A stretch of 64,000 bases of DNA. Origin: Octopus bimaculoides. Taxonomy: Eukaryota. The notes beneath the pieces are model-generated. The model searched no databases and had not been told where the DNA came from. It saw only the letters and a program-made list of their open reading frames with translations. Numbering within the stretch: the first letter of the stretch is position 1; each line of letters begins with the position of its first letter. Of the stretch, positions 1 to 64,000 are shown piece by piece. The stretch lies in contig NC_068990.1 of the NCBI RefSeq assembly GCF_001194135.2, positions 65,187,479 through 65,251,478 of the forward strand. Reading direction: 5' to 3'. The translations under genes were made by a program, and so were the position numbers.

Positions 1-267
1 TGAATATATTCTCAATATTTTAAGCAGACATTCAGCAATATAGACACGAGATATGATAATGATAAGAAGGTAGGTGAAGTTTGTGATCAATATCCAGAAG
101 CTATCATGAAAGATGTATGGACAGTGCAAAAATAGTGAAATAATTCGCAAAAGCATGGTACATTATGAATGACTATACTGTATTGCATACATCTGGCTGT
201 ATTATACAGTAAACATTTTTAATATGATCATTACTGGTATTGTATTCATTTCTTCTATCTTTCTCAG

Positions 268-504
268 ATATTCCCTTGGGAATTAAAGAAGTCAAACTGG
301 AATTTATAAGGCTTGACTATCCTAATCATATTGAAGAACTGAGTTTCCACAATGAAAAGCACAGTTGAAACACTAAGAAAATCTCTTAAGCTGAGTGTTT
401 TGAAGCAATTCAATATCTACCTTTCAATAAAAAGTGAATTTCATGAAGATGTACTTTATCTAATGAAATGCAGTGTTAGAGAAAGATAAAGGTTTGAAAT
501 ATAG
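268..504 (+). pseudogene. Death-domain-like exon, copy A (frameshifted)
   Basis: Acceptor ttctatctttctcag| and donor |gtaaat. Manual translation DIPLGIKEVKLEFIRLDYPNHIEELSFH / TVETLRKSLK-AECFEAIQYLP resembles Death-domain helices 3-6. Confidence 0.55.
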
Positions 505-3209
505 GTAAATTTTTAAATCTTTATTTGTTATGAGGTAGTTCTACATACAATCACTGCCTTAACCTTTAACTGGTTCAATGGGGTTGATATGACCCCAATC
601 TTTATTTAGAACACTAGATAATCCAAGCCATTACGTTTTATGATTCAATATTCCACCTAATTTTTTTCTTAACTGTTTGCACTCATACAATTTTGTCTCC
701 GTTATTATTATGATTATTACATTCTTTGGCTAGGGGTCAAATTGTCTCTCAGCCTATAATTATCATAATGCACATGGTACAGTTCCAGACAACATGCAGT
801 CTTTTACAAATAGATTTCACCGAAAAATATTCTTACATCTTTCAGGATGTAATACAATTCACATGTTAGAGAGAGAAACAATTTACCATATTTACTCTGA
901 CCATGATAAAAGTTGGTATTCACTTTTCATGTGTACCAATGAAGAGCTAGAGCAGAATAAGAAGAACAATCTATGAGGTTGTAACGAAAGTTCTGTCTGT
1001 TTTTTTTTTTTTTTTAAGGATAATTATAAGACATGATTACCCCAGTCTAGCTTCTAAATGATATTAGTAGCTAAAATATTATTTCTTCATTCAGATGACC
1101 CAAACGTACATGCCAAGTAAAGAGCACATACTGCATGTTTTACTGTTTGAATTCCAGATGGGGAATACAGCAAGATCACTCAACAATACTTATGGAAACG
1201 ATGTGATGAAAGAAAGGACATGCAGAAGATGGTTTTCAGTCTAAAAGATGAAGAGAAGGACACCCCCAAAGGACTCAATTCTGAGGAATTACTAGTTACT
1301 GTTGATGAAAATCCAACCGTTACAACTAGGGAACTGAGCAGAGTTTAATGTGAACCATATGACCATCCATTGTGAAATAATAAGACTTGGTAAAGTCTCC
1401 AAGGCTGGACAATGGGTTCCACATGATCTGTCAGAAAACAATCACAAACAACATGTGGATTGCTGTGTCCCATTGCATTCACATGAATTTCAAACACTTT
1501 TTTTTAGACAGAATCATTACTGGAGATGAGAAGTGGATTCTCTACAATAATGTTAAGTGCAAAAGGCAGTGGCTCAGCCATAATTCAAAACCTATCCAAC
1601 AGCCTTGAAGTCGTCTGCATCCAAAGAAGATTCTTTTGAGTGTATGGTGGGACATGAAGGGAATTGTTTATTATGAGCTGTTAGGTGATAAACAATAACA
1701 GCTGGAGTTTACTACCAGCAGCTAAGATGTTTAAAAACAGTTTTGCAGGAAAAATGGCCTTTGTTGGTAAACAGAAAAAGAATGATCCTGCAGCATAATG
1801 CCAGACTCCACACTGCAAGAGTGACCCAGAATCTCCTAGAAGACTTTGGCTGAGAAATTATGCTTCACCCACCATATTTTTCTGACCTTGCTCCAACAAA
1901 TTACCATCTTTTTAAAAGCTTACAAAATCAATTTGCAGAACTTTGGCTTACTTCAAGAGAAGAGGTTGAAATGAAGCTAGTTTCTTTTTTTGAGTCAAAA
2001 CCAATTGAATTTTATGAAAAGGGTATCAAAATGCTTAGGGAAAGATGGGAAGATGTCACTGAAAAGACTGGTGACTATGTTGATGATTAAAAAACATATA
2101 CAGGGTATTCCAGAAGTCTTGGGCACATTTCAAGTCCTCATATCTGCTGGACTATGATTGGTAGTAAGACGAAACTGGTACCATTTTAAAGCTAAATTCA
2201 TTAAGTTTTTTTGTAATGCTAATGATTTTTTCATATTTTTTCAGAGCCAGTAATGGCGTTCACTCAACCAAAATAGGCGTTTTGCGTCTTTCAATTTGCA
2301 AAAACTGAATCATGGATACTTGTTCAACGTGCATTTCACACAAAATTCCGAAAAAAGGCACCAGAAAGGAAGTCCAAATTGAGATGGCATGGTAAATTCA
2401 CGAAGGATGGATGTTTGTGCCCAGCTAAGAGAACAGAACACTCCTCAACTTCAGATGATATGGTTGAGCGTGTTCAAACTGCCTTCGAGCAGACCTCCTG
2501 TAAATCAATCAGAAGAGCCAGTAGGGAACTTCAGCTTCCTACAACAACTGTTTGGCATATCTTAAAAAGACGACTGCAGATGATACCTTACAAATTACAG
2601 TTAGTCCAAAGTTGCAGGATACTGATGAACCAGATCATCGTGACTTTTGCATTGCAATGCAAGAGAAGTTGGAAGATGACAGATTTGATGACCGGCTTGT
2701 TTTTAGCGATGAGGCAACCTTCCACGTAAATGGCAAAGTTAACAAGCATAACACTCGCATATGAGGTACTGAAAACCAAACATGAACTTCTTGAGCATCA
2801 GTGAGATTCCCCAAAGATGAACATGTTTTGTGCCAGTCCAAGAAAGCTGTCTACGGACCATTTTTCTTTGAAGGAGCAATAACAATGGTGACATGTACCT
2901 CGACATGCTGGAAAACTGGTCAATGGACAAGATGAGTGAGGAAGAGTCTGACGACTTCATTTTCCAACAGGATGGGGCGCCACAGCACTGGAGCCTCAGA
3001 GTTAGACAATATCTGAACACAATACTGCCAGACAGATGGATTGGATGGTCTGGGCGAGATGATCACGGTCTCATGCCCTGGCCTCCCATGTCTCCAGATC
3101 TCACACCTTGCGATTTCTTTTTGTGGGGGTTTGTGAAAGGACTGGTCTGTGCCTCCCCTTCCAAAGATGTGGATGAACTGAAGGCTCAAATAATGAAAGC
3201 TGTTGCAAC

Positions 3210-4186
3210 TGTAGTGACGTCATATTGGCGCCAAAAAGGCATAGTCGCTATTGCTACATCCTTAACCACGCATGCGTGGATTTCAACATCCAAGCGTTCC
3301 CGCTTCTATTCTGTCTCTTACCATGCCAGACAGCGAACAAGCAAGACGGTCTAAAACAAGCTCTCATTGAGTGTGGAAGAAGCAAGTTGTCTCTCCAACG
3401 ATTCATCTCTAGGGACAGTACATCTACATTCAGGCTACTCAGAAACCGGACAATTGGAAGCTGTATATTTTCCACCATAAATAAATATTGTTGTTGTTGA
3501 TCAGTTTGGAGTTCTGCGTTCCGTTCACTTCTAATTTAATATAGGAAAGTCAGGTGTACATCTAATGATGTATAACCCACATTCCTAAAGTGGTGACCCC
3601 GACTAAAGAACGACTGCAGCCATGACGATCTGGACTAATCAGCATCAATAAATATTATGTACTCACTGAAATTGTTCGCATGTGACGAGCATGTTGCTGC
3701 CATTTTTAGCAAGTAGACGACGCTGTGTAAAAATGAATTTGACGTCTCGTAAGGTATTATCGCTGGTATGAGCAACACGAGTTTACGACCACACGCCGCC
3801 GACACCATCATCAACTACGACTAACTTGAGCGTCTCTCAACATTTTCATCACACAAATAGAAAGCTAAGAAAAATTTTTTTTCTGCGATAAAGTTTTTAT
3901 TTTGTCGATGACTTATAGAGCTTGTAAACAAAACACTTCTTCGCTAATAAGACTTTTGTGGTTTTCACACAAGCAACTTCACGGACATTTCCTTTTACCG
4001 ACCTTTTGAACTATTTCAGTGAGATATTAACTCGTTAGCATTTTTCGAACATACAAACTCACATTGTGCCAAGCTAACACAGACGTTTTTTTTCCTTTCT
4101 GACTGTTATTTCCATTTCCTTTCAGCACGTCAAGGTGGTAGGAAAGTCAGGTGTACATCTAATGATGTATAACCCACATTCCTAAA
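3210..4186 (+). mobile_element. Deleted Ty3/Gypsy-type LTR element (5' LTR + PBS + non-coding internal region + last 48 bp of LTR)
   Basis: Starts TGTAGTGACGTCA; AATAAA at ~3480; LTR ends CCTAAA at 3589. The 48-bp block 3542-3589 is repeated identically at 4139-4186. 4-bp TSD CAAC at 3206-3209 and 4187-4190; removing the insert restores the transposase frame KAVATINNAML. Confidence 0.85.
3591..3603 (+). promoter_or_regulatory. Primer-binding site complementary to tRNA-Trp 3' end
   Basis: TGGTGACCCCGAC lies 1 nt after the LTR end and matches the first 13 nt of the known tRNA-Trp PBS TGGTGACCCCGACGTGAT. Confidence 0.8.
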
Positions 4187-4639
4187 CAACCATCAACAAC
4201 GCAATGCTGGAACGCATTTGGCAAGAATTGGACTATCAGCTTGACAATTGCCATGTGACCAACGGTGCTCACATTGAACATCTTTGAACATTCCATAAAA
4301 AAACTTGAAATTGCTGGCTTTCAGAATATATCAGATGTGTTTTTATGTCCTTAATAGTTTTCGAGATATTCAATGTCAAAATGTGCCCAAGACTTCCAGA
4401 ACACCCTGTAGTTTGGGCTGCATTTTTATACTTATTTCAATTAAAAAGATGGACAGAACTTTCATTACAACCTGATAATTAGATTCTTGAAAAACTTAGA
4501 ACTACTTATTACAGAAGGTAATAATCACAGACTAGCAAACTTTCAGTTCTCTCTCAACACCAGTGTCGGTCAAACAAGAATTTGCAATATGTTAGTTGTT
4601 ATTCAAACCATCCTTGAGCAGTTATCAAACCCAAGTTTT

Positions 4640-5240
4640 ATTTGAAACTCACAGCTATGTTTAGAAAATCTAACACTGGCTGAAAGATATTTGTTGATGA
4701 GGAAAATTACAGCTACCAATATCATAAGAAAAATGTCAATGAAACAAAAACATACGGTAGATATGTAGAACAATCTTGCAAAGCAAGAATACATGCAGTG
4801 GAACACAAGAGGTTATGTCTGAGTTAAAAACTACTTCAATTTCAGTATGTGAACCAGCAAGAAGTTTTATTGGAGCTACGATCACTAATGAAGATTGGTT
4901 TTCGATTATTTACATGCCCTCTTTATCATCAATGGGAAGCAATGTACATCAATGGAGACAAAAAGCACAAACGAACCACCAATTCCACAGCAAAGGAATA
5001 ATTTCAAGATACTGGAATCCTACTGTTTTCTTGCAACTGGAGAGAAGAGACTACTAATATTTGCAATGGAAGATGTCTTAGAAGATTTGATACATTTTCC
5101 AAATTGGGCAGCAGATGGTACCTTTAAAATCAGTCCATCAATATATTATCAGCTATATTGTATCCATATCCAAGAAGGTAAATTTAGTATTCCCAGAGTT
5201 TTTGCCCTTCTTCCAGGTAAAACATATTTGTTGCAACTCA
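4640..5240 (+). mobile_element. MULE (Mutator-like) transposase fragment
   Basis: WAADGTFKISPSIYYQLYCIHIQEGKFSIPRVFALLPGKT contains the MULE DGTF first-Asp motif, preceded by a FLYWCH-like ...YSYQYHKK...SCKARIH segment. Frameshifted; no TIRs found. Confidence 0.8.
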
Positions 5241-5271
5241 AACCGCAGCTTATTCTGAAATCTTTCCCCAG

Positions 5272-5502
5272 ATATTTCCTTGGGAATTGAAGAAATCAAA
5301 CTGGCATTGATAAGGCTTAACTATCCTAATCATACTGTAGAACAAAGTTTCCACAAAGAAACATACAATTGAAACATTAAGAAAATCTCTTGAAAAAGCT
5401 GAGTATTTTGAAGCAATTCAATATCTACCTTTGGATAAAAGTGAATTTCATAAAGATGTACTTTAACTATTAGAATGAACTGTTAGAAGTTTTGAAATAC
5501 AG
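5272..5502 (+). pseudogene. Death-domain-like exon, copy B
   Basis: Acceptor tctttccccag| and donor |gtaaat. Translation DISLGIEEIKLALIRLNYPNHTVEQSFH / TIETLRKSLEKAEYFEAIQYLPLD. Confidence 0.55.
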
Positions 5503-6476
5503 GTAAATTTTTAAATCTTTATTTGTTTTGAGGTAGTTCTATATACAAACACCTCCTTAACTCCTAACTAGAACTATGGGGTTGGTATGACCCCCATCCT
5601 TTATTTAGAATAAATAATCCAAGCTGTCAGGTTTTACGATTCAATATTCCACATAATTTATTTTTTTAAAGCTCTTATTAATTGTTCACACTTGCAATTT
5701 TGTCTTCATTATTATGATCATTATTATATCTTTTGGTTTGGGGGCAAATTCAATTCAAGCATATGATGGTCATAATCCACATAGTACAGCTCCAGACAGC
5801 ATGCACTGTATTTTACAAATGGATTTTACCAAAAAAATATTCTGACAACTTTCTTGAAGTGCAATTCTGATATAAGAGACAGAAACAATTTACCATATGT
5901 ACTGTGACCATGAAAGAGATAGTATTCACTTTTCATGAATCTATTAATGAAAAGTTAGAGCAGTATGAGGAAAAAAAAAACTAATTAGAGTCCCCAAAAA
6001 CTTAAGACAACTCATTAATCATAGATTATTAGTATGAATAGTTGAATATGGTTTTGTAAAGTGTACATATCGCCCGTCATTCAACGGCAGCAAAAGTCAC
6101 ATAAAAATTTGCACTAAGTTAGTCTTTATTCAAATCATCCTTGAGCATTTATTAGATCTACAAGCAAAAGCATCTTGTATATGTTCTCCAAACTCTGTAT
6201 TAATAAGGATATATTCTCCCAAAATGCCAGCTACTCACAACACTGCACTTGCTAAATACATGCACTTGTTAGATACAGGCAAACAATTTAATATATTCTC
6301 AGTATTTTAAGCATTTTCCCACCTAAAACTGAACAGACATTCAGCATATAGACATGTGAATGCTTGTCAGACATGATAATGATAATAAAGTAGGCGAAGT
6401 TTGTGATCAATATCTAGCAGCTGTCACAAAAGATATATGGACAGTGCAAAAATAGTGAAATAATTAGTAAAAGGAC

Positions 6477-6859
6477 TGTAGTGACGTCATATGGTGCCAA
6501 AAAGGCATAGTCGCCATTACTGCACCTTTAACCACGCATGCGTGGAATTCAACATCCAAGCGTTCCCGCTTCTATTCTGTCTCTTTTCCACGCCAGACAG
6601 CGAATAAGCGAGACGTCTAAAACAAGCTCTCATTGAGTGTGGAAGAAGCAAATTGTCTCTCCAACGGAGTTTTTAACTCGTCTCCGCGGACTCAGCGGTG
6701 AATTATCTGATGGGCCACTTCTTCGGAAAATATTCTTTACACGGTTACCATCGCAAGTCCAGACAATTTTGGCAACGGCTTCTGAATCGAACACACTCGA
6801 TCAAGTGGCCACCATGGCCGATAGGGTCATGGAAGCACCAAAAAGGCATAGTCGCCATT
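6477..6859 (+). mobile_element. Second, more deleted insertion of the same Gypsy LTR family, with a gag fragment
   Basis: The first ~190 bp match the LTR at 3210. Then PTEFLTRLRGLSGELSDGPLLRKIFFTRLPSQVQTILAT...LDQVATMADRVME (Gypsy gag-like), then a short LTR piece. GGAC is duplicated at 6473-6476 and 6860-6863; the reconstructed empty site is collinear and equal in length with module copy A. Confidence 0.8.
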
Positions 6860-6970
6860 GGACAATACATTATGATTGTATTGTACAGCATACATCAGGC
6901 TGTATTATACTGTAAACATTTTTTCTTTGATCATTAATGTTGTTGCAATCATTTCTTCTATTTTTCCCAG

Positions 6971-7212
6971 ATATTTCCTTGAGAATTAAAGAAGTCAAAC
7001 TGGAATTTATAAGGTTTAACTATCCTAATCACATTGAAGAACTAGGTTTCCACAATGAAACGCACAGTTAAAACATTAAGAAAAGCTCTTAAAGAAGTTG
7101 AGTGTTTTGAAGCAATTCAGTATATACCTTTGGATAAAAAATGAATTTTATGAAGATGCATTTTAACTGTTCAAATGGACTGCTAGGGAAAGGATAAAGG
7201 CTTGAAATATAG
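6971..7212 (+). pseudogene. Death-domain-like exon, copy C
   Basis: Acceptor ttcttctatttttcccag| and donor |gtaaat. Translation DISLRIKEVKLEFIRFNYPNHIEELGFH / TVKTLRKALKEVECFEAIQYIPLD. Confidence 0.55.
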
Positions 7213-8012
7213 GTAAATTTTAAAATTTTCATTTCTTGTGAGGTACTTCTATGTACAAACACCTCCTTCACCTTTAACTGATACAAGAGGATCAATGTAA
7301 TCCCAGCCTTATTTAAGACAGTAGATAATCCAAGCTATCTGCTTTTATGATTCAATATTCTGCCAATTTTTTCTTTTTGTTCTTAACTGTTTACACTCAT
7401 GCAATTTTTGACCCCATTATCAATTTTATCATTATTACATTCTTTGGTTTGGGGTGAAATTCACCTCAAGCCAATATTGATCATAATCGCCATGGTACAG
7501 TGCCAGACAGTGTGCATTGTCTTTTACAAATAAATTTCACCAAAAAAATGTCCTTGTATCTATTAGAATTAGAGACAAACAATTTACCATATTTACTGTG
7601 ACCATGATAGAGTTGGTACTCACTTTTCATAAGCCTACCAATGAAGTGTTAGATCAGTATGAGAAAAAACAAGTAATTAAACTCTCCAAAGACTTAGGAC
7701 TACCTATTATAGGGTGAAGTAATCATAGATTAGCAAGCTTTCCGCACTCTCTCAACACCAGCATAAGTCAGACAAAAATTTGCATTATGTTAGTTTTTAT
7801 TCATTCGATCCTTGAGCAGTTATTAAATTCACAAGCAAAAACATCTCATATAGGTTCTCCCAACTCTCTGCTAATAAGGATACCTTCTCCCAAAATGTCA
7901 GCTATAGGGCTTTCCTATAAGTAGGTTATCTCCCTTGGCTAGGCGGCGCTCCATGTAGGCAATTAAACTTCCGCAGACTATCCACGCTATTGTTATTGTT
8001 TTACGTCTTATC

Positions 8013-9960
8013 ATGGATATAAAGCAGCTCGATGATTCAGCTATCGAAGTACTTACTGTGCCTGAGTTAAAGAAATATTTAAGATTATATGGACAGTATG
8101 TTACTGGAAGAAAGGCGGACTTGATTGAAAGGTTGAAATGTATAAAAATTCTGTCGATGAAGAATGTCAACAAAATAAATTCATCGGACGATACTTCATC
8201 GGAATAAGCAGAAGCTTATATCTCCTCTCGGTGAAATATTGCCTGATCCCAATCTGCTTTCAGCAGATTGGACTAAAGTTCTTTGTAAGTTGCCGAATTT
8301 CACAGATAATGACATTTATAATTACCTCGTACTATGGATGAAGGCAAAGCAACAGTTAAGGAGTGGCATAATTTACCACAACAGACACGTACACAGCATC
8401 GAATACCACGATATTAGTGAAAGCTGCTCTCACTGTATTGTCTGGTGTCTGGTAATCCCTTCGATACCGACATCAAACCCAAAAAAGAATCCTGACCACA
8501 GAGTGTGGGTAATTATGTCAAAGGTCACTGGCAATGTGCATTCAGCTGATTGCAACTGCACTGCAGGGTAAGAGCCTGTTTAAGTATTTTGACTTTCTTC
8601 CCTTGTATAATAAATTGAATTTTTTATGGATGTAAGGAAATAAATTTATAATCAAAACAATAAATAAATGAGTCTTAATTTTGAATATTTTTTTATTCCT
8701 GTCATATTTATCAAATACAAATGCACATACACACATCTCAAGTTTATCTAATAGTCTATTTCTTATTTTAGACAAGGAGAAGCCTGTAACCATATCGGAG
8801 CTTTATTACATGCCCTTGTGGACATAGCTACCAATAAGAAACGTGGGACCTTGGCACCAACTGCCATGAAATGCAAGTGGAATAATCCAAGAAAACGAAA
8901 ACAGAGCCCTAAGAAAGCTGAACAACTGTCATTTGGAAAAAACCTTAGCGATAGTTTTTCAAGTGTAGCAGGTGATACAACTGCAAAGCCCTTTGAGGCT
9001 ACTGTAAATTTAGTACGTTTCAAAGAAAGATTATGCAAAAGAGATTCAAATGCAGGGTGGCTAACTAATTCTGAGAAAGTCAGCAAACTTGATAACACTC
9101 CAGACCAGGGTGTCTCTGCGACGACACAAGTGCCTAATATTATTAAAGACAACATTGACTTTCAATTTCACGACAGCACTAATTTAGATACTGAATCTGT
9201 CAAGGAATTCTTTGACAAATTCTTGAATAATTTAAAGATTAGTGAGGAACAGTGTGTTCAAGTTGAACTTATTTCCAGGGGACAAAACAAAAACAGAACA
9301 TGGAAAGAACAAAGGAAGGGTCGAATTACCAGTTCTAGTTTTGGTCATGTCTTTGTTCGTAAAGACACGACTCCACCGGACAACCTTGTAAAACAAGTAA
9401 TGGGGTATAACAACGAATTTAAAAATAGCCATATCTCCTGGGGTATAAGTCATGAGCCTGCTGTTCGACGATTGTACACAAAAAGGATACAGGCAGTTCA
9501 CCCCAATACAAGTGTGAAGGATTGTGGATTGATTATTAATCCCTCCTATCCATATCTTGGTGCAAGCCCAGATGGATTAGTTGATATACCTAACTTTCCA
9601 GACGGACCAGGATTGCTTGAAATCAAATGTCCATCAAGTGACAAATGGAAACGGTTATCCCCTCATGAATGTGTAAAAGACAGTTCTTTCTTTTGTTCTG
9701 TTAAAGACAATGAAGTTGTGCTGAAAAGACATCACTCCTATTTTTATCAAGTGCAAGGGCAGATGGCATTAACTGGAAGAAAATGGTGTGATTTTGTAGT
9801 TTGGACCCTTAAACATCCAATGTCAGTGGAGAGGATCTACTTTGATGGGAACTTGTGGCTAACAATTGTGGAAAAACTGAAAATATTCTATCTTAGAGGT
9901 GTTCTGCCAGAAGTATTCTCCAGTCAAGTAAAGCGAGATATCCCACTTTATGCAAGCTAG
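8013..9960 (+). CDS. SAP domain - SWIM zinc finger - YqaJ/lambda-exonuclease-like PD-(D/E)XK nuclease; two exons, one apparent frameshift; probably transposon-borne
   Basis: SAP motif LTVPELKKYLRLYGQYVTGRKADLIERL. The SWIM motif CNCTAG|QGEACNHIGALL is split by a GT-AG intron (8568-8771) that preserves frame. Exon 2 is open to TAG at 9960 with QRKGRITSSSFG, WGISHEPA, LGASPDGLV, LLEIKCP and YQVQGQMALTGRKWCDFVVW. There is a frame change between the SAP ORF (stop 8207) and the next frame (open from 8179). Confidence 0.85.
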
Positions 9961-10560
9961 GCATTATGTCCCAGTGTACCTTACATTCCAGCAGTGTACT
10001 GTGTATATTACATCCAGGCTGTGTATGCAAACAGGAACACAAGAGAGAGTACATTATAATATACCTTGCAGGAAACATTCAGCAATATTTTGCAAAAATA
10101 TACATGTATTGTTATTCAAATTTGTTCTTTTGAACACACCATAGATAATATATTTTTTAGGGAATTGAAATTGGTGTGTACGTGTGTGTTTTAAGTATAT
10201 TAAAATTATGTTCTTTGTATCGTTTCTTCACCCATAATAGTAAAGAATTGTCAATTTTTAATAATTATGTACAATATTATATTCAGTTTCATTGAGTGAT
10301 CATTCTAAACATTATAAGGGAGTCTGAATTTCTCAGCAAAACCACATTAGATGATGAATTGCTAGTTGTTGTGTTTTAGGGTATGCAGTTATGAGTTACA
10401 AAGTGGTGGCTGTAAATTGGTCAGTCTAGCACATAATTTCCAAATTTTTGATACTTGGTGAGACATACTTAAAGGCATGACTGTTTTCAAAAATCCAAAA
10501 GGCTAGAGGTCCCTACACAGCAAAATAGAGAAATGTTCAAAACCCATATGGGCTTTCAAA

Positions 10561-10767
10561 AATTATATCATTAAAGGTAAAAAATACGAAACTGTCAAAG
10601 TAAGGTTCAACACTGAAGAAAGAGCCAAAGAGCTCTCAACCAAATCCTTCGAATACAAAGATTTTATCATGGTCCCCACATATCTAGGTTGTAGGGTAAC
10701 CAAAATTAAAATAAAAGATGTGCCTCCTGAGATAGAGATGAAACAGCTTGTATCTGCCATTTTTTAA
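10561..10767 (+). mobile_element. Possible non-LTR retrotransposon ORF1 (RRM-like) fragment
   Basis: Stop-free frame NYIIKGKKYETVKVRFNTEERAKELSTKSFEYKDFIMVPTYLGCRVTKIKIKDVPPEI resembles L1/Tx1-type ORF1 RRM segments; judged by pattern only. Confidence 0.4.
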
Positions 10768-10911
10768 AGATACAGTCAGATGTTTTTATCATTAAGTTCA
10801 TTTTTGTTATTGGGGTTATTTTATAATTAAAGTAATATTTTACATTTCAGAGAAGTGTTCATAAACTACAAATTATAAGAATAAAGATTATGATTTAAAA
10901 ACTGCATTTTT

Positions 10912-11118
10912 NNNNNNNNNNNNNNNNNNNNNNNNNNNNNNNNNNNNNNNNNNNNNNNNNNNNNNNNNNNNNNNNNNNNNNNNNNNNNNNNNNNNNNNNN
11001 NNNNNNNNNNNNNNNNNNNNNNNNNNNNNNNNNNNNNNNNNNNNNNNNNNNNNNNNNNNNNNNNNNNNNNNNNNNNNNNNNNNNNNNNNNNNNNNNNNNN
11101 NNNNNNNNNNNNNNNNNN
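10912..11118. other. Assembly gap (others at 31217-32216, 36640-37098, 39576-40020, 45412-45503, 55990-56114)
   Basis: Runs of N; ORF calls crossing them are artefacts. Confidence 1.
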
Positions 11119-11800
11119 TGGGGGGGGGGGGGTTGTCCTACACTCATACATCAATTATCTACAATAAATAAATCATATGGAGGGAGGGAGGGAGAGAGAG
11201 AGATTTCTCAAACCACACATCATCAAATCTAGAAAAAACTCCACCACTCTGTGACAGCTAAAACAATTAAGAAGCCATCACTTGGTCAATCAAGTTGCTT
11301 AAGACAGCAACCAAGATTCTCTAAAATGAAATCCTACTGCCCGAAAGAAAGGATATGTTCAAATAATGTGGTCAAGGCTCCTCTGAACATAGAAAAACAA
11401 TAGGGTGTTAACAGTTTTTATCATAAGTCTGCTAAATAACAGCTGACTTCTAGCGAAACACAATAACCAATCAGTAAATTTGGTAAACAAAAGTGAAAAC
11501 AAAAACATGGCCATTAATTGACCTGCTAAACCTTCCCCAGCATATTTCTGTTCCCCTGATCCTGAAGACAATATGCATCACACTGTGTCTTCTAATTTAT
11601 CCATATCACCAGCTATGCTAACCTTGGAAGATATCTTACCAAATTTCAATTATATAAACGTCTTTAGTAGAATTACTTTACAGCTAACCTTTCAACTGGG
11701 AAATAAGAATGGAACCTGTTCTCAGTCAGTCAGGCAAACAAAAGCTCAGTTAAAAGTAAAATTTATTAAAATCAACTATGTACTGTTATTTTATACTCAC

Positions 11801-11872
11801 CAACATGCTGTAATTTACTTTCTAATTGCTTTGCTACCTTCAAGAGGTTCTTCTCGTCCAGCTTTTGAGATT
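11801..11872 (-). pseudogene. 72-nt exon, Death-domain N-terminal helices
   Basis: tttttgcag|AATCTC...GTTG|gtgagt, phase 1-1, translating to (E)SQKLDEKNLLKVAKQLESKLQHV(G). Confidence 0.55.
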
Positions 11873-12120
11873 CTGCAAAAATATTTTGAAGTTCTTTATT
11901 TAATAGTAAAGTTTCTCTTTCTCTATTGTAATCTACATTTATTTTGAGACATTCCTATTAACAGTGGTCAAATGGTAATTACTATATAATACCTGATAAT
12001 ACCTAAATATTTAGACCACAACAAAATACTATTCTAAATCTCTGACTAATAAAACATCCAATGTTTCGATGATTTAATTTAAAGTTGTCAGTTCAATTAC
12101 ATTTTTGTTTTTATTTAAGT

Positions 12121-12270
12121 GAAGATGCATGGCTTAGTTAGGTTAAGGTGTTACGCTCACAATCATGAGATCATGGCTTTGATTCCCAGACCAGATGTGA
12201 GTTGTGTTACTTCATGTTGCTTCAGTTCACTCTGCTGGAAATGGGTAACTTTGTGATGGACTGGCATACA
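12121..12270 (+). mobile_element. Decayed tRNA-derived SINE
   Basis: tRNA-like head ggcttagtt..ggttaaggtg...gattcccagacc followed by a core shared with the SINEs at 18828 and 20115. Confidence 0.6.
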
Positions 12271-13536
12271 AGGGCAAGATGGAAACTCAGGAAAATCATC
12301 TGAACAGAGATTCTATGAGCCATATTTTGTATTCAGCAAACAGAAGAATGAATGGTACAACCCATACTCTGAATCCCAAATGGTTGAGATTGATTGTTCT
12401 ACTACATTGAAGGATGAATGAATAAATAATCTAAGCTTCATCTTTCCCTATTATATATGAGCCAAATCTGCAACATACTCACAATACTTCAATAAGCAAC
12501 ACTCTGCTTTAAACGTCATACTTAGCATAAAGTTATGACAGGATAAGCATACAACTGCTTTCCTTGTTAAAGGCTGCTGTTAATCATTTTTAGTTTAAAC
12601 TGTTAGCACCAGAGTTCACCAGAATACTATCTGATTCATGCAATATTTGAAGACATTTGCATGTCATATGTCCTTCCAACTGAGCATTGATTAGCCTATA
12701 CATGTGAGAAGGAATGAAACAGTAAGCATCTTAAAACAATATATTTGCTTCACAAATACCCATTAAACTATATGTAATTGTTTATCTACACATTACTGCA
12801 CTGAAAATATCTGAAATGGTACACAAGAACTAACTATAAAATATTGCCACCAAACCTAATATGAAAATCATAGTTTCTCAACATTCTGGTGACCCCTTTA
12901 TCAGAAAGGAGAGAACCCAGTTATCAGCAAATTTTAGGATACAGAAGTAACATCTGTGTAGAGATTTTAACATAAAAAAACTGTCTTTCTGATGTCATTA
13001 TTAATATAAGAACAATGTTACAAGGAATGTGTAGCACTATTCACACTGCAATCCATCACAACTACTTACCACATCTATAACTGATGCGACTTAAGACCAG
13101 CTAATTAAAATGTCACTATAATACATAATAATATCTAGATCATACTATACAGTAGTAATCAATAATCCCAATTTATAGGTATGTGGCCTTGTACTCAAGA
13201 AAGACTGTAGGATTACATACAAAGTAACAAGATGTAAAATTTTAGAAGATACAAATACTACAAAGTTTTGACATATATGTCTAAGAAATTTACTACGTAA
13301 TATCTAATTGTATTGGAAATGGAGTATATATGTAGTACAATACTAAACTACATGTCATTGCAATACTAGATTTCTGTACAGATCATATATAATCCAAATA
13401 AAGAATATATGACCCTCGTTACAATTTTGTCACAGAACTGCTGACATCATACTTCCAGTTTATGTTAAATTTATTTCAGAGTAAGTGATGATAGATCTAG
13501 ACATGTTTCATGCTTACATTTCAACAAAAGGCTATA

Positions 13537-14224
13537 CAAGGGAGTACCCAAAAGTAACCAGAAACATTCTCTGTGGGACAAACCTGTTGTAGTTCAGGTT
13601 TCCGCCACCAGAAGCCACTAGAGGCAACCTTCAAGCATCAGTCTGCCAACCGGCATTGTCAAGTAAAGTCATACTTCCATGTGGTGCGTCTTTATTTTGT
13701 AGTGCTTCATCCATCAACTTCCCGAATGAACAAAATCATGAAAATTCATGAACTTATCTTGGAGGACCATCACTGAACAACTGACGAACTTGTTGAATGA
13801 CTGGTGTGTCCTGGCGTTCCTGGCAACGAATCTTGAGCAAGGAATTGCGAATGAAGACTTTCAGCACAATTTGTGCTTCACTTGATCACAGAAGATCAAA
13901 AGCAGTCTCGACTGAATGTGAGTCGTGAACTGATAGAACAGTTGTAAGTTGATCCAGACCGTTAGTAGAAGGTCATCACTGGTAACGAAAGCTGGTGTTA
14001 CGGAATTTGCAGACGTGGAAGAGTCGAGGAAACAAAAACAACAGAGGTGTTAAAAGGCATCACTTCGCAAGAGTTCCAGCACTGCTTTGAATTGTGGAAA
14101 ATGCGCCTGGACTAATACATTGCTTCAAATGGAGAATACTTTGAAGGTGAAAAGAGCGTAAACATGTAAAACTAAGTGAATAAAATAACATTGCAAAATT
14201 CTGGTTTCTTTTGGGTACCCCTCA
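13537..14224 (+). mobile_element. Internally deleted mariner
   Basis: TA-flanked TIRs CAAGGGAGTACCCAAAAG and CTTTTGGGTACCCCTCA; remnants FVLHLITEDQK and VITGNESWCY. Confidence 0.8.
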
Positions 14225-14527
14225 TAAAAGCTGATAACTACTCTAGGATTTTCACTAAATTTCAGCCATAAACTAGTTTTGTTTTTCTTTTTCTGAACAT
14301 TTCTTCCTTTTCACTCATATTCATATTCTTTCATTATTCCTTATATTTTTATTCATTCATATATACTTTATACTTTCATTATGTCATATACTCATTAGAC
14401 TCCCACTGAAGCTTCATTCAATAAACTTGTATTTGGCATTCAATCCAAAGTTAACTGTCAGAAGTACATTATACCACAACATAAAGTCAACGAGAGAAAC
14501 AGACAGATCATCAAATAGTATGCTTAC

Positions 14528-14670
14528 CAAATCCACTTTTGCTAGTTACAGGCTGTTCATACTTGAGGACCTTTTAAGCTTAATTCTGGAATATTCCTCA
14601 CATATCCAGTTATATCCACATGGACAGAATTTCGCAGTAGCCAGGTTATCTTCACACAACACAGTGCAGT
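14528..14670 (-). pseudogene. RING-finger exon (degenerate)
   Basis: ttcttattttggttcacag|ACTGC...TTTG|gtaagc. Translation (D)CTVLCEDNLATAKFCPCGYNWICEEYSRIKLKR / LKYEQPVTSKSGF has MIB-type RING spacing, a 1-nt deletion and three Zn ligands changed to Tyr. Confidence 0.75.
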
Positions 14671-15205
14671 CTGTGAACCAAAATAAGAACACATCTCATC
14701 AATAACATTAGTTTATGATAATTATTACATTGTGTGCAAGTTTACAGTGTGATATATATTCTATAATATTTCCTATATTTGATAAGCTGCTCTAACTTTC
14801 TCTTGAATATTTTGTGAATTTTTTTACTGACAGCAAAATCTTGAAGGTAATCAGTAAGGTTTGATCTGTTTAGTATAATGACCATGTATTTAAGTTGTTT
14901 TAATACTGAAAATAAAGTAAAAATGAATTAAAAAGATTGAGGATTTGTGAAAGGTGGTGGGTGAAGTACAACTATCACCACAACAGATCATGTGAAGAGT
15001 CAAAATCGCTTTTGCTTCATTTTCTAATGCTTGTATTTTTTGTCTGTTGCTTTTACCAAAATGAGAAATGGACATTAATAGATATGCTGCAAGAACTTAA
15101 AGTTATATAATCAAATATAGGAAATATAACAGAATACATATCACAATAGTTTCATCACAAAACAACTAGAACCTAACTAGAGAACTGCCTTGATAAAACC
15201 AACTA

Positions 15206-15987
15206 CAGGGTGGGTGGAAAGTAACTAGGCATTAGAAATTGCTTACAATTCATTAGTATCACTGAAGCCATGACGATTACATCTTTTAAACAGACAACAC
15301 TAATGGGAATTTCTTATTGTCTTATTTTCCAAATAGTCGGTCGCTTGACTGTTCAAGAGCGAGCTAAAATAGCAGCATGCTATGAAGTGTGGAATTCCAC
15401 TGTTTTGGTTCAGAGATGGTGGCATGCATGGAAAGGTAAGCGTGCAACACTACATCCGGAGACAATTAAAAGTTGTCATGCAAAGCTGATGACCACGGGC
15501 TCTGTGAACGATGCAAGAAGTGGCCAGCCAACCAAATCCCAATCAGCGAAGAATGTAGCAACAGTGCAGGAAATGTTTAATCACAGCCTGCAAAAATCAA
15601 CACGTCAAGCAGCTCATGAATGTGAAATAACAAAGAACTGAATTTTCATCCATGGAAACCCCATTACTTGCAAGAGTTAAAACCTGAAGACTGTGACTGC
15701 AGCAGTCCAGAACTACAAGAAGTCCAGATCTCACTCCGTGTGATTTTTACCTGTTGAGTTACAAAAACAAAAAGGTGTACAAGACAAAACCTCACACACT
15801 GGAGGATTTGGAGACACAGATTCAGGAAGTCCTCAATGATATCCCAGATGATGTCCTTCAGAAGGTTGTTCATTCCATCCCTGTCCGTTTGTGAGGAAAC
15901 TGGCTGACACCACCGGTGCTTACATTGAAATATGAAGATTTACTTTCATTTTCTCATGTAATAAAGAAAATGTATCATTTGTTTCAA
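15206..15987 (+). mobile_element. Internally deleted rosa-like Tc1/mariner element
   Basis: Starts TA|CAGGGTGGGTGGAAAG. N-terminal HTH LTVQERAKIAACYEVWNS...STRQAA, then RSPDLTPCDF...GAYIEI*; the catalytic middle is missing and no right TIR was found. Confidence 0.75.
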
Positions 15988-16175
15988 TCATCATCATCAT
16001 TTAACGTCCGTTTTCCATGCTGGCATAGGTTGGACGGTTTGACTGGGATCTGGGAAGCCAGGAGGCTGCACCAGGCCCCAATCTGATCTGGCAGTGTTTC
16101 TACAGTTGGATGCCCTTCCTAACGCCAACCACTCCAAGAGTGTAGTGGGTGCTTTTTACGTGCCACCGGCACAGC
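15988..16175 (-). mobile_element. RTE-type LINE 3' end
   Basis: Reverse complement of the family tail ...taggaagggcatcca(a/g)ctgtagaaac...ggacgttaaat(gat)n. Confidence 0.8.
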
Positions 16176-17252
16176 ATATTTGAAAAAGGAATATGGATTT
16201 TATTACCAATTTTTAATGCCTACTTACTTTTCACCCATCCTGTAGTAATACCAAGGAAAATATTTACATACCAAAAGTTGTTACCAATAAAAATAATTTC
16301 TTCAGACACAAGAACAAAACTAACACAATGATATCCTAATATGCCCAGTCCCTTAGATACACCAACATCAGTTAGTATAGAAATACCTTATTTCTATACA
16401 GAAATGCTATTTAGATAATAAAAATAAAGAAAAGGTAGGAAATAGAAGCATATCAACATATTCCACTTAAAGGGAGCTCTACAGTCACATGACATGCTAG
16501 AAAGGGCAACTAACCCTGCTCTAAAATGCACCCTACCATCCAACAAAATATTTCAGTGTTACAAAAAAAAAAAAAAAGACACATTGCATATTATATTGAT
16601 ATACATAGTCTCACACATCACTTAATACATATAATGATAATGGACATACATAACACATATCTAAATTCTAATTAGCCATTATGCTATACTGGATATAGTA
16701 ATATACATTTTCCAATGCTCCTCCCATCAGCAACTGTCAGTATATAAAGGAACACATACACTAAGGACCTTCATTAGTGAGTCAACATTGTTATGACATA
16801 ACTTCACAAGAAACCAATTGATATATGTCCAGTACAAAAACTATAAGTCAGCCACATCAGTCAGAACACTTCATAAAATGGACTGGCTGTATTTATCTTC
16901 ATATCAGTGCTATAGATATTATCTATTCATAATAGAGATTTCACAGACATCATCTCCACCAAATATCATTGTTATTTTGGAATATCTCTTCTCCAACATA
17001 TATCATTACCACTTCACATGATGGGTATATTTAGATGGCTAAAATCCCAGATGGGCTACCTTCACTTCAGTCATATCTTTGACTGTAGAAAGAACAACGA
17101 GATGGGATATTAAAAAACAGAAGCATGACAGTACTACTACATAAAGCTATTATTAAATGCTGAAAATGCATAGAAGAAAGATCTTCCCAACATGAATTCA
17201 TCAGGGAGACCAGCCGGAACATCAGGAACTACTTTTGAGATACAAAAATGTA

Positions 17253-18228
17253 CAAGGGTGGGCTGAAAAGTTCATATGTTGACTTTATCAACAGTGCAAA
17301 AGAGGGCAGCTGAATTTAGGAGAGAAAAGGAGAGTCTTGAAGATGATCCAAGGTCTGGACGTTCTGCAACTGACACCACCAAGGAAAACAATCATGTTCA
17401 CTCCATGCCGATGGATGACAGGCAATTGACTATAAATCAAATAACCAATGCTATTAGCACATCCAGTAAAGGTGTTGAGAATATTCTGCACAACAAACTT
17501 GGCATGGCAAAGGCCTTTGCTCAGTGGATGCCATCTCTTCTGACACCTGATCAAAAGCACACCAAGCTGATCACATCACAGAAAAATCTGACATTACTTG
17601 AGGCAGAACCAGCTGGTTTCCTTGAGTGTTTCTAAAACCAGAATGAGTGTTGGTTTCATCACTTTGAGCCAATCCATGCAGTGGAAGCATCCATCCTCAC
17701 CTGCTCAAAAGGTCATTTCATTTGCAGGGAGGGTGATGGCTTCAGTTTTTTGGGATGCAAAAGGCATTGTATTTATTGAATATCTTCATAAGAGCCACAC
17801 CATCAAAGGAGAGTACTATGTAAACTTGCTGAGGCAGTAATGAAAAGCTATCATGATGAAGTGCCCAGGAAAACTGATGTAAAGGCTCATTTTATAAGAA
17901 CAATGCTCCAGCACACAAGTCCTTGGTTTCAATGGCTGCTGTGTGTGTCTGTGGTTTTGAACTGGTTTATCACCCTCTCTATTCTCCTGACTTGTTCCCA
18001 TTTTACTACCATCTGTTTCCCAACAGGATAAAACACTTGGCTGAGAACCAGTATTGTAGTGATGATAACATCTTATCTGCTGTTGATGACTTTTTTCCTC
18101 AACAGGATGAAACCTTCTTCACCAAAGGGATCCAAGCACTGCAACGGAAGACATGTGTGGATGGTAAAAAGGACTATGTTGAAAAATAAACCCCATTTAG
18201 TCAGCCTATAAACTTTTTAACCAAACCT
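17253..18228 (+). mobile_element. Decayed, partly deleted mariner
   Basis: TA|CAAGGGTGGGCTGAAAAGTTCATA with a degenerate right TIR at ~18205-18228; motifs WMPSLLTPDQK, VMASVFWDAKG and YSPDLFPFYYHLF. Confidence 0.8.
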
Positions 18229-18827
18229 AACTTCCTCTTTGCCTCTCCCTTAGCCAAATATACCTTGTCACCTAGCTGTTCTTGCAGCCATTTGATAATG
18301 CTCCCTACTATCCCTTTCTTCCAGGTTTTCTGTGTTTCTGAGCCCTTATTACCCTATCAACTGAATTGTTCCACCACCATGTAACTCTTGGTTTGCTTGG
18401 GACTTTGCTCCAGTCACATGTCTGTTCAGTGGCCGTGAACAAGTTAGTTTGTAAAAATTCCCAGTTTCCATATATGTTATAGATATTTTTGTTTACATCC
18501 TGGCAGTCATATATAAATGTGTGAGTGTGTGCACATGTACTACTGTCTCCTTGCCTTGATTTTATGTGATAGTTGCAGAAGAACTGTTACTGTCATGCAA
18601 GTCATGTCCCTTATTTCCAACCTTCCATGAAAACATGTCTTATTATTATTTATATTACCTAACTTGGAAACAGGTTCAGATCAGCAATAGGAAGGGTATC
18701 TAGTTGTAGAAAAGTCTGACTCCATGCAAGCATGGAAAAGTGGATGTAAATAACAATGACGATGAATCCCTGTCATAGGCACAAAGACAGGGGAGAGGTG
18801 GCTATGGCTTATGAACTCATTAAAGAG

Positions 18828-19138
18828 CCCCTTATGTTATGAATGACCATGCGATTGCACCTAGAAAATTATTCTCCAAGGCACAAGTCTGGGCAAAGTT
18901 GTCTATGGAAGACCAGCAGTCACCCATGCACACCAGCCTCCCCCATGCCACCAATGTTAACCAAGGGAAAGGCAAAGCTGATACAGCTTGGCACCAGTGA
19001 CATTGCAACTCATTTCTACAGTCAAATGAACTGGAGCGATGTGAAATAAACGGTCTGACTCAAGAACACAACACACAGCCCAGTCCAGGAACCAAACTCA
19101 TTATCTCAACGCTCTAACCACTGAGTCATGTGCCTTCA
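18828..19138 (-). mobile_element. tRNA-derived SINE (second copy at ~44310-44545)
   Basis: Minus strand begins tgaaggcacatgactcagtggttagagcg (tRNA-like A box). The 3' part gaatgaccatg(c/g)gattgcacctagaaa is shared with 44325. Confidence 0.75.
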
Positions 19139-19680
19139 TAAACTCATTAAGGTATACATTATATCAGACCTAGAGTGATAAAAGGTAAAACAAACTCTGG
19201 CAGCATTTCACCTTGAAACAGAGAGACAAAACTAAATATTGTAAGATAATTCAATCCTGGGGATGACCATTACAGATATTGTTATTGATAAGCATCATGA
19301 AAATGGTAATGGTGACAATTGTGATGACAGCAGAGGTGCAGATAATGTTTATTTACCATAAGGTCAGAGAAAGAGGAACATTACAAGACAGAAATGTAGA
19401 GTTTTTACAGACTGAAAGTAAAGAGAGGTAAAGAATCTAAAGAGGGAACAACAACAGATATGCTGATGATGATGAGGGATGATTATTTCATGAAGTAGAT
19501 TTAAGAGTCATTACTAAAATGATAATATAAGGACAACTCAGTTGGATTCAAAATTAATGACTCAATGAAATAAACATTATTAAAAATATATATGAAAGTT
19601 TAAAAAATCAGTTGTGGATATTCCAGATAATTCTGAAATTACTATATAGAATGGCAACATGCAGAGATGTGTAAACTTAC

Positions 19681-19885
19681 CCATAGCACTGACATCAGGC
19701 TTCAACTGTAATAACACCTTTACTATGCCACTTTGTCAATAATAATAATAGGTCACATGCAGAGGTGTGTCACCCAATATTATCTACAACACTAATATCA
19801 GGTTTTAACAGCATTCTTCCAACACATTACTAGGTTGACCCAATCATGTCTATGTAGATCTATCTCTTCAATCACCTTGACTGAT
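19681..19885 (-). pseudogene. Ankyrin-repeat exon (degenerate)
   Basis: ctttttgtttgtttcag|ATCAG...ATGG|gtaagt. Translation across two frameshifts gives LLKPDISVVDNIG-DTPLHVTYYYY*QSGIVKVLLQLKPDVSAM, matching the ankyrin consensus GxTPLHxA....IVKxLL..xDVxA. Confidence 0.8.
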
Positions 19886-20002
19886 CTGAAACAAACAAAA
19901 AGGGGAAAATAATGTTTTGTTGACAAGGAGGTAGCCAAAAGAGTAAAAAGGCCAAGAGAAAAAGAATAAAATCAACAAATAACTGAAATGGTGGGGGCAT
20001 CT

Positions 20003-20043
<41 letters not shown>

Positions 20044-20114
20044 ATTGAGAACTATATCATATTTATATACACACACACACAAATCTCTCTCTCTATATAT
20101 ATATATTATAGTAA

Positions 20115-20670
20115 GGGTGCATGACTTAATGGTTAGGGTGTTGATCTTGCAATCATGATTTCAATTTCTAGACCAGGTGGTGCATGGTGTTGAACAAAAC
20201 ACTTCATCTCACGTTACTCTACAATCACTTTGACACCTGACGTGTGGTACACAGTGCACCTGTTCAGACAACGTTGGTTTGATGGAGAGAGTGAGTTACT
20301 GTGCGGCATGAATATTTACTCTTTACTCTTTTACCCGTTTCAGTCATTTTTTACTACGGCCATGCTGGAGCACCACCTTTAGTTGACCGCAAATCAACCC
20401 CAGGACTTATTCTATCGGTCTCTTTTGCCAAACCGCTAAGTTACGGGGACGTAAACACACCAGCATCGGTTGTCAAGCGATGTTGGGGGGACAAACACAG
20501 ACACCCAAACATACATATATACGACGGGCTTCTTTCAGTTTCCGTCTACCAAATCCACTCACAAGGCTTTGGTTGGCCTGAGGCTATAGTAGAAGGCACT
20601 TGCCCAAGGTGCCACGCAGTGGGACTGAACCCAGAACCATGTGGTTGGTAAGCAAGCTACTTACCACCAT
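20115..20670. mobile_element. Two tail-to-tail SINEs: tRNA-derived (+, ~20115-20310) and a second SINE family with central microsatellite (-, ~20320-20670)
   Basis: tRNA-like heads at both outer ends. The second contains ttgggcaagtgccttctactatagcc and a ggtgctccagcatggcc...gaaac tail, with further fragments at 56576-56815 and 59830-59975. Confidence 0.75.
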
Positions 20671-21424
20671 TTGTGCAGGTCATTCAGCAAAGAGCTGAGC
20701 ACTCATACATTGTCTTCAACGGTAGAGTCCATCACATATATATATATGTGCACAACATATACATGTATCCCTACATATCCCTCATCATTCTCTTAATTTC
20801 TGATCTATCCTTCCCGAGGTACCTCTTTCACCTTACACCCTCTCCATACTGATATTCCATGTCAGCTGTACCTCATCTACTCCTATTTCTAACTATCTGA
20901 CACTCTCTGCACACACTTATGAAAGCAGCCACTCCATCTTCTGACCCAGTCTCTACACTCTCTTATGCTCACCTTGTACATTGAAATTTTACGCTGGTAC
21001 TCTATCACTACCATCTTTACCGCTTTCTTAACTGCTGTCACCCACCTCTATATCATGTAGGAGTCATATATCACCTCTACAGCAAAACCCCTATGCTTGT
21101 CCTTCTATCATGCTTGTCCTTCTATGCTTGTCCTTCAACACTTAACATAAAACCACTCCCCCTACACACACTTAGAAGAGGGAGATTTTTCCTTTCTCCA
21201 TGTACATTTTTTTTTTTTGTCTTGCAACCTCACTAGTGCTAGTGACAAGAAAAACAGCAACCAGTACAGACTGTAAGGTACTTAGTGTTAGGAAGAGCAT
21301 CCTGCCGTAGAAACTATGCAAAAGCTGACACTGGAGCTTGGTACAACTCTGCAGATCACTGGATCCTTTCAGCAGACCATCCAACCTATTCCAGTATAGA
21401 AACATTAAATGATGACAATTATGA

Positions 21425-21897
21425 TTGACAGTGAAATTGAAATCAAACTAAATTCGATGACTGGCACCCATGCCAATGTCGTCTCCTTCATTGGACACGA
21501 AACTCAGCTTGCGAAGATTTATTGGGGCAAGCGAAAGCAAAATCGGGATGGCACCTGTGCCCAGTGTCGCCTTTCTGGCACTTGTGCCTGTGACATGTGT
21601 AAGGATTTTCGAGCGAGACCGTTGCCAGTGCTCCTGGACTGGCTCTTGTGTGGGTGGCACATAAAATACACCATTTTGAGCGTGGCTGTTGCCAGTACTG
21701 CCTGACTGGCCTTCGTGCCGGTGGCACGTAAAAGCACCCACTACACTCTCTGAGTGGTTGGTGTTAGGAAGGGCATCCAGCTGTAGAAACTCTGCCAAAT
21801 CTGGAGCCTGGTGTAGCCATCTGGTTTCACCAGTCCTCAGTCAAATCGTCCAACCCATGCTAGCCTGGAAAGCGGACGTTAAATGATGACGATGATG
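21425..21897 (+). mobile_element. RTE-type LINE 3' UTR with internal tandem units
   Basis: Same tail as 15988, ending ggacgttaaatgatgacgatgatg; preceded by a more decayed tail copy at ~21225-21418. Confidence 0.8.
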
Positions 21898-22021
21898 AAG
21901 ATATATAGATTCATATGTGTGTGTGTATGAAAGTAATTTTATAATTTTGTTAAACTAAAAAATAAAAATAGGACTGCAGGTGGAAGTGCTCAGGTAACAC
22001 TGAGATAAAAAGAAAAAACAA

Positions 22022-22915
22022 ATTGAAGGGTATAATGAATAAACGCTCTAATTGGTCAAAAGTAACTTTATAACATTCTCATATCACAATACTGAACATA
22101 AATATATATTAAAAACATCAGGGCATCCAGTGGTAACACCCAATAGTATAAAAATATACATATATATAAATATATACGAACACAAAAGGTGATAAAACCT
22201 GAAAAGGCAATATGTATTGCTTTTCAGGTTTTATCACCTTTTGTATTTGTATCATCATCATCATTTAACGTCCGCTTTCCATGCTGACATAGGTTGGATG
22301 GTTTGACTGAGGACTGGTGAGCCAGAGGCTGCACCAGGCTCAATCTGATCTGGCAAAGTTGCTACAGCTGGATGCCCTTCCTAACGCCAACCACTCCGAG
22401 AGTGTAGTGGATGCTTTTACGTGACACCGGCACGAGGACCAGTCAGGTAGTTCTGGCAGCGACCATGCTCGAATGTTGTTTTTGATGTGCCGGGAGGGTG
22501 ACTCTGGCAACGATCACGCTCGAATGGTGCTTTTCATGTGCCACCAGCACAGGAGCCAATCAGTGGTCCTGGTAATGGTCACGCTTGGATGTGCTTTTAA
22601 CGTTCCACTAGCACAAGTGCCAATCAGACGGTACTGTTATTGGCCATGTCAGCGATTTTGATTTTGATTTCACTTGTCTCAATAGGTCTTCAAAGCAAAG
22701 TTTATTGTCCAGTGAATGAGGGGTATGTGGGCTGGTTACACCCACTGGCATAGGCCATGGTCTCACTTGGCTTGTCGGGTCTTCTCAAGCACAGCATTGA
22801 GTTTTACCACTGGATGCCCTGATGTTTTTAATATATATTTATGTACAATATTGTGATAATATGGGAATGTTATGAAGTTACTTTTAACTAGTTAATGTTT
22901 ATTCATTATACCCTT

Positions 22916-22919
<4 letters not shown>
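22022..22919. mobile_element. Foldback/palindromic MITE interrupted by an RTE 3' end (22252-22795, -)
   Basis: attgaagggtataatgaataaac (22022) pairs with gtttattcattatacccttcaat (ends 22919). The arms stay complementary inward (aaaaacatcagggcatccagtgg / ccactggatgccctgatgttttt), and 22182-22244 is a near-perfect central hairpin. Confidence 0.85.
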
Positions 22920-22955
<36 letters not shown>

Positions 22956-23934
22956 TCATCATCATCGTTTAACGTCCGCTTTCCATGCTAGCATGGGTTG
23001 GACGATTTGACTGAGGACTGGTGCAACCGGATGGCTACACCAGGCTCCAAATATATATATATATAAGGCATCAGGAAAGACATCCGGCCATAGAAACCAA
23101 ACCAGAACAGGCAATGGAGTCTGGTACAGCCCCTGTCAAACCATCGAATTTATGCCAGCATGGAAAATGGACGTTAAATGATGATGATGATATTAAGCCT
23201 GTAAATGTAAAAAAATGAAGTAGGTAATTATGTACTACACATGCTTCAAAAGGAGCACCAAATACATATAATGGAACCTTAAGGTGTTACATAAATTATG
23301 TGGTTCTAATAAAGGCACTTCTATCAGTCAGAAGTGAATCTGCCAAGAGAAAACAGGAAAAAATTTGTACATTTTAGCAGTTGAAAGAGAAGAAGAAATG
23401 GGAATTAATGGAGTAGCCAATCTTGTGCCTCTTTTGCAAATGAATGTAATGAAGTAAAATGGGGTATAGTTTTAAGAAAGTCAGTTCCTTATCTGAATAA
23501 ATGGATCTATGGGGTGGCTGCAGATAGCTCTTGGGTGATTATTTAGTTATAAAGCTGAAAAAAGTGCCATAATGGAAAAATCTAGAATACAGGAAGGGAT
23601 GTTAATTGCTTTGAGCAGGCATGAATGGTTTAGCTAGAGGTTCAAAATGGGAAACCCCAAAAATTGTTAATATAAATAATTAATAATAATTTAATAAAAA
23701 TAGAATTAAAAATAGCAGTTAAAAGTTTTAAAATATTTTTACTTAATAATAAAGAATTGATATGATACAATTTAAAATTATTATCACTGTTTGGTTGTAA
23801 ATATGGTAACCTTGCACTTGTTTTATGACAAACCGTTCAACATCTTCCACTGAATGCTGCATGTGAACTGAATGCATGTCTCATTTGCTTCGTAATTTAA
23901 AACTGAGGTCTGGAACAAGGGAAGTTATTTTACA

Positions 23935-25570
23935 ATGGCTAGTGCTCTGCCAGGTAGGGAAAAGAGAGAACCAAGGAAGATCATATTTTTCGAGATAAGT
24001 GGGAGTTGTATTTCTGCATAACTGTTAACTCAAAGATGCCCTGTTTAATTTGCAATAACTGCATTGCCACACCAAAGGAAGACAACTTGAAAAAACATTA
24101 CAAAAAAGATGAATCTTCCTGTGCTTAATACAAAGGTTCCATGTGTTTATAAAAACTATAAGAATTGAAGTTGAGTTTCAGTCAGCAATAAACTTATGTC
24201 ATAAAAATTTAAGAAGGAAACATAACCTCTGTTACTGCAAGTTATGAACTGAGTCAAATGTTCACTAGCAGTGGAAAATCCTACAGTGACAGATACACCA
24301 TAAAAAAAATGTCCTGTGAAAACAGTTTAAACTATTTGGACTGAGAAAGCAAAAGAATTCAAAGACATTTCTCTAAAAAGAAGTTCTGTGACAGTGAAGA
24401 TAGATGAAATACCAGATGAAAGCTGCATTGTCAAAGTTCACCAATTTTTTTTATTGCTGTTGATGACCCAGTTGACATCAGCAGTATAGCACAGCTTGCT
24501 ACTTTTATCAGTGCTTGTAAGGCTGATTTTAATATCTATGAAGTGTTGTTTGAAATGGTACCAATGCATGAAACTACAAGTCAGGACATTTTTGAAAAAG
24601 TGGAACAAGTTCTGCAGGAATATAATTTGAACTTGGCTAAGCTTGTCTATTCAGTTATTGATGGTTCTGTTAACATGGTTGGCACACATAACAATGTTGG
24701 TGTCCAGTTACGGACAGCGATAGAACCCCCTCCACTTTCCTCTCAAATTCATCATTTGTCCACTTCCATTGTATTATTCGTCAGCAAAACTTGTGTTCAA
24801 AGATTTATTCATGGTTGTGCATTGATACAGTGTCAACTCAACCAGTTGTTGGAAGATATGGGGAGTGATTTTACTGATGTTCCATACTACACTGAAGTAC
24901 ATGAGTTATCATGTCACAAAGTATTGAAAAGATACCATTTGATGGGAGAAGAAATTATTTTGTTTTTAGAGATGAAGTGCCAGAATACAGAGGAACTGAA
25001 GGAGGAAACATGGATTGAGGTTCTGATCTAAAATTGAAATTGCAAGGGAAAAACAAAATAACCACCCAGTTGTATGATGATATTTGGTGCTTTATCACAA
25101 AAATAAATTTGTAGAAGTCACAAGTGTCAAATGCAAATTTGGTTTATTTAACCACATGCAAAGAACTGAAGAACAAGACAATCTGAGATGAACTTTTCTA
25201 AAGATTTATTGATTTTTCAGCTGACGAAAATGAATGCTTTATTCACAGCACCTTTTTCTCCCTGATGCTGCCAAGGAAGATGAAAGTATACAGGTAGAAC
25301 TGTTAGAAATGCAGCCAGACTCTTTACTTAGAACCAAGTGTAATGAAATGGGATCATAGGATCTGCCTGAACAATTTGAGAAAATCAAGCAATTTGCCAC
25401 AAAGATTATGTGTGTGAACAGATGTTTTCCTTCATGAAAACAACAAAAACTTCTGAAAGGACCTAATTGACAGACAAACATTTGCCATCATTAATGAAAA
25501 TTGGTATTGCATGGACACATGATCCAGATATATGAAAATTAGTTACCAAAAAGTGATACCAAGCATCAGG
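23935..25570 (+). mobile_element. Decayed hAT transposase (Buster/SPIN, GTF2IRD2-like)
   Basis: IAVDDPVDISSIAQLATFI, MHETTSQDIFEKV, VIDGSVNMVG and EVHELSCHKVLKR match hAT-Buster motifs (DESTD..AQL, TTDGA..M.G, EVRWLS); many stops. Confidence 0.85.
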
Positions 25571-26305
25571 ACAGCAAAATTATAATCAACATTTACCAGT
25601 AAACTTGTACATCTTTTGAATAGTTACTGTTCAGTAATATAGTTTTTTGTGGTCGTTATAAAATTTGTCTGTACAAAATTATTCTGGCATCAGTTTTCAT
25701 CAAATGATGGAAATCTTTATTGTAGACACGTTTAAAAATCTGTGGTCCCCATGACAACTATGTCAACAATGTGGCCCAGAGACAGGTTTGACATACCTTG
25801 TTTAAAGAAGATAATATGAGTGGAGAGAAGAGAAAGATGGAGTGACAAGAAAGTGAAACAAAAACAACATATCATATATAGGGCTGTTTGCAAATCATTG
25901 TACACAAGAATATCCATCCTCCACAGCAGAAATGTTAAGGCCACTCCCCCTGATGAAGTGGATTGGCTCGCAAGAGTTCTGCATTGCAAAATGCACTCAT
26001 GCCAGTGCCATGTAAAAGCACCCAGCACACACTGTAAAGTGGTTGGCATTAGGAAGGGCATCCAACTGTGGAAACCAAGGCAAATCAAACTGGAACCTGG
26101 TGCAGCTCTCCAACCCATACCAACACAGAAAACAGACGTTAAAGAATGATGATGTCCTCACATTTCCAAATACAGATGTCATGAAATAAAATTAAGTTAG
26201 ATAGGTACACCAATGCACAATATACTTACACAAATATTTATAAAGAATATACCTACATGTCATCACTCGTGCATATATACATATATATATACATGCACAC
26301 ACATA

Positions 26306-26861
26306 CGAGTGTGAGCAAAAAGTAGGCATAAAGTTGGTTAATAAGTAGAATATTCTTTTCATTTCTCTATTTCTTTTTTAGGTAATCGATTCATAAGACG
26401 ACCAAGGGATCTGCGAGAGATGCCTAGTTCATTGGAAGCTCTCTTTTTTGATTTCTGGGGGCTCTGGGTAAATGCTTGAGCCACAAGAATTTTATTTTCT
26501 TCAGTGGTAACACTGACTGGTCGACCGCTTTTCTGCGCATTACAGACAGACCCAGTCTGCTCAAATTTATCACGTATTCTATATACTGTTAATCTTGATG
26601 GAGCTGGTCTTTGAAATTCTTCAGTCCATTTCTGTCTAACCATTTCTGCATTCCCGGTTTTCCAGTACTGTTTGAGGATCCATTTCCGTTCCTCATTGGT
26701 CAAATTTCCAGCCATATAATAAATATCTGAAATTAGAAATAATTATCTTATTATAGAAAGAATTAGTTAAAAAGAACACAGAATTTTTATCCTCAAAAAA
26801 GAAATAGAGAAATGAAAAGGACATTTCACTCATATTAAACAACTGTATACTTACTTCTGCC
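26306..26861 (-). mobile_element. Internally deleted rosa-like Tc1/mariner element with ~70-bp TIRs
   Basis: ORF MAGNLTNEERKWILKQYWK...SLGRLMNRL covers the DNA-binding region only. Inner TIR segments 26355-26379 and 26795-26819 are perfect inverted repeats; TA at both ends. Confidence 0.85.
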
Positions 26862-27605
26862 TATGTGTGTGTGTGTATATATATATATATAAAACATGCA
26901 ATTTTTCGGCAACTTGTATCCCCATGTCATACACTTAATTTGATACTTGTCAAACCCTACCCCCTAAGCCTCTTTCATATTTCTCTCCATCATTTCCTAG
27001 TCACCTCAATCCTACCCACTCACTCAGTCCAAACCTCTGTATCACCTCACCTATTTTCACAAACCCCAATGTCACATCACATCTTTGCCCTCATCTCTCC
27101 CATTAACACTCTCTAACTCACTCTCCTTTCTTTTCCAACTGGAGTATCTACGTACCTACTCTACAGCAAAATACCTATCTCTGTCCATCTATACCTTTAA
27201 TTTCTCAAATGGTACAGAATAACACCCACCTCAATATTACTTCCCCATTCCACTTAAGGTGTTTTTGTCTTGTAAAGTATTTGGTGACTCTGTTGATGAT
27301 GGCACCATGTAAAAAGCACTGGTGATGATGCCACATAAAAAGACACCTGGTACACTCTCTTAAGTGGGTGGAATTAGGAAGGGCATCCAGCTGTAGAAAC
27401 CATGTGAAAACAAAGGAACCTGGTGAGGCTCCCAGCTTTGTCAAATTGTCCAAGGCTGGGTGGAGGAGTTTGTCTCCCCCTCGTAAGGATAAGGGCACAG
27501 GAAATGTGTCAAGGCCTAATAGGAAGCAGTCTGGCTTCCTAGGGCTAAACAGCAGTAGTATATTCCCTTATTGGGACTGTCACGTTAAGTTGGCAGTATA
27601 CAACT

Positions 27606-27660
<55 letters not shown>

Positions 27661-27661
<1 letters not shown>

Positions 27662-27985
27662 TTTGGTGGACGTTGGAGTTAGGAGGCACCAACAAGATGA
27701 AATTTCTGTTTTGACGGATTTTTCGGTTTTCTTTTTTTCATGGTGTCCTTGGAAATAATCTGGAGCATCTTTTTTAAAAAAAATTTTTTTGAAAAATTGT
27801 TTCCTTCAGTCCACCCCATCCCTGCCGCCATTCTCCCCTCTCCGAACCAATTTTGTGGGCACTATACACTTAAAAACTATAGAAGTCTTTTCGGTATAAA
27901 AAAAAAAAAGGTAAATATTTTCAGGAGGGACTAAAGGGAGGTTTTGCTGTTGTTTCTAGCTTCCTAACTCCGACGTCCACCAATT
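27661..27985. mobile_element. ~325-bp MITE
   Basis: TIRs ttggtggacgttggagttaggaggc and gcttcctaactccgacgtccaccaa; superfamily not assignable. Confidence 0.8.
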
Positions 27986-28827
27986 ATTTAATATTATCTG
28001 GGTAAATAACCTTATAGCAAACTTTCCAAAGCTCCTCTATAGGTATCGACAATCAAATGCTATCATGCAGTAGGATTTCTCCTTTTACTGGATATATATA
28101 TGGATATGCGCAAAATTCATACAAGAGAATTTTAATACGGGAAGTGTTTTGTTTCTCACCGCACTTTAAAATGATGGGGGAAAACTTTCTATTAGTAAAA
28201 ACATTTTTGAAAATTTATGGTTTTTTAACCTCTCTCTCACACACACACCACACAGTCCTCACTATAGTGATTGCCATTACAAATCTCCCCCACTCCTTTT
28301 TTAAAACAAAAAAATTAAATGTCTTTTCTTTTCAACATCAACAAAAAAAAAAAAGGGTAAAAAAGTGAATTTAAAATCATTTGTTCCTATAAGTGATTTC
28401 TACAATTCTATAAAATTCGACCTTCGACTGTCTTCTTACATCTCACTTCCACAAAATATATCTACTTCCCAAACCTTTAAGCTTTATTCCTATTCACCTA
28501 TCGCTCTATATCTCTCCACTATTAGTTTTCTGCTAATTTCTTTCTTTCTCCTCCTCCTCTTTCTATAAAGTACCTTTGACATATCTACTAATGGTTTTTC
28601 TTTAAAAAAAACTTGCTAGCGTTCTCTTCATCATATACGCAGTCATCACATTCTGTTAAAATGTCTTATCGATGTGTTTGGTCTCTTTTTTTCCTTGATG
28701 AGAAGATTGCATTGTTTTACACCATTTTATTCCTTCAAGAATAATACTAATGTTTTCTTCAAAGCATATGTCAGAAGTAAAAAGATTTGAATAACACCTG
28801 CGTTTAACTCCATTTATATATATATAT

Positions 28828-29127
28828 ATTCGCCCTTTTAAAGCCTAGCCAGGCTCATGGGCCCGGTTACCCGGTTTTGTATGGCGTATGTATTCCCCCA
28901 GCAGGACGGGACGCCAGTCCATTGCAGCGTTACTCAAGAAACAGGAAGAAAGAGTGAGAGAAAGTTGGGGCGAAAGAGTACAACATGGGTCGCCACCACC
29001 CCCTACCGTAGCCTCGTGGAGCTTTTAGGTGTTTTCGCTCAACACGCACAACGCCCGATCTGGGAATCGAAACCGCGATCCTCCGACTGTGAGTCCGCTG
29101 CCCTAACCATTTGGGCCATTGCACCTC
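28828..29127 (-). mobile_element. Well-preserved tRNA-derived SINE with V-domain-like core
   Basis: A box TGGCCCAAATGG, B box GGTTTCGATTCC, core gctgcaatggactggcgtcccgtcc, and a 3' end running into (TA)n. Confidence 0.75.
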
Positions 29128-29139
29128 TTTCTCTCTCTT

Positions 29140-29184
<45 letters not shown>

Positions 29185-32100
29185 TGCTTTATATCATAGT
29201 GTGCTTGCATATTGACCTATATATGCTGATGCAAACAGGAAAAATAGAACCCAAAATATGAATATATGCATATTCTTTTATTAATATATATATACTGAAT
29301 ACTGTAATATGCTACCTGAAAATTGAAACGTTCATGGATAGAGATGACCTGCGTCATCACAGATTCCTTTATGCATAGCTGTCACCATTTTTACTTGTTC
29401 AGCCATTGCTAGGGATACGCCCTAAATGGTTTAGTCAAAAATGGCCACATATTTTCAAAACTGTTACTTATTTTATAGGTGTCTTTTGCCAAACCCTTAA
29501 AACCAACCAACACCAGTTGCCGAGCGGGGGAAGATGGGAACAAGTACAGAGACACGAACACACACGACGACCTTCCTTCAGTTCCTTCTCAAATTCACTC
29601 ACAAGCATTGGTAAGTTCAGAGATTACCTAAAGTATGGGGCAGTGAACTGGAGCGAAAAAAGCAAATTAAGACCTGAATAATAATAATAGATGGCGATGC
29701 TTTTGATCATGGGTATGCTGTATCAGAGCAGACCTGTGACTAAACAAGTAGCAACAGACTCGTCCCAGTCAAAGAGAAATAGTCAACGTGGTCATTCGAA
29801 TATGCTCTCTTTTCTATAGAAATAATGTATCCTTGAAGATAAACGTAATTCTGTTATTTACACAGATTATTACAAGTTTAGGCACTATCATGCTATTAGC
29901 TGTCAGAAGTGAAAGTGCTCACTGCCTGCTAGTGAAGTATCTATCTGTCTGCCTGCATGCCTGTTGCTGGCCTGTCGATTCTTTGGCTACTGACAGCTAA
30001 TACCATGACTGGCCGGAGCGAGCTATATGTCTGTCTGTCTCTCTATCTATCTATTACTCGAAAGTCAACTTACCTATATCAGCTGTAAACAGCAACTTTA
30101 AATTTTTCACCAAATTACCACAGAAATTACCTCGTAATAAGATTTGGAGTTTGAAGTTTTCATTAACTTCTCTCGACTTGAATGTACATGTGCTTCTTTA
30201 TTTTTAGCCATACCTTCGTATCGCGACACAGAAAAGGTGATCTTAAGTTTTCAGCTACGTTTTCCATATGTATTTGTGGTATGTGTGTGTATATATTCAT
30301 GGTACCACAATTGATATACGCACAATATATTTTTAAATATATATATAGTAAAGATTACGACGTGTTTGGATTTGCAGGCATTTCAACGCCCTTGAGCACC
30401 GGTACAAAACGAAAATGATGTCAGCCGGCAAGTTCAACGAAATACTAAAAAAAAAAAATGCAGGCATTAATGATTTCTAAAATATACATTTACGTAGAGG
30501 TGAGCACCGTTTATCAAAAAGTTAACTTCGTTAATCTTTAACCCGTTAATTTGGTACTATTCAAGAAGAGTGGTCCCGGTGCGTGCACTCGCGCATCCGC
30601 GCTAGCTAGTGGTGACTAGTCGATCCTACAACGACTATCTAGCGCGAATGCGCAAAACATGTATAAGGGTTTTTTTTTTAAACAAAGTAAATAATGTTTT
30701 TAAAACAAAGTAAATAAAACACAAATTCTTAAAACGTCGTTTTACGTTCTTCCAGGGTGTATTTTGGTGTCACATCTATTTCAGTAATCTTATTGTACGC
30801 ACACCAACAATCAGAATATATATATAAATAATTTTTTTAATAAGTGGTAGAAGAGTTTCAGATGAACCTGGTACTACTAAAGCATAGTGGTCCCGAACGC
30901 GCAGTCGTGCGTCCGCGCTAGCTAGTCGTGCGTCCGCGCTAGCTAGTCGTGAGTGGTCGATCCTACAAGTGCGTGCGCGAGCGAGCAAATGAATACATGT
31001 GTGCGCGTGCGCGCATATGCAAATTAGTAAATAATTTTTTTTAATTAAATTTTTTTTGGGATCCTTGGGGTTTGACGGGCAACATTTGTTTTCTTAACGA
31101 AACACTTTCAAACTTGGGACACTGCTAGAATGTGTCATATAAAACAACTTCTTCTCTTAACCTTCTTAACAAAATTTTGTACATCGCAAGTTATTTCATG
31201 TTAAAGTTGTCGTATTNNNNNNNNNNNNNNNNNNNNNNNNNNNNNNNNNNNNNNNNNNNNNNNNNNNNNNNNNNNNNNNNNNNNNNNNNNNNNNNNNNNN
31301 NNNNNNNNNNNNNNNNNNNNNNNNNNNNNNNNNNNNNNNNNNNNNNNNNNNNNNNNNNNNNNNNNNNNNNNNNNNNNNNNNNNNNNNNNNNNNNNNNNNN
31401 NNNNNNNNNNNNNNNNNNNNNNNNNNNNNNNNNNNNNNNNNNNNNNNNNNNNNNNNNNNNNNNNNNNNNNNNNNNNNNNNNNNNNNNNNNNNNNNNNNNN
31501 NNNNNNNNNNNNNNNNNNNNNNNNNNNNNNNNNNNNNNNNNNNNNNNNNNNNNNNNNNNNNNNNNNNNNNNNNNNNNNNNNNNNNNNNNNNNNNNNNNNN
31601 NNNNNNNNNNNNNNNNNNNNNNNNNNNNNNNNNNNNNNNNNNNNNNNNNNNNNNNNNNNNNNNNNNNNNNNNNNNNNNNNNNNNNNNNNNNNNNNNNNNN
31701 NNNNNNNNNNNNNNNNNNNNNNNNNNNNNNNNNNNNNNNNNNNNNNNNNNNNNNNNNNNNNNNNNNNNNNNNNNNNNNNNNNNNNNNNNNNNNNNNNNNN
31801 NNNNNNNNNNNNNNNNNNNNNNNNNNNNNNNNNNNNNNNNNNNNNNNNNNNNNNNNNNNNNNNNNNNNNNNNNNNNNNNNNNNNNNNNNNNNNNNNNNNN
31901 NNNNNNNNNNNNNNNNNNNNNNNNNNNNNNNNNNNNNNNNNNNNNNNNNNNNNNNNNNNNNNNNNNNNNNNNNNNNNNNNNNNNNNNNNNNNNNNNNNNN
32001 NNNNNNNNNNNNNNNNNNNNNNNNNNNNNNNNNNNNNNNNNNNNNNNNNNNNNNNNNNNNNNNNNNNNNNNNNNNNNNNNNNNNNNNNNNNNNNNNNNNN

Positions 32101-34476
32101 NNNNNNNNNNNNNNNNNNNNNNNNNNNNNNNNNNNNNNNNNNNNNNNNNNNNNNNNNNNNNNNNNNNNNNNNNNNNNNNNNNNNNNNNNNNNNNNNNNNN
32201 NNNNNNNNNNNNNNNNGATCGAAGAATTAAATCAAACGAAGGGAAACAACTTTTACAAAAAGCGACCAGGTATGATAAATATTGACGTCTTTTTCTATTC
32301 AGACAACTGGGTTGTTTTTATTTGAAAACCGTAAGTTAACAGATTTACTTCAAAACTCTGTGTGAATTATAGAGTTATGTTCCCCTCCAAGGATAAGGTA
32401 TTTAAGCAGATATGAAAACAACTACATTCCAGTTTCAAGTATGTACCACCGTGTTATAAACTTGAAAATAAAAGAGAGAAGTAAAAATTATGTTAATAAA
32501 TAAGGACGAAGCTTTGAGAAAAGGTAGTAATACTAAAGAAATGAGTAAGATAAATGGATCTATAATAATTTTATATTTTACAATGCAAAAAGATATTTCT
32601 TCGTCCTAATTTTTACGTAAAGGATGGAACTTTCAAACTAAGAATGTTGATTTATAATTTTTTTTAATTCAGGGTGAACTATTTCATGAGATATAAAGAA
32701 TATATTTATTCTTGCGCGAAGACAGGTGCGTCGATTGTTCTATGGGAGTGGATTTTACTAAAGTCTATATGATAATTTCGGCTCTAGCCGAGTCGCTTTT
32801 CGTTTGATATTTAATTTTAGTTTCTTACTCTTCGGCTTTTTGTCACTCGACCTGTTAGGAATAACAGTAAAAGACCTCCTCAACATATAGTAAAAATTAG
32901 ATCATCTACCCCACTTTTTTTAATTGACTATAATTTCGTGTAAAGATCTCTTTCGAATGTTAGTTTTATAATTCATCGTTGAATATTTGTTGCAGATTTC
33001 ATCTAGTTCTGTAGTATTGTGCTTTTCGTTGAATTTCCCTCCACAATTTTCACATGAGAATCTCAAGCATTGCAACACTATATCTTTCTGCACCCAGAAA
33101 CATGCACCAATTGAAACAGGTATCTCTGGTTGAATACTTGTTTGCTTAGGAACCTCCTCACTTTCGGTATTTCTTCCTCTAAAATGATTTTTTATTTGTA
33201 GCTACTGTATGTAGGTGTTGAAGCGAAAGTCTGAAAAACTGGAATTCTTTCGCTGAAAAGCAAATCTGTCAGATGTTGTACGAAATAGTTTGACAACCAA
33301 TGTTATTATTTTCCTGAATTATCCTATAGGAGCAAAAGGGCGGGGTAATGATTTTTACTAAAAGTTGTTTCGAGTTATTAATTGAATCTCATAGAATTTA
33401 ACTTTGACCTTATGAGGTCGTATTACGTAAATTGCTATCATACTATATTGATATATATTATAAATATATTAAATTATTCACTCGATATTTTACGTCTCTA
33501 AGCTATCAATAATCCATCAATGTTGAATGTCTGTGTAATACCTGTTATGAACGCGTTGTGTTATATAATAGTTTAAATCAAGAGAAGCTATGGAGTATGA
33601 GTACGCTGTTTTTAGGGGAAAAATGGATTTTAATGAGAGTTGTCTTCCTTTGTATAATTGTGCAATTATTAGTGGTTCTATTTCATTTTTGGATTTGGTT
33701 TGCAAGATTTTTTATGTGATTTCGTGTGTTGAAGCATATTCTGTTGTGTCTGGGGAGAGTCATTTTCTTATTGTGCCTTAAAATTTAACAATACTCACTG
33801 GTAAAATTTCCACTTATTTTCATTTTTATTTTCCTGAAATTCTCGTTGCGTCTTGCAACCTTAACAATAGTCTTGACTGTCCGTTATTTACGCTGCGTTC
33901 TCTTTTGTTTTTGTTTGTTTTTGCGCATGTGTGTGTCTCAGTGTGTGTGTATGTATGTATGCATGCAAATTCTGCTGAAGTCAACTTTGCCTTCCATCCT
34001 TTTGGGGGCGGTATAATTAACTTTTAATCTCTCCTGGGTAAGAGTATAAAAAGTGCATCCCTTTGTCATGCCAGTGTTGCATAGTAGGTTCATTAAACCA
34101 TAAGTATGGTCTTAAGCTCAAATTTACGGCCTCCTCATCAGACTATAGTTGGTGGAAGGAACATGCTGAGAATTTCAATCTGTAGTGGACTAAACATATA
34201 CAATCCAATATGTATATATTTATCTTTTATACTTGTTTCGGTCAACCATGAGCGTTTCTAGTTGAATAAATCGACACCAGTACTTACTCCTGTTTTATAT
34301 ATATAATGCACACACACTCAAATACTTTGAACACAGATGGAAACATTTGATAAGTTCATTTGTAAAAATTTACATCTACAAATTATCAATATAGAAATTA
34401 TACTGTAAAATTTCTACTGGCAAATCATGGCTTTAAGTATCCTTGATATCTCATGCTGTTTTCTCTCACATTTCAG

Positions 34477-34862
34477 AATATCAGAAGTCATTGGAATTGG
34501 AGAAGTTTTCACCTTAGATGCATCATCAATATTTATCATCTTTTCAAGACTAAAGGAAGTTGTTATTCTGAACAGATATAATCTTATTGATATAATCTAT
34601 GCAGAATGATTGAAATATTTCTTCTAAACTGAGGTTTTTGTTCCACACTATTTGGGACATGTATAAAATGATTTTGCTCTCTAATTAAACTTGGAAATAT
34701 TTACAAAGGAGTATGCCACATCTCCAGATATTCACAAAGTTCATGATTGGTGGAAATACAGCAATAAAAATATTTCGAAAGACAAAGAATATTCTATACA
34801 TTGTGGTGAATTGTAAGGAAATTATGTGTAAAACTTAAAGGATCGATTTCTTTCCTGAAGAG
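34477..34862 (+). other. Non-coding 5' part of the zinc-finger coding exon (homologous in all three paralogs)
   Basis: Acceptor tttcag|aatatc at 34477, cf. tttcag|gatatt at 49769 (-) and tttcag|aatatc at 57917. Shared motifs such as ctaattaaactt and cagatattcaca; stops in all frames tried. Confidence 0.6.
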
Positions 34863-36098
34863 ATGCCAAAAGAGATAGGAAAATCCTCATACCACTGTGA
34901 CATCTGTAAAAAGGTATTCTCTGGTAAAAGTAACTTAACTGCTCACAAACGTATTCATACAGGAGAGAAGCCATATCACTGTGATATCTGTGGTAAATCA
35001 TTCTCTCAGATAAACTCTTTAACTACTCACAAATATATTCATACAGGAGAGAAACCTTACCATTGTGATATTTGCGGCAAATCATTTTCTCACAAAGGTA
35101 ACCTTGTCATTCACAAACATATTCACACGGGAGAGAAGCCATATCCCTGTGATATTTGTGGTAAATCATTCTCTGTAAATGGGAACCTAATTACTCACAA
35201 ACGCATTCATACAGGAGAGAAACCATATCACTGTGATATCTGTGGTAAATCTTTCTCTCATGGAAATACCTTAACTACTCACAAACACATCCATACAGGA
35301 GAAAAACCATATCATTGCGATATCTGTGGTAAATCTTTCTCTCATGGAAATACCTTAACTACTCACAAACATATTCATACAGGAGAGAAACCATATCATT
35401 GTGATATCTGTGGTAAATCATTCTCCCGGGGTGATAGTTTAACTACTCACAAACGCATACATACAAAGGAGAAGCCATATCACTGTGAGATCTGTGATAA
35501 GACATTCTCTCAAAGTGGTGTTTTAAATATTCACAAACGTAGTCATACAAAAGAGAAACCATATCACTGTGATATCTGCGGCAAGTCATTCTCTCAAACT
35601 GGTGTCTTAACCACTCATAAACGCATTCACACTGGTGAGAAGCCATATCACTGTGACATCTGTGGTAAATCATTCTCTGGAAGTAGTGACTTAACCACTC
35701 ACAAGCGTATTCATACTGGAGAGAAACCATATCACTGTGATATTTGTGATAAATCATTCTCTCAAATAAATCACTTAACTAAACACAAACGTATTCACAC
35801 AGGAGAGACACCATATCACTGTGACATTTGTGGAAGAACATTCTCTGAAACTAGTCACTTAACTGCTCATAGACGTATTCATACAGGAGAGAAACCATAT
35901 TACTGTGATATTTGTGGTGTATCATTCTCTGTGAACTGTAACTTAATGAAACACAAACGCATTCATACAGGGGAGAAGCCATATCACTGTGATGTATGTG
36001 ATAAATCATTCTCTCATGGAAATACCTTAACTACACACAGATGTATTCATAGAGGAGAAAAGGCAAATCGCTATTATATCTGTAGTAAATCATTCTGA
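34863..36098 (+). CDS. C2H2 zinc-finger protein, 411 aa, 14 tandem fingers, no effector domain seen
   Basis: Uninterrupted ORF of CxxC-12-HxxxH repeats with TGEKPY linkers; degenerate finger sequence continues past the stop to ~36230. Confidence 0.95.
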
Positions 36099-36425
36099 CA
36101 GTGTTGAATTAACTTACCATCTATTCTTACAGGAGAGGAATCATATCACTGATTTTTGTGGTAAATCATTCTCTGTGAAATGTCACTTAATTAGACATCT
36201 ATGTATTCATACACTTGACTAACTGTATCAATTTTAAAATTCATTTTGTGGTAAATACATTGCAGTAAGTATACTACTTAATTTTCGATGATCAGAAAAA
36301 TTTTTCTGTTTCTCATCAACATAATTAATAATTTTATGAATATTGCTACTTTTGTGTGGGGTAATATAGTAATTTTATCAACATACAGCAGGTCCCCAAG
36401 GATCGCAGATGAGAAAATTATCAAT

Positions 36426-37110
36426 CATCATCATCGTTTAACGTCCGCTTTCCATGCTAGCATGGGTTGGACGATTTGACTGAGGACTGGTGAAACCGGA
36501 TGGCAACACCAGGCTCCAGTCTAATCTGGCAGAGTTTCTACAGCTGGATGCCCTTCCTAACGCCAACCACTCAGAGAGTGTAGTGGGTGCTTTTACGTGT
36601 CACCCGCACGAAAACGGCCACGCTCGAAATGGTGTCTTTNNNNNNNNNNNNNNNNNNNNNNNNNNNNNNNNNNNNNNNNNNNNNNNNNNNNNNNNNNNNN
36701 NNNNNNNNNNNNNNNNNNNNNNNNNNNNNNNNNNNNNNNNNNNNNNNNNNNNNNNNNNNNNNNNNNNNNNNNNNNNNNNNNNNNNNNNNNNNNNNNNNNN
36801 NNNNNNNNNNNNNNNNNNNNNNNNNNNNNNNNNNNNNNNNNNNNNNNNNNNNNNNNNNNNNNNNNNNNNNNNNNNNNNNNNNNNNNNNNNNNNNNNNNNN
36901 NNNNNNNNNNNNNNNNNNNNNNNNNNNNNNNNNNNNNNNNNNNNNNNNNNNNNNNNNNNNNNNNNNNNNNNNNNNNNNNNNNNNNNNNNNNNNNNNNNNN
37001 NNNNNNNNNNNNNNNNNNNNNNNNNNNNNNNNNNNNNNNNNNNNNNNNNNNNNNNNNNNNNNNNNNNNNNNNNNNNNNNNNNNNNNNNNNNNNNNNNNCG
37101 AAGGTCTTGC
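36426..37110 (-). mobile_element. Young RTE-type LINE 3' end spanning a gap
   Basis: ~205 bp before the gap match the copy at 45191-45411 with one mismatch seen; cgaaggtcttgc after the gap matches 45729. Confidence 0.9.
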
Positions 37111-38074
37111 AGACCATAAGATATTCATAAAAATCAATATTGAGACATAGTGTGTAAGGTGTGAAGTTTTCAGTTTTTATTGGAAATCACTTCCAACAAA
37201 CTGGCAAACATCCATTTAGTATGTTGCAAGTTACAAAAAAAAAAAAAGAAAAATTTATGAGAAGCTGCTATAAGAATCATAAAAACACTTAAGGCAAGAC
37301 TTAAGAGAATGAAGATCATATTTATCTGGGAAACAAGACAGTGAATGAGCATTTTACAAGGCAGAGACTGAAGGAAAGAAACTAATATACTACTTACTGT
37401 TTTTTTTTTTATTATTTTACTCATAAAATTTATTGAACAAATTCTATTTATGCATTTTTACTCATTGATACAACTAATAAATTACTTCACAGTATTCACA
37501 AAATTACTAAATATACTAATGAAAATGAAAAATAATTTTTTCTTAATGAAAATAAAGTTGTACACATTACTCTCCTGTATTTACTATCACTGAAAATTCA
37601 TTCCACAAAGAAATTATCTAGCAATAAATATATTCACACAGTAAAGAAGATATGTTACTCAACCTACCAACAACTTACCACTGTGATATTTTTAATAAAA
37701 ATATTCCTAAGAGATGACTGAAAGACTTGGCATCAACAAGGGCATCTAATAGTAAACAATGGCTCAAAAATTGCTGTCTGATCCATGTCAACATAGAAAA
37801 GCACATGTAAAAGCAGTGAAGATAATGAGCTCATTTAACATATTTGCAGAAAGATGTACAACATATAAAGCATTGGTGTTGGTGCTACATAAAAAGCACC
37901 CAGTACAGTCTATAAAGTGGTTGGCATGAGGAAAGACATGTCTGTAGAAACCATACCAAAACAAACAATTGGTGCCTGGTGCAGCTCTTTGACTTGCCAA
38001 CCTCTGTCCAACCATCCAACCCATGCCAGCATGGAAAACAGATGTTAAATGGTGATGATTCTGGTTAAATTTCT

Positions 38075-41000
38075 TGTTATTCATAGTGAAACGATTCACC
38101 AGCATAACAGTTTTAGAGTTGTCACCAATTTAATAATTTTAAATATTTGTAATGAAGTTAGTTGTCGCATGTTTGAATGTAACAATGTCCCAATATAATG
38201 TGCAAATAGGTGCATGTAGAAATAAATGTCAGAAGGCATGTTTTGTTGATAAAGCATAGTAATTTATTTGGGATTGTTGACAAGTGCTGAACAAGATAAG
38301 CATATATCTGTAGGAGTCAGAGGGAGTTAACTTACAATTGCACAAGTAGGTTAGAAGTTTGCAGTGCTAAGGATGTAAGAAAAATGAACAGGCAATAGCC
38401 GGTGGTATGAAGGCTGGTGTGAAATGACAAGATCTGTCTGCTGTTGGTTGTGCAGCTCTATTCGCTGATGGTTGTGGTGTTGAGTTCTTCTGGTGACACT
38501 GCCAAAAGGTGTGTTCTGATGACTGCTGCTTTTATAGGTACACAACCAGCTCTGATTGGCTGCCTCTGCCAAAGCACAACTGTGCTAATCCGTGATAACG
38601 AAATATGGCTTCCTTGACTCACTACATGACCCCACTTAAGACTAAGTTGATACATAAAAAAAAAAACAAATGCAAGCATGCAAGAAATATGAGACAGTAA
38701 CAGGCACTAAGGGCCAGCTCATATATATATATAGAGTCTCGTAAAGTCTCTGGGTCCACTGTGTGGAGTGGTGTGTGTAAGAGGTCTGTAGTGCAATAAC
38801 CAACCTGATACCAGGTTTTGTGCTACAGAGTAAAAGATATCAATTAGTGGCATAGCATCAGGACAGTGAGGGAAAATGAAAGTGTATCCGAGATTGACGG
38901 GCCAGGGTCCAAGTGGATGTGATGGAAGTGAGTTGGGGATGACAAGGTGTGTGCAAATGAATGTAAGCACTGTGGACGTTAGGTAGCAGAGGTGACAGAG
39001 TAAGCAGGGCTTCAAAAACAGCTCATTGATGAGTCAGTGGGATGCAGAGACAAGGCGAAACTTGAAACATCACACAGGATCTGCAAAGGTTGGCACGGGT
39101 GAATAGGGAATTTGCACATCGCAAATTTGAGTGAGTCCAGCGGAGGTAAGAAGTTTGCAAGTGTTGCTGATGAAAGGACTGTAAACAGCACTGGTTACAG
39201 TGTCTAATGCATTAACCACCAGCAAAGGCATTGCATCGGAGACATGGTATGCAACGAGGGATGCTATAAAGAGAGTGTCTTCCACTATTAAAAACCTGAG
39301 TTAAGCAGGTGCCAGCGAATCAAAGTCATTCTTTATACAGCATGTCTGGAGAAGTGCGATGACTTGAGACAGAAGTCTCGTGGCAGTCAAGAAGGAAATG
39401 GCAATGGTGTGACCAATGGCAGCAAGCAAGAGAATTCATCCCAAACAAGGCAAGACATGCATGTTGAGTATGGCTGTGCATGCGCAAGGTATGACTAAAA
39501 AACAATGAAGAATAAAGGCAGTAATATTGAAGACATTTGCTCAGGTACTGTTATATATATATATATATATATATANNNNNNNNNNNNNNNNNNNNNNNNN
39601 NNNNNNNNNNNNNNNNNNNNNNNNNNNNNNNNNNNNNNNNNNNNNNNNNNNNNNNNNNNNNNNNNNNNNNNNNNNNNNNNNNNNNNNNNNNNNNNNNNNN
39701 NNNNNNNNNNNNNNNNNNNNNNNNNNNNNNNNNNNNNNNNNNNNNNNNNNNNNNNNNNNNNNNNNNNNNNNNNNNNNNNNNNNNNNNNNNNNNNNNNNNN
39801 NNNNNNNNNNNNNNNNNNNNNNNNNNNNNNNNNNNNNNNNNNNNNNNNNNNNNNNNNNNNNNNNNNNNNNNNNNNNNNNNNNNNNNNNNNNNNNNNNNNN
39901 NNNNNNNNNNNNNNNNNNNNNNNNNNNNNNNNNNNNNNNNNNNNNNNNNNNNNNNNNNNNNNNNNNNNNNNNNNNNNNNNNNNNNNNNNNNNNNNNNNNN
40001 NNNNNNNNNNNNNNNNNNNNGCAGTAATATTGAAGACATTTGCTCAGGTACTGTTATATATATATATATATATATATAGGGTTTGCAATGAAGTTCCCCC
40101 TGTTTTTTAAATTAAAATTTTTTAAAAGGTTTAATAAAAAATAACAACCTATTAATAATGTATTCACCCTTGTTGTTTACAACTTCTTCCCAACGTTCAA
40201 CAAGATTTTCAATACCTTGTTGGTAGAAATCACCCGATTTCAACTCGAAAAATTGATCCAACCAAGCTCTCAATTCTGCATCAGTATTGAACGAAACTGC
40301 GCATAGCATTTGAAAGAGGTCGAAATCTGTTGGTGCCAAATCAGGAGAGTACAGTAGGTGTGGCAGCACTTCTCAGCCATGCATTTGAATGGCTTCCTTG
40401 GTCATATTGGCAATATGAGAGCGGGCATTGTCATGCAGCAGAAGAATTCCATGCTGCTGATTTGGTCTTTTCTCTTGAATAGCCGTGTTGAGTCGTTTCA
40501 TCTGTTGAACATAGAGTTCTGTGTTGACCGTTTGGTTCTGTTCAAGCAATTCATAATGGATAATCCCTTCCCAGTACCACCATATGCACAATATTGTTTT
40601 ACGCGGATGAAGATCTTGTTTCACGCGCGGTGTCGCTTGTTTACCGGGGCTAAGCTATTCCTTACGCTGCTTCATATTGATGTACAGGCACCATTTTTCG
40701 TCACCAATAATGATTTGGTAAAGAAATCGTTGCTTGTGTCCATGAGTTAAGTAGTGACAAACAAGCAAACCAGTGGAGATTGTAACTCGTTGATTTTTTT
40801 TACTGTCACTTAAAGCATGCGGAACCCATGCTCCATACTTCCGAACCTCTCCCATCTATAGCAGTGTCGAAGCATTCCATTTTCTCTGCCAGTTCCTTTG
40901 TTTGACGAGAATTTTCGTGCAAAAGCTGGTTTAATCACTCTTCATAAAACTCAACTGTATGGCCAGAACAAGGTGTGTCTTTGAGGTCAAAATTTCAATT

Positions 41001-42055
41001 TTTGAACATGGCATACCAATCATGAGTGGTTCTTTCAGCTATGGCACCCTCTCCATACACAGCACAAATGTCGCGAGCAACTTTTGCGGCCTTAGAACCT
41101 TGATTAAAAGCAAAATGAAGGAGGTGTCGAAAATGCTCATTTTTCTTAACTTGACATTCCATTTTAATGATCTGCAAATAAACAAAAATTAACTAAACTT
41201 AACTAGAAAAAAAAAACAAAAACAAAAAACAAAATAGATTCTAAAATTTAAAAACGCAATAAATTCCAAAATTAAAAAAAAACGGTGGGAACTTAGTTGC
41301 CAACCCAATAGTTTTTTGGTGGGGGGAAATACATCCTGAAAATAATATTCCATCATTCAGGAAGTCACCAATATAATAATTCGTGGTGTAATCGTTTTAG
41401 AGTTGTCATCAATTTAATAATTTTAAATGTTTGTAACAAAGTTGGTAGTTACGTGTTCGAATGTAACAATATCCCAATATAATGTACAAATAAGTGTATG
41501 TAGAAGTAAATGTCAGAAGGCATGTTTTGTTAAAGCATGATTTATTTGGGATTGATGACAAGTGCTGTGCAAAGTGAGTGTATATATGTAGGAGTCAGAG
41601 GGAAGCCATGAAAACTTACAATTGCACAAGTAGGTTAGAAGCTTGCAGTGCTAATGATGTAAAAACAAATAGACAATGACTGGTGGTATGAAGGCTGGTG
41701 TGAAATGTCAAGATCTGTCTGCTGTCAGTTGTGTAGATCTATCTACTGACAGTTGTCCAGATCTGTTCGCCAACAGTCGTGGAAATCTATTTGCTGATGG
41801 TTGTGCAGTGCTGTTCACTGACAGCTGTAGGATCTATTCACTGACGGTCATAGAGATCTGTTCACTGACAGTTGTGCAGCTCTTTGCTGATGGTCATGGC
41901 ATTTGAGGTCTTCTGCTGACTGACTGCCAAAAGGTGCACTCTACTATTCTGATCACTGCTGCATTTATAGGTACACAACCAGGTCTGACTGGTGCCATTG
42001 CCAAAGCACATCTGTGCTAATCTGCGATAACAAAATATGGCTTCCTTGATTCTTA
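38075..42055 (-). mobile_element. Old, internally deleted Ty3/Gypsy provirus with two LTRs and pol (integrase) remnants
   Basis: Direct repeats ~38075-38626 and ~41372-42055 carry, on the minus strand, TGTAGTGAG start (left copy), CCAAT and CTATAAAAG boxes (clearest in the left copy) and AATAAA. PBS-like TGGTGAC at 41370-41364; purine tract beside the left LTR. Integrase remnants ILCDVS..AVFEAL and GYTFIF..DAMPLIDI..SVAQNLVSGW at ~38720-39290. Confidence 0.75.
40079..41308 (-). mobile_element. Near full-length mariner (D,D34D) inside the Gypsy element
   Basis: TIR TA|TTGGGTTGGCAACTAAGTTCCCACC with a degenerate partner at 40079. Motifs WVPHAL, IIIGDEKW and HDNARSH...YSPDLAPTD with 34-residue spacing; stops and frameshifts. 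Confidence 0.92.
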
Positions 42056-42679
42056 AATCCGGCAAATTGGGGGCTTTCCATTGCCAGACCACTGAAAAAT
42101 TCCTGTAAACAGAAATTGACCCCTATAGAAATGGTCATACCATTTCTTTTCAGATATATATGGTCATCAGATAGGCCTAAGTCTACTTGCACATTAAGGA
42201 TATATTAGGTGCTGGAAAGTGGACTTTTGTATGCTAGAATGAGCCTTGCTTATTGTTGCAATGTAATTTGCTCTGGTGTTCAGGTAACTCCTTCATTTTG
42301 TTTGACTCAAATAAACTGGACATGATTTCTTGTTCTGTTATAAAGTCCCTTTGATTTAGTCTTGCTATTAAATCACTTGTCACGTATATTTATCTATAGA
42401 AAATCTTGGATCTTTTCTGTTTGGTTTTCACTTTTCACTTCCTTTAATTTTTTTCCAATTTGATGTACTGATGTAGTTTTGCATGTTAATTATGGAAATG
42501 AAAGTCATTTTTGCCACAAATTAATAAATTAAAAGTTAATAGCTTTCAAACTCTGCAAATGTTGGATAATTTTTGCCATTCAAAAGCCACAGATATTGGT
42601 GCCTGTTTCCATAGAAACAAGCCAAGTATAGTCTGCTTTCAACTATCTGTTACTGTTATTTCATTTAACCTTTCAAATA

Positions 42680-43420
42680 CGATGGAGAAATTGAAAACCA
42701 AGGAGGATGCAGTTTCTTACAAGAGGAAGGTATTATTTCTCAAAAAAAATTATGCACAAAGAACGTATGAAGACAAAGATTCATGGTCGGAACATTTACA
42801 GGTGGTGCTCCTGAAAAAGATGCAATGAATGTATGTCTGTCAGAAAAAATACATGGTTGAAAGATGACACCCTTCCTCTTAGGTCTGTACTGCTTTTCCT
42901 TTAGTCATGGGCTAAGGAATTGACTTCAGTCCAGTTTTGTGTTGAAGAACTAAGGATGAGCTACTGCACAGCTGTTGATTACAACAGCTATGTTCATGAA
43001 ATATGTACAGAAGACCTGCTCTGCACCCCAGTTCAGATTGGCGGTTCTGGGAAGATTGTTGAAATAGTCTTCTCATGATGTAAATATGTCCAAGAAAAAG
43101 GTCCTACCTGAGCAGTGGGTTTTCAGAGGAGTGTGTCACAAGACCAGACATCTTTTTCTTTGTGCAGTGTCATGTTGGAATTGCGACACACTGGGGGAAT
43201 GCATACATCAGTCACTTCTAAGAACCACAATTTTCAATGATTTGTGGAGGGCTTACTCTCACATTCCTGAAACTGATGGTTATAATTTTTGACATAGAAT
43301 AGCGAACCACAGTGTTGAATTTATTAACTTGAAAGCTGGTATCCATAAGCAACTAGTGGAAAGCACATGGGTCTCTGTAAAGCAAAGTAATAAATGATGC
43401 TGTAATACTGTTCTGTGGCT
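42680..43420 (+). mobile_element. Decayed Merlin (IS1595/ISXO2-like) transposase
   Basis: QIGGSGKIVEI, QWVFRGVCHKTRHLFL, TTIFNDLWRAY, ANHSVEF and HKQLVESTW are the ISXO2-type motifs in the expected order. Confidence 0.8.
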
Positions 43421-45190
43421 GGCTTGTATCTCTGAAAGTTTATGTGGCACAGGAGGTACAAAAATTGTAATTTATTTGACAAACTCCTAGAATGCAGACA
43501 CAAAAATTGTAATTTATTGAACAAACTCCTAAAATGCATCACAAAATTTCGTTTTTGAATTTTCACTACAAAATATGTATTATTTACATGAACTGAACTA
43601 TAGTTTTTTGCAATGTAATGTTCAGCTTTTTTTTTTAGTAATTTTTCACAAAAAAGAAAAAAATTCACACCTGTTCCAACATTTTAGATGACTTTATTCA
43701 TTAAATTTTAATAAAACTTGTCATTAAATGTATTGTCGAAATGTTATCACACACAAAATGCCAGCTTCCAAATCCCATTTTCTGATTGGATAAAAATTAT
43801 CAAACTTTAAAGCTCTGTGATATTTTTCTATCTTTCAATGCGTTCTGACACTAAACTTTTCTTACTACCATTTTCAACAAAACAATTTAAAAATTTGTTC
43901 CTTTTTGTTTCTTTAAATCAAACATAATTCATTCCCCTAGTACTCAACACAAAGTCTTTACAGATGTTCATTTTGTTAATTCCCTCGAAAACTCTACCTT
44001 TTTAAGCATGGATAATGATTTGTGTTTACACTTTATTAGTACCACCATTTTACAATGCTTGGTCTCTTGGATGACATCTTGAAGGATTAAGAAAAAAATC
44101 TTGTGAATATTCTAATTTAAGTATCAGAAAAAGAGCAGGATTGTATCACCAAATCACTGCAGTATATAGTTTGACACTTACTATCAATACAGCTCTAATG
44201 GCTGCAGATTCAAAATGTACCAAACTGTGGAATACCATATTTATTAAACATTGTGGGCAAACAAGTCAGAAATGTATTCTCATAAACCATATTATTAAAA
44301 ATGGTAAAGACCCCCTTCGGTTATGAATGACCATGGGATTGCACCTAGAAAGTTCCCCTTTCAAGACAAGTCCAAGCAAGGTTGCTTATGGAAAACCAGC
44401 AGTTGTCCATGCATATCAGCCTCCTCTCTTTGTGCCACTGATGTTATCAAAGGGAAAAGCAAAGGTTGATACAGCTTGGCATCAGTGATGTCGCTACTCA
44501 TCGTCAAGATCCTAAACTCGATGCTCTAACCATTGAGCCATGCACAAACAAATGTACAAACCATAAAGGAAAATATTCTTTTATATCATAATGGGATATA
44601 TGTACAATATCTTTTACATTCTTTCATGTATCTTTGTATATTCAGGTTTAAATTTCATGTATGTATCTCATGAGTGTAATGATTTATTGATGGCTCAGAT
44701 TTTTGTAATTCTACCCTTTATTTATTTATATCATGATTCCTTCTTAATGTCATGGCAAAACTGGATGTTAATTTCCAAATGTCAATATAACATCAAACTA
44801 AATGTAATTGTAAACAAGATATAAATTGTGAATCACCCTCATCAATATTTTACTGCTGTAACTTGCACAAGTCTGTCTTCAAGATATCTTCATTTATCTT
44901 ATTCTTTTATTGTTTTAACTGTGAAAATCATATTCCTAAATTCTGACCTTATTACTCCTGAATATTCTTGAAAACCTGAAAATTTAAATAAAGTCTATTT
45001 ACTCCTGATATTCTTCTATCATCTTAAATATAGAACATCTACCCAAAACTTGTACTGATACAACTATGAACACTTACATTTATCAATGGATGATAAATGT
45101 TGCTTATTTCTCTAAACTGATTGTCATTCATTGTTTCTGCTGAAGCCTCTGGAATGCACCTTGTATATTATATATATATATATATATATA

Positions 45191-45820
45191 TCATCATCAT
45201 CATCATCGTTTAACGTCCGCTTTCCATGCTAGCATGGGTTGGACGATTTGACTGAGGACTGGTGAAACCGGATGGCAACACCAGGCTCCAGTCTAATTTG
45301 GCAGAGTTTCTACAGCTGGATGCCCTTCCTAACGCCAACCACTCAGAGAGTGTAGTGGGTGCTTTTACGTGTCACCCGCACGAAAACGGCCACGCTCGAA
45401 ATGGTGTCTTTNNNNNNNNNNNNNNNNNNNNNNNNNNNNNNNNNNNNNNNNNNNNNNNNNNNNNNNNNNNNNNNNNNNNNNNNNNNNNNNNNNNNNNNNN
45501 NNNCCAGTCCAGGGGCACTGGCAACGATCTCGCTCGAAAATCCTACGGGAGCCAGTCAGGCGGTACTGGCAACGGCCACGCTCAAAATGGTGCATCTCAT
45601 GTGCACCCGCACAAGAACCAGTCCAGGGGCACTGGCAACGATCTTACTTGGCTTGCCGAGTCTTCTCACGCACAGCACATTTCCAAAGGTCTCGGTCAGT
45701 AGTCATCGCCTCGATGAGGCCCAATGTACGAAGGTCTTGCCTCACCACCTCAGCCCAGGTCTTCCTGGGCCTACCTCTTCCACGGGTTCCCTCAACTGTT
45801 AGGGTGTGGCACTTTTTCAC
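45191..45820 (-). mobile_element. RTE-type LINE 3' portion including ORF C-terminus
   Basis: KKCHTLTVEGTRGRGRPRKTWAEVVRQDLRTLGLIEAMTTDRDLWKCAV is an RTE-type C-terminus; (gat)n tail; (AT)n on both flanks. Confidence 0.9.
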
Positions 45821-48044
45821 ATATATATATATGCATATGTGGATATAGGATGTTACCAAAAGTAAACAACATGAAATATGAAAACAAATGAGTTAAATAT
45901 GCAAACAACGAGAGAAAAAATGGGAAACAGGACAAGTAACACAAAGAACGACACTTCATCAGTTGTCGGCTGTCTATCTACTCCTCATTTCTAGCAGTCA
46001 ACAACAATATGAATCTTCAAAGACAGTTGCTCCCATAATTACCAAAATAAAATTTTGGATTTATGGAGGGTCAAAGTTGGGAACAAAAACAGGACAATGG
46101 AGACATACAAGGAAACTGAACGTAAACAAACATGGAGGGTTGTTAGACCAGAACGAGGGTAAAATATCGAATGCTGGAGAAATATTTTCTAACCACTATT
46201 TCTGTCACTATGCATCCCTTTCTCTTCCCACTAGACTTTACATCATCTCCATATTTCTCATCAATTTACACTTTTATACAGTTGCTATTTCCCCAACCCT
46301 TTATATACTGTCACTTATCTCCTCTTCCCCAACCCACTTTTATTTTCCTTCACCATTGACCACATTTCCACTTTTGTTCACCATTCACCTCTATCTCCAT
46401 CTCTAACTATCTGTCACTCTCCTTTCACACTTTCATGAACCTACACATCCATCCTCAATTCCACCTGTTCTCCCTGTATCCACCTTCTTGTATCTTGAGA
46501 GTACATGCTGATACCTCATCTCCACTATCTTTTATCCCTTTTCAGCTGAGGTTGTGATGTATCTTCTTTATTGGTCCTGTTCCTATTTCATACTTCAACC
46601 TCTAAATATCTGGCACAAAACCATGTCACTACAGCACCCAAACTCAGTTTTCTTGGGAGTTACTTAATGACCTCACTAGTGATGCCGCCATGTAAAAAGC
46701 ACTCAGTACACTCTGTTAAGTGGTTGGTGTCAGGATGGTCAGCCAGCCATAGAAACCATACCAAAGAAAACACTGGAGCTCAATGCAATTCTCTGTTGGA
46801 TTGTTCAACCAGCATGGAATGCACATATCAAATAATGATGATGGTCTGATGAAATATATTTTATAATGTTTTTTCTATGTTTGTAGCATAATAACAGTAC
46901 AATGGTGTTATCCCTCTTATATGAGAATATATTTCTCAGCCATTTACAATGTTAAATAAGAGCATCTTTTCTCCTTGAAGAAAACACCATACTTATTCGT
47001 GATGTTTAATATTCACTTGTGTATAATGTGGACCTATAAGTATGGGTAAGAAAATTCAAGAAAAGAATACATCTCATATATAATAAACACTGACATTATT
47101 TTAGTATAATGTTTTATGTAAAAAGAAGTGTTTAGCAACTTTATTATTATCATTACTGTCTAAAATTCATTGAAAAAGTTCAAACATCCTAAATGAAACA
47201 AGTTAGAAAGTGATCTTTCAACTTTACTGGCTTAAGGCTCTTGCTGTAAAGTCAATGTGGAAATTACAAGATCATTTTGAGAATCCTGAATGATTTTATT
47301 AAAACTATCACCAATGTAGATATAACTGTGGTTATATAAACTACACTGTTTGGAAGTTATCACACTGTTGTATTTTCTTTTTCTGTGAATATATTTATGG
47401 TTATATAAAATACATTTTTTTCATAAACTCTATGTTACTTGATTGAGAAAAATAATTACCACAGATATTACTGGATTACGTTTTGTCTCTTGTGTGAAAG
47501 CACTTGCGTAGTTGAATGATTTGTTGCAAAGAATGATATACAAAATATTACAGTAACATGGTTTCTTATCTGTATAAGTATGTTAGCAGTCAATCAAGTA
47601 ACTATTGAGTGAACAGAATGGTTGTGAGTAGTTAACCTTCTTTCAGATAAAGATTTATTGTCACCATCACAATATGGTTTCTCTCCGCTTTGAATAAATT
47701 TGTGCTTAGTTACATTACTAATTTGATTAAATGATTTACTACAGATACTGTCTCTCTCCTGCATGAATACATTTGCAAATGATTAAATGGCTGGCTTGAG
47801 AGAACAATATACCACAGGATATGGTTTTTCACTTATAATTTTGTGTATGACTATGTCTGTTATGTATAGTTATGTAACTTGATTGAGAGAATTATCAATG
47901 AAAGATATCACAATGATATGGGTTTTTTTCCCCCTTTATGAGTGCGTATGTGAAGTTATGCAACTTTTTCAGGGAATGATTTGTCAGAGATACTAGTGAT
48001 GTGGTTTCTCTTCTGTATGAATATTTTAGCAGTTAAACAAGTTA

Positions 48045-49463
48045 CTACTGAATAATTGAATAAATATTGTTTTGTTTTGGTTTTTCTCCTCTATGAATAT
48101 GTTTGTGTTTAGATAAGAACCTTCCTTCAGAGAATGATTTACCACAACTATCACAATGGTATGGCTTCTCTCCTGTGTGAATACGTTTGTGTTTAGTTAC
48201 ATCACTATTTTGGTAGAAAGATTTACCACAAATATCACAGTGATATGGTTTCTCACCAGTGTGAATACGTTTGTGAATAGTTAAATGACTGGTTTGGGAG
48301 AACGATTTACCACACACATCACAGTGATAGGGCTTCTCTCCTGTGTGAATGTGCTTGTGAGTAGTTAAGTGACCTGCTTGAGAAAATGAAATACCACATA
48401 TATCACAGTGATATGGCTTCTCTCCTGTATGTATATGTCTGTGTTTAGATAAGTTACTTCTTCCAGAGAATGATTTACCACAGATATCACAGTGATAGGG
48501 TTTCTCACCAGTATGAATGCGCTTGTGAGAGGTTAAGTAGCTTGTTTCAGCAAATGATTTACCACAGATATCACAATGGTATGGTTTTTCACTTGTATTT
48601 TTGTGTTTTTCTTCTGTATGAATACGTCTGTTGTGTATAGTTATGTAACTTGATTGAGAGAATGATTTACCACAGATATCACAGTGATATGGTTTTTCCC
48701 CTGTATGAATACGTTTGTGAGTAGTTAAATGACATTTTTCAGGGAATGATTTACCACAGATATCACAGTGATGTGGCTTCTCACCTGTATGAGTACGTTT
48801 GTGAGAAGTAACATGAACTCTTTGAAAGAAGGACTTACCACAGATATCACAGTGATATGGCTTCTCTCCTATATGAATGTACTTGTGTTTAGTTAAATTG
48901 CCTCCTACGGAGAATGATTTACCACAAATGTCACAGTGATATGGAGTTTCTCCTGTATGAATGCGCTTATGAGTAATTAAATGACTTCTTGTAGAGAATG
49001 ATTTACCACATGTATCACAGTGATAGGGTTTCTCTCCAGTATGAATGAATTTATGTTTATTTAATTTACCTCCTTCAGAGAATGATTTACCACAGATATC
49101 ACAATGATATGGAGTTTCTCCTGTATGAATACGTTTGTGAGTATTTAAGTGACTTTTTGTGGAGAATGAGTAACCACAGATATCACAGTGATATGGTTTT
49201 TCTCCAGTATGAATACGTTTGTGAGTTGTTAAAGGACTTCTTTGAGAAAATGATTTACCACAGATATCACAATGATATGGTTTCTCTCCTGTGTGAATAC
49301 GTTTGTGAGTAGTGAGGTGACCTTTTTGAGAGAATGGTTTATTACAGATATCACAGAGGTATAAAGATTTCCTTATCTCTTGTAGCATCATGTTATCAGG
49401 AAAATCAATTTGTTTGGTTTGCGTTATACATTTAACCTGATTCTCACATAATTCATTTTCCAT
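48045..49463 (-). CDS. C2H2 zinc-finger protein, 472 aa, 15 fingers, short N-terminal leader
   Basis: Intact ORF; finger 9 is HxxxxH with a long linker [13 protein letters not shown]. Probable acceptor at 49769 and exon-1 donor GG|GTAAGT at 51082. Confidence 0.95.
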
Positions 49464-51081
49464 AATTTTTCTTCTTCCACGACAGCATATTTTCCTCTTT
49501 TCTTTTATCTTGTATTCCTAACAGATATGTCTACTGCTATATTTCTATCAGTTGAGATCTTTGTCAACATCTGAAGCTGCTGTGAACTCCTTAGTAAATA
49601 AGTCCAAATTTTTATCTCGTACATCTTCTAAACAGTAACTCAGTCACAGATTTATATAAACAGGGTTATATCTATTCTGTATGACATCATCCTTCAGTCT
49701 TTAAAAGATGTTAATATTCTTGAAGCATCTGATGGAAAAATTCTTCAATACCAAATGCCATCTAATATCCTGAAATAATAGAGAAACAGTATAAGATTAA
49801 GCAGGTACTTAAATTGTGGAGATTCGACAATAGAGATTTTACAACAGTTCTATATTGGAAAATTAGATATAAACTTTTCTTTGAACAATTAAACTTTAAG
49901 TTTTAATCTGTTATATAAAAAAAATACATCATAAATACATGCAAACCTTGCATAAAATCTATATATTTACAATCGACATCTACACCTTCAGATTATAAAC
50001 GTTAAAACTACAGAATAGTAGATAATAACATTGTTTTCTCTCTAGAAACATTATTGAGTTTCTTACTCTTGTCCAACCCTGAATGAGCAAGCCTGTGAGA
50101 TAAAGCATACCAGCTATGATCATACTATTTTAAGAAAGCAATGTGTAATTTGAGAGAAATCTAGTTGCTATTTCTTGCAGGTCAAGTAACAAAATAACAG
50201 GTTCCTCAGAGAATCATGGATTCTGGAAATTTTTCTGAAAATATTTGGAAATGCAACATACTGACAGTGAAGAGGAGAGTTGAGGTAAATGTGGAGTTGC
50301 TACAAGCAAACAGAAGGTCAACAGAGATGTGTGGGGAACAAGGCCTGTACTATTTATTAGGCAAACTAGGTGATTGTCCAGGATGCTAAAATCTGAGGTC
50401 AATGCGCATATTCTGAACAACTTCTCAAAATTCCTCAATCCAACTAAAAACACAAATTCTTAGTAACAAAGTGAACATGAGAGAACACTTCTGAAACACA
50501 GGCGGATGGAGGAGAGGGAAGATGAAATGGTTAGATGTGTCATGGTTTGGCAAATAACAGATTTACTTGTTAAATAACATTTTCATTATATTATCATCAT
50601 GTATATGATAATAATTTACATATCATTACAATAATATGTAAATTACTATTATATGCATGATAATAATACCAGAGGTTTCTGATATTATTCATTATAATTT
50701 TTTTCAACAGCACTTTTCAGCATGAGTCAAACTCTAAAACAGATTAAGTAAAAAATATTAGTAATGCTAATTATTTAAAAATTTTGTTCAGTAATGTAAA
50801 CACTTTTATGAGTGGTAAATTTGATGAAGTGAAAAGAAAAATTGAGGAAATGAACTTTTATCATGTCATTGCAATTTTAGAAATCAACTCAAGTTATGAG
50901 ACTATGAGACAGTATTTTCAGAATATTTGGTACAAAGATAAAAATCAATGAAAAAAAATAAAACAATGAAAAAGTCAGCTTACTTTATGATGACAATGAT
51001 GATGATGATCATCAAATGACATTGTGCGTATATATGTTTAAACACAGTTAATTCTGTCATCTGTTAATCTCCTAAACTTAC

Positions 51082-52239
51082 CCACGAATATAAACAGACA
51101 TGCGTAAAGTCATGTAAACAGAAATCAATATTTGAGTGGGAACATATTGAAAATACGGGAAAGAATAACAAAAAAAAAACAAAAACAGTCTAACAGGTGT
51201 AAAAAAATACTACTATAACTCGGAATATAACGATAAATATGAATGAATATGAATCTAAGGTTTGCTACGTGGAGAGGGGTGGGCGGCTATTATATGAGGG
51301 ATGAAAATTACGTACATGAGTTTTGCTGCAGCCCCTACAACTAAGGTCAAGCGGTAATGTGTCAAATTGTGTCGCTTCTACAGGTGAAACTAGCAGTCGG
51401 AGCTAAATTAATGTGACCCAATATTACGTGTATGTTTAAAAATGTAGTGGCAGCGGGGAGCTGGAAAAGTGCTAGTAAAAGAAAAGATGTTATCCAAAAC
51501 TTGGTTCTCTTATCATAAGCAGCTCTTTCATACATTTGTATACTATAATTGTTTCTAATTTAGGCACAAGAACAAGCAGTTTTGATACCATCGACACCAG
51601 TATTAGATTAGTATTTTGCTTCATCGACCTAAGAGGGTTGAAAGGCAAAATTTACTTCGGCGGAAAATGAACTCTGAAAGACAAATGTTCACAAGGCATT
51701 TCTTTCACGCAAGGAATATTTCTAAAATTAAAGAACTAAAACAAAATTACATGCATGAATACATATTATTACGAATGTTAGAATTAGCTTGTTGATTTGG
51801 TATTGTTTAAATAATAAGGTAAATAACAAGATTTGCCAGTTTAATCACCGATTTCAGACAATGTGGTGGTGAGTAGACTTTGAATTACCATTAATACCCA
51901 AGTCTGTCGTTTGTTTTATATCACATATAATAGTCGACTTTGAATTTTCAAAAATAGCAGATCGACATTTCACTTACAGAGCGTTATCATGCACATGTAA
52001 GTCAAGTCGAGGAAATATGTTTTGCTAATACTATATTTTCATTTTTACTGCATCTTTCAAGTTGAAGATCATTAAACGAGCTCTAGCCAGAGTAGATACC
52101 CTAAACTCTGGAACAAGTGGGATTGTCCAGAGATGATAGGAAGAGACTCGCTGGACTCACCTTTGTCTTTGGACTCGAAGCCCACGCCACAGTTAGCTAC
52201 TCATTTGCTCTGTCATTCATTATTAATGCTGTGGTGAAG
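51082..52239. promoter_or_regulatory. Probable divergent promoter / first-exon region of the two head-to-head ZNF genes
   Basis: Minus-strand donor GG|GTAAGT at 51082 and plus-strand donor AG|GTAAGG at 52239 face outward toward the acceptors at 49769 and 57917; locally more CpG. Inferred, no transcript data. Confidence 0.5.
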
Positions 52240-52989
52240 GTAAGGAATCACTGTTTTCGTAGCAGAACGAAATAAGAAACAGAAATAGTGGAATCTGTCG
52301 GAAAATTACATTTTTTTACTTGTAGCTTTTGAAACATTAGGAGGAGCTGGACCGCGAATAGGGAAGTTTCTGGCCTCATAAGTGTCCCAACTCACCAAAG
52401 TATCTGATAACGCTCAGGAGGGCACTTGGCTGCACCAGCGAATCAACTTCGCTTTTATCGCGGTTATGCCTTGTTTTTTTTCTTTCTTTGTGGTGGCAAC
52501 CAGTGTTCTTAGCATGATATATAATTGAGTGTACATTCCTCTGTTTTGATTATTTATATACAGATTGCCTTTATTTATTTTTTGTTGTTTTTTTTTACAG
52601 TCCTATTATCTACACGTACCATTGCAGATTTAAAGTAAATTTATGTCAACTTACTATTATCAACTGTAAACAGTAAATCAGTGTTGTACCTTTTCAACAA
52701 GCTATCAAAATAATGATCTCGTTATTAAATTGAAGTTTGAAAGGATTTTATCAACTTCCTTCCACTTCGTCATTAGTGTAGCTCTCAGCATCTTTCTTAC
52801 ATCATTAGCCATATTTTCGTATCTTGTTATACAGCAAAAGTAGAGTTGATTTTAATGTCTTAGCCGCAGTTTTCATAACACACACAAACACACATTTGTA
52901 TACACACACACACACACATACATACTGAACAATCACATACATAGTTTGAAATTATCATCACGCTATTATTATGAGACATGATACTGTAG

Positions 52990-53665
52990 CTAGGACATTC
53001 TATAATGAAGTCCGTCAGAAGGATAACTCCGAGGACAAAGAAAAAAGAACCCACAGTATGGAAGAAGCCATAGTCACTCGTAATAAAAAGGAGTACTGGT
53101 GGAATGTCCCAGTGAAGACAAGCACAACAGGCCTGATATAATGATTTGGGATAGAGAAGAGAAACTGTGTGCAGTTGTGGAAATCAGCTGCCCAGCAGAT
53201 GTTAACATAAACTGAAGATCAGTGGAAAAGAGAATACCTATGCTGAACTATTGAGAAATCTGCAGTTATTCTATCCAGATTACAAGTTCAGGTTTATACC
53301 AGTAATTATTGGGGCTCTGGGATATGTAACACACTGCCTAAATATCATTCTTGAGAAATTAAGCTTCTGAAAATCTGAAAGGAGAAAACTAATTTGAAGA
53401 CTACAGATCCACTCCATCACTGGAACTGTAAAAATTTGTAAAACTTTCCAGAAGTTTATCATTTAAATATATATATGAGCATGTCTAGATATGCAACTAT
53501 AAGCATAACAATACATGCATAAAGCAAAACATAGAAATCTGCACATATACATACACACAAACAAAAATACTTTGTTGATGTTGAAATTGCAATAAAGGAG
53601 CCTTGGATCTAGGTTAGAAACCGACATTTTATTGGCAAGAAATCTTGAAATAAAACTGAACAATC
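52990..53665 (+). mobile_element. 5'-truncated non-LTR retrotransposon with restriction-like endonuclease (R4/Dong-like)
   Basis: WWNVPVKTS..HNRPDIMIWDREEKLCAVVEISCPADVN..KENTYAEL..IPVIIGALG is the RLE PD-(D/E)xK C-terminus of early-branching LINEs; followed by a 3' UTR. Confidence 0.8.
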
Positions 53666-54603
53666 ACATACATGCATGCATGCATCCATGCATGCATGCA
53701 TATATACATAGATACATTACTACCACAACCAAATTTTTGAGCAAGTTTATACTTTTGTTCCGTTACACACACACATACATAGTTTTTGTAGCGAAACAAC
53801 GGCTAAAGATATAAAGACAGTTTCACATGACCAGATACGAATCTATGGCCAAAGATGTGGTAAGCAACAACAACGTTGATGTATAAAGTTGACAAAGATC
53901 TTTAAAAGGTCAATTTAATAACGGGGTCATTTCTTTGGTAGTTTGTTGAAAAGGTACCACACACTGATGTACTATTTACATCTGATAACGGTATGTTGTA
54001 TTATATTTACTTCAAGTCTATGCTAATGTGCGTAAATAATAGAGCAGTAAGAAAATAGCGAAAAAGGAAATCAATAAATAGATTAAGATTCTCCGTTAAT
54101 GTATCATGCATGCTAATAGGCTTAAGACTGTGTTCAAACTTGTGGTTATCAGGATTGAGGAATAAGCATTCTCTTATTTATATTTCATGGTTATTCTCTT
54201 CTAAAAGCTTTTGAGACATTACTGCAGGCGATGCGAGGCGAGCATCATTAGATACTTCAGTTGAGTGGGAGGCTGATGAAATCAAAAACTTCCCTTTCAG
54301 TATTCCTGACCCCGACGCCAAACGTCAATGTTGAGTGGATATTTACTCACGTTGAAACTCGTTTAATTATTTTTTACTTCAAATATGATGTAATTATATA
54401 GACGTGGAAAAATATATTTCCACATCCTGATTTTAATCTACTGAACTGAAATGTCTATCTGTTCTGTAATTTGTACACGTCGAAGCTCATAACTTGACTT
54501 CTTAATACTCTATAACAGGGGTTCTCACCCATATTTTATCTATGGACCCCATTGATTACTATTTTATTCTGATGGACCTCCATTACAATTCGATGTTTAA
54601 AAA

Positions 54604-55731
54604 CTAGTTCCTCCTGCAACTCTTCTGGACAGTCTCCTTTTCGAAGTTGATGAATACTGCCATAATTCTTGCCTTCAGTTCGTCTTTGATGTTACAAGGA
54701 GTTTTGTTGGTCTCTCGCTCAACTGCGCCCCACACATAATAATCAAGGGGGTTGCAGTCTGGAGAGTTAGGTGGCCAAATGTTAAGTGTGATGTGGTCAT
54801 AGAAATTGTCTGACAGCCATGACTGGGTTCTCCTGCTTGTGTGACATGGTGCAGAGTCCTGTTGCCAGACATAGAGTCTTCCAGTAGCCACCTTCTTGAA
54901 CCAGGGCAGCGCTACCTCCTCCAGGCACTTGATGTAGGCCTCCGTGTTGAGTCTGAGGTCGTGTGTGAAGATGAATGGAGACATAATGTCACCATCACTA
55001 GTGATCACTCCTAACATCATGATGTTGACTGGATGTTTGATTTTTATCACTCTTGGTACATGTTCTGAGGAAATGGTAAGCCAACAGTTGTTCTGTGTGT
55101 TCACAATCTGATTCTAGCAGAAATTTTTCTCGTCTGAGAAAAACCAAAGTATGTTTAGTTGGAGGGGATGCTTGAGTTTGTTCAAAAGCTTCGTAGCACG
55201 GTCTTTCCTCTTGTTCTTGATAGCTTGAGATAAAAATTGGCCCTTTTTCAACTTGTATGAGGAATGCCGAATGTATTCATACACTACCTGTCTGATAAGA
55301 AACTTAGGCACTCCCATGTCCTGGGCAATGGAACTGATTGATTTGGAAGGATTGTTGTCAATTATGGCCTGGATCTCACCAACAAATTCAGGAGTTCTTT
55401 TCTTATCAGAACGATCAGAGTAAATTTTCTGAGCTGCTGTGCCTTTGTAATCACCATTAGACTCTTCAGAAATTTTCCGAATTCTCTGCACTGTCCTCAG
55501 ATTGACACCCAAACACTTAGAAATGTTTGTATTGGAGCTTCCAGTGCAAATGCCAAGCAGTACAGCATGTCGTTTCCAAATTTCTGGCAGAGTGAATTGC
55601 AGCATGGTGTTTTACTCATAGATGGTACCCAACTGACCCTACTACACTGTAGGCAACAAAATCAAAAACAAACAATGTGCAAGTCCAAAATAAAAAATAT
55701 AAAATGGCGACAATTTTCCCATCGCACCCTG
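54604..55731 (-). mobile_element. maT (DD37D) Tc1/mariner element, 3'-truncated
   Basis: TIR TA|CAGGGTGCGATGGGAAAATTGTCGCC at 55731. FFSDEKNF, QQDSAPCH and WPPNSPDCNPLD with 37-residue spacing; the two ORFs are in frame and separated by one TAG at 55114-55116. Confidence 0.92.
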
Positions 55732-55735
55732 TATA

Positions 55736-56575
55736 TCATCATCATCATCATCGTTTAACATCCACTTTCCATGCTAGCATGGATTGGACGATTTGACTGA
55801 GGACTGGTGAACCAGAAGGCTACATCAGGCTCCAATCTGATTTGGCAGAGTTTCTACAGCTGGATGCCCTTCCTAATGCCAACCACTCCGAGAGTGTAGT
55901 GGGTGCTTTTATGTGCCACCGGCACGAAGGCCAGTCAGGCGGTCCTGGCAATGGCCACGCTCAAAATGGTGTATTTTCCGTGCCACCTGNNNNNNNNNNN
56001 NNNNNNNNNNNNNNNNNNNNNNNNNNNNNNNNNNNNNNNNNNNNNNNNNNNNNNNNNNNNNNNNNNNNNNNNNNNNNNNNNNNNNNNNNNNNNNNNNNNN
56101 NNNNNNNNNNNNNNTGAAGGAGACGATGTTGGCATGGGTGCCAGTCGTCGAGTTTAGTTCGATTTCCATTTCACTTGCCTCAACAGGTCTTCGCAAGCGG
56201 AGTTTAGTGTCCAATGAAGGAAAGGTACGCATAAGTGGGCTGGTTACACTCCTGGCAGAGGCCTTGGATTTAGGTCTCACTTGGCTTGCTGGGTCTTCTC
56301 ACGCACAGCATATTTCCAAAGGTCTCGGTCGGAAGTCATCACCTCGGTGAGGCCCAATGTTTGAAGGTCGTGCCTCACCACCTCATCCCGGGTCTTCTTG
56401 GGCCTACCTCTTCCACAGGTTTCCCTCAACTGCTAGGGTTTGGCACTTTTTCACACAGCTATCTTCATCCATTCTCGCCATGTGACCATACCAGCACAAT
56501 CGTTTCTCTTGCACACCACAACTGATGCTTCTTAGGTTCAACTTTTCTCTCAAGGTACTTACACTCTGTCTAGTA
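55736..56575 (-). mobile_element. RTE-type LINE 3' portion spanning a gap
   Basis: LREKLNLRSISCGVQEKRLCWYGHMARMDEDSCVKKC...GRGRPKKT (RTE RT C-terminus), tandem-unit 3' UTR and (gat)n tail. Confidence 0.9.
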
Positions 56576-57399
56576 TATATGTATATATTTATGTGTGTTT
56601 GTCTTTATATCTGTGTTTGTTCTCCCATTACTGCTTAACAACTGGTGTTGGTGTGTTTATGTCCCTATAACTTAACGGTTCGGCAAAGGAATCTAATGGA
56701 ATAAGTACTAGGTTTAAGAAATATACCCAAGGGCTGATTTGTTCAACTCAAAACAAAACCCATCAAGGCAGTGCTCCAGCATGGTCGCAGTCAAATGACT
56801 GAAACAAGTGTAAGAATACAAGTAAAATGTATTCCCACCTTTTTTCTATTCTTTACATTGACATGTTTTTTTGTTATTTTTTTTTTAGTAATTTTTTTTA
56901 GTTCATGTCTGGGTCTTCTAGTTCAACTACAAGTCTTTCAAATTTCATTTTCAATGTTTGTAGTTTCAGGGATGGTGCAAGTGTGTGTGATTGTGTGGGC
57001 ATCTGTATTTTGTTTATATCCATGACATCTCTCACATACTCTCGTAATCTTATCCTGAGCACTTATAACAAATTTCATCAATAGCTCTTGTGAGAGTATT
57101 GATAATATGTCTTCTTCACTTGCTACATTTAGAAGTATTTTCCTAGTTTGTCAAATTACCACATTGGTAATTTCCATGCCAGCATGGAAAACGAGCATTA
57201 AATGATGGTGATATTTGTTAACTGTAATGAATGTAATAATAAATAAATTTCATTGTTAAAATTTAATTACTGTCAGTCATTTCATTTTACCAAGCTCTCT
57301 GATCCTACTATACCACTTCATGACTTCCAATATCTCAAAAGTTATTTGTTCAGTTTTTGCTTCAGTTATTATTGACGCAGACAATGAAATATATTTTCA

Positions 57400-57830
57400 T
57401 TTACCAACTCTATATTGTACCAACCCCCAGCCAGCAATGTGATACTTCTCTGAATCTCCCACTGTTCATTGGCTCTTTCAATCTTGTGGACTGGATATGT
57501 TTGGGTGATGAAAGTTGAGAGACGCGTGAGTGGAGGTTGTATAAGATCAGCCAGTTCCATGTAACTTAAATAGTAGAAAAGCAGAGAAGAGACAGCTTGT
57601 TTGTGGCTCAGAGGAAGGAGTGTGTTTGTGAGTAACTCTACGCCCATCTTCCAGTCAGACATTGCTGTTGTATTTAGCTGCTGTATTACTGTCCCAAATA
57701 TGGGTGCAGTACTCCACTGTGGCTCTTACTGGAGCCTTGTAGAAGGTCATTAGTTCATGAGAGCTGGAGTATTTTTTGATCCTGAAGTAAAAGACCAGTC
57801 TTTGAGATGTAATTATTGCTATCTTTATTT
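57400..57830 (-). mobile_element. Decayed CR1/Jockey-group LINE RT C-terminal fragment
   Basis: LMTFYKAPVRATVEYCTHIW followed by LLPLSHKQAVSSLLFYY matches the CR1-type LYK..IRP.LEYC..IW...L.PLSHRR.VASL.LFY pattern. Confidence 0.7.
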
Positions 57831-58267
57831 ATATAGAAATGTAGTAAAATTTGCACTATTGAATCTTGACTTTTTATATAACTTGCTTATCTTATAGAGT
57901 TTTTCTTTTATTTCAGAATATCTCGTGGACTTTGAATATAAATCTGTGGAGGAATTACTGTGAATTATTTCCTCTGAGCTGTGATTGTTATCAATATTTT
58001 ATTTGCTATTTGAAATCTGTACAGGATGATTTTGCATTCTAATTAAACTTCAAAATTGCAAAAGAGTTTGCAGCTTCTTCAGATATTCACAGGTATCACA
58101 GGTGATGGAAATATAATAGCAAAAATATTTGATAAGAAAGAAAAGTAGAAAAACAGTATTTTGTGACTTATTGTAGCTTTTGAGAGAAGAAAATAAGATT
58201 AAAAAGATAAAAGAACAAGATTAAATATAAAACACAGTCTAAAGCAATTAATTTTCCTGATGATATA

Positions 58268-59554
58268 ATGAAAAAGGAAGGAAAAATTTCATACCACTGT
58301 GATATTTGTAACAAGCCATTCTCTCAAATAAAGAACTTAACTAGACACAAATACATTCATACAGGAAAGAAATCATATCATTGTGATATCTGTGGTGTAT
58401 CATTCTTTGAAAAAGGTAATCTCACTATTCACAAGCGTATTCATACCGGAGAAAAACCGTATCAGTGTGATATCTGTGGTAAATCATTCTCTCAAGTGAA
58501 TCATTTAACTAATCACAAACGTATTCATACAGGAGAGAAACCATATAACTGTGATAAAGCATTCTCTCATGGTATTACCTTAACTACTCACAAGCGCATT
58601 CATACAAGAGAGAAGTCATATCAGTGTGATATCTGTGGTAAATCATTCTCTGAAAATTGTCACTTAATTAAACACAAACGTACTCATACAGGAGAGAAAC
58701 CATATCACTGTGATATTTGTAGCAAATTATTCTCTCAGACTGGTCACTTAACTACTCACAAGCGCATTCATACAGGAGAGAAGCCATATCACTGTGATAT
58801 CTGTGGTAAATCTTTTTCTCAAAATGATCACTTAACTAATCACATACGTATTCATACAGGAGAGAAACCATATACTTGTGACATTTGTGATAAATCATTC
58901 TCTCGTTCTGGTGATTTAACTACTCACAAACGAATTCATACAGGGGAGAAGCCATATCACTGTGATATCTGTGGTAAATCATTCTCTAAAGGATGTAACT
59001 TAAATAAGCACAAACGTATTCATACAGGAGAGAAGCCATATCACTGTAATATCTGTGGTAAATCATTCTCTGAAATAGGCCACTTAACGTCTCACAAACG
59101 TAGTCATACAGGAGAGAAACCGCATCACTGTGATACCTGTGGTAAATCATTCTCTGAATTAAGTCACTTAACTACTCATAAGCGTATTCATACAGGAGAG
59201 AAGCCATATCACTGTGATATCTGTGGTAAATCATTCTCTAGAAGTATTAATTTGAATACACACAAACGTATTCATACTGGGGAGAAACCATATCACTGTG
59301 ATATCTGTGGTACATCATTCTCTGAAAAAGGCCACTTAAATACTCACAAACGTATTCATACAGGAGAGAAACCATATCACTGTCATTTTTGTGATAAATC
59401 ATTCACACATGGAAACACTTTAACTATACACAAGCGTATTCATACAGGAGAAAAACCATATCAATGTGATATCTGTAATAGATCATTTTCCCATAAAAGT
59501 CACCTAACTAAACATGTATGTATTCAGAAGAGTGACTGTATCTGTGTCAGTTAA
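58268..59554 (+). CDS. C2H2 zinc-finger protein, 428 aa, 15 repeats (13 canonical)
   Basis: Intact ORF; repeat 4 lacks 3 codons including one Cys (YNCDKAF) and repeat 15 lacks the second His (HVCIQ). Confidence 0.95.
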
Positions 59555-60169
59555 ATTACAAAAAAAAAAAAAAAAGAGAAGAATTTTGTATTCTTGCAAA
59601 ACTTTTTAATTCATGCGTAAATTCAGCTGGGGTTGTACATTTAAAATTTCACTTAAAATGTACATTTTTATGTCAATCTAAAACTTTACTATAAATGAAT
59701 AATAGAAATGTAAATATATTTGGAAGACTGTGTTTTTTGCATTGAAACATAAACTTTGTTAAAGGTTTATAATGTACTTCATATCTAATATGGTGAAATA
59801 AATGTAATTTAGATTAAAAAGTAATATTAATCTGGCTGTGTAGTTAAGAAGATTACTTCCCAATCACTTTGTTGTGGATTCAGTCCCACTGCATGACTCC
59901 TGAGCCAATTAAAGCCTTATGAATGAATTTAGTAGACAGAAACTGAAAGAAACCCATCATGTGTGTGTGTGTGTACATCTAATGACAATGTAGTAGGCAT
60001 TTATAGTAAGTGTTCCAATTGGTTTACCTTTAAAACTCCAACTTGAACTGCGACTAAAACTAAAATGGTGTTGTAGCTACCTAATAATGAATGACTATAA
60101 GTGGTTCATTGAGTGGATAGGTGTATATTAGAAAGAAAGTAGAACCAGCAAAATATGTATCACTTTAGA

Positions 60170-60742
60170 GCATGGAATCTATAACATAGAACATCTCATG
60201 GATGTTCCATCAGTTTGTTGTAGATATCTATGCCAAGATGGAGTCTGAAAGGTTGCGTTTCATTTGCCATAATCAAAAAAAGCTAAGGTCAGAGAATTAT
60301 ATCCACCTTCGGGATGGCATAATCAATGACGTCGCGCCTGAAGATATTGGACAGGTCTGCATTTTACCATCTACATTTACCGGGGGGTCCACGGTATATG
60401 CATGAGAGAATGCAAGATGCCATGATGTTTGTACGTCATTCTGGTCGCCCTGATTTATTCATAACCTTTACTTGCAACCCCTAGTGGATTGAAATTGAAC
60501 TATTAAATGGTCAGAAGCCCACTGATAGGCATGATCTTCTTGCATGAGTTTTTCGGTTGAAGCTACAGAAACTCATAGATTTGATCAAGAGAGGACAGAT
60601 ATTCGGGAGTGTTAAATGCGACATGTATACTGTCGAGTGGCAAAAAAGAGGTCTTCCACACGCCCATATTCTCTTATAGTTGTCCTCAAAAATCAATTCA
60701 AACAATATAGACAGCCTGATATCAGCAGAACTGCCTGATCTC
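60170..60742 (+). mobile_element. Helitron Rep-domain fragment
   Basis: FHQFVVDIYAKMESERL, ILPSTFTGG, PDLFITFTCNP and VEWQKRGLPHAHIL (HUH motif); stops and a frameshift. Confidence 0.92.
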
Positions 60743-60749
60743 AACATGG

Positions 60750-61490
60750 TATAATTGTTGTAAATGAGTGTCATCATAATACAAACACTGTCTTTTGCTT
60801 GCAATCCTCCATGAAAATATGTCCAACCATAGGGAAATATTACCTTACTTAGAAATTTGTAAAAGTTGGTGACAGGAAGGGAATCTGGCCATAGAAAATC
60901 TACCTCAACAAATTCTGTCCAACACATGGAAAAGTAGACATTAAATGATGATGTATTCACGCAAGAAAGAAGACAACATTGTAAAACTATATTGTGTATA
61001 ATCATTGTTACGTCTATAGTGGTGAAATAACTTGTCAATGTAATATTTTAAATAAAACATTCATTCAAACTACTTGTAAATTCCATTAATGTATTTTTCC
61101 CAGGTGATAGAAAAGATATTAATTCAGCATTGTGGTTAAATCGTTGAGAACTGTATTCTTGTATACTAATAATAACATCACTACACAATTATGTTAGAAA
61201 TCATCATCAACATTTAACATCCTTTCCCATACTGGCAGGGGTTGGACAGCTTGACAGGATCTGGCAAGGCCAGGGGCCACACCAGGTTCCATAGTTTGTT
61301 TTGTCTTGGTTCCTACAGCTTGATGCCCATACTAATGCCTACCATTTCACAGAGTTTACTGGGTGCTTTTTACATGGCACCAGCACCAGGGCTTTTTATA
61401 TGACACCAGCACCCACATCGTTGCTTTTTATGTGACACCTTGGTTTTAGGATCTCAATTCTGTTGTGGTGGATGGGTCTTTTTGAGTACA
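60750..61490. mobile_element. Decayed SINE/LINE copies with the RTE-type tail (60750-60955 +, 61200-61490 -); more at ~23070, 25990, 27290, 37720, 46670 and 63160
   Basis: Variants of aggaagggcatccagctgtagaaac...catggaaa..gacgttaaatgatgatg. Confidence 0.65.
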
Positions 61491-64000
61491 GTCCTCTAAA
61501 CTCTGAAAGAATATGTTTTGTCATACTGTTACAAACTATGTGCAGATTATCTTATAAATATTCTGGATTTTTTTATACTGGTTTAGTCTTTTCATATATA
61601 TTTATACCATTAAAAGAATCACTTTGATGGTGGTTTAGATTTATAAAATTTTTTCATTTTCTTTATGATTCCTTCAAGATTTGGTGGTTGAGCTGAAGTT
61701 GATTTGTAAGTATCAATGTAAAGTTAAATTTAATATGAATATAAACTTTATTATATAATTTGTAAATTATCATCATCAATGTTTTAATGTTCATTCTTTA
61801 TGCAGATATATTCTGAACACCCATCACACAGAATATCTGTCTTGTTAACTATGAAATCTAGATTCTTGAACTCAGAACCTCGTCACTGTGAATATTCTTA
61901 ATAAGCTGAAATTGAAATAAAGCCTTTTTAATATTGAATTATTCTTCTGTCATTCTTACTTATAATTCTTTGATATCACGTATCATGGAGAAACCAGTCA
62001 ATTTCATTGTAAACATTGAAAGAATATTCAGAAATAATTCAACTGTCTTACAGATTCAAAATATTTTGTTTCAGATAGTGAAAGCACAGTTTCTTTGCTA
62101 ATACATGAAATATGTAAAATAAAACTATATCCTCTACAGTTATGTTGCATTTGCATAGTTGTCCCTTTGGATGTCTGGTCTCCTTGATCTTTGATTTAAG
62201 AATTTTCTTATATATATGTTTAGCTGTAGGTATGTATATATGTTCCTATATAGCAGGTTACTGTACTGCTTTTTGTCTACCATTTCCACTTGCAAGGCAC
62301 AGGCCAGCATAGCATGTATGTATAACCTGTATCTATACATGGGGAATGCTCTATCTTTGCAGGTGATTGCTGTCTCTTTGTGCTTTCTCATTGTCAATGA
62401 TTTGGATGAATAGTGCTGCTCAGTGACAGGAAGATACAATGGTGATATTAGGATAAGACACCTGCTGCCTATGTGCAGATTTATACCTGTCAGTTTTCAA
62501 CTGGTTAGATCTGCGCATGTTACTACACTTCCACTAAAGAAATTTCAGTTGGTGAAATGACAAATGAAGTCACCGTAAAGAGACATCTGTATGTCATTGG
62601 ATTATTATGATAATTGCTTGTACAACATGAGTACTGCTCTCTCAGTTTCTGTGATTAGCACCTACTGACAGGCAGGAGCAAGATGACCAGTAATTATGTA
62701 TACGTACTGTTAAGTCTATATCTTCTGCTTCTTTGATATTCTCTCATCTCTAATATGTCATTTGCTCATTCTCTGTTACTCATATCACCATTGCTTATGT
62801 ATCCATCACTCATTTTTATCACCCCTCTCTCATTCTGTTCATCCTCTTTGCACTGTGTTGTTGATGTAACTAAGGATGAAAGTGGACCTCTCCTCTTCAC
62901 CATACTATGCTTCCAGTTTAGCAAGTGATGTATATATCAGTCTTTCAACTCTTGCTCCCCATTCCCATTATCCTGATTCTTTTATCTTCCCCTCCTCAAC
63001 TATGTAATACTGAATGAGCAAACACATCATAAAATGATGAGGCCTTTCTAATCTTACAAGGTGCAAGGTCATCCACAAGTGTTGGTGCCATTGCAAATCT
63101 ATTTAGGACTTCCTGTACAGTGAAATGTGAGGACAAGAGGTCCTCTTAGCCTTGTTACGATGACATCTTTAGTGCTAGCACCACAAAATGTACCCAGTAT
63201 ATTCAGTAAAATACGGAATTGAGGACATGAGATATTCTTTAGTGTTGGTTCCAGTATACTATGAAATGGTTGGTGTTGGATATCCAGTTGTAGAAACTAA
63301 GCTAAATGAAATGTTTGAGAGAGATGTGATCCTCTACAGGAGAATAGTCCTCCCGAAAAACAACTAACTCAGATCATGATGATCCATCCAACCCATGCCA
63401 GCATATGAAGAAGATATATAAAATTATGATTAGCATGATATATTCACACTTACATAAACAGCCTATGTCTACTTTACATGCTGGACACACTGCCATGGTT
63501 TGAATCAGCACTAGTTCAGGGGTACTGCCTACCCAGACAAGACTGTATGAGTGACTAGCCTATGTAATTTTGGCTAAAGGCCAGTGAATCACATAGGCTG
63601 ATTCCATCAGACATTTTAAGCATGTCTGTGGTGATTGCTATTGGACCAGGTGTCTTCCGAGTCTACATATCTTCCAGTGCTCTCTCAACTCGATACCGAC
63701 ATGTGGTCGAAGCTTCCTTGGTATTCTAGCGGCATGCCTGTTCACCTAGGAACGAAACGGCTCTACACCAACCTAGAATAAATTATTGATCTGTTGTTAC
63801 CGTTATCCCTCGTGTTGTTGTATTTCTGGATTTTAATGATTAATATAAGAACTGACTATTCTAAAGGGTATACTAAAAATTAGGTTTTTTTTTTTTTTTG
63901 ACTGGTGACTTCGTTGATGTCTGTGTGTCTTTTTTTACCCTGAAGAAGAGGTTATCACCAATTTGTGCTCTATTGTGCCCTAAATACGGTGATATACCCC

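Follow-up and report, generated by a model that had tools for sequence, protein, structure and literature searches.

Background

The ISL2EU group of DNA transposons is placed in the PHIS (PIF/Harbinger-ISL2EU-Spy) superfamily and is found in animals including oysters, with terminal inverted repeats of 6-259 bp that usually start with GG (PMC4482050, PMC4122938, PMC9179366) and a 2-bp AT target-site duplication (PMC4482050). PIF/Harbinger elements resemble the element described here in having two genes, a related DDE_Tnp_4 transposase and AT-rich targets. They differ in that their second open reading frame (ORF) is of the Myb/SANT type, their target-site duplication is 3 bp (TWA) and their transposase is without THAP (PMC4122938). 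We found no literature that tests the biochemical role of the second ISL2EU ORF in transposition, and our literature search returned nothing on ISL2EU in octopus, on Kolobok together with YqaJ, or on SWIM together with YqaJ in transposons.

The window analysed here is a stretch of 64,000 nt from Octopus bimaculoides (contig NC_068990.1), in which a sequence-only reading had noticed a spliced SAP-SWIM-YqaJ nuclease gene. The segment 7906-10492 of this window is very probably a copy, truncated on the right and immobile, of an ISL2EU-type cut-and-paste DNA transposon with two genes (PIF/Harbinger-related, 'PHIS') of the octopus genome. What survives at the locus is the left end, the whole nuclease gene and, on the minus strand, the ~33 C-terminal codons of the transposase; the element has lost its right end and the remainder of the transposase. 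The features of the locus are as follows.

7904-7905, no strand: AT dinucleotide beside the left end; fits the 2-bp AT target-site duplication of ISL2EU, right-hand partner absent.
7906-7921, plus strand: left terminal inverted repeat AGGGCTTTCCTATAAG; alignable to either end of the elements from Sinanodonta and Mya.
7906-8558, plus strand: 653-bp segment also carried by a high-copy family of short derivatives, which numbers hundreds of copies.
7967-7980, plus strand: subterminal motif ACTTCCGCAGACTA, which molluscan relatives keep at each of their two ends; sole match in the window.
8013-8567, plus strand: exon 1, with ATG at 8013, SAP at 8049-8138 and the first two SWIM cysteines at 8551-8559.
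8194-8207, plus strand: frame change in the mini-repeat TCGGACGATACTTCA; gaps of 21 nt and 2 nt relative to the consensus of the family lead to TAA at 8205-8207.
8568-8771, plus strand: GT-AG intron, phase 2, 204 nt, inside the SWIM motif.
8772-9960, plus strand: exon 2, with the rest of SWIM, a basic linker, the YqaJ/lambda-exonuclease domain at 9301-9780 and the stop TAG at 9958-9960.
10389-10492, minus strand: remnant of the convergent THAP-HTH-DDE transposase, its last ~33 codons (...LKTVMPLSMSHQVSKIWKLCARLTNLQPPLCNS) and stop codon.
10492-10493, no strand: truncation point, where depth drops to single copy; single-copy sequence lies to the right.

Results and discussion

Structure of the nuclease gene

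The ORF layout and intron coordinates bear out the proposed two-exon gene of about 580 codons with a GT-AG intron in SWIM. The reading is in frame 0 from the ATG at 8013 to the TAA at 8205-8207 and in frame +1 from about 8206 to 8567. The intron splits the Gly codon of C-N-C-T-A-G/Q-G-E-A-C-N-H, so written with the slash at the split, and its position is identical in a second cephalopod contig and in Sinanodonta. On the 580-aa read-through translation, Pfam matched SAP (PF02037, 28.6 bits versus a cut-off of 23.9, residues 13-42), YqaJ (74 bits, cut-off 22) and also Viral_alk_exo. Of the three domains for which an HMM search had been suggested, SAP and YqaJ thus pass Pfam. The SWIM profile (PF04434) has no match on the window protein, and the closest relative, P0003, is sub-threshold (17.5 versus 19.6 bits). 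The motif CxCx7CxH itself (C180, C182, C190 and H192, the last two at 8785-8793 in exon 2) is invariant in 10 sequences, and UniRef labels relatives 'SWIM-type domain-containing protein'. Exact-protein look-ups of P0002 and P0097 gave no record.

The lambda-exonuclease-fold catalytic set, which had been read as intact, is so: RITSS, GISHE, SPDG, EIK and YQVQGQ each occur, and the alignment columns that hold them do not vary among 10 molluscan sequences. LHK-Exo (PDB 3syy) is found by sequence with an E of 1e-10, and the fold of P0003 gives a TM of 0.77 to LHK-Exo (E 7e-10) and an E of 2e-8 for lambda exonuclease. The gene shares this fold, the catalytic D-E-K and the QxQ motif with lambda exonuclease, LHK-Exo, phage YqaJ and the herpesvirus alkaline exonucleases. 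Unlike them it is eukaryotic and intron-containing, carries N-terminal SAP and SWIM-like modules and is without a partner single-strand annealing protein. Compared with ISL2EU as described, the second protein is here resolved into SAP, a SWIM-like CxCx7CxH, a basic linker and a lambda-exonuclease domain, with a conserved intron in SWIM.

Related elements in molluscs

Matching elements in two bivalves, together with the transposase remnant at 10392-10492, confirm that the gene sits in an ISL2EU-type context, an association that the sequence-only reading had pointed out. In Mya arenaria (6/6 loci) and Sinanodonta woodiana the SAP-SWIM-YqaJ gene is convergent with a gene for a THAP + HTH_Tnp_4 + DDE_Tnp_4 transposase. 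The orthologous nuclease gene of these loci codes for 565-581 aa and the transposase for 462-521 aa, and inverted repeats with AT next to them enclose the gene pairs. In Mya each copy measures 6485 bp, identity between copies is 99.9% and the inverted repeat is TGTCCTTTCCGATAACT. AT is present on both sides of five of the six Mya copies and of the Sinanodonta element; TA is equally possible there as the target site because the flank reads TATA. A collinear contig from another cephalopod matches the arrangement of the window.

The published ISL2EU definition fits the element (PMC4482050, PMC4122938, PMC9179366): AT stands beside the inverted repeats, and the molluscan relatives show the published layout exactly. 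One difference lies in the repeats, which begin with AGGG (octopus, Sinanodonta) or TGTC (Mya) and not with the usual GG; the left repeat of the window is nevertheless homologous to both ends of the relatives. The other lies in the window copy, which has a 33-codon transposase stump, AT beside the left repeat only and no right end. The complete THAP-HTH-DDE transposase is seen in the Mya and Sinanodonta elements; its THAP and DDE core is absent from the window and is assigned to the octopus element from the relatives and from loose read ends. A horizontal transfer between octopus and a unionid mussel was considered as a possible source of the conserved ends, and the identity matrix, which is star-like (cephalopod-Sinanodonta 53-57%, Sinanodonta-other bivalves 49-52%), does not discriminate.

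These relatives suggest how a complete octopus element would be built and would move. It would consist of a left inverted repeat, the SAP-SWIM-YqaJ gene, the convergent transposase gene on the other strand and a right inverted repeat, inserted at AT, and full-length octopus copies would be expected to show the right end CTTATAGGAAAGCCCT followed by AT. The transposase would bind the terminal and subterminal repeats and cut and paste the element. SAP, perhaps together with SWIM, would keep the nuclease on DNA or chromatin, where it would degrade the broken ends of the donor or of the element as a 5'-3' exonuclease. The most plausible consequence is that repair would be steered to homology-directed gap repair, which would restore the element at the donor site.

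Left end and truncation point

The insertion boundary that had been placed at about 7905 stands: the homology with the tandem module upstream stops at 7904, the left inverted repeat starts at 7906 next to an AT, and DNA depth rises from about 2 to about 180 reads over 7902-7906. The conserved terminal block extends from the repeat to about 7934, and the subterminal motif at 7967-7980 is, from its conservation, a candidate transposase-binding site. A continuation of the upstream module downstream, as expected for a simple insertion, was not found. That module had been suspected of being a MULE transposase from a DGTFK motif, an idea given up when its ORFs had no Pfam match.

The gene had been described as having no partner transposase in view, and this has to be corrected. 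A C-terminal stump of 33-36 codons occupies minus-strand positions 10392-10492(99); by tblastn it is 75% identical to aa 479-514 of the Sinanodonta transposase (E 6e-13). Its depth corresponds to about 4-7 copies. Other octopus copies continue past 10492 with TATTGAAGTTCTTAATTCTTTCTATCTGAC, the reverse complement of which codes for QIERIKNFN of the transposase. Single-copy-depth contigs span 7600-7928, 8554-8627 and 10463-10700, which establishes as real the left boundary, the read-through beyond 8558 and the break at 10492/10493. Used as a protein query, a 47-aa version of the remnant gave no candidate. Searched with tblastn against the window, the Mya and Sinanodonta transposases found only the remnant (10392-10499); an 11-mer match at 12908 was judged to be chance.

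Since most of the transposase gene and the right end have been lost, the SAP-SWIM-YqaJ gene is part of a dead fragment, the second gene of an ordinary ISL2EU-type transposon, rather than a retained host nuclease. This is the outcome, just a truncated copy of a known family, that the sequence-only reading had named against itself. It had instead proposed a recent non-autonomous derivative carrying only the nuclease, which the transposase of full-length copies could move in trans. For such a mobilisable form speak the intact left repeat and subterminal motif and the presence in the genome of a genuine non-autonomous family from the same element. However, it should carry both terminal repeats in the manner of a MITE, and no right repeat or right subterminal motif lies within the 64 kb. 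A pattern search of the window with the left repeat and the subterminal motif found only the left end itself, and an inverted-repeat search of 7850-10650 for a partner of the left end gave only chance-level pairs. Moreover, the 3' end of the transposase is still present, the element breaks off inside its coding sequence and single-copy DNA follows, and the amplified family is the short form (8558 and right end), not the 2.6-kb form. We regard mobility of this copy as scarcely credible; with no right inverted repeat anywhere in the window, it is immobile.

Short derivative family

The segment 7906-8558 is shared with a family of short copies whose right end is the 16 nt of the left repeat (7906-7921) inverted, as seen in an opposite-strand joint 7921<->8558. 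In one short subfamily the inverted left repeat follows directly after 8558, and other copies read TTAAAGCAAGTCACTGAGCATGCGTACATG after it; the continuation of the short family (TTAAAGCAAG...) is absent from the window. It is this family, not the window copy, that resembles MITE-like internal-deletion derivatives, and compared with these it is unusual in its open SAP frame and its strong representation in RNA. Its consensus has an open frame of 175-182 codons that covers SAP and continues as far as the first pair of SWIM cysteines. Transcription of the family starts at a site of its own within the left end, and the family is abundant in RNA and is the source of nearly all RNA reads over 7906-8558; RNA coverage over exon 1 should therefore not be taken as expression of the window locus. 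UniRef holds many O. bimaculoides 'SAP domain-containing protein' entries of 133-182 aa ending in ...CNC, and these short models are products of the family. The family could thus be more than junk and encode a truncated SAP protein able to bind the ends of the family or the full-length nuclease. That such a protein is a dominant-negative regulator of the ISL2EU family and, separately, that the second ORF encodes a 5'-3' resection nuclease with a defined role in repair of the donor site, the first such nuclease from a eukaryotic transposon, we consider long shots.

Frameshift and lesions

The frame change had been called the only lesion of the gene, which understates the damage. At 8194-8200 the window is shorter than the consensus of the family by 21 nt plus another 2 nt, and its protein has about 10 replacements of its own at residues that hardly vary in relatives, G43C (adjoining the SAP domain), R113Q, D123N, L229Q and C460F among them. 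Private nucleotide variants of the locus include A8175, A8236 and T8443. The frameshift itself was to be checked in raw reads; it has no independent support and may be an assembly error. The form at issue reads ...CTTCATCGGAATAAG... / ...ACTTCATCGGAATAAG..., and the alternative reads ...ACTTCAGACAGGAATAAG....

The left 653 bp are a high-copy repeat in a short-read assembly, so that this part, and the frameshift in particular, may have been pieced together from other copies. We give this partial artefact a little less than an even chance. In its favour, none of the contigs from six DNA runs (four from the 2015 sample) bridges the junction (8195-8199), no raw read at a threshold of at least 99% covers 8160-8195 or crosses the junction, and a low-copy contig with the window-specific A at 8236 runs upstream as ...GGACGATACTTCAGACA with the frame kept. 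Against it, 11-18 raw reads span 8198-8200 at a threshold of at least 95%, only 3-5 of them with a 1-nt insertion. Single-copy-depth contigs also cross 7905/7906, 8558 and 10492, and the collinear cephalopod contig agrees. Because the contigs confirm the overall arrangement, any artefact is limited to the small lesion and does not touch the element.

Expression and constraint

The possibility of a nuclease retained on its own, that is, a domesticated or exapted host gene resecting DNA ends or promoting recombination near the ZNF arrays, draws on the intact catalytic residues and on a dN/dS against the second cephalopod copy of 0.19 overall and 0.12 in the nuclease domain. In addition, the ORF at the locus may be open, since the frameshift is unsupported by independent reads. 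The dN/dS and the invariant catalytic residues do indicate that the nuclease family is constrained; the low dN/dS was, however, measured between transposon lineages and is therefore uninformative on the window copy. The RNA-seq check of the 8567/8772 junction also speaks against a host gene. No spliced read was seen at the locus, three raw RNA runs contained no read over 8564-8709, the reads across the acceptor site were unspliced only, and the RNA reads of exon 2 come from another copy because they leave the window sequence at 9890. The gene lies directly behind the left repeat and in front of the transposase remnant, as it adjoins an ordinary THAP-DDE transposase in the relatives, its nuclease part is present in about 2-3 copies, and it has the private replacements at near-invariant sites. 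A domesticated gene would be expected to combine an intact ORF and spliced expression with a single orthologous locus free of transposon ends. We therefore judge domestication to be very unlikely. The gene at this locus does nothing detectable, and its relative preservation reflects youth, not selection at the locus.

Conclusions

The locus is of little importance in itself, as it adds a further decayed copy to a transposon group already described; its sequence should be masked as a repeat and not annotated as a gene. The role of the conserved lambda-exonuclease-type second protein of ISL2EU is better addressed in the young, intact element of Mya arenaria.

Gene structure and domains

The sequence-only reading had described a two-exon gene of ~580 codons with a GT-AG intron, and these reading frames were borne out.

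Features of the element and its gene (window coordinates, strand where assigned, description)
7904-7905, AT on the left side of the element
7906-7921, left terminal inverted repeat AGGGCTTTCCTATAAG, which aligns to either end of the elements in Sinanodonta and in Mya
7967-7980, subterminal block ACTTCCGCAGACTA, aligning with both ends of the same elements
8013, plus, ATG of exon 1, frame 0 running to TAA at 8205-8207
8194-8200, frameshift junction in a variable mini-repeat (TCGGACGATACTTCA)
~8206 to 8567, plus, open in frame +1
8568 (GT) to 8771 (AG), plus, phase-2 intron of 204 nt
8772 to TAG at 9958-9960, plus, exon 2
10392-10492(99), minus, transposase remnant, last 33-36 codons (tblastn, 75% identity to Sinanodonta, E 6e-13)

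In the profile search, the 580-aa read-through passed Pfam for SAP (residues 13-42), YqaJ (362-521) and Viral_alk_exo, and its PDB match was the lambda-type exonuclease LHK-Exo (E 1e-10). The catalytic motifs proposed earlier (RITSS, GISHE, SPDG, EIK and YQVQGQ) are all in the window protein, in columns invariant in ten molluscan sequences. The proposed SWIM finger is based on an invariant CxCx7CxH, but Pfam SWIM had no match on the window protein and the closest relative fell just under threshold. The intron lies at the identical codon in Sinanodonta and in L001, a contig of a second cephalopod with a collinear gene copy. In the AlphaFold model of the Sinanodonta protein (mean pLDDT 84), the predicted C-terminal domain superposes on LHK-Exo (TM 0.77) and on lambda exonuclease.

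Element identity, ends and truncation

The gene neighbourhood of the relatives is decisive for the identity of the element. Bivalves and gastropods have full-length relatives of 565-614 aa (41-51% identity), and the N-terminal part of the nuclease matches many short Octopus bimaculoides proteins, which identifies the window as octopus DNA. All six Mya arenaria loci examined, like the one in Sinanodonta, have a convergent gene after SAP/YqaJ that encodes a protein of 462-521 aa carrying THAP, HTH_Tnp_4 and DDE_Tnp_4. The Mya element is 6485 bp long, with terminal inverted repeat TGTCCTTTCCGATAACT and AT on both sides in five of six copies; both Sinanodonta ends read AT followed by AGGGCATTCCAATAAG. 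ISL2EU is defined in the literature by exactly this layout: its members pair a transposase of THAP-HTH-DDE type with a YqaJ protein and duplicate AT at the target site (PMC4482050, PMC4122938, PMC9179366). Identity among the six fetched Mya copies is 99.9%, and each has both genes called, so the Mya family looks recently active. At the Mya locus L003 (7913-18559), two 6.5-kb copies stand head to tail with a common AT junction.

In the window, homology to the upstream tandem module ends at 7904, in agreement with the boundary of ~7905 noted before, and is followed by AT and the left repeat. We compared window 7896-8015 with both ends at L008 (7889-8003 and 12360-12476) and L004 (7906-8003 and 14300-14405), loci of the unionid mussel and clam relatives. 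Two blocks, terminal CTTTCCgATAA and subterminal ACTTCCGnGGnCTA, are kept at both ends in octopus, unionid mussel and clam, and are likely candidates for transposase-binding sites. Protein identities form a star-like matrix and therefore do not separate ancient lineages from horizontal transfer.

The sequence-only reading had seen no partner transposase; a minus-strand C-terminal remnant is in fact present, with a stop codon directly after its codons. DNA depth drops to single copy at ~10489-10505, and past 10492 other octopus copies carry on into sequence that, read on the opposite strand, codes for QIERIKNFN, the residues expected upstream in the transposase; hence the element is cut off at 10492/10493. 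The 64-kb window held no right repeat, second subterminal motif or further transposase fragment. The joins at 7905/7906, 8558 and 10492 are real, since contigs at single-copy depth cross each of them.

Copy number and the short family

Hundreds of copies of 7906-8558 exist in the genome, with ~150-240 raw DNA reads vs ~1 in the flanks and a contig word depth of thousands vs 12-14; the first ~50 bp (7906-7955) are more abundant still, and 8559-10492 has only about 2-7 copies. After 8558 most of these copies continue with TTAAAGCAAGTCACTGAGCATGCG..., the continuation reading TTAAAGCAAGTCACTGAGCATGCGTACATG, and a subset passes directly into the inverted left repeat (joint 7921 to 8558). They constitute a short non-autonomous derivative family whose SAP frame is still open and ends ...HSADCNC*. 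The family is plentiful in RNA runs, and many of the Octopus bimaculoides entries named 'SAP domain-containing protein' in UniRef stem from it.

Frame change and constraint

Of the family consensus (...SSDDKSEVSDDTSDRNKQK...), 21 nt and another 2 nt are missing from the mini-repeat in the window, and their absence gives the frame change. The junction received no independent support: no contig bridged 8195-8199 in six DNA runs (four from the 2015 sample), and no raw read crossed it at >= 99%. A low-copy, lineage-matched contig has the window-specific A at 8236 and, upstream of it, the frame-preserving form. The chances that the frameshift is an assembly error are roughly even. Nor is it the only lesion, as had been claimed, because ~10 private replacements fall at near-invariant positions (including G43C, R113Q, D123N, L229Q, C460F and R570Q). 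Two Arg-to-Trp changes set the window copy apart from both the second cephalopod's copy and the sequences of the short family, and several private changes are CpG-type transitions, as neutral decay predicts.

Against the L001 copy, dN/dS was 0.19 for the gene as a whole, 0.12 for the nuclease domain and 0.145 for exon 1 (dS 0.67), with 59% identity in the intron and 79% in the 5' terminal region. The dN/dS check thus shows a constrained family with a nuclease protein that the transposon lineage needs, but the low ratio is no proof of selection on the window copy.

RNA at the locus

On exon 1, almost every RNA read was a 95-99% match that departs from the window sequence at 8558 and runs on into that of the short family (43-74 reads per run), and no RNA read fell on 8564-8709 in three raw runs. 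Reads over the end of exon 2 depart after 9890 and continue as CAGGGTGGGGCATAAATACTGTTACAAAAG (4 and 7 reads in two runs), so their source is another copy; the transcribed nuclease gene is a different, rearranged copy. The suggested 8567/8772 junction had no spliced read, and the two reads over the acceptor were both unspliced. Together these exits, the empty interval and the unspliced reads give no evidence of expression or splicing here.

Surroundings

Upstream of the element are three copies of a ~1 kb unit, 75-80% similar (25-969, 5260-6233 and 6866-7904), of which the third stops right at the insertion point. A DGTFK-type motif occurs in an ORF at 4895-5290; nothing passed Pfam in this region, including that ORF. 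Three long C2H2 zinc-finger ORFs (34863-36098, plus; 48045-49463, minus; 58268-59554, plus) are intact at 411-472 aa and typical of octopus ZNF expansions, and mariner-like transposase remnants lie among the ZNF ORFs (2379-3354, 15270-15641, 17276-17635, 26359-26715, 54604-55605). An ORF with the motif LAEFLQLDALPN..HSESVVGAFTCH recurs (21448-21798, 36490-, 45262-) and adjoins assembly gaps. A perfect 30-nt palindrome, AGGTTCGTCCATCGATCGATGGACGAACCT, occurs on loose read ends of runs X21-X23 ('GENOMIC OTHER') at many unrelated positions (for example window 7950, 7958, 8258, 8460 and 8511), and resembles a proximity-ligation bridge, in other words an artefact of the library that does not belong to the genome.

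Discussion

The window copy belongs to a known transposon group and is truncated and immobile. The earlier idea of an orphan or retained nuclease accordingly gives way to a truncated copy of a known family, the outcome which that reading had itself set against it. What the data show is the architecture of the element and the conservation of the catalytic residues. In a complete element, the THAP-DDE transposase would bind the terminal and subterminal repeats and cut and paste the element at AT, and the 5'-3' exonuclease, tethered by SAP/SWIM, may resect the broken ends. Resection would probably favour homology-directed repair, restoring the element at the donor site; we found no experimental test of this resection role in the accessible literature. 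The transcribed, ORF-preserving short derivative family is the one mildly unusual by-product.
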